This document shows, piece after piece, positions 1 to 26,794 of a stretch of 26,794 bases of DNA. Location: positions 1-26,794 of IMG/VR virus record IMGVR_UViG_3300047279_000056; one strand, given 5' to 3'. This DNA comes from a virus. Taxonomy: Duplodnaviria > Caudoviricetes. The number at the start of each line of letters is the position of its first letter. The stretch's first letter is position 1. Position numbers and translations under genes: made by a program. The notes below the pieces were generated by a model. The model saw only the letters and a list, made by a program, of their open reading frames with translations, was not told where the DNA came from and did not search any database.

Positions 1-2
1 AT

Positions 3-1688
3 ACATTCTATAATGGTGGTGTACGTAAGGTTCACTACTCAGAGTTAAGAAAGATAAATCCAAGGATTACAGATACCGAGATGGCTGCCATTAGAAAGGC
101 AGGGTCTGCGTGGTATAACACATACCCACAGGCTATATCAGAAACAGGTAACGCATTTGATAACGAACTAATAACTGTACTATTCTTTGACTATACAACA
201 GAAAAGAATTTTACTTGGAAGAAAAAATACTTAAAGGACGGAGGAGTAAGAGTTTCAGAAAAGCCTGATACGTTTAATCCTGTTGCCACTGAAGATACTG
301 AGGATAGATTTGAGAAGATATCTACAAAGAAGCAGATAGTATTTGAAGGAGTACTAGTGCTAGGTAGTGATATCTTGATTAAATGGGAAGCACAGACAAA
401 CCTTATTCGTCCTGAGGCTGCTAGTCAGAAGGCTGTGTCTAGTTTTGTAGCGTGTGCCCCTAGGATGTATAAAGGAAACATAGAGTCATTAGTAAGCAGG
501 ATGATACCTCACGCTGACTCTATTCAGTTGACTACATTAAAACTTCAGCAAGTTAAATCTAGAATGGTTCCTGATGGTATCGCTGTAGATGTTGATGCAT
601 TATCAGAGATCGACTTAGGAGACGGTGGTAAATATACTGCTACTGCAGCTCTTGATATGTACTTTCAAACAGGATCTGTACTAGTAAAGAGTTATACACA
701 AGATGGAGAATTCAATCAAGCGAAGACTCCGATACAAGAACTTACAACTTCAAGCGGTCAGAGTAAGATCGCTACACTTGTAAACCTATACAACTTTGAA
801 CTTAATATGATCAGAGATGTGACGGGACTTAACGAGGCTAGAGATGGATCGATGCCTAACCCTAACAGTCTAGTTGGCTTACAGAAGTTAGCAGCACTAA
901 GTAGTAATACTGCTACAAAGCACGTACTTGACGCAGGACTATCTATCACTAAGAGATTAGCTACGTGTCTGTCGTTAAGAATAGCTGACCTACTTAAGAA
1001 CGAGGACTTTAGAGAAGAGTTCGCTATGCAGATTGGTAAATACAATCTAGCGATATTAGAAGACATCAAGAATTTATACTTACACTCGTTCGGTATATTT
1101 ATCGAGCTTGAGCCTGACCAAGAAGAAAAGGCACAGCTAGAGGCAAACATCCAAGTATCGCTCGCTCAACAGACTCTAGATTTAGAGGATGCGATCGATA
1201 TTCGTATGATCAAGAACTTGAAGATGGCTAACGAGATGCTTAAGATTCGTCGTAAGAAGAAGTTGAAGGCAGCTCAAGACAGAGAGGATATGCAGTCGCA
1301 AATTCAGATGCAGATGAATATGCAGACTCAACAAGCAGCAGCAGAGCAAAAACAACAGACAGCTCAGATCGACGCTCAGGCTAAGATATCTATCAAAGAA
1401 GCTGAGGCTCAGTTTGCCGTTCAATTATTAGCAGCTGAGGTTGAAAGTAAGAAAGAACTGATGGCACTTGAGTTCGACTATAATATGCAGCTTAAAGGCA
1501 TAGAGACTAGTAACTTAGAGATGAGAGACAGTAAGAAAGAGGAAGCGAAAGACAAGCGTGTAGACATTCAAGCTACAGCACAGTCAAAGCTTATTGACCA
1601 ACGTAAGAATAATCTTCCTCCAGTAGACTTCGAAAGCTCGGAAGATTCCATGGATGGTTTTTCTCTTGAATCGTTTTCACCTAGATAA
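3..1688 (+). CDS. Portal protein, 5'-truncated by the window edge
   Basis: The frame is open from nt 3 (TFYNGGVRKVHYSELRK...), so ATG 81 is probably internal. It carries motifs recalled from Bacteroidota podophage portals (MYFQTGS, IRDVTGLNEARDGS, LYLHSFGIFIELEPD) and a Q/E-rich coiled-coil C-terminus, and it lies upstream of scaffold and MCP. Confidence 0.88.
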   Translation, partial: TFYNGGVRKVHYSELRKINPRITDTEMAAIRKAGSAWYNTYPQAISETGNAFDNELITVLFFDYTTEKNFTWKKKYLKDGGVRVSEKPDTFNPVATEDTEDRFEKISTKKQIVFEGVLVLGSDILIKWEAQTNLIRPEAASQKAVSSFVACAPRMYKGNIESLVSRMIPHADSIQLTTLKLQQVKSRMVPDGIAVDVDALSEIDLGDGGKYTATAALDMYFQTGSVLVKSYTQDGEFNQAKTPIQELTTSSGQSKIATLVNLYNFELNMIRDVTGLNEARDGSMPNPNSLVGLQKLAALSSNTATKHVLDAGLSITKRLATCLSLRIADLLKNEDFREEFAMQIGKYNLAILEDIKNLYLHSFGIFIELEPDQEEKAQLEANIQVSLAQQTLDLEDAIDIRMIKNLKMANEMLKIRRKKKLKAAQDREDMQSQIQMQMNMQTQQAAAEQKQQTAQIDAQAKISIKEAEAQFAVQLLAAEVESKKELMALEFDYNMQLKGIETSNLEMRDSKKEEAKDKRVDIQATAQSKLIDQRKNNLPPVDFESSEDSMDGFSLESFSPR

Positions 1689-1719
1689 CACGCTAAAACA
1701 GGGGTACTAGTTTTTTAAC

Positions 1720-1727
1720 TAATTTTG
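1720..1727 (+). promoter_or_regulatory. Bacteroidota-type -7 promoter element (TAATTTTG) upstream of scaffold/MCP
   Basis: Matches TAnnTTTG, is intergenic, and ends 20 nt before ATG 1748. Confidence 0.6.
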
Positions 1728-1747
1728 TAATAATTAAATCTAATATA

Positions 1748-2797
1748 ATGAGTGAAATAAAAATGAAGGTTGTTGGTGCGGATCACGTATCGGCAGCTGA
1801 GATAGAGAAAAAGGTTATCGAAGATGCTGCTGAAGAGACAACTGAAGAGCAACAAGAAGAGCAACAAGAAGAGACAACAACTAAAGAGGAGACCAGTGAA
1901 GAGCAAGTCACTCCGACAGAAATAAATGACGACGTAGTTCTTTCATATATTGGCAAAAAATTAAACAAGGATGTAACATCATTCGACGATCTAATGAGAG
2001 AGCAAACAGTTGCTGAAGAGTTAGATGTAGACGTTGCTGCATTCAACAAGTATAAAAAAGATACAGGTCGAGGTATCGAGGACTTTGTTAAATTGAATAG
2101 AGACTTAGACACGGTAGACGGTAGTAAATTGCTATCAGACTTCTATAAAGAAAATGGAGACGACGATGATGACGTAGCATACAGACTAAAGAAATTTAGA
2201 TATGATGAGGACGAGCACACGGAAGAGGAAATTGAAGATAGAAAGATAGCACTAAAGCAAGAACTTAAAAGAGCTAAGAAGTTTTTTGAAGAGCAGAAGG
2301 AAAAATACAATGTGCCCCTTGAGTCAAGGAAGCCATTATTTTCGGAAGCTGAGAAAGAAGACTTCGAGGCTTATAAAGTTAATAAGGTTACGGCTGAACA
2401 AGAGCACGAGAGACAAGTTGAGCGATCGAACTATTTCACTAGCGAAACAGACAAGCTTTACTCTGATAAATTTGAAGGTTTCAAGTTTAAGGTAGATGAG
2501 GATAGCACTATTGTCTATAAGCCAAGTGATGTCAAGGCACTGAAAGAGAATTCTTCATTGAAGGCATTCGTCGGAAAGTATCTAAATGACGATGGTTTTT
2601 TAAACAACGCTGAGGAGTTTCATAAGGCTTTAACAATCGCAAGTGATCCTGAGAAGTTTGCAAAATTCTTCATCGAACAAGGTAGAGCAATGGCTGTATC
2701 GAACTTTGAGAAAGAGAGCAAGAACGTGGATATGAAGCTTAGAACAACATCTAGCACGAATCCAAAACCAGGATTAACTATGAGGGTGATACAGTAA
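1748..2797 (+). CDS. Capsid scaffolding protein (putative)
   Basis: 349 aa with a very acidic low-complexity N-terminus and helical remainder, located between portal and MCP. Confidence 0.75.
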   Translation: MSEIKMKVVGADHVSAAEIEKKVIEDAAEETTEEQQEEQQEETTTKEETSEEQVTPTEINDDVVLSYIGKKLNKDVTSFDDLMREQTVAEELDVDVAAFNKYKKDTGRGIEDFVKLNRDLDTVDGSKLLSDFYKENGDDDDDVAYRLKKFRYDEDEHTEEEIEDRKIALKQELKRAKKFFEEQKEKYNVPLESRKPLFSEAEKEDFEAYKVNKVTAEQEHERQVERSNYFTSETDKLYSDKFEGFKFKVDEDSTIVYKPSDVKALKENSSLKAFVGKYLNDDGFLNNAEEFHKALTIASDPEKFAKFFIEQGRAMAVSNFEKESKNVDMKLRTTSSTNPKPGLTMRVIQ

Positions 2798-2840
2798 CCA
2801 AGGAAAAGTAAATTAATAATAACAACCTAAAACTAAAAAA

Positions 2841-4283
2841 ATGGCAGGTTCAATCGACGTATCTCCAGGGATATCTTTAACACCAAGTTCAACGCAACAA
2901 ACGTTGGCAACAAATTACATTACTGATTTCGACTATGTAACTCAGTACTTACCTGAAACAGATAAGGATGAGTTTTCTCGTTATGGAAATCGCACAATTA
3001 ACGGATTCTTACGTAATGTAGGAACAGCAGAAATTCCTTTTGCATCAGACCTTATTAAGTGGTCAGAATCAGGACGTTTACATACTAAATATACAGCATG
3101 TTCTATCGCTTATGGTGGTGGTAATGATACGGCTGTATTAACGGTAGCAGATGCAGGAATTGGCGCATGTAACTTTAGAGTTGGACAAGTTGTCTTTTTA
3201 TCTTCTAATGTTGCTAATTTATCTGATAAAGCAATTGTTACTGCGGTATCAGGATTAACATTTACTGTTGCTTATTACGCAGCAGCAGGTGGCACAATTG
3301 TAGATAACGCAGCTAATGATATTACAGCATTCGTTTATGGATCTGAATTCCAAAAAGGAACAGCTGGCATGTCAGGAGGATTAACCCCAGTACCTGATAT
3401 TTTTGATGTTAAACCAGTAATCATCAAGGATCGTTATGAAATCTCAGGATCAGATATGGCTCAAATCGGTTGGATTGAAGCTTCATCTGAAGAAGGAAAT
3501 GGTGGATTCTTATGGTATATCAAAGCAGCAGCTGAAACACGCTTACGTTATGATGATCAATTAGAGATGATGAGTGTTGAGCACGTTGATGCTGGTGCAG
3601 CATCAGGAGCATTGGCTTACTTATCTCCATCTTCATCTAACATCCCAGGTGAGACAGCAGCAGCTAGTTCAGCAGCAGGATCCCAAGGTTTATTCGCAGC
3701 AATCGAAGATAGAGGTAATATATGGTCAGGTGGTAATCCTGCAACTATGGCAGACTTCGATACAATCATCGAGCGTTTGGATGGTCAAGGGTCTATCGCT
3801 GAGAATACATTGTTTATCAATCGTCAGTTCTCTTTGGACTTAGATGATATGTTAGCAGCACAAAACTCTTACGGAGTTGGTGGTACTTCTTACGGTATGT
3901 TTAACAACGATGCTGATATGGCATTGAACTTAGGATTCACAGGATTCCGTAGAGGTTCTTATGACTTCTACAAGACAGACTGGAAATATCTTAACGACGT
4001 TACATTACGTGGTGGATTAGTAGGTGGTAAAGTTAATGGGGTACTTGTACCAGCAGGAACAACTACTGTTTACGATCAAGTTCTTGGAGCTAACGCGAAA
4101 CGTCCGTTCTTACACGTTCGTTACAGAATGATTAATCAAGAGAATCGTAAGTTGAAGTCATGGATCACAGGATCTGCAGGTGGAGCTAGCAATAGCGATG
4201 TCGATGCAATGTATGTGAATTATTTGTCTGAAAGAGCACTTTGTACTCTTGGAGCAAACAACTTCTTCAAATTCGAAGACTAA
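2841..4283 (+). CDS. Major capsid protein
   Basis: 480 aa, Gly/Ala-rich. Motifs recalled from crAss-related/flavobacterial phage MCPs (IKWSESGRLH, YGSEFQKGT, GFRRGSYDFYKTDWKYLND, RPFLHVRYR). Followed by a strong terminator. Confidence 0.92.
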   Translation: MAGSIDVSPGISLTPSSTQQTLATNYITDFDYVTQYLPETDKDEFSRYGNRTINGFLRNVGTAEIPFASDLIKWSESGRLHTKYTACSIAYGGGNDTAVLTVADAGIGACNFRVGQVVFLSSNVANLSDKAIVTAVSGLTFTVAYYAAAGGTIVDNAANDITAFVYGSEFQKGTAGMSGGLTPVPDIFDVKPVIIKDRYEISGSDMAQIGWIEASSEEGNGGFLWYIKAAAETRLRYDDQLEMMSVEHVDAGAASGALAYLSPSSSNIPGETAAASSAAGSQGLFAAIEDRGNIWSGGNPATMADFDTIIERLDGQGSIAENTLFINRQFSLDLDDMLAAQNSYGVGGTSYGMFNNDADMALNLGFTGFRRGSYDFYKTDWKYLNDVTLRGGLVGGKVNGVLVPAGTTTVYDQVLGANAKRPFLHVRYRMINQENRKLKSWITGSAGGASNSDVDAMYVNYLSERALCTLGANNFFKFED

Positions 4284-4294
4284 TATTACAATAC

Positions 4295-4330
4295 AGAGGG
4301 CGGTAGGAATACTGCCCTCTTATTTTTTTT
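4295..4330 (+). terminator. Rho-independent terminator after MCP
   Basis: AGAGGGCGGTA-GGAA-TACTGCCCTCT stem (one G-U pair, GNRA loop) followed by TATTTTTTTT. Confidence 0.9.
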
Positions 4331-4349
4331 AAATTTAATCTAAATAATA

Positions 4350-5120
4350 ATGAGTACAAAAGATCAACCAAAAGATCGTATATACGAACTTTTAAATGGA
4401 GCAGCTCCATTGAGTAAATATATTGCATCAAAAGATACTAGACGCAGTAGATTATTACATTATGATGAGTCAGGAGACAAGCCTAGAAATAGAGCTATGC
4501 GCTACTCAAGAAACCATGAATCACCATATATAGACGAGCAGGACGATACAGCTATCGTTGAGCCTATATGTTTTAATAGTGGAGCTCTATCAGTTCCTAA
4601 AAATAACCCATCACTACAGTATTTTTTATCTATTCACCCAGGAAACGAATCAAACGGAGGGTCTATTTTCAGACTTACTGACCCTGAAAGAATGGCAGAA
4701 GAACGTATAGCAGATGATGAGATTAGAATGGACGCAATGCTTGCATGTCGTCAGTTAGACTTAGATGAAAAGATAGCGTTAGCTAGAACTTTCGTTAGAG
4801 GAAACATTGAAAAGATGTCATCTAAAGAGATTGCATACGACCTTATGAGATTTGCAGAGAATAATCCTGAGACATTCTTAGCAGCATTAAACGACCCTGA
4901 TATTGATTTAAATAATATTGCAGCTCGTGCGATACACGACAAGTATGTAATAGTTAAGTTTGGTAAGGATTTATACTACAACATGGGAGACAATAAAAAG
5001 AAGATTGTAACTATTCCTCATGGAGTGAAGCCTGAAGATCAATTGTCAGCTTGGTTAGTTTCAGATGACGGAATGGATTTCTATAAGCAGCTATCGAATA
5101 TCTATAGCTCAGAAGATTAA
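4350..5120 (+). CDS. Conserved putative structural protein downstream of MCP
   Basis: 256-aa ORF with A-rich start context, in the post-MCP position typical of crAss-related head modules. Confidence 0.6.
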   Translation: MSTKDQPKDRIYELLNGAAPLSKYIASKDTRRSRLLHYDESGDKPRNRAMRYSRNHESPYIDEQDDTAIVEPICFNSGALSVPKNNPSLQYFLSIHPGNESNGGSIFRLTDPERMAEERIADDEIRMDAMLACRQLDLDEKIALARTFVRGNIEKMSSKEIAYDLMRFAENNPETFLAALNDPDIDLNNIAARAIHDKYVIVKFGKDLYYNMGDNKKKIVTIPHGVKPEDQLSAWLVSDDGMDFYKQLSNIYSSED

Positions 5121-5127
5121 TAACACT

Positions 5128-5162
5128 GACCCCTACTAGAATTTACTAGTAGGGGTTTTTTT
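5128..5162 (+). terminator. Rho-independent terminator
   Basis: ACCCCTACTAG-AATTTA-CTAGTAGGGGT perfect 11-bp stem followed by a T-run. Confidence 0.9.
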
Positions 5163-5164
5163 AT

Positions 5165-5172
5165 TACCTTTG
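5165..5172 (+). promoter_or_regulatory. -7 promoter element (TACCTTTG)
   Basis: TAnnTTTG directly after the terminator T-tract and upstream of ATG 5203. Confidence 0.65.
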
Positions 5173-5202
5173 TTCTTTATAAACCCATAAATTTTAAAAG
5201 AC

Positions 5203-5484
5203 ATGGCACAATTTTTATCAATCCCTGTAACATCTGAAGGGAATCAATTAATCTCAGCAAGGGGTGTATTATTAGTAGATTCAGCAACTAGTACTGCTGT
5301 AACAACTGTTCTTACATATGATGGCGGAAAAGCTATTACTCTTACACATGCAGCTGCTGTTGCATTTGATGTACGTGATGCTATTCAAGATGCATTGGTT
5401 CTTGCTCATTCTGCAGGATCCGCTCCTGCGGTAACTATCACAGTTACTATGCCAAAAGCAGTATCAGGAATCGCGGTAGCGTAA
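5203..5484 (+). CDS. Small Ala/Val/Thr-rich virion protein, possibly capsid decoration
   Basis: 93 aa with beta-rich composition, flanked by its own promoter element and terminator within the head module. Confidence 0.55.
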   Translation: MAQFLSIPVTSEGNQLISARGVLLVDSATSTAVTTVLTYDGGKAITLTHAAAVAFDVRDAIQDALVLAHSAGSAPAVTITVTMPKAVSGIAVA

Positions 5485-5506
5485 CCCTATTCTATTAGGC
5501 TTACTT

Positions 5507-5535
5507 AAAGGCACTGCTTCGGTAGTGCCTTTTTT
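5507..5535 (+). terminator. Rho-independent terminator with cUUCGg tetraloop
   Basis: AAAGGCACTGC-TTCG-GTAGTGCCTTT followed by T's. Confidence 0.92.
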
Positions 5536-5537
5536 AT

Positions 5538-5545
5538 TATCTTTG
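5538..5545 (+). promoter_or_regulatory. -7 promoter element (TATCTTTG) for the tail operon
   Basis: TAnnTTTG immediately after the terminator, ending 14 nt before ATG 5560. Confidence 0.65.
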
Positions 5546-5559
5546 TATAAATTATAGTG

Positions 5560-6279
5560 ATGATAGATAGCGTTAGAAATACAGTACTCTCAATAATAAG
5601 CAAGGACAATAGGGGATACATTACTCCAACTGAGTTCAACTTGTTTGCAAAACAAGCTCAGACAGAGATATTTGAGAAGTATATGTACGACTATAGCACT
5701 GCAATACAGAAGCAGAACGCTAGGATGCATGGATCAGGTTACGCAGGAGTTGTAGATAAACTAGAGGAGGCTATCGATATTTTCAGAGTCCCATTAGGAT
5801 TAACATATAATGGCACACCTGATAAGTTTTACATCCCAGGAACCGAACCATCGCCATCTGAGCCGTCTTATAAGTTGTTTGACTTATATTATAACGATGA
5901 CACAGAAATAGATTTCGTAACTGATGCACAAGCAAAGAGATTAAATAGATCAAACTTAACAGCACCAACGGTCGAGTATCCAGTATATACGGTAGACAGC
6001 GAAGGCATAAAAGTATATCCTACTACAATAGTAGCGAACGTTTCGGCTAACTATATAAGATATCCGAAGGATCCGAAGTGGACGTGGGTAACTCTTACGG
6101 CAGGTGAACCAATATTTAACCAAGGAGCGAATGACTATCAAGACTTCGAGCTTCCTTTGAGTGATGAGACTAACCTAGTTGTAAAGATTTTACAGTACGC
6201 AGGGATATCGATCAGAGAGGCAGACATCGTTCAAGCTGCTAAGTCAGATGAAATGCAAGATAAACAAGAAAAGATATAA
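5560..6279 (+). CDS. Tail ring / head-tail adaptor protein 1
   Basis: N-terminal 'SVRNTVLSIISKDNRGYITPTEFNLFAKQAQ' and 'YIRYPKDPKW...DFELP...LVVKILQYAGI' resemble crAss-like ring proteins. ATG 5560 is preferred over GTG 5557. Confidence 0.7.
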   Translation: MIDSVRNTVLSIISKDNRGYITPTEFNLFAKQAQTEIFEKYMYDYSTAIQKQNARMHGSGYAGVVDKLEEAIDIFRVPLGLTYNGTPDKFYIPGTEPSPSEPSYKLFDLYYNDDTEIDFVTDAQAKRLNRSNLTAPTVEYPVYTVDSEGIKVYPTTIVANVSANYIRYPKDPKWTWVTLTAGEPIFNQGANDYQDFELPLSDETNLVVKILQYAGISIREADIVQAAKSDEMQDKQEKI

Positions 6280-6282
6280 TAG

Positions 6283-7161
6283 ATGACACAAGAACAATAC
6301 TATAGCTCAAGTGACAACTACGGTGGTTATCAATACTTGCCATTATCTGATGTTGTAAATAACTTTTTACTGATGTATATCGGTAACGATAAACAACTTA
6401 ATAACGTCAAACGTCACGAGGTAATATTTCACGCCAAGCAGGCTATCAAGAAGTTATCATACAGTACTGAATCAAAGCCAACTCAGCCGATCGAGCTATT
6501 GGTTGGTGACGACTTAAAGTTCATCCTTCCGTCTGACTATGTTAACTACATTAGGATCTCAATAAATGTAAACGGTGTACTTAGACCATTATATGAGAAC
6601 AGACAAGCGAACTCTGCAGTTGGGTACTTGCAAGACAATAACAATAACCTACTATTCGACAGTAATGGAGAGGCATTGACAGGAACATCCCATCTAGATT
6701 TATCTAGAGTTACACCAACCCAATATACAGGTCTCGGCATATATAACGGATGTATGGGTTGGTGTTTGGATGACTGCTGGTATTTTGGATACAGCGTTGG
6801 ACCGAAGTACGGACTTAATCCTTCTGATCTTTTTTCAGGACCGTCATTTAAAGTAAACAACGGAGTCATCGATTTTTCTTCAGAAGTTGCAAATCAACTT
6901 GTCGTACTAGAGTACCTATCTGACGGTATGGCTAACGGTGTTGACGCAAACGTTGAGGTTCATAAGTTCGCTGAGGAGTTCGTTTACAGATACATTAAGT
7001 GGACTCTATTGAACGCTAAGGCTAGCATTCCTGTGTATGATAGAAAGTTAGCTCGTGATGAAAAGCAAGCTGAATACAGAAATGCAAAAATTAAGTTGAT
7101 GCGGTTAAATCCTGCGAGACTTATTCCTGCCCTTCGAGGTCAAGGTAATTGGATTAAATAA
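6283..7161 (+). CDS. Tail ring / tubular (adaptor-like) protein 2
   Basis: 292 aa with 'LPSDYVNYIRIS', 'LEYLSDG', 'VHKFAEE' and a C-terminal 'LRGQGNWIK', directly upstream of the nozzle gene. Confidence 0.7.
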   Translation: MTQEQYYSSSDNYGGYQYLPLSDVVNNFLLMYIGNDKQLNNVKRHEVIFHAKQAIKKLSYSTESKPTQPIELLVGDDLKFILPSDYVNYIRISINVNGVLRPLYENRQANSAVGYLQDNNNNLLFDSNGEALTGTSHLDLSRVTPTQYTGLGIYNGCMGWCLDDCWYFGYSVGPKYGLNPSDLFSGPSFKVNNGVIDFSSEVANQLVVLEYLSDGMANGVDANVEVHKFAEEFVYRYIKWTLLNAKASIPVYDRKLARDEKQAEYRNAKIKLMRLNPARLIPALRGQGNWIK

Positions 7162-7169
7162 AATATAGT

Positions 7170-10100
7170 ATGACGAATATCACGAATAGCTTTGTAGCAG
7201 GAAAAATGAACAAGGATTTAGATGAACGTCTAATTCCTGATGGTACATATAGAGATGCTTTAAATATTGATGTTGATACCGACGAGGGATCAAACGTTGG
7301 ATCTGCAAGAAATTCTTTAGGCAACACACTAACGGGTGGTACAATCAGTGCAACAAACGGTCGAACTATCGGTGCAGTTAAATTCGAACCTAACAACCTA
7401 CTATATTGGCTAGTTGCATCTGATACGTTTGACGCTATCTTTGAATACAACGAGATTACTGACACCACACAAAGAGTACTTAAGTGTACTAAGGCAACTC
7501 CAACGACTGCTAGTACGCTTAATTTTAATCAGCAGTACCTTGTAACAGCGATAAATTACATAAACGGGTTCTTGTATTGGACGGATGGATTAAACCCTCC
7601 TAGAAGGGTTAATATCGCACGAGCTAAAGCATACACCGTCGATGATGCAAAAATTGCTGACGACTTACAGGTGATACTTGCTCCACCATTGAATCCTCCG
7701 ACGATAAGATTGTTTAATGATGGAACTCAAGCAAATAATATATCTGAGAAATTCCTATCGTTTGCTACTAGGTATAAATACCTAGATGGTCAGTACAGTG
7801 CGTTATCTCCATTATCAGCCATAGCATTCACTCCAAAAACATATGAACTAGATTATCAGGCAGGGAATAACAAAGCAATGGTTAATAAATATAACTCAGT
7901 TAAGTTTACTTTCTCTACTGGGTCTGTAAATGTGACTGATATTCAGTTGGTTATGTATGACACTAGAAGTTTAAATATTAGTGTTGTAGAAACCTTTAAC
8001 AAAGTAAAACTAGCACTTATAGATAATGTTTATTACTCTAGCTTTACTTTTTCAAATAATAAGACTTACACTATACTTACTTCAGATCAGATAACTAGAA
8101 CATTTGATAACGTTCCATTACTAGCAGAGGCACAAGACTTTGTTGGTAATAGATTAATGTATGGCAACTACACTCAGTTTTATAATATAGCTGACACTAA
8201 CAAGAACAACATAAAGATAGATTTATCATTAAACTATATTAGTACAGATATAACAAATGGTACACCAACCCAAACGTGGAGGTCAGACAGAGATTACGAA
8301 GCAGCGATAGAGTATTTAGATAATTACGGAAGACATACAACAGCCTTAACCTCTGTAGGAAACACTACATATATACCTGCTATTCAATCTGACACAAGCA
8401 ACAGTTTATTATTAAACATAAAGAACAAGCCTCCGTATTGGGCTACTGGATATAGAGTACTAGTAAAGCAGAGTAAAAAAGATTATTATAATATTTTTCC
8501 AATTACTTATTATATTGATGGATTATATAGATATTTTTTAATAAATGAATCTGATCGAGATAAGTTTAAAGTTGGCGAGTATGTTATATTTAAATCAGAT
8601 AAAAGTGGAGTAACCCATTCAAATAAAAAGTATAAAATTTTAGAATTCGCAAACAAAGGGACTAGTTTTATAAGTGGTATAATTTCTATCTCAGGGTTAT
8701 ATTTTAAAATTAAAGTTGGCTCTGCGTTTGAATTAGATAATTCAGGCGAATACAATTACACTTGGACAGGAATAGGATTCGGGCGTGTATATACTAATAT
8801 AGGAGAAGATATATATCCTGCGCCACCTATAGGGGTGAATCCATTTGGTTTTATAGATAATCCTATTTATTATGGCTCAGGAGATGAATCAGCATTAACA
8901 CTTCAAAATAACAATATTCAATCATACATATATGCTGCTAGATTACAAGTAATTATTGATAGTATATCCACCTTTTATTATATATTTAATGGCACCGTCT
9001 ATCCATCAATAAACATATCATATGGTGTACCTATTCCTATAAATAGTAATGATGGATTACTATTTACAAATATTATAATAAATAATGGATTTAATATAGG
9101 AGATAGATGGACTATAATGTCTAGACTTGATGCTGATTTTACACAGCGTGCTGTAGCTATAGTACCAGGTCAAAATTGGTCTCCATCTACTCCTGAAGTA
9201 GATAGAGCAATAGAAGTAGGAGCAATAATTACGTTAAACGTAATTAAAGATACTTATAATTCAACACAGCAAGCTGGACCTCAAATATTTCCTCCATCAC
9301 CTGCTAGATATGCCAATATAGAGGAATGGTGGTATGAAACATTAGCGTATAATCAATTTATATATTATGATCAATCAGGGATAAATATAGGATCGCAAAA
9401 AGGAGATTGGAATACCGCTGGCATAGCATTTAATAGAGGTAAAAATTGGGCAATGACTGCTGGGACAGGAGGATCTAATTATGCTAATGCTATAGATACA
9501 GGAGGGTCTATATCAAGTGAAACACTAAAATACCCCGTTAGAATATTATTATATAGCTGCGTAGGACCAAATAATACAGAGCTAGACGATGAATATGAAG
9601 GAATAGGTAATAATGATCAAAGTGAAATAAACTTTTCATTTAGTATATCTCAATCAGACACTCCTACTATATGTGAAACAGTTGGTAAAGATAACTCATT
9701 AGATGTATATCACGAGGCTACAAAAACTTATTCAATAACGAACGGTTTTCATCAGACGACATGGAGATTTAAAGATTATACAGCACCATCTTACGCAAGT
9801 GGAAATACAAACTTAGGGCAATTAAATCCTAACGGGATTCAATCAGGGACAGACCAACAGCATTGGTTTGAAGTGGGAGATATAGTATACTTTAAATTAA
9901 ATGGGATAGCTACAAACATACCATACACTGTAACATATGTACCGAACGCATTTAATATTGTAATAGATAAACCATTTGTCGCTGGTCCTATAATAGCAGG
10001 CACAGTATCCTACAACGTAAATGATATAGACCAAACTAACTATGGTCTTGCAGGACAAGCTGTATTAAAGATAAATAACCCAGGCACAATTAATTCAACG

Positions 10101-11090
10101 TATAACGGATGGACATTTGGTAACGGATTAGAGTCAGACAGAATAAAGGATGACTTTAACGCTCCTGAATTAGATCTTTCACCTAGAGTAAATGCCTATA
10201 TAGAGGACTACAAGCAGATGGAAAGTCCGAACGCTATATGTTATAGTGGATCATACGGAGAATACACTAGCTTAAACAGATTGAATGAATTTAATCTATC
10301 AAATGCTAACTTTAAGTATCTTGATAGTGAGTTCGGATCTATCCAAAAATTATACGCTAGAGATACAGACCTAGTTGTATTTCAAGAGAACAAGGTATCG
10401 AAAGTACTATACGGCAAGAACTTAATGTTCGATGCAGCAGGAGGATCAACTGTAACCTCTATCCCTGAAGTGTTAGGCACGCAAATAGCATATCCTAGTG
10501 AGTGGGGAATTAGTAAAAACCCTGAGTCATTCGCTGAATGGGCTGGTGATGTTTATTTCACTGACGCTAGGAGAGGGTCAGTACTACAGATGAGAGGGTC
10601 AGTACTACAGACGAGCGAGGATCAAATAATCCCTATATCAGCAGAAGGAATGACTGACTACTTTAGAGATTTAATGAGAGACGCTCCTAATAGTCAGAAG
10701 CTCGGAGGGTTTGATCCTTACACTAGAAAGTACAATCTATCTGCCAATAACATCAGTGTAAGTAAATGTAACTTGACACTAAGTAGGAACTCTTTAACTG
10801 TCCCTAAGTTATCAGGTGGTGGCGCATTAGCAGAACTATTCACAATCATAACGGATTCGTCGTGGTCAATTTCGTTAGTAAACCTAGGGTTTGGCACTAG
10901 TTGGCTAACAGGATATACTACATCAGGATATGGCACACAAGACATAATAGGACTTGTAGCTGCCAATAATACGTCAGTAGTAAGAAGAGTTAAGGTGGTT
11001 GTTACATACTGCACTAGTTTAACGGCAGAGTTTATATTAACTCAAGCTAGAGGGTCAAAGGGAAATGTCTTTTTAATAGTTAGAACTTAA
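7170..11090 (+). CDS. Tail nozzle/muzzle (stabilization) protein, N-terminal part, ending in a BACON-like domain
   Basis: Starts 'NSFVAGKMNKDLDERLIPDGTYRDALNI' and contains 'GNRLMYGNY', 'GNGLESDRIKDDFN' and 'GISKNPESFA...YFTDARRG', as in crAss-like stabilization proteins. The last ~95 aa match the BACON pattern. Confidence 0.82.
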   Translation: MTNITNSFVAGKMNKDLDERLIPDGTYRDALNIDVDTDEGSNVGSARNSLGNTLTGGTISATNGRTIGAVKFEPNNLLYWLVASDTFDAIFEYNEITDTTQRVLKCTKATPTTASTLNFNQQYLVTAINYINGFLYWTDGLNPPRRVNIARAKAYTVDDAKIADDLQVILAPPLNPPTIRLFNDGTQANNISEKFLSFATRYKYLDGQYSALSPLSAIAFTPKTYELDYQAGNNKAMVNKYNSVKFTFSTGSVNVTDIQLVMYDTRSLNISVVETFNKVKLALIDNVYYSSFTFSNNKTYTILTSDQITRTFDNVPLLAEAQDFVGNRLMYGNYTQFYNIADTNKNNIKIDLSLNYISTDITNGTPTQTWRSDRDYEAAIEYLDNYGRHTTALTSVGNTTYIPAIQSDTSNSLLLNIKNKPPYWATGYRVLVKQSKKDYYNIFPITYYIDGLYRYFLINESDRDKFKVGEYVIFKSDKSGVTHSNKKYKILEFANKGTSFISGIISISGLYFKIKVGSAFELDNSGEYNYTWTGIGFGRVYTNIGEDIYPAPPIGVNPFGFIDNPIYYGSGDESALTLQNNNIQSYIYAARLQVIIDSISTFYYIFNGTVYPSINISYGVPIPINSNDGLLFTNIIINNGFNIGDRWTIMSRLDADFTQRAVAIVPGQNWSPSTPEVDRAIEVGAIITLNVIKDTYNSTQQAGPQIFPPSPARYANIEEWWYETLAYNQFIYYDQSGINIGSQKGDWNTAGIAFNRGKNWAMTAGTGGSNYANAIDTGGSISSETLKYPVRILLYSCVGPNNTELDDEYEGIGNNDQSEINFSFSISQSDTPTICETVGKDNSLDVYHEATKTYSITNGFHQTTWRFKDYTAPSYASGNTNLGQLNPNGIQSGTDQQHWFEVGDIVYFKLNGIATNIPYTVTYVPNAFNIVIDKPFVAGPIIAGTVSYNVNDIDQTNYGLAGQAVLKINNPGTINSTYNGWTFGNGLESDRIKDDFNAPELDLSPRVNAYIEDYKQMESPNAICYSGSYGEYTSLNRLNEFNLSNANFKYLDSEFGSIQKLYARDTDLVVFQENKVSKVLYGKNLMFDAAGGSTVTSIPEVLGTQIAYPSEWGISKNPESFAEWAGDVYFTDARRGSVLQMRGSVLQTSEDQIIPISAEGMTDYFRDLMRDAPNSQKLGGFDPYTRKYNLSANNISVSKCNLTLSRNSLTVPKLSGGGALAELFTIITDSSWSISLVNLGFGTSWLTGYTTSGYGTQDIIGLVAANNTSVVRRVKVVVTYCTSLTAEFILTQARGSKGNVFLIVRT
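10571..10611 (+). repeat. In-frame tandem duplication, period 21 nt
   Basis: GAGAGGGTCAGTACTACAGA at 10571-10590 and 10592-10611, giving RGSVLQM-RGSVLQT. Confidence 0.95.
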
Positions 11091-11097
11091 TATACAT

Positions 11098-12939
11098 ATG
11101 AAGACGAACCAACGATATAAGATAGGAACGGACACTCCTTACGAAATAGACAACATAGAGATCGATACATCTTCAGAGATTTCGCTATTCGATTCAGAGA
11201 CTGGAGAAGGAGGGATTGGGTATATCCCTGCTGACGGAGACACAGTCTATGTAAGTTCAGGTGTATTAAACTCTGACTCTGATGTAAAGGACTTAACTCC
11301 ATCTTTGAACAATAATCTATACTACCTAGTGTCAGATCAATTATACGACGAGACACAGAAGGATACTATTATATCTTTAGCTACAGTAATATCATTGACA
11401 TTAACTACATACTTGCAAGACGATGTTCTTGATAATTTACTAGATGATGTTGACGATGAGTTAGTCGGAACATCTGTCGGAGCAGCGAGTAACAGTAGAT
11501 ATGTAGGGTCATTTGTGTTTTCAAATCCTACTGATATGCCGTACTTATATCTTGTGTGGGATCATACAGACAATATGGGTGCAGGGACGGCATCTTATAC
11601 AGGAGATGCAGCAACTAAATATATAGATATAGATTTTGGTTCAGATATAGGTAATACTGGAATAGATTATAACATCACAGGACTTACAGCTCCGTCAAGA
11701 TTTACGATGGAATGGAATGGCAATGTTTTGGCTGACACTGGATATGTAGGACTTAACTCACAGGCTAACTACGATAACTTAATTGCAGCAGGAGTGGATA
11801 CTAGCGATATAAATCTAACGGCACCTTATGATGGGCTTGTTGATAATGGCGTTGGTTCAATATTATTTAATAAATTCTCATCTGAATCATCTGCAGTACT
11901 GACTGTGTATTCACCATTAGATACTAATATTTGGGATTTAACTCAAGTAGCTGTTACCCTTACGTCGTTTTATTTGGACTCAGCAGAGGGGACTCTAGCT
12001 AATGTTTGCTCTCAAGTGGCTGATGGATTATTTTATCACGACGGATCAGGACTAGTGCCTGTAATAGGCGATAGAATCTATAGTGCAGCTGATGGTTCTG
12101 CTACATTTGACGGAACAAATACATATCACTTAATCAGTGATGTATTACAAGTAGTCCCTCCAGTTTCGGGTGGATTATTTGTCGGAGTAGATGTAAATGG
12201 ACTGTGCTATACTAGTGGTGAATGTGACTGTGCAGAGATTGCTGTACCAACAGTAACTCAGTCTGCCATTGAGATAGTTCAAGGCAAGAGTGTAAACTTA
12301 AGATTCGAAGCATCTAACAACCCTACGTCTTGGACTGTGACTACTGCTTGTAATGAGTACACATTAAACGGAGGAACTAACGGAAGCATATTCTCTATAA
12401 CTACGTGTGCTGGAGTTGTTAAAAATGTAACGATAAATATACAGACAGATACTCCTGTTTATTCTACAACATTGCCAACACTGTCATTCGGAGACGGAAC
12501 AATAACTTTAGTCGGTCCATACATTCAAAGTGTTCTACCGCAAGGATTAAACTTCAACTCTTCATCAGGGATCCTATCAGGAACTCCATCTGAGGCGTGT
12601 GAGTATACTATAAATGTAACGGCTACAAATTGTTTTGGAGATAGTTTAGATGTAGATGTAAATATAAGTGTAGACTCAGGGATACAGTTAACTCCATTCG
12701 CTATCGATGTAGAAAACTCAAGTGCTGATGGAACTACAGCTTGTGCTATAACAGCAGTATACAGTTTATTATATCATAACGGAATTGCAGCACTGCCTAC
12801 TTTGAATGATAAAATATTTACAGATTGGAAAGCAACCGAGCTATTTATGGGAGGAAGTAGATGGTATAATATCGATGGATCTACGGAATCTGTAAAAATA
12901 TGTGAAACGGGCAAGATATGTGATGTTCACACTTGCTAA
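11098..12939 (+). CDS. Nozzle-associated appendage protein (He_PIG-like Ig domain, two Cys-containing repeats)
   Basis: 613 aa, acidic and T/S/G-rich. Contains the Ig motif 'LPQGLNFNSSSGILSGTP...YTINVTATN' and two YH[DN]G...P...D.I[YF] repeats. Confidence 0.7.
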   Translation: MKTNQRYKIGTDTPYEIDNIEIDTSSEISLFDSETGEGGIGYIPADGDTVYVSSGVLNSDSDVKDLTPSLNNNLYYLVSDQLYDETQKDTIISLATVISLTLTTYLQDDVLDNLLDDVDDELVGTSVGAASNSRYVGSFVFSNPTDMPYLYLVWDHTDNMGAGTASYTGDAATKYIDIDFGSDIGNTGIDYNITGLTAPSRFTMEWNGNVLADTGYVGLNSQANYDNLIAAGVDTSDINLTAPYDGLVDNGVGSILFNKFSSESSAVLTVYSPLDTNIWDLTQVAVTLTSFYLDSAEGTLANVCSQVADGLFYHDGSGLVPVIGDRIYSAADGSATFDGTNTYHLISDVLQVVPPVSGGLFVGVDVNGLCYTSGECDCAEIAVPTVTQSAIEIVQGKSVNLRFEASNNPTSWTVTTACNEYTLNGGTNGSIFSITTCAGVVKNVTINIQTDTPVYSTTLPTLSFGDGTITLVGPYIQSVLPQGLNFNSSSGILSGTPSEACEYTINVTATNCFGDSLDVDVNISVDSGIQLTPFAIDVENSSADGTTACAITAVYSLLYHNGIAALPTLNDKIFTDWKATELFMGGSRWYNIDGSTESVKICETGKICDVHTC

Positions 12940-12942
12940 AAT

Positions 12943-12963
12943 TATAACTATCTTTGCATTATG
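12943..12963 (+). promoter_or_regulatory. Promoter/start element, repeat copy 1 (TATCTTTG four nt before ATG)
   Basis: TATAACTATCTTTGCATTATG, 19/21 identical to 13447-13467. Confidence 0.7.
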
Positions 12964-13446
12964 GGAAAAATAGATGACTACGCAACAGGGACGGCAGGGT
13001 TAACTGATAAACTGTTAGCATCAGATGGTGGTACTGGCGTTACTAAGAACTTGCTTGTTAGTGATTTAATTGATGGACTTACAACATACTTAGAGACAGA
13101 TATTTCATCTGCTGAATTATTAGCAATATTCACCACTCCAAAAACAATCTTAGCAGCACCAGGAGCAGGGATGTATTATAAATACAGAGCCATATTAGAA
13201 TATGATTACGGTACAGCTATTTACACTACATCAGGAGGTGGTGAATTATATTTAAGTCAGGGTAACGCAGATTGTTATTTTCCAAATAACGCAATAAAAC
13301 AAATATTCAACACTGCATCAGAGGGTACATTCTACGGTTTTGCAGCTATGAATACAGCTTTAATATTAACATCGCAATCAAACCCAACATTAGGAGATGG
13401 TACTTGTAAATTAAAGTTATGGTACACTATTGAAACGTTTGGGTAA
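12961..13446 (+). CDS. Short fibre/spike protein with N-terminal attachment domain
   Basis: N-terminus 'MGKIDDYATG...DKLLASDGGTGVTKNLLVSDL' resembles fibre anchoring domains. It is followed by a compact beta domain ('PKTILAAPGAG...GDGTCKLKLWY'). Confidence 0.6.
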   Translation: MGKIDDYATGTAGLTDKLLASDGGTGVTKNLLVSDLIDGLTTYLETDISSAELLAIFTTPKTILAAPGAGMYYKYRAILEYDYGTAIYTTSGGGELYLSQGNADCYFPNNAIKQIFNTASEGTFYGFAAMNTALILTSQSNPTLGDGTCKLKLWYTIETFG

Positions 13447-13467
13447 TATAACTATTTTTACATTATG
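13447..13467 (+). repeat. Promoter/start element, repeat copy 2
   Basis: TATAACTATTTTTACATTATG, starting immediately after the stop of the 161-aa gene. Confidence 0.75.
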
Positions 13468-14226
13468 CCATTTACAGGAGAGACAATTACATATTCAGAT
13501 TATTCTAAAGGGTGGACCTCATTTTGGTCCTACCTTCCTGATTGGATGATCGGTATGAATAGCTCGTTTTATACTTGGAGGAATGGTAATCTATACAAGC
13601 ATAACACCAACGCTACACGGAATCGGTTTTATTTTGATGACGTTCCTAACCAAGACGGAGGTGGTATAAACTACGAATCAAACATAACAACCGTATTTAA
13701 TTTCGATCCTGCTGCAATGAAGATGTTCAAGACGCTATCGCTAGATAGTACGCACGCTTGGAAGTCAGAACTTACTACAGACATATCTACAGGATATATG
13801 GAGTCATCGTACTTTCAAGAGAAAGAAGGGACGTGGTTTGCATATATAAGACGAGTTGACGGAACTATCGACACCAAGGCAATATCTACACAAGGAATAG
13901 GTGCCCTTGGTAGTTATAGTGCGCTCGTTCTTACGTTCACCTTCGATATAGGAACAGGCATATCTACAGGTGACAAGGTGTATAAAGTGTCAGGTGGAGC
14001 GTTGGTGTTGTTTGGAGAAGTAGCGTCACACACATCTAAAACTATAACACTAGTTTCTACAGCGGTAACTCCAGTAGCTGCCGATGTTATTGTTTATGTT
14101 AAAAACTCACAGGCTGAATCTTTTGGCGCAAGAGGGTACTATATGGATTGCAAGTTGACTACAGAAGAAACAGCTCAGGTTGAGATATTTACAGCTACAT
14201 CAAATATATTTAAATCAAATCCATAA
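13465..14226 (+). CDS. Nozzle/muzzle C-terminal portion encoded as a separate ORF
   Basis: 'TITYSDYSKGWTSFWSYLP...FYTWRNGNLYKHN...VFN...KMFKTLSL...EKEGTWFAYI...QGIG' is the segment I recognise as the C-terminus of single-chain stabilization proteins. Confidence 0.72.
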   Translation: MPFTGETITYSDYSKGWTSFWSYLPDWMIGMNSSFYTWRNGNLYKHNTNATRNRFYFDDVPNQDGGGINYESNITTVFNFDPAAMKMFKTLSLDSTHAWKSELTTDISTGYMESSYFQEKEGTWFAYIRRVDGTIDTKAISTQGIGALGSYSALVLTFTFDIGTGISTGDKVYKVSGGALVLFGEVASHTSKTITLVSTAVTPVAADVIVYVKNSQAESFGARGYYMDCKLTTEETAQVEIFTATSNIFKSNP

Positions 14227-14627
14227 TGGAAGTTAGAATGTTAAATACCGACGATTACGATCAATCGTTAAAGCCGTGGTGGGAATCTTGGGGGTGGTCA
14301 GCTCCTAGTAAGGATTTCCTACCTGAAGATGGAATAGGCGGACTAATGGTGTCGTATGAGGGGGTAGATATATGCGCTGGGTTTATTTATTTCACTAACT
14401 CGAAGGCTGCATGGATAGAGTTCGTTATATCTAATAAAGAATATAAGGGCGACAATAGAAAAGAAGCTTTGCAATTACTGATAAATTGTTTGTCAAGTGT
14501 TGCAGAAGATAAAAAATTTAAGTACATTTACACATCTTTAAAGAGCAACTCGTTGATTAAGATATACAGTGACTGCGGATTTACTAAGGGTGATAGTAAT
14601 TGTCAAGAAATGATTAAAGTATTATGA
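14226..14627 (+). CDS. GNAT-fold acetyltransferase-like protein
   Basis: 133 aa with a GNAT-like pattern (AGFIY, WIEFVISNKEYKG..R, LIKIYSDCGF), located between the nozzle and ejection genes. TAATG overlap with the upstream gene. Confidence 0.7.
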   Translation: MEVRMLNTDDYDQSLKPWWESWGWSAPSKDFLPEDGIGGLMVSYEGVDICAGFIYFTNSKAAWIEFVISNKEYKGDNRKEALQLLINCLSSVAEDKKFKYIYTSLKSNSLIKIYSDCGFTKGDSNCQEMIKVL

Positions 14628-15103
14628 AGATAAATTCGTTCTTATTAATAGATGACTTACTAGATAACGTTGACGCACATATTGCTGACGTTATGTCTAA
14701 TGATTTTATAGATGTTAACGATGGTGTCAATACTTTCAAGAACATACAAGATAGGAACACAGATGTTGTAAGCGAATCTATTTTACTTCTATTACAAGAT
14801 TTCGATGTAGCTTATAATTTTGTAAGAAAATCTCCCGAAGGTCAAGAGGAACCGAACTTCATTCACTCTGACGAGATGATGGGAGATATAACTTGTTTGT
14901 TATACTTAAACGATGGTGCTCCGAGTGAAGATGGGACAACAATATATAATGATGACGATAGTGAAGCGGTAGTATTTAAGAGTAAATTGAATCGTTTGGT
15001 AGTGTTTGATTCAAAATTAAAACACAGCAGAAATATTTTTAATAACTTTGGAAGCGAAGATAAGTCAAGACTTGTACAAGTTATCTTTTTAAATAAGAAA
15101 TAA
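14624..15103 (+). CDS. 2OG-Fe(II) oxygenase
   Basis: HxD (IHSD), LLYLN, GTT, NRLVVFD...H and distal R (SRLVQV) give a complete HxD...H...R set. Confidence 0.85.
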   Translation: MKINSFLLIDDLLDNVDAHIADVMSNDFIDVNDGVNTFKNIQDRNTDVVSESILLLLQDFDVAYNFVRKSPEGQEEPNFIHSDEMMGDITCLLYLNDGAPSEDGTTIYNDDDSEAVVFKSKLNRLVVFDSKLKHSRNIFNNFGSEDKSRLVQVIFLNKK

Positions 15104-15742
15104 ATGGCAGCAATAACAGGAGCGGTAGTAGCTTTAGCAGGTATGGGTCTTAGTATAGGTCAAGCAGTAAAGGCAGACAAAGATAAGAAAAAAGCCGAAC
15201 AAGCAGCAACCGTAGCAGCAAACAAAATGAAGAGCATTAAGGAGACTAATGCATTTAGTTCAGTCCAAGTACCTACTCTTGGATTCGATTTAGCTCAACA
15301 AGGAATAGATAGAAGTGCAATGGCAGCTCTATCGTCAGCAGAAGGTGCAGGTGCAGAAGGTGTTCTAGGTGCTTCAGGTAAAATAATGCAAGGAGTAAAA
15401 GATGCTGAGTTAGAGTTATCAGCTCAAGCTGGAGATGTTAAACTTCGTAGAGATTTAGCAGAAGCTCAGGCAGGATCTGATATTGAAGCAAGAAGAGCAG
15501 ACAGGGAGAATACAATGTATTCAGCTCAATTACAAGGAGCTCAAGCAGATATAGCTCAACAACAAGCGAACAAAAATGCTGCTATTCAATCAGCAGTAGG
15601 GTCGGCAGGAAATGCATTAAGCTCAGGAGCCGACGCTTTAGCTTTATATAAAGGCAAAAAAGGAGAAAAAATGGGAGAAGATTTACTTGATAAATCTCCA
15701 TATGCTAGTGGGTCTAGATATACAACTGGCGCATCTTATTAA
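15104..15742 (+). CDS. Putative ejection/internal virion protein (T7 gp14-like position)
   Basis: Hydrophobic Gly/Ala N-terminal helix and Ala/Gln-rich helical body; first of three genes of increasing size. Confidence 0.65.
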   Translation: MAAITGAVVALAGMGLSIGQAVKADKDKKKAEQAATVAANKMKSIKETNAFSSVQVPTLGFDLAQQGIDRSAMAALSSAEGAGAEGVLGASGKIMQGVKDAELELSAQAGDVKLRRDLAEAQAGSDIEARRADRENTMYSAQLQGAQADIAQQQANKNAAIQSAVGSAGNALSSGADALALYKGKKGEKMGEDLLDKSPYASGSRYTTGASY

Positions 15743-15758
15743 TAAAACTTAAATAATT

Positions 15759-17219
15759 ATGCCAACAGAATACGCAGGATATATACCTACAGCAAATCAG
15801 ATTGATTGGGAGTCATTAGGAGCTGGACTGTCTAGTAAAATAAAAGCTATTAGTGACGACAGAACAGCTAGAAAGGCTGAGTTGGATAAGTCTGCATTCG
15901 ATCTATCTTCAGATATTGCTAACACTGAAATGGGCGAAAGTGAGACCTTTAATAATATGCTTATAAAGGGCGTAGATAAGGGTAGGTCTCAGATTAAGAA
16001 ATGGAATGATATGCTAAAGGCAGGGCAACTTTCACCTGTTGATTACAAATTAAAGCTAGAAAGTCTTAAAGATAATTGGGGAATACTAGCTAACTCAGCT
16101 AAGTCATTCGACGCAAGATATCAATCAACTATCGCAAGACAACAAGAAGACGAGAACGGTAGAATTGCAGGGTCAACGCTAGAACTAGAGCTAGGATCTA
16201 GATATGGTCAGTTAGCTGAACTAAATGGTAAGGCTCTAGAAATAGGTGACGACGGTTCTGTGCATATGAGTAAGACTAATCCTGTCACAGGAGAGGTTGA
16301 AAATCTTATAAACTTAAGAGATATTAATCGTCCTGAGAACATACTAGACAACAGAGTTATCGTTACTGATAACGTCGCATCTCTAACTGAGAACTGGAAT
16401 CCTATAGAGTTGTTTAAGGACTTAGGAAGAGGAGGAAGTACATCAATCGAGAGTATGCGTAACCATCCTGAATTTGCTGATATGAAGGCTAAGGTTGCAC
16501 AGTCTGTAGCACCTAACAGTAATCCTAGAGCACAGTTAAGTGTACTTACTGACAATGCAGGGATGACTCCATTATTTTATTATAATGAGTCCGACAGAAA
16601 GAAAGTACTTGACGTAGCAATAAAGGACCAACAAGAGATAAATAGAATTGCAGGCAAGTCATCAGAACTATCAGCCGATCAGATTAAAGAGATTGAGTTC
16701 GGATTGGTTGAGATGAGAACTACCAATGGCAGGATCGATCCCGTACTAAGGGCAGACCAACAGAAGGCATCTCAAGACTATGTAATGAGCGAGACTGAAA
16801 TGCAGATGGGTCAAAAGATAGCAGGTCAGGCTAAACAACAGTGGGCTTCAGGTGGTGGATCGGGAAGCGGTGGCTCAGGTAATAGTACTGACCCTAATGA
16901 TTTTTCTTTATATCAACAGATTACAGAAAGTTGGGGTCAACCAGGTGGTGCTGCTGCATTAACTGCTGCATCAGGTGGTAAATTTGTATTTGCAGTTAGA
17001 CCTAACGGAGGATACGAGGTATACCCAGCAGGTGCAAAAGAAGGAACTAAGCCAACAATTATAAAAGTACAAAAAGACATGGCTCCGTATTTCTTTGGAT
17101 CAGGTACTGGTGCAAAAGGAACTACTGGAACATATCCTGAGTATGAGCGTCAGGCTAAGTTATATTGGAGTGCAAAAGGAGGAAAAGGAAATACTACTAC
17201 ACCAAAAAAATTCAATTAA
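15759..17219 (+). CDS. Putative ejection/internal virion protein (gp15-like position)
   Basis: 486 aa, helical, with a Gly/Ser linker before a small C-terminal domain; assigned by gene position. Confidence 0.55.
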   Translation: MPTEYAGYIPTANQIDWESLGAGLSSKIKAISDDRTARKAELDKSAFDLSSDIANTEMGESETFNNMLIKGVDKGRSQIKKWNDMLKAGQLSPVDYKLKLESLKDNWGILANSAKSFDARYQSTIARQQEDENGRIAGSTLELELGSRYGQLAELNGKALEIGDDGSVHMSKTNPVTGEVENLINLRDINRPENILDNRVIVTDNVASLTENWNPIELFKDLGRGGSTSIESMRNHPEFADMKAKVAQSVAPNSNPRAQLSVLTDNAGMTPLFYYNESDRKKVLDVAIKDQQEINRIAGKSSELSADQIKEIEFGLVEMRTTNGRIDPVLRADQQKASQDYVMSETEMQMGQKIAGQAKQQWASGGGSGSGGSGNSTDPNDFSLYQQITESWGQPGGAAALTAASGGKFVFAVRPNGGYEVYPAGAKEGTKPTIIKVQKDMAPYFFGSGTGAKGTTGTYPEYERQAKLYWSAKGGKGNTTTPKKFN

Positions 17220-17220
17220 A

Positions 17221-17561
17221 ATGAACGACAAAGCTAAAGAATTATATTCGTACTTAAAGAGTCAGAACATGACTGACTTAGATGAGAATACATTTATTAA
17301 TAAATATTCCGATCCATCTAAATCAGCAGAGATACACTCATATCTTAAGAGTCAGAACATGACTGACTTAGATGCCTCATCGTTTCATAGCTCATACTTT
17401 GGTGGTGTAAAAAAAAAAGATTCTACTCCTCCAAAAAAGACGGATTCTTTCTTCAGTTCGGCTACAAAGATGGTCGATGCTTCGTTGGCTACATCAAAGC
17501 CAAAGACGGCTCAAAAGCCTTTGGAATCGTCATCAAAAGTAGACGACTCGAAGTACTATAA
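17221..17561 (+). CDS. Predicted -1 frameshift product (113 aa) of the giant ejection gene
   Basis: A10 run at 17409-17418. The -1 frame reads RFYSSKKDGFFLQFGYKDGRCFVGYIKAKDGSKAFGIVIKSRRLEVL* and has no start codon of its own. Confidence 0.55.
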
Positions 17562-20500
17562 GGTTTCAGGAAACGAGAAGGCTACCTATAAAAAAAGTAA
17601 TGGAGAATGGACTGTAGATGTAAATTCTACAGGTAAATTCCAGCCATTAACAAAAGGAGATGTAAATGCTAGAGTTAAAAATCTAGAGCAAAATGCAGTC
17701 CTTGATGAAGACATTACTTATTACAAGAATAAGAGTATTGGTAAGATATTAGGAGCTAATACCGAAGACCAAAGTGCGTCAGAATTATTAAGAGGAAAGG
17801 TATTTACAGGATTCCCAGGAAAGGAAGAAAATAAATACAGAATAATTGATAATAAGTGGCAGTATAGTAGACCATCAGAAGGTGGTTATACTAAATGGGC
17901 TGACGTAACAAACGATCAATCTATAAAGGCACTAAGTACTCAGTTTAATGAACTAGGAAAACTAGATGTATCTAAAAATATAGACTACATATCTGAATTC
18001 AAGGCAAAGAATGTCTTAGGGGAAAAAGCTACAGAAGAAGAATTAACAACTAAGCAGACTTACTATAAAAATATAGAGAAGCAAAAAATACTTAGAGCTT
18101 CAGGATATGATGTCCCTTTGAATGGAGATTTGAAAGATCCTAAAACTGTAGCAGCATTTAAATTGTTTGATGCTAAAATGGAGGCTAAGTCTGCTTCTAA
18201 TAATAAAGAAAGTCAGTTAAACGATAAGATCGATCTAGTTGTAAACAATACTCTTATCAATAACGATGAGGAAAACGTTGTAGCTAAATTAAGAGCTAAG
18301 TTTGGTAAGGACGGATTTATATTCGACGAGTCAGGAATTGGTGATGCTATAACTGTATCTTACAGTATTGACGGAGTTCAAGAAACTGACCCTATATCTA
18401 TCGATCTTCAATCGTTATATAGCGATGAAGAAGAAATGAATAAGCTTAAATCCTATATGAAGACTAAGCACGTAGGTGATTTTGAGAGAAACATAATTGG
18501 AGCTGACAATAGCGATACACCACTTACTACTGAGGAAAAAGTAAAACACTATAAGGACCTAACTAAATTAATGGCTAAAAATCCATTAAAGTATGGTAAG
18601 GAATTAATCAGTGAAGATGGTGGAGAAATTGATAATATTATATCTGAAGGATATTCAGACATCAAGGCTAAGTATATTGGACTAGAGGATGACGCTAAAA
18701 AAATAGAGGAAAAGGTAGCTCAATATAATGCGAACCCTACTAAAGAGTTAGAGCTATCTATAAATAACGATGTAAATAGATTAAAACAAAAGGAGTATCA
18801 GTTAAAGAGAGATGCTAATGATTTAAAAGGAATAGAATCTAACTACGCGAAGGCGGTTGGATCCTATGTAAATAGTGAATCAAAGAGTGGAAACTTCTTA
18901 GGAGGACTGAGTGCTTCATTTGTAAAAGGACTAACATCAATACCAAAAGCATTATTAAATGTATCGGCAGATGTATTACCGTTAGCTGTAGATAATTATG
19001 GATTAAATTCTGTTGAGTACGAAAAATTAAAACAAGAAGGACTTAGCGATGATGATATTTATAATAAGGTATCATCTAGCTTGAAAAGATCTGTAGTTGA
19101 TGACGTTCAAAAAGGAATTGTAAATATCGGATCACTTGGAACTACTACTGAAGAGTACTTAGGGTCGGAAGACAGGGGTATGGTATCACAGGCTGTTAAT
19201 GCGCTTGCTGAATCTATTGGTGCTAATATTTCAGGAGGTGGAAATCCAATGCTACAAAAGTTAGCGTTCTTCTCACAGTCATACAATGATATGGAATCAC
19301 AAATGAGTGGAACCGAGTTTGATGATATGAGTGCTATAGAAAAGAAAGGTATATCTATACTATATGGTATTGGAATAGGACAACTAGAAAAACTAGGGTT
19401 TGATGTTTCTTCAGGGATAGGTACAAATAAGATCGTTCAGAAATTTATAAACTACACAGTAGGTAAGACATTAAAAGATTTACCTAAGAACGCGTCAATT
19501 CATTTAATTGAGGAGACTATCTCTAAGAATATAAAAGCAAATTTAATATCTAACGGAATCAAGGTTGTTGCTGGTGGATTATCTGAGGCTACCCCTGAAT
19601 TTGTTCAATCAATCAGTGAGGTCGGTCTAAAGAATGTAGTAAATGCTATTCACGATAAAGAGTACTTCCAAGACGTGCCTGATTTAACTACAGCTGAAGG
19701 GTTAAAAGAAGCTCTATCGTTAGCTAGTCATGACGCTATAATAGGTGGTCTAGGTGGATCTATAATGGGTTCTTATAGTACGTACCAATCTAACAAAACA
19801 ACATCAACAGCTGATAAGGACTTTGAGTTAATGCGCGCGTCGTTAATAGACCCTGCATTATTGAAGTCCGTAAAGATGGATACAGCTCAGAGACTAAGAA
19901 AAGGAGAACTAACGAAAGAAGAGGCTCAGTCTGAAATTAGAAATATAAATAAGTCTGTCAGTATTTTAAATAAGATACCTACCGATATATCTAACAGAGG
20001 TGCTAGAGTATCTTATGAGTTACTTTCTGAAAAGGAAACGCTAGAGCAACAGATATTAAATAAAGATAAAAATTTAGTAGTAAAGCAGCAGGCTAGAATT
20101 GATGAGATTAATGGTCAGTTAGAAAATATAACTGAGACTATTAAAAACATGCCTGAGCCTATAGAAGTAGAAGCTACTCCTATTGAAAAAACAGAGGTAA
20201 TTACTACCCCTATTGATCCTACTAAAGTAGAAGGAGAAAAAGTAGTCCCAGTTGGGAAACGATTATTTAACGATCCAAACATAGAAACAAAAGCAATATC
20301 TAAAGCATATAAAGAATCTAAAGGCATTAAAACCAGTGAAGGTTCTAATATAGAGTCTGTAGATATTCCTAATGCTATGAAGATAGCTGATGCTTTCGAT
20401 GCACTAGAAGATACCCCTAATGATCCGATAGTTCAGAAGGCTTATAGTGATATGGCTACTGAGACAGCTGATCAACATAAATCTATAGTTGACGCTGGTT

Positions 20501-23500
20501 ATGATGTAGAAATATGGGAAGGAGATGGAGAGCCATATGCTAATGCTGAGGCAATGATATCTGACTTGAGAGATAATAAACATATGTATATCTACTCTAC
20601 TGAGGTAGGTTTTGGAGATACTCCTATAACTAATGAACAAAGAAATCAAAATAAATTACTTCAAGATTCAGGATATAAAGACAAGAACGGTAAGACATTA
20701 TTATATAATGACGTATTTAGATTTGTTCACGACTTTTTTGGTCACTCAGAGAGGGGTAATGGATTTGGAGCTATAGGTGAAGAAAATGCTTGGGATGTAC
20801 ATTCTAGAATGTACTCACCGTTAGCAAAGAGAGCTATGACTACAGAGACGAGAGGTCAAAATAGTTGGGTTAACTTCGGTCCTCAAATGCGTAACGCAGA
20901 TGGTACGTTAGTTAAGAAAGGAGATCAAGGATATAAAGAAGCTAAGGATAGAGAGTTTGCACCACAAAAAATGGGACTACTTCCTGAAGAGTTTTCACAA
21001 TCATTAGATGACGTGAAGGTTGATAAAGAGGTAGTACAATTGTCTGAATCAATAAGTAACAACGATGATATTCAAGAGGTCTTAAAAGATGCCACTAACT
21101 TAAAAAGAGCATCAGATTTTCTTAAAAATATAGAAGATAGTTTAGATCAATTTGGTAAAGAAACGCTTGGAATGAATTTACCTGTGGCGGTAGCTAAAGT
21201 TGTAGTTAAAACAATTAGAACATTAGTAGATGCAGGAGTATCATTAGAACAAGCGATTAAACAAGCATCCAAAGAACATAACGTATCAGAAGAAGATATT
21301 TATGATACGTTAAATGTAAAGCCTAGTAAAAAATCTGCATCAATCAAAGAAGCTATAACGAAAGCAAAGGAGAACGATATATCGGACGCTGCCATACGTA
21401 AGTACTTAAAAAACGAAGGATATACCGATAAGCAGGCTACCGATGAGATCAATAAGTTCAACATTAAGTCTGAAGATATTTGGACCAAGGGCGAGGAAGG
21501 AATAATAAACTCTCTAAAGTACTTCAAGAAGAAGTTATTCTCAGCTCGCGCGTTCTTGCCTATATCGGTTAGAAATGCTATCGAGAATAAGAACGCTACG
21601 ATCGCATTCCATAAGAACATCATCGCTAGGAATGTTGCTGACTTCAATCGTCTGTACAGAAAGTACGACGGGGACAAGGAACAACTATTAAAAGACTTTG
21701 ATCAGTACATTCGTGGTGAGAGATATAAAAATAATGAGGACAGTACAAAGAGCGATCGAGAGATAGAACTTCCGACCGACTTTAAGATTCTTGCTAACTC
21801 TATGAGAAATCAGATTGACGGACTGTCTAGACAGTTAATTGCTAGTGGTGCCGTTGATGTGGACAAAATTGAGACTATAAAGGCTAACCTTGGAAAGTAC
21901 TTGACTCGTTCATATGAGATGTACGATAATAAGAACTGGAAGAAAGATGTAAAAGATAATGTCAGACAGGCTGCCATTAATTATTTAAGAGTTCAGTACA
22001 AGAGCTATGCTGAGAATGTTTCAGAAAGAAACGATCAACCGTTCGAGGATGTGTTAAACGCGAAGGTAGAGCAAGAGATGGCTAACATATTCCCAATCGA
22101 GGCTAAGGGTAACTTTAAGAATAAATCGAAAGAAGGATCGAAGGATTTATCTATACTTAAATCTAAGAAGGAAATACCTACTGAGATACGAGCACTGATG
22201 GGTGAATATGAGGATCCAACTCTTAACTATGCTGCGACCGTTACAAAGTTAGCAGAACTTACATTGAATCACAAGTTCTTGTCTGATATTAAAGAGCTAG
22301 GGATGGGCAAATACTTCTTTGAGAAGGATGATATGCGTGCCCCTAAAGATTTTCACGTAGAGATTGCGCCAACAGGAAGTAATACAATGAGTCCACTTAA
22401 CGGACTGATGACCACTAAAGAGATCGCTGATGCATTCATGAAGGAGGCTAACGGTCTTAATGACTTTATGAAGGTTGTGATGGGTATTCAGGGTGCGATT
22501 AGATACTCGAAGACTATCCTATCTGTAGCAACACATGCCAAAAACTTAGTGGGTAACTTTGGTTTTATGTGGACCAACCTCCACTTAAAGCCTAATGAAA
22601 TTGGTAGAGCTATGAGGATTATTCATGGTGACTTATGGAACAAGTCAACCGACGTAAGAAAGGCTAAGATGGATGAGTACATCAAGGCTGGAGTTGTAAA
22701 ACAGTCAGCAGGTCTTGGTGAGATAATGGATATGTTTAAGGATGCAAACTTTGACATCTCTATGGCTTCAAGATTATCTAAGAAGAAAGTAGGAACGCTA
22801 GGTAAACTGAAGAGAGTAATATTCCAAGGTAAGAAGTTCATCGAGGACTCATACCAAGCGGAGGATGACTTCTTTAAGATTATCGCATACGAGCACGAGA
22901 TGAATAGATACTCAGATGCTATGTATGATAAAAAACGGGAGGATTTGACGGAGGACGAGTACAAGAAAGTACAAGAGAAGGTATCTGAGATCGTTAAAAA
23001 TATCTATCCAACATACGATAGAATTCCTGAGCTGATCAAGATGGTACGTAGAACTCCTCTTATTGGTAACTTCGTATCGTTTACTGCAGAGTCATACCGT
23101 ACTGCATGGAATACGTTGGCTCTAGCTACTGAAGAAATGAAGGACGAGAGTACGAGAGCTATTGGTGCCAAGAGAATTATCGGTGCATCGACATATGTTT
23201 CTGCAAAATCTGCGTTACTAATATATATGAGTAATAAGGCAGGAGCTGGATTTACAGGACTTCTAGGATATCTATTTGACGACGAAGAAGAGAAGAAGAG
23301 AGATGCTGACATAAAGTCATTCCTTCCTCCTTGGTCTAGGAACTCTGATGTATTATTACTAGATGTTGGAGATGGTAAGATACAGTACATCGACTTTAGT
23401 GCTACCGATCCACACGGATCAATGAAGAAGGTGCTTAACGCATTCTTTAGCGGAAAGACTGGGATAGATGGATTTATCGATGGAGCTATCGCTGTGTTCG

Positions 23501-24093
23501 AGCCGTTCATCGGAAAGGACATGGCTGTTGAGGCTGCCCTTGCGTTAGATAGTAACAGGAATAAGTACGGTGATACGATATATAATCCTGAGGATACTGA
23601 AGCAAAGAAGACGAGTAAGATAATGGGATACCTTTATGATTTAGTAAAGCCTGGGACTGCTGCATCTGTCGAGAGAATTGTAGAGTCTGAGAGTAAGGGA
23701 GCTGAGATCGCTGCTAATCTAACAGGATTTAGAATCAGTGAGATAGATGTTACGAAGCAGTTTGGATTTGGAATGTCAGAACTTGCTGACAGAATGAAGA
23801 ACGCTAACAAGATCTACAACTCTGCATACTACAACGACAAGGCATCTGAAGCTGATAAGAAGCAGGCTTACAAGGAAGCGAACGCTCGATCGAAAGAGAT
23901 AATGAAGGAGATGTCTGACCTGTACGACTCAGCTGAGAGATTAGGCAGTGATCCTAAGTTATTGATAGAGTCAATGTCTAGCGCACAGAATCAGTTGTCT
24001 GCTAAAGAGATAAAGGAGATTCAGTCTAGAGAGTACAGCGACCTTAAGTTGAAAGAAGATAAAGACAAGAAGAAGGTAGAAGCTTACTGGTAA
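17221..24093 (+). CDS. Giant multidomain ejection protein (~2290 aa; gp16-like/polyvalent)
   Basis: The start is probably ATG 17221, right after the upstream TAA. It has N-terminal repeats, a PG-binding-like motif, Gly-rich hydrophobic helices, an HDFFGH zincin-like domain and a C-terminal region with 'YQAEDDFFK...PTYDRIP...PLIGNFVSF' typical of large internal virion proteins. Confidence 0.75.
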   Translation: MNDKAKELYSYLKSQNMTDLDENTFINKYSDPSKSAEIHSYLKSQNMTDLDASSFHSSYFGGVKKKDSTPPKKTDSFFSSATKMVDASLATSKPKTAQKPLESSSKVDDSKYYKVSGNEKATYKKSNGEWTVDVNSTGKFQPLTKGDVNARVKNLEQNAVLDEDITYYKNKSIGKILGANTEDQSASELLRGKVFTGFPGKEENKYRIIDNKWQYSRPSEGGYTKWADVTNDQSIKALSTQFNELGKLDVSKNIDYISEFKAKNVLGEKATEEELTTKQTYYKNIEKQKILRASGYDVPLNGDLKDPKTVAAFKLFDAKMEAKSASNNKESQLNDKIDLVVNNTLINNDEENVVAKLRAKFGKDGFIFDESGIGDAITVSYSIDGVQETDPISIDLQSLYSDEEEMNKLKSYMKTKHVGDFERNIIGADNSDTPLTTEEKVKHYKDLTKLMAKNPLKYGKELISEDGGEIDNIISEGYSDIKAKYIGLEDDAKKIEEKVAQYNANPTKELELSINNDVNRLKQKEYQLKRDANDLKGIESNYAKAVGSYVNSESKSGNFLGGLSASFVKGLTSIPKALLNVSADVLPLAVDNYGLNSVEYEKLKQEGLSDDDIYNKVSSSLKRSVVDDVQKGIVNIGSLGTTTEEYLGSEDRGMVSQAVNALAESIGANISGGGNPMLQKLAFFSQSYNDMESQMSGTEFDDMSAIEKKGISILYGIGIGQLEKLGFDVSSGIGTNKIVQKFINYTVGKTLKDLPKNASIHLIEETISKNIKANLISNGIKVVAGGLSEATPEFVQSISEVGLKNVVNAIHDKEYFQDVPDLTTAEGLKEALSLASHDAIIGGLGGSIMGSYSTYQSNKTTSTADKDFELMRASLIDPALLKSVKMDTAQRLRKGELTKEEAQSEIRNINKSVSILNKIPTDISNRGARVSYELLSEKETLEQQILNKDKNLVVKQQARIDEINGQLENITETIKNMPEPIEVEATPIEKTEVITTPIDPTKVEGEKVVPVGKRLFNDPNIETKAISKAYKESKGIKTSEGSNIESVDIPNAMKIADAFDALEDTPNDPIVQKAYSDMATETADQHKSIVDAGYDVEIWEGDGEPYANAEAMISDLRDNKHMYIYSTEVGFGDTPITNEQRNQNKLLQDSGYKDKNGKTLLYNDVFRFVHDFFGHSERGNGFGAIGEENAWDVHSRMYSPLAKRAMTTETRGQNSWVNFGPQMRNADGTLVKKGDQGYKEAKDREFAPQKMGLLPEEFSQSLDDVKVDKEVVQLSESISNNDDIQEVLKDATNLKRASDFLKNIEDSLDQFGKETLGMNLPVAVAKVVVKTIRTLVDAGVSLEQAIKQASKEHNVSEEDIYDTLNVKPSKKSASIKEAITKAKENDISDAAIRKYLKNEGYTDKQATDEINKFNIKSEDIWTKGEEGIINSLKYFKKKLFSARAFLPISVRNAIENKNATIAFHKNIIARNVADFNRLYRKYDGDKEQLLKDFDQYIRGERYKNNEDSTKSDREIELPTDFKILANSMRNQIDGLSRQLIASGAVDVDKIETIKANLGKYLTRSYEMYDNKNWKKDVKDNVRQAAINYLRVQYKSYAENVSERNDQPFEDVLNAKVEQEMANIFPIEAKGNFKNKSKEGSKDLSILKSKKEIPTEIRALMGEYEDPTLNYAATVTKLAELTLNHKFLSDIKELGMGKYFFEKDDMRAPKDFHVEIAPTGSNTMSPLNGLMTTKEIADAFMKEANGLNDFMKVVMGIQGAIRYSKTILSVATHAKNLVGNFGFMWTNLHLKPNEIGRAMRIIHGDLWNKSTDVRKAKMDEYIKAGVVKQSAGLGEIMDMFKDANFDISMASRLSKKKVGTLGKLKRVIFQGKKFIEDSYQAEDDFFKIIAYEHEMNRYSDAMYDKKREDLTEDEYKKVQEKVSEIVKNIYPTYDRIPELIKMVRRTPLIGNFVSFTAESYRTAWNTLALATEEMKDESTRAIGAKRIIGASTYVSAKSALLIYMSNKAGAGFTGLLGYLFDDEEEKKRDADIKSFLPPWSRNSDVLLLDVGDGKIQYIDFSATDPHGSMKKVLNAFFSGKTGIDGFIDGAIAVFEPFIGKDMAVEAALALDSNRNKYGDTIYNPEDTEAKKTSKIMGYLYDLVKPGTAASVERIVESESKGAEIAANLTGFRISEIDVTKQFGFGMSELADRMKNANKIYNSAYYNDKASEADKKQAYKEANARSKEIMKEMSDLYDSAERLGSDPKLLIESMSSAQNQLSAKEIKEIQSREYSDLKLKEDKDKKKVEAYW
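17257..17374 (+). repeat. 28-nt exact direct repeat, period 90 nt
   Basis: AAGAGTCAGAACATGACTGACTTAGATG at 17257-17284 and 17347-17374 (SYLKSQNMTDLD twice). Confidence 0.95.
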
Positions 24094-24095
24094 AT

Positions 24096-24131
24096 AAAAA
24101 ATCCCTCACTAAATTAATAGTGAGGGGTTTT
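24096..24131. terminator. Bidirectional rho-independent terminator between convergent operons
   Basis: AAAATCCCTCACTA-AATTAA-TAGTGAGGGGTTTT, with an A-run on the left and a T-run on the right. Confidence 0.88.
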
Positions 24132-24137
24132 GTGCCG

Positions 24138-24230
24138 TATACTGCACTTTTTAACGTGAAAAACACTTAATGAAGGTGAAAAACATTTAATAGTGCAATA
24201 TAATACACTTAATCGGTTATTTTCCGATTA
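24138..24230. repeat. Structured intergenic element with direct and inverted repeats
   Basis: GTGAAAAACAYTTAAT at 24156 and 24176, enclosed by TATACTGCACT/AGTGCAATATA, plus a TAATCGG-N7-CCGATTA hairpin at 24210-24230. Confidence 0.7.
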
Positions 24231-24243
24231 TCTAATGGTGTTA

Positions 24244-24636
24244 TTACAACCTCCTAAACAAGTTACTATAGTTCAAGTGAAAGATAAACCCATAAAACGA
24301 TCTTACTACAGTGAATAATATCACCACATCCCAAAAGTTTAAGTTAAATATTCCGATCGATAAAAAGGCTAGACCTAATAAGAATCCTTCCTTAGAGATC
24401 ATCTTGAACATGTGCCATGCGTCGGTAACAAACACAAAGAACGTGGTGGATCCCCAAAACTTTGGTCCGAGATATTCTGACTTATCCTTGTACTTGTTTC
24501 TCCAAGAGAACGTCGGATCCCACCAGTCGTCGTTGAGGTCTTTAAATATACTCTCACTAAATCTGTGTGAGATAGTATCCATAACAGCTTCAGCAATTGC
24601 GGATATCATTATTAGTATTGTTCCTAATAGAATCAT
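24244..24636 (-). CDS. Phage membrane protein of unknown function
   Basis: 130 aa with several hydrophobic segments and a 'MD...SWRNKYK...TDAWH.FK' pattern. ATGA overlap with the upstream gene. Confidence 0.7.
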   Translation of the reverse strand: MILLGTILIMISAIAEAVMDTISHRFSESIFKDLNDDWWDPTFSWRNKYKDKSEYLGPKFWGSTTFFVFVTDAWHMFKMISKEGFLLGLAFLSIGIFNLNFWDVVILFTVVRSFYGFIFHLNYSNLFRRL

Positions 24637-24818
24637 TTTTTGATGTAGTTTAAGTAAAAGTGAAAGACTGAGCCGACGAAGGCTCCTATACCGATTAACA
24701 GCATGAAGATAGCAAATACAACCCCTACGTTCTCGGAGTTGTATCTAAATAAGTCTGCCATCGCTACTGTTACGAATAGAGCGAACGCTATTCCGAGTAT
24801 TGATAATATTTTTTCCAT
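24633..24818 (-). CDS. Small two-TM membrane protein
   Basis: 61 aa with two hydrophobic helices and a basic C-terminus, tightly packed in the operon. Confidence 0.65.
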   Translation of the reverse strand: MEKILSILGIAFALFVTVAMADLFRYNSENVGVVFAIFMLLIGIGAFVGSVFHFYLNYIKK

Positions 24819-24820
24819 AG

Positions 24821-24988
24821 TTATATTGTTTTATCTATTGCTATGCTGTAGCAATAGTTTAGTAAATTTAAATCGTGCTGTATAAAGAACGGGTTATATC
24901 TAATCTGAATAGATACCCTTCTGTTTTTCTTTTGATAGATATAATCCTCGACTACAGCTATCATTACGTTTATATCTATGTGTTCCAT
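24821..24988 (-). CDS. Hypothetical protein, 55 aa (not in ORF track)
   Basis: MEHIDINVMIAVVEDYIYQKKNRRVSIQIRYNPFFIQHDLNLLNYCYSIAIDKTI*. TGATG overlap with the upstream gene, and it fills the gap almost exactly. Confidence 0.75.
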   Translation of the reverse strand: MEHIDINVMIAVVEDYIYQKKNRRVSIQIRYNPFFIQHDLNLLNYCYSIAIDKTI

Positions 24989-26133
24989 CAGAATATATGT
25001 GATAACCGTGCAACCTGACCATGCTCAGGACTTAATATAAATGCCTCTACTGCTTTAGGAGACCACTGATATCCATTTCTATGGTGCCACCCGTCGGTGC
25101 CGCTTGGAGATCGTAATGTCTCTACATTTACAGACATATAATCCTTTCCTGATTTATGATGAACGTGGTGCCCGAATATATATCGATGGATACAATCGTG
25201 CCAGTTAGATGAAGCTTCGTGTGCCATCAACATAGGAAGGTCTGCAACCTTAGCTGAATCCATATGTGTAGTGCCAATTAAACATTTACCGTACACGCTG
25301 TACTTTCTATGAGACATATCACTGTTAAATGTGACGTTCTTACTATGTCTGAACCAACTAGAAATAGAATCTAATAACATAAACCCTGACATGTAGTCAT
25401 GGTTAGATGGATTATATACTACCTCAACGTCAGCTATCTGAACTAGAGTTTCAATAATATCTACTAACAACCTCTTGGCTGTAGTAAAATTGTCGTACCA
25501 CATTCCGTCGGTATCTTGTGGGGTACCTGATGTGGTCTGCCTGCGAGGGTTATCGGTATGTAGGATATCATTTCCAGCAACGAATATAATCTTATCGATA
25601 TTAAATCCGTTCGACTTTTGAATGATGCCGTGCATTCCATCCATGACTCTTTTAACGGCTATCTGTGAGTTATAATCCTCTCCAGTCTCAAAAGAGCTAC
25701 ATAACTTTCCGATATGAATATCTGCAGGATCAAATACCATACAGTGAGGCTCACTTGTAGGCTTCCTGTTGATCTTTGGGTACTTTGGCGACCATTTAGA
25801 TATTTCAGCTATAAAGTCGTCTCTAAAGTCGTTATAACTGAATTCATTTAAGTCTTTCTTTGAGCGTATAGAATATCGCTCACCTTTATACCAAAAGTCA
25901 GCAACCTTAGAAATATCTATACCATTCTTCTCACACTCTTCTACCAGTCCGTTCGACTTTCCGTCCTCCCAAACTGAAGATACAGTTTTCTTTTTCAAGT
26001 AATTATGAATAGTCTTTCTGTAGCTATCATTATACGGAATATGTAACTCAGTTGCTACAGTTCTAGCGATCTCTGACTTGTTTCTTGCACCATTCAGGTA
26101 CAACTCTAATGCTCTAATCTTGGCTTTCTCCAT
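24988..26133 (-). CDS. Calcineurin-like metallophosphoesterase with N-terminal HTH-like domain
   Basis: Motifs DIHIG, GND..H.D, SNHD, THMD, GHHVHH. ATG 26133 (MEKAKIRAL) is preferred over the GTG at 26154. Confidence 0.85.
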   Translation of the reverse strand: MEKAKIRALELYLNGARNKSEIARTVATELHIPYNDSYRKTIHNYLKKKTVSSVWEDGKSNGLVEECEKNGIDISKVADFWYKGERYSIRSKKDLNEFSYNDFRDDFIAEISKWSPKYPKINRKPTSEPHCMVFDPADIHIGKLCSSFETGEDYNSQIAVKRVMDGMHGIIQKSNGFNIDKIIFVAGNDILHTDNPRRQTTSGTPQDTDGMWYDNFTTAKRLLVDIIETLVQIADVEVVYNPSNHDYMSGFMLLDSISSWFRHSKNVTFNSDMSHRKYSVYGKCLIGTTHMDSAKVADLPMLMAHEASSNWHDCIHRYIFGHHVHHKSGKDYMSVNVETLRSPSGTDGWHHRNGYQWSPKAVEAFILSPEHGQVARLSHIF

Positions 26134-26290
26134 TATAAGATTTTTGTATATCACTTAGGACCCTCTTAAAGGACTTTATAACTATAAAGACATCCTTGTC
26201 TACCATGTCCATCATGGCTTCATATAATTCTGAACAATGGGAGTAGACTTCATCCATTGTCGAGTTAACATAGGTGGTATTTTTATCCAT
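26114..26290 (-). CDS. Hypothetical protein, 58 aa (not in ORF track)
   Basis: MDKNTTYVNSTMDEVYSHCSELYEAMMDMVDKDVFIVIKSFKRVLSDIQKSYNGESQD*. It lies downstream of a promoter element and overlaps the phosphoesterase start. Confidence 0.72.
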   Translation of the reverse strand: MDKNTTYVNSTMDEVYSHCSELYEAMMDMVDKDVFIVIKSFKRVLSDIQKSYNGESQD

Positions 26291-26307
26291 TTCTGTTTAG
26301 TTTTGGA

Positions 26308-26338
26308 CAAATATATTACTTATTAACTATAAAAACAA
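26308..26338 (-). promoter_or_regulatory. Bacteroidota primary-sigma promoter (TTG-N20-TATATTTG)
   Basis: On the - strand, TTG at 26338-26336 and TATATTTG at 26315-26308 are separated by a 20-nt spacer, in an intergenic position. Confidence 0.7.
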
Positions 26339-26581
26339 TTAAGTTCTGTATATTTTTGAACTAAATTTGTAATTATTTATTTTATGCGTGTAGGTGTAGT
26401 CTTTAAAGTGAGCGAAGTCGATCACCTCTCTAACGATCTTGAACAGCTGTCGTTGTAGCGTGTCATCGGGAATCGTGCCGTCATCGTTTAATGTCATAGG
26501 CATTAACTCTCTATTGATCGTTCGTTTGATTCGCTTCTTCGATGCGACGACCGTTACGTCAGCTATGTATACGGCTCTCAT
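26339..26581 (-). CDS. Hypothetical protein, 80 aa
   Basis: ATG-started ORF co-oriented with its neighbours. Confidence 0.6.
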   Translation of the reverse strand: MRAVYIADVTVVASKKRIKRTINRELMPMTLNDDGTIPDDTLQRQLFKIVREVIDFAHFKDYTYTHKINNYKFSSKIYRT

Positions 26582-26622
26582 TTTATTGTTAGTTCTTCGT
26601 TAGTCAATTCGTTTGCTTTCAT
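26578..26622 (-). pseudogene. 14-codon minigene MKANELTNEELTIK, probable internal-deletion remnant
   Basis: ATGA overlaps at both ends. It joins what look like the first and last residues of a common Bacteroidota-phage protein family. Confidence 0.55.
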
Positions 26623-26792
26623 AATCCATTTATTTTATTATAAAACTCTCGCTCGATATTACTCAAATCATTAAAATTATAAGCAGGTATCGCCCACTCT
26701 TCACAATCATAGTACGGTGACTGTTTGCTCCCGAAGCAAACTCCAGGTCCAGGCGCGATCACAGAATGAAAGTACTTGTTAATGAGTTTACT
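26619..26792 (-). CDS. Hypothetical protein, 3' part only (runs off the window)
   Basis: Open frame ...SKLINKYFHSVIAPGPGVCFGSKQSPYYDCEEWAIPAYNFNDLSNIEREFYNKINGL*. Confidence 0.6.
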   Translation of the reverse strand, partial: SKLINKYFHSVIAPGPGVCFGSKQSPYYDCEEWAIPAYNFNDLSNIEREFYNKINGL

Positions 26793-26794
26793 AG

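Follow-up and report, generated by a model that had tools for sequence, protein, structure and literature searches.

A conserved A10 run near the start of a giant podophage virion gene and a predicted 113-residue second product read from the -1 frame

The locus considered here raises the question of why the gene for a 2290-residue virion protein should carry, close to its start, a homopolymer run at which the reading frame could change, and of what the product of such a change might do. In the window, by which is meant the whole 26,794-nt stretch of DNA that was analyzed, this A10 is the sole A/T run longer than eight, and the giant gene, beginning with ATG at 17221, reads GTA AAA AAA AAA GAT across it. 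An earlier sequence-only reading had placed the run behind a shared N-terminus and after 63 codons; the run and its reading are as it described, except that GTA is itself codon 63. The features under discussion are collected in Table 1.

Table 1. Features of the ejection-gene region and of the muzzle genes upstream of it (positions are those of the window)
Feature	Position	Strand	Basis
crAss-type muzzle in pieces (1306 aa, 613 aa, 253 aa)	7170..14226	+	PF25731 crAss_MUZ, PF05345, PF25729 crAss_MUZ_C
Putative first ejection protein, 212 aa, Gly/Ala hydrophobic N-terminus	15104..15742	+	PHROG 13764 virion structural protein; syntenic with phi18:3 gp120 (virion MS annotation); role from synteny
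Putative second ejection protein, 486 aa, predicted docking partner of the head	15759..17219	+	ORF; syntenic in 127/165 sequences; phi18:3 gp121 (virion MS annotation)
K-K-F-N motif at the C-terminus of the 486-aa protein, candidate ligand of the head	17205..17216	+	motif co-occurrence
Giant virion protein, 2290 aa, zero frame; S/T/P linker across the overlap	17221..24093	+	PHROG 22602 virion structural protein; PHROG 3170
Head of 62 aa common to both frames, with SYLKSQNMTDLD duplicated (17248-17283 and 17338-17373); predicted to fold as four helices; swappable module	17221..17406	+	sequence; AlphaFold2 pLDDT 86.6; swaps
Candidate A10 slip site	17409..17418	+	sequence; A>=9 in 102/108 homologues, 93 exactly A10
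ORF of 47 codons in the -1 frame; predicted beta-meander of four strands, basic and aromatic, forming the tail of the predicted 113-aa product	17418..17561	+	sequence, AlphaFold2, selection tests

The window comes from a Bacteroidota podophage. Portal, capsid, ring and crAss-type muzzle genes were found in it by Pfam and PHROG searches, and the annotated relatives, namely Elemovirus, Maribacter phage Panino, the Pervagoviridae phi38:1 and Calle_1, and the Pachyviridae phi13:2, 18:3, 19:3, 46:3 and Gundel_1, have hosts among the Flavobacteriaceae; genome contigs yielded two loci, both from bins labelled Flavobacteriaceae. The tail genes are followed by three genes in series, of about 210, about 490 and more than 2000 codons, the phi18:3 counterparts of which (gp120, gp121 and gp123) have annotations based on mass spectrometry of virions. 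T7 (gp14/gp15/gp16), P22 (gp7/gp20/gp16) and crAss001 (cargo gp45/gp46) likewise have, behind the tail genes, a series of virion genes that increase in size, and crAss001 shares the crAss-type muzzle as well (PMC8954989, PMC10172136). Synteny with T7 and crAss001, together with the virion annotation, suggests that the three post-tail genes encode ejection proteins, and the giant has the properties expected of a podophage ejection protein, being virion-associated and the last and largest of three genes after the tail genes (synteny, phi18:3 annotation, PHROG 22602). These proteins would then enter the host envelope on infection. No sequence homology to the T7, P22 or crAss001 ejection proteins was found, and the 2290-aa giant has no Pfam or PDB sequence match. 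Family and sequence searches of the giant detected no toxin domain, toxin family or enzyme family, so that the earlier suggestion of a short product acting as an antidote to toxic cargo finds no support.

Several minor features of the region may be recorded here. Residues 1052-1222 of the giant (20374-20886) make up the PHROG 3170 region and carry an H-D-x-x-G-H motif, possibly part of a metal-binding or peptidase-like insert, as suggested by resemblance and with no family match. In two relatives (L065:12715-19573 and L066:13900-20611) the giant appears as two overlapping ORFs, one of about 1427 aa and a further long one, possibly reflecting a second frame break within it. The muzzle pieces correspond to an N-part (1306 aa), a part with an Ig-like He_PIG domain (613 aa) and a C-part (253 aa), and the genes inserted in the muzzle region vary widely in number and size among relatives. 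A 2OG-Fe(II) oxygenase-like gene (14624-15103; weak PF13640 match, below cut-off), missing from most relatives, lies between a conserved 133-aa gene and the ejection genes.

The A-run is conserved beyond what chance would give. Relatives were gathered through neighboring genes, independently of the run, and the giant was located in 127 of 165 sequences; with L105 (wrong gene) and L163 (split) left out and duplicates removed, 108 giant starts remained for counting. At least nine consecutive A's occur within the first 160 codons in 102 of them (93 A10, seven A9, one A11 and one A12), or in 85 of 91 when counted by sequence cluster, compared with 15 such runs in 1.5 Mb of neighboring control sequence. 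One of these carriers (L097) has a chance run and another (L083) a -1 ORF of only 10 codons; the other 100 have -1 ORFs of 14-54 codons, and the median across all 102 is 32 codons against a null median of 4. Both the run and the open, aromatic/Gly-patterned -1 frame that the sequence-only reading had proposed to look for in homologues are thus conserved. In the bodies of the giant genes AAA-AAA-AAA encodes just one of 126 KKK triplets, when about 33 would be expected from codon use. Pattern scans added 104 cassettes from viral contigs (six of 110 matches were dropped as chance) and 86 from metagenomes (30 of 116 were dropped, 29 lacking the upstream motif and one having A25), with run lengths from 9 to 13. 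None of 11 listed sequencing runs was an RNA data set carrying the sequence. No run-length indel was seen in contigs of four sequencing runs, although these are assemblies, in which slippage is not visible, and the best contig, which reads A10, possibly has the same source as the window. The 49-kb virion region of crassvirus phi14:2, the one genome of that kind inspected, has no A/T run longer than eight.

In the -1 frame, the codons behind the run (RFYSS...LEVL) stay open for 47 positions, to a TAA at 17559-17561, and before the run this frame contains a TAG at 17388, one ATA and no ATG, GTG or TTG. One added A would therefore give a protein of 113 aa, and the zero frame gives 2290 aa. The description in the earlier reading agrees with this, and 47 open -1 codons are met at only 0.8% of 9,900 random positions in giant genes. 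AlphaFold2, run on the -1 tail with a 41-sequence alignment, predicts four strands (residues 3-8, 11-18, 21-29 and 35-43) with a mean pLDDT of 78.7, in agreement with the beta-meander proposed before from sequence patterns. The three KDG turns then taken as its hallmark are present in the window, but their periodicity is lineage-specific, and the conserved core consists of aromatic-Gly-hydrophobic strands, which occur in two-, three- and four-strand forms among relatives. The tails have a median net charge of +6 and 0.6 acidic residues on average, and are rich in Y, F, W and R. Searches of the tail against Pfam, PHROG, the Atlas and fold collections gave nothing significant, with no Foldseek match at E<=0.001. 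The fold search returned generic sheets only, the best being Pur-alpha (Z 5.5, rmsd 3.2, 48 aligned), with pore and barrel sheets within 1 Z of it; a Z below 8 denotes a common arrangement. Six-frame scans of 19 loci, including cassette-less ones, revealed no free-standing tail gene, with profiles that missed some true divergent tails.

Which frame is under selection can be read from the substitutions. One Gly that the search pattern did not fix is present in every one of 104 -1 tails, with all four of its codons in use, and the zero-frame residue at the same place varies among E, V, D, A and G. In 18 close pairs, transitions that are silent only in the -1 frame number 47 per 1000 sites (24/510), those silent only in frame 0 number 13 (7/534) and those silent in neither 11 (6/543), and downstream control sequence reverses this order (9, 89 and 11 per 1000, respectively). 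Transversions (20, 10 and 3 per 1000, in the same order) leave some room for mild zero-frame constraint. These patterns show the -1 frame to be a genuine coding frame, held by purifying selection and having no start codon of its own, with the zero frame nearly free. This is the synonymous-site pattern that the sequence-only reading had anticipated when it described the zero frame as an unconstrained linker. RNA structure was considered as the source of the conservation and is rejected on the codon use of the invariant Gly and on fold tests. The +1 frame behind the run is likewise open (median 36-37 codons); this openness is most likely a by-product and no conserved +1 product is assumed, since 38% of shuffles match its length and its wobble position is the least variable.

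It could be argued that no functional product is made at all, the run being a mutable DNA tract or the codons of three lysines, and the -1 pattern arising incidentally from a Ser/Thr linker. Ser/Thr codons do read as hydrophobic residues in the -1 frame, run variants are on record (A8 in L172, A11 in L296, and A9 in five cultured genomes with a split giant), and proteins in which head and tail are joined in frame exist in databases. However, when the linker codons were shuffled 20,000 times the -1 frame stayed open in 9.8% and the motif arose in 0.5%, compared with 79 of 102 observed; silent changes track the -1 frame; and the head keeps the giant's frame in 188 of the 190 cassettes found by pattern. 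Selection on the -1 frame thus largely refutes this explanation, which is scarcely credible. The in-frame head-plus-tail proteins made up 25 of 27 matches in one search, by our own reading of them, and 15 of 17 in a profile search of 1.84 billion proteins, none of which was a free gene family; they come mostly from single short contigs that may be of either DNA or RNA origin, and are not counted as expression. The short product is, in our judgment, very probably made and useful.

How the -1 frame is reached is a separate matter. The sequence-only reading had noted both a slippery heptamer and a run of a length suited to transcription slippage, and both are indeed present: A_AAA_AAA occurs in every form of the run and A_AAA_AAG in a few. 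The ribosome could give the same short product if two tRNA-Lys slipped in tandem by -1 at A_AAA_AAA, or if it slid along the A-run, and the presence of the heptamer in all run and phase forms, the use of -1 as the shifted frame and the sliding of ribosomes on iterated AAA codons (PMC4363877) would all agree with this. However, the strong bacterial site A_AAA_AAG needs six A's, and nowhere in the unbiased set is there an A6-A7 site ahead of a conserved tail; in most cases the run stops at a codon boundary and is followed by G; and ribosome sliding required 11 A's in the purified E. coli (PURE) system (PMC4363877), one more than the modal run length of 10. Neither type of ribosomal stimulator is apparent. 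Downstream structure, predicted without pseudoknots and long-range elements, has a mean z of -0.27 over 83 loci with 6% below -2, the same as in controls, and SD-like words are found at 10 of the 83 loci, which is no enrichment. The run has lengths of 9-13 and occurs in all three codon phases (0, 1 and 2), and with A10 here and A9-A12 in homologues it has the nine or more A/T residues of programmed transcriptional slippage, nine being enough for efficient slippage by bacterial RNA polymerase, as in dnaX of Thermus thermophilus (PMC5009743). Since the run is kept by length over codon phase and has no ribosomal stimulator, slippage by the polymerase is the probable route, and the ribosomal one is unlikely, though it deserves serious consideration.

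The part common to both frames is the 62-aa head, in which the duplicated repeat seen earlier is present in two copies. The earlier claim of two products on one head is probably right. The heads belong to many unrelated families, most with an internal repeat (84 of 100), and are acidic (median charge -4); fold searches of the head gave nothing significant. They behave as exchangeable modules: among 41 pairs with close giant bodies the head differs in 23, in 17 of which the tail is still similar, and in eight pairs that were examined DNA homology restarts no more than about 25 bases from the run, and the swapped block extends back into the end of the upstream gene. What travels with the head is a short C-terminal motif of the upstream protein. 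With the head type of the window, [KT]F[ND] falls within the last eight upstream residues at six of six loci and at none of 208 others, and for three further head families the corresponding upstream ends are G-E-L-D (19/29 vs 2/185 others), G-G-x-x-R (18/19 vs 2/195) and [DN]-Y-[GST] (10/11 vs 1/203), all of these patterns having been selected after inspection of the same data. When both flanking protein bodies are unrelated, upstream ends are similar in 34% of the 723 pairs whose heads are very similar and in 0.5% of the 15,799 whose heads are dissimilar, the pairs not being independent of one another. The reversed arrangement also occurs, in which it is the head that carries repeats of a short motif and the upstream C-terminus that bears a mini-domain. 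Cultured phages fit too, Panino having a D-P-L-G upstream end with a KYPxY head, and phi38:1 and L004 having DEFGIP heads with the same C-terminal mini-domain.

Part of this co-occurrence can stem from linkage, since head and motif lie within about 50 nt of each other. The motifs, however, show silent codon variation and have variable flanks, and linkage would explain co-transfer but not the retention of four or five residues at the protein level. For this reason the head is likely to bind the C-terminus of the upstream 486-aa protein, the two being a predicted docking pair. Docking domains of PKS and NRPS systems are likewise matched modules, at the C-terminus of one protein and the N-terminus of the next, and are swapped together. 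They have no homology to the modules described here, which differ in comprising many unrelated head families in both orientations, with binding that is predicted. The head as a swappable module matched to the upstream C-terminus is new beyond the earlier reading, and its pairing with the upstream end suggests a testable explanation for the loading and ordering of ejection proteins.

From these elements the following account can be proposed, to which we give a probability of roughly 0.4 as a whole. RNA polymerase probably adds one A at the A10, so that a second, 113-residue product would be made, consisting of the shared head and a basic, aromatic four-strand beta-meander. This short protein would dock through its head onto the C-terminal end of the 486-aa protein as an extra subunit of the ejectosome and, once docked, would hold the ejection complex at a host membrane. 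The giant and the short form would use the same docking sites on the 486-aa protein in a ratio set by the slip rate, the short form bringing a basic, acid-poor, aromatic sheet to the place where the giant has 2200 residues of cargo. For the part of this account in which ejection is followed by binding of the meander to lipid, and not to DNA or a component of the capsid, the odds seem to us slightly less than even; the strands, of 5-9 residues, are short for spanning a bilayer, and clean alternation is seen in only one strand of the window (FLQFGY). In a bolder version, a widespread group of aquatic Bacteroidota podophages would build its ejectosome by a docking code, in which interchangeable pairs of head and upstream end chain the second ejection protein to the giant, slippage of the polymerase would make a fourth subunit that has the same head, and the meander would oligomerize in the host membrane as a beta-type alternative to the helical T7 channel, possibly with 2, 3 or 4 strands per subunit and one barrel size; we regard this version as speculative and decidedly unlikely.

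A membrane-binding ejectosome subunit is favored over three other functions. The short protein could serve as a loading adaptor, remaining in the procapsid or the producing cell and causing the ejection proteins to be packaged, its head gripping the 486-aa end and its meander adding strands to portal, scaffold or capsid, or sitting on the inner membrane. The head swaps and the pairing of head with upstream motif fit this equally well, short strands suit beta-addition better than membrane spanning, and the order of the cargo has been proposed to follow from contacts between cargo proteins (PMC10172136). Strand number, on the other hand, varies from 2 to 4 despite there being one conserved structural module, and the strong, acid-free positive charge would suggest a polyanion over a defined protein groove, so that we hold a loading adaptor to be rather unlikely. 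The meander might instead bind DNA, acting as a basic and aromatic sheet of the PC4/Pur-alpha kind that tethers the genome end to the chain of ejection proteins. The median charge of +6 and the richness in Y/F/W/R would agree with DNA binding, and Pur-alpha heads the weak fold list, but at a score typical of a common arrangement and with pore and barrel sheets close behind; in addition, the PC4-type helix is missing, and the cross-strand Gly and the two hydrophobic faces of the two-strand form would fit DNA poorly. A DNA tether is accordingly quite improbable.

In the remaining function the tail would be a cationic beta-hairpin, active either at lysis, by weakening the outer membrane, or against superinfection, with the acidic head serving as start and neutralizer. 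An acidic head (median -4) joined through a KKKR junction to a cationic aromatic tail resembles beta-hairpin antimicrobial peptides, and no spanin is named for Calle in the available source text. Such a role would leave unexplained why the tail is restricted to this head, as is seen in the profile matches, and it is a long shot. Compared with all three, the membrane-binding subunit is the reading that we carry forward.

Some aspects of the proposed system have precedents. The lambda G/GT pair, to which the sequence-only reading compared it, is likewise a programmed -1 event in a phage morphogenesis gene that gives two proteins on one N-terminus. In that case, however, the longer product is the one that arises from the shift, which is ribosomal and lies close to the 3' end of a short gene ahead of a tape-measure gene; the pair serves long tails and neither product is cargo. 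Here the shift is at codon 63-66 of a gene in a podophage module with muzzle genes and would give the shorter product, and the comparison holds for the shared N-terminus but is otherwise loose. T. thermophilus dnaX (tau/gamma; PMC5009743) is closer in having one gene with an intact long ORF and a homopolymer run (9 nt) at which transcription slips, and a short form that has the same N-terminus and joins the same machine, as is predicted here. It differs in that both shifted frames stop nearby, whereas in the phages the -1 frame encodes a conserved domain of 14-54 residues, the gene is a phage virion gene and slippage is predicted. In tssM1 of Citrobacter rodentium and tssM3 of Yersinia pseudotuberculosis a poly-A run leads to two length variants of a subunit of an envelope machine, with slippage of 15-25% and, in tssM1, a variant ratio that matters for function (PMC4256274). 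These are bacterial T6SS genes, slippage is rare among tssM genes and the short form is a truncation (PMC4256274), in contrast to the phage group, where the run is near-universal and slippage would furnish the short form with a new, overprinted domain. Known ejection channels are helical, unlike the beta-meander predicted here, and the available text of a review of ejection proteins does not mention frameshifting (PMC8954989, PMC10172136 for the channels; PMC8954989 for the review).

The class of slippage mechanism is therefore already known. No report of the site, the product or the head/tail pairing was found in the open-access literature; supplements and subscription papers, among them the original proteomics study of Cellulophaga phages, may bear on the point. 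The case would be one of homopolymer slippage that is both conserved and productive in a phage virion gene, and the same open-access literature yielded no report of another. It would add a predicted, so far unannotated gene to Pachyviridae, Pervagoviridae, Elemovirus and hundreds of environmental genomes, and cultured hosts and phages are available in phi38:1, Calle_1, Gundel_1 and elemoE.

The slip cassette also accounts for a giant gene that is split from its head in five deposited genomes. Among the cultured genomes four have A10 and an intact gene, and five, those of phi19:3, phi46:3, phi13:2, phi18:3 and Panino (L166:12250, L167:11313, L168:11268, L291:5507 and L163:31719), carry A9 as deposited, with the head annotated as a gene of its own or missed and the giant starting at an internal codon. 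Since A9 lacks one base of the usual context, these sequences are likely homopolymer miscalls; if A9 is real, slippage would be essential in those phages. In the A8 and A11 loci mentioned above (L172 and L296) the head reads straight into the beta-meander and the giant falls out of frame, due to either a variant or an assembly error.

The short protein is dispensable in some lineages, since some relatives are without a working cassette and several of these keep both the head and the upstream C-terminal motif. In a quick marker tree a working cassette is missing from 8 of 84 rows, in at least five separate places, and about 7% of relatives are without it. Possible stages of decay may be seen in L121:13248-13560, where a tail-like -1 frame is kept and the run is broken, in L083:13159-13480, where A10 is kept with only the 10 open codons noted above, and in L055:14144-14257, where the tail is open but atypical. 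Finally, L097, L099 and L101 have near-identical 133-aa marker genes and only L099 has the cassette; L097 and L101 have a different giant start that lacks the typical head and upstream motif, which points to replacement of the whole module.
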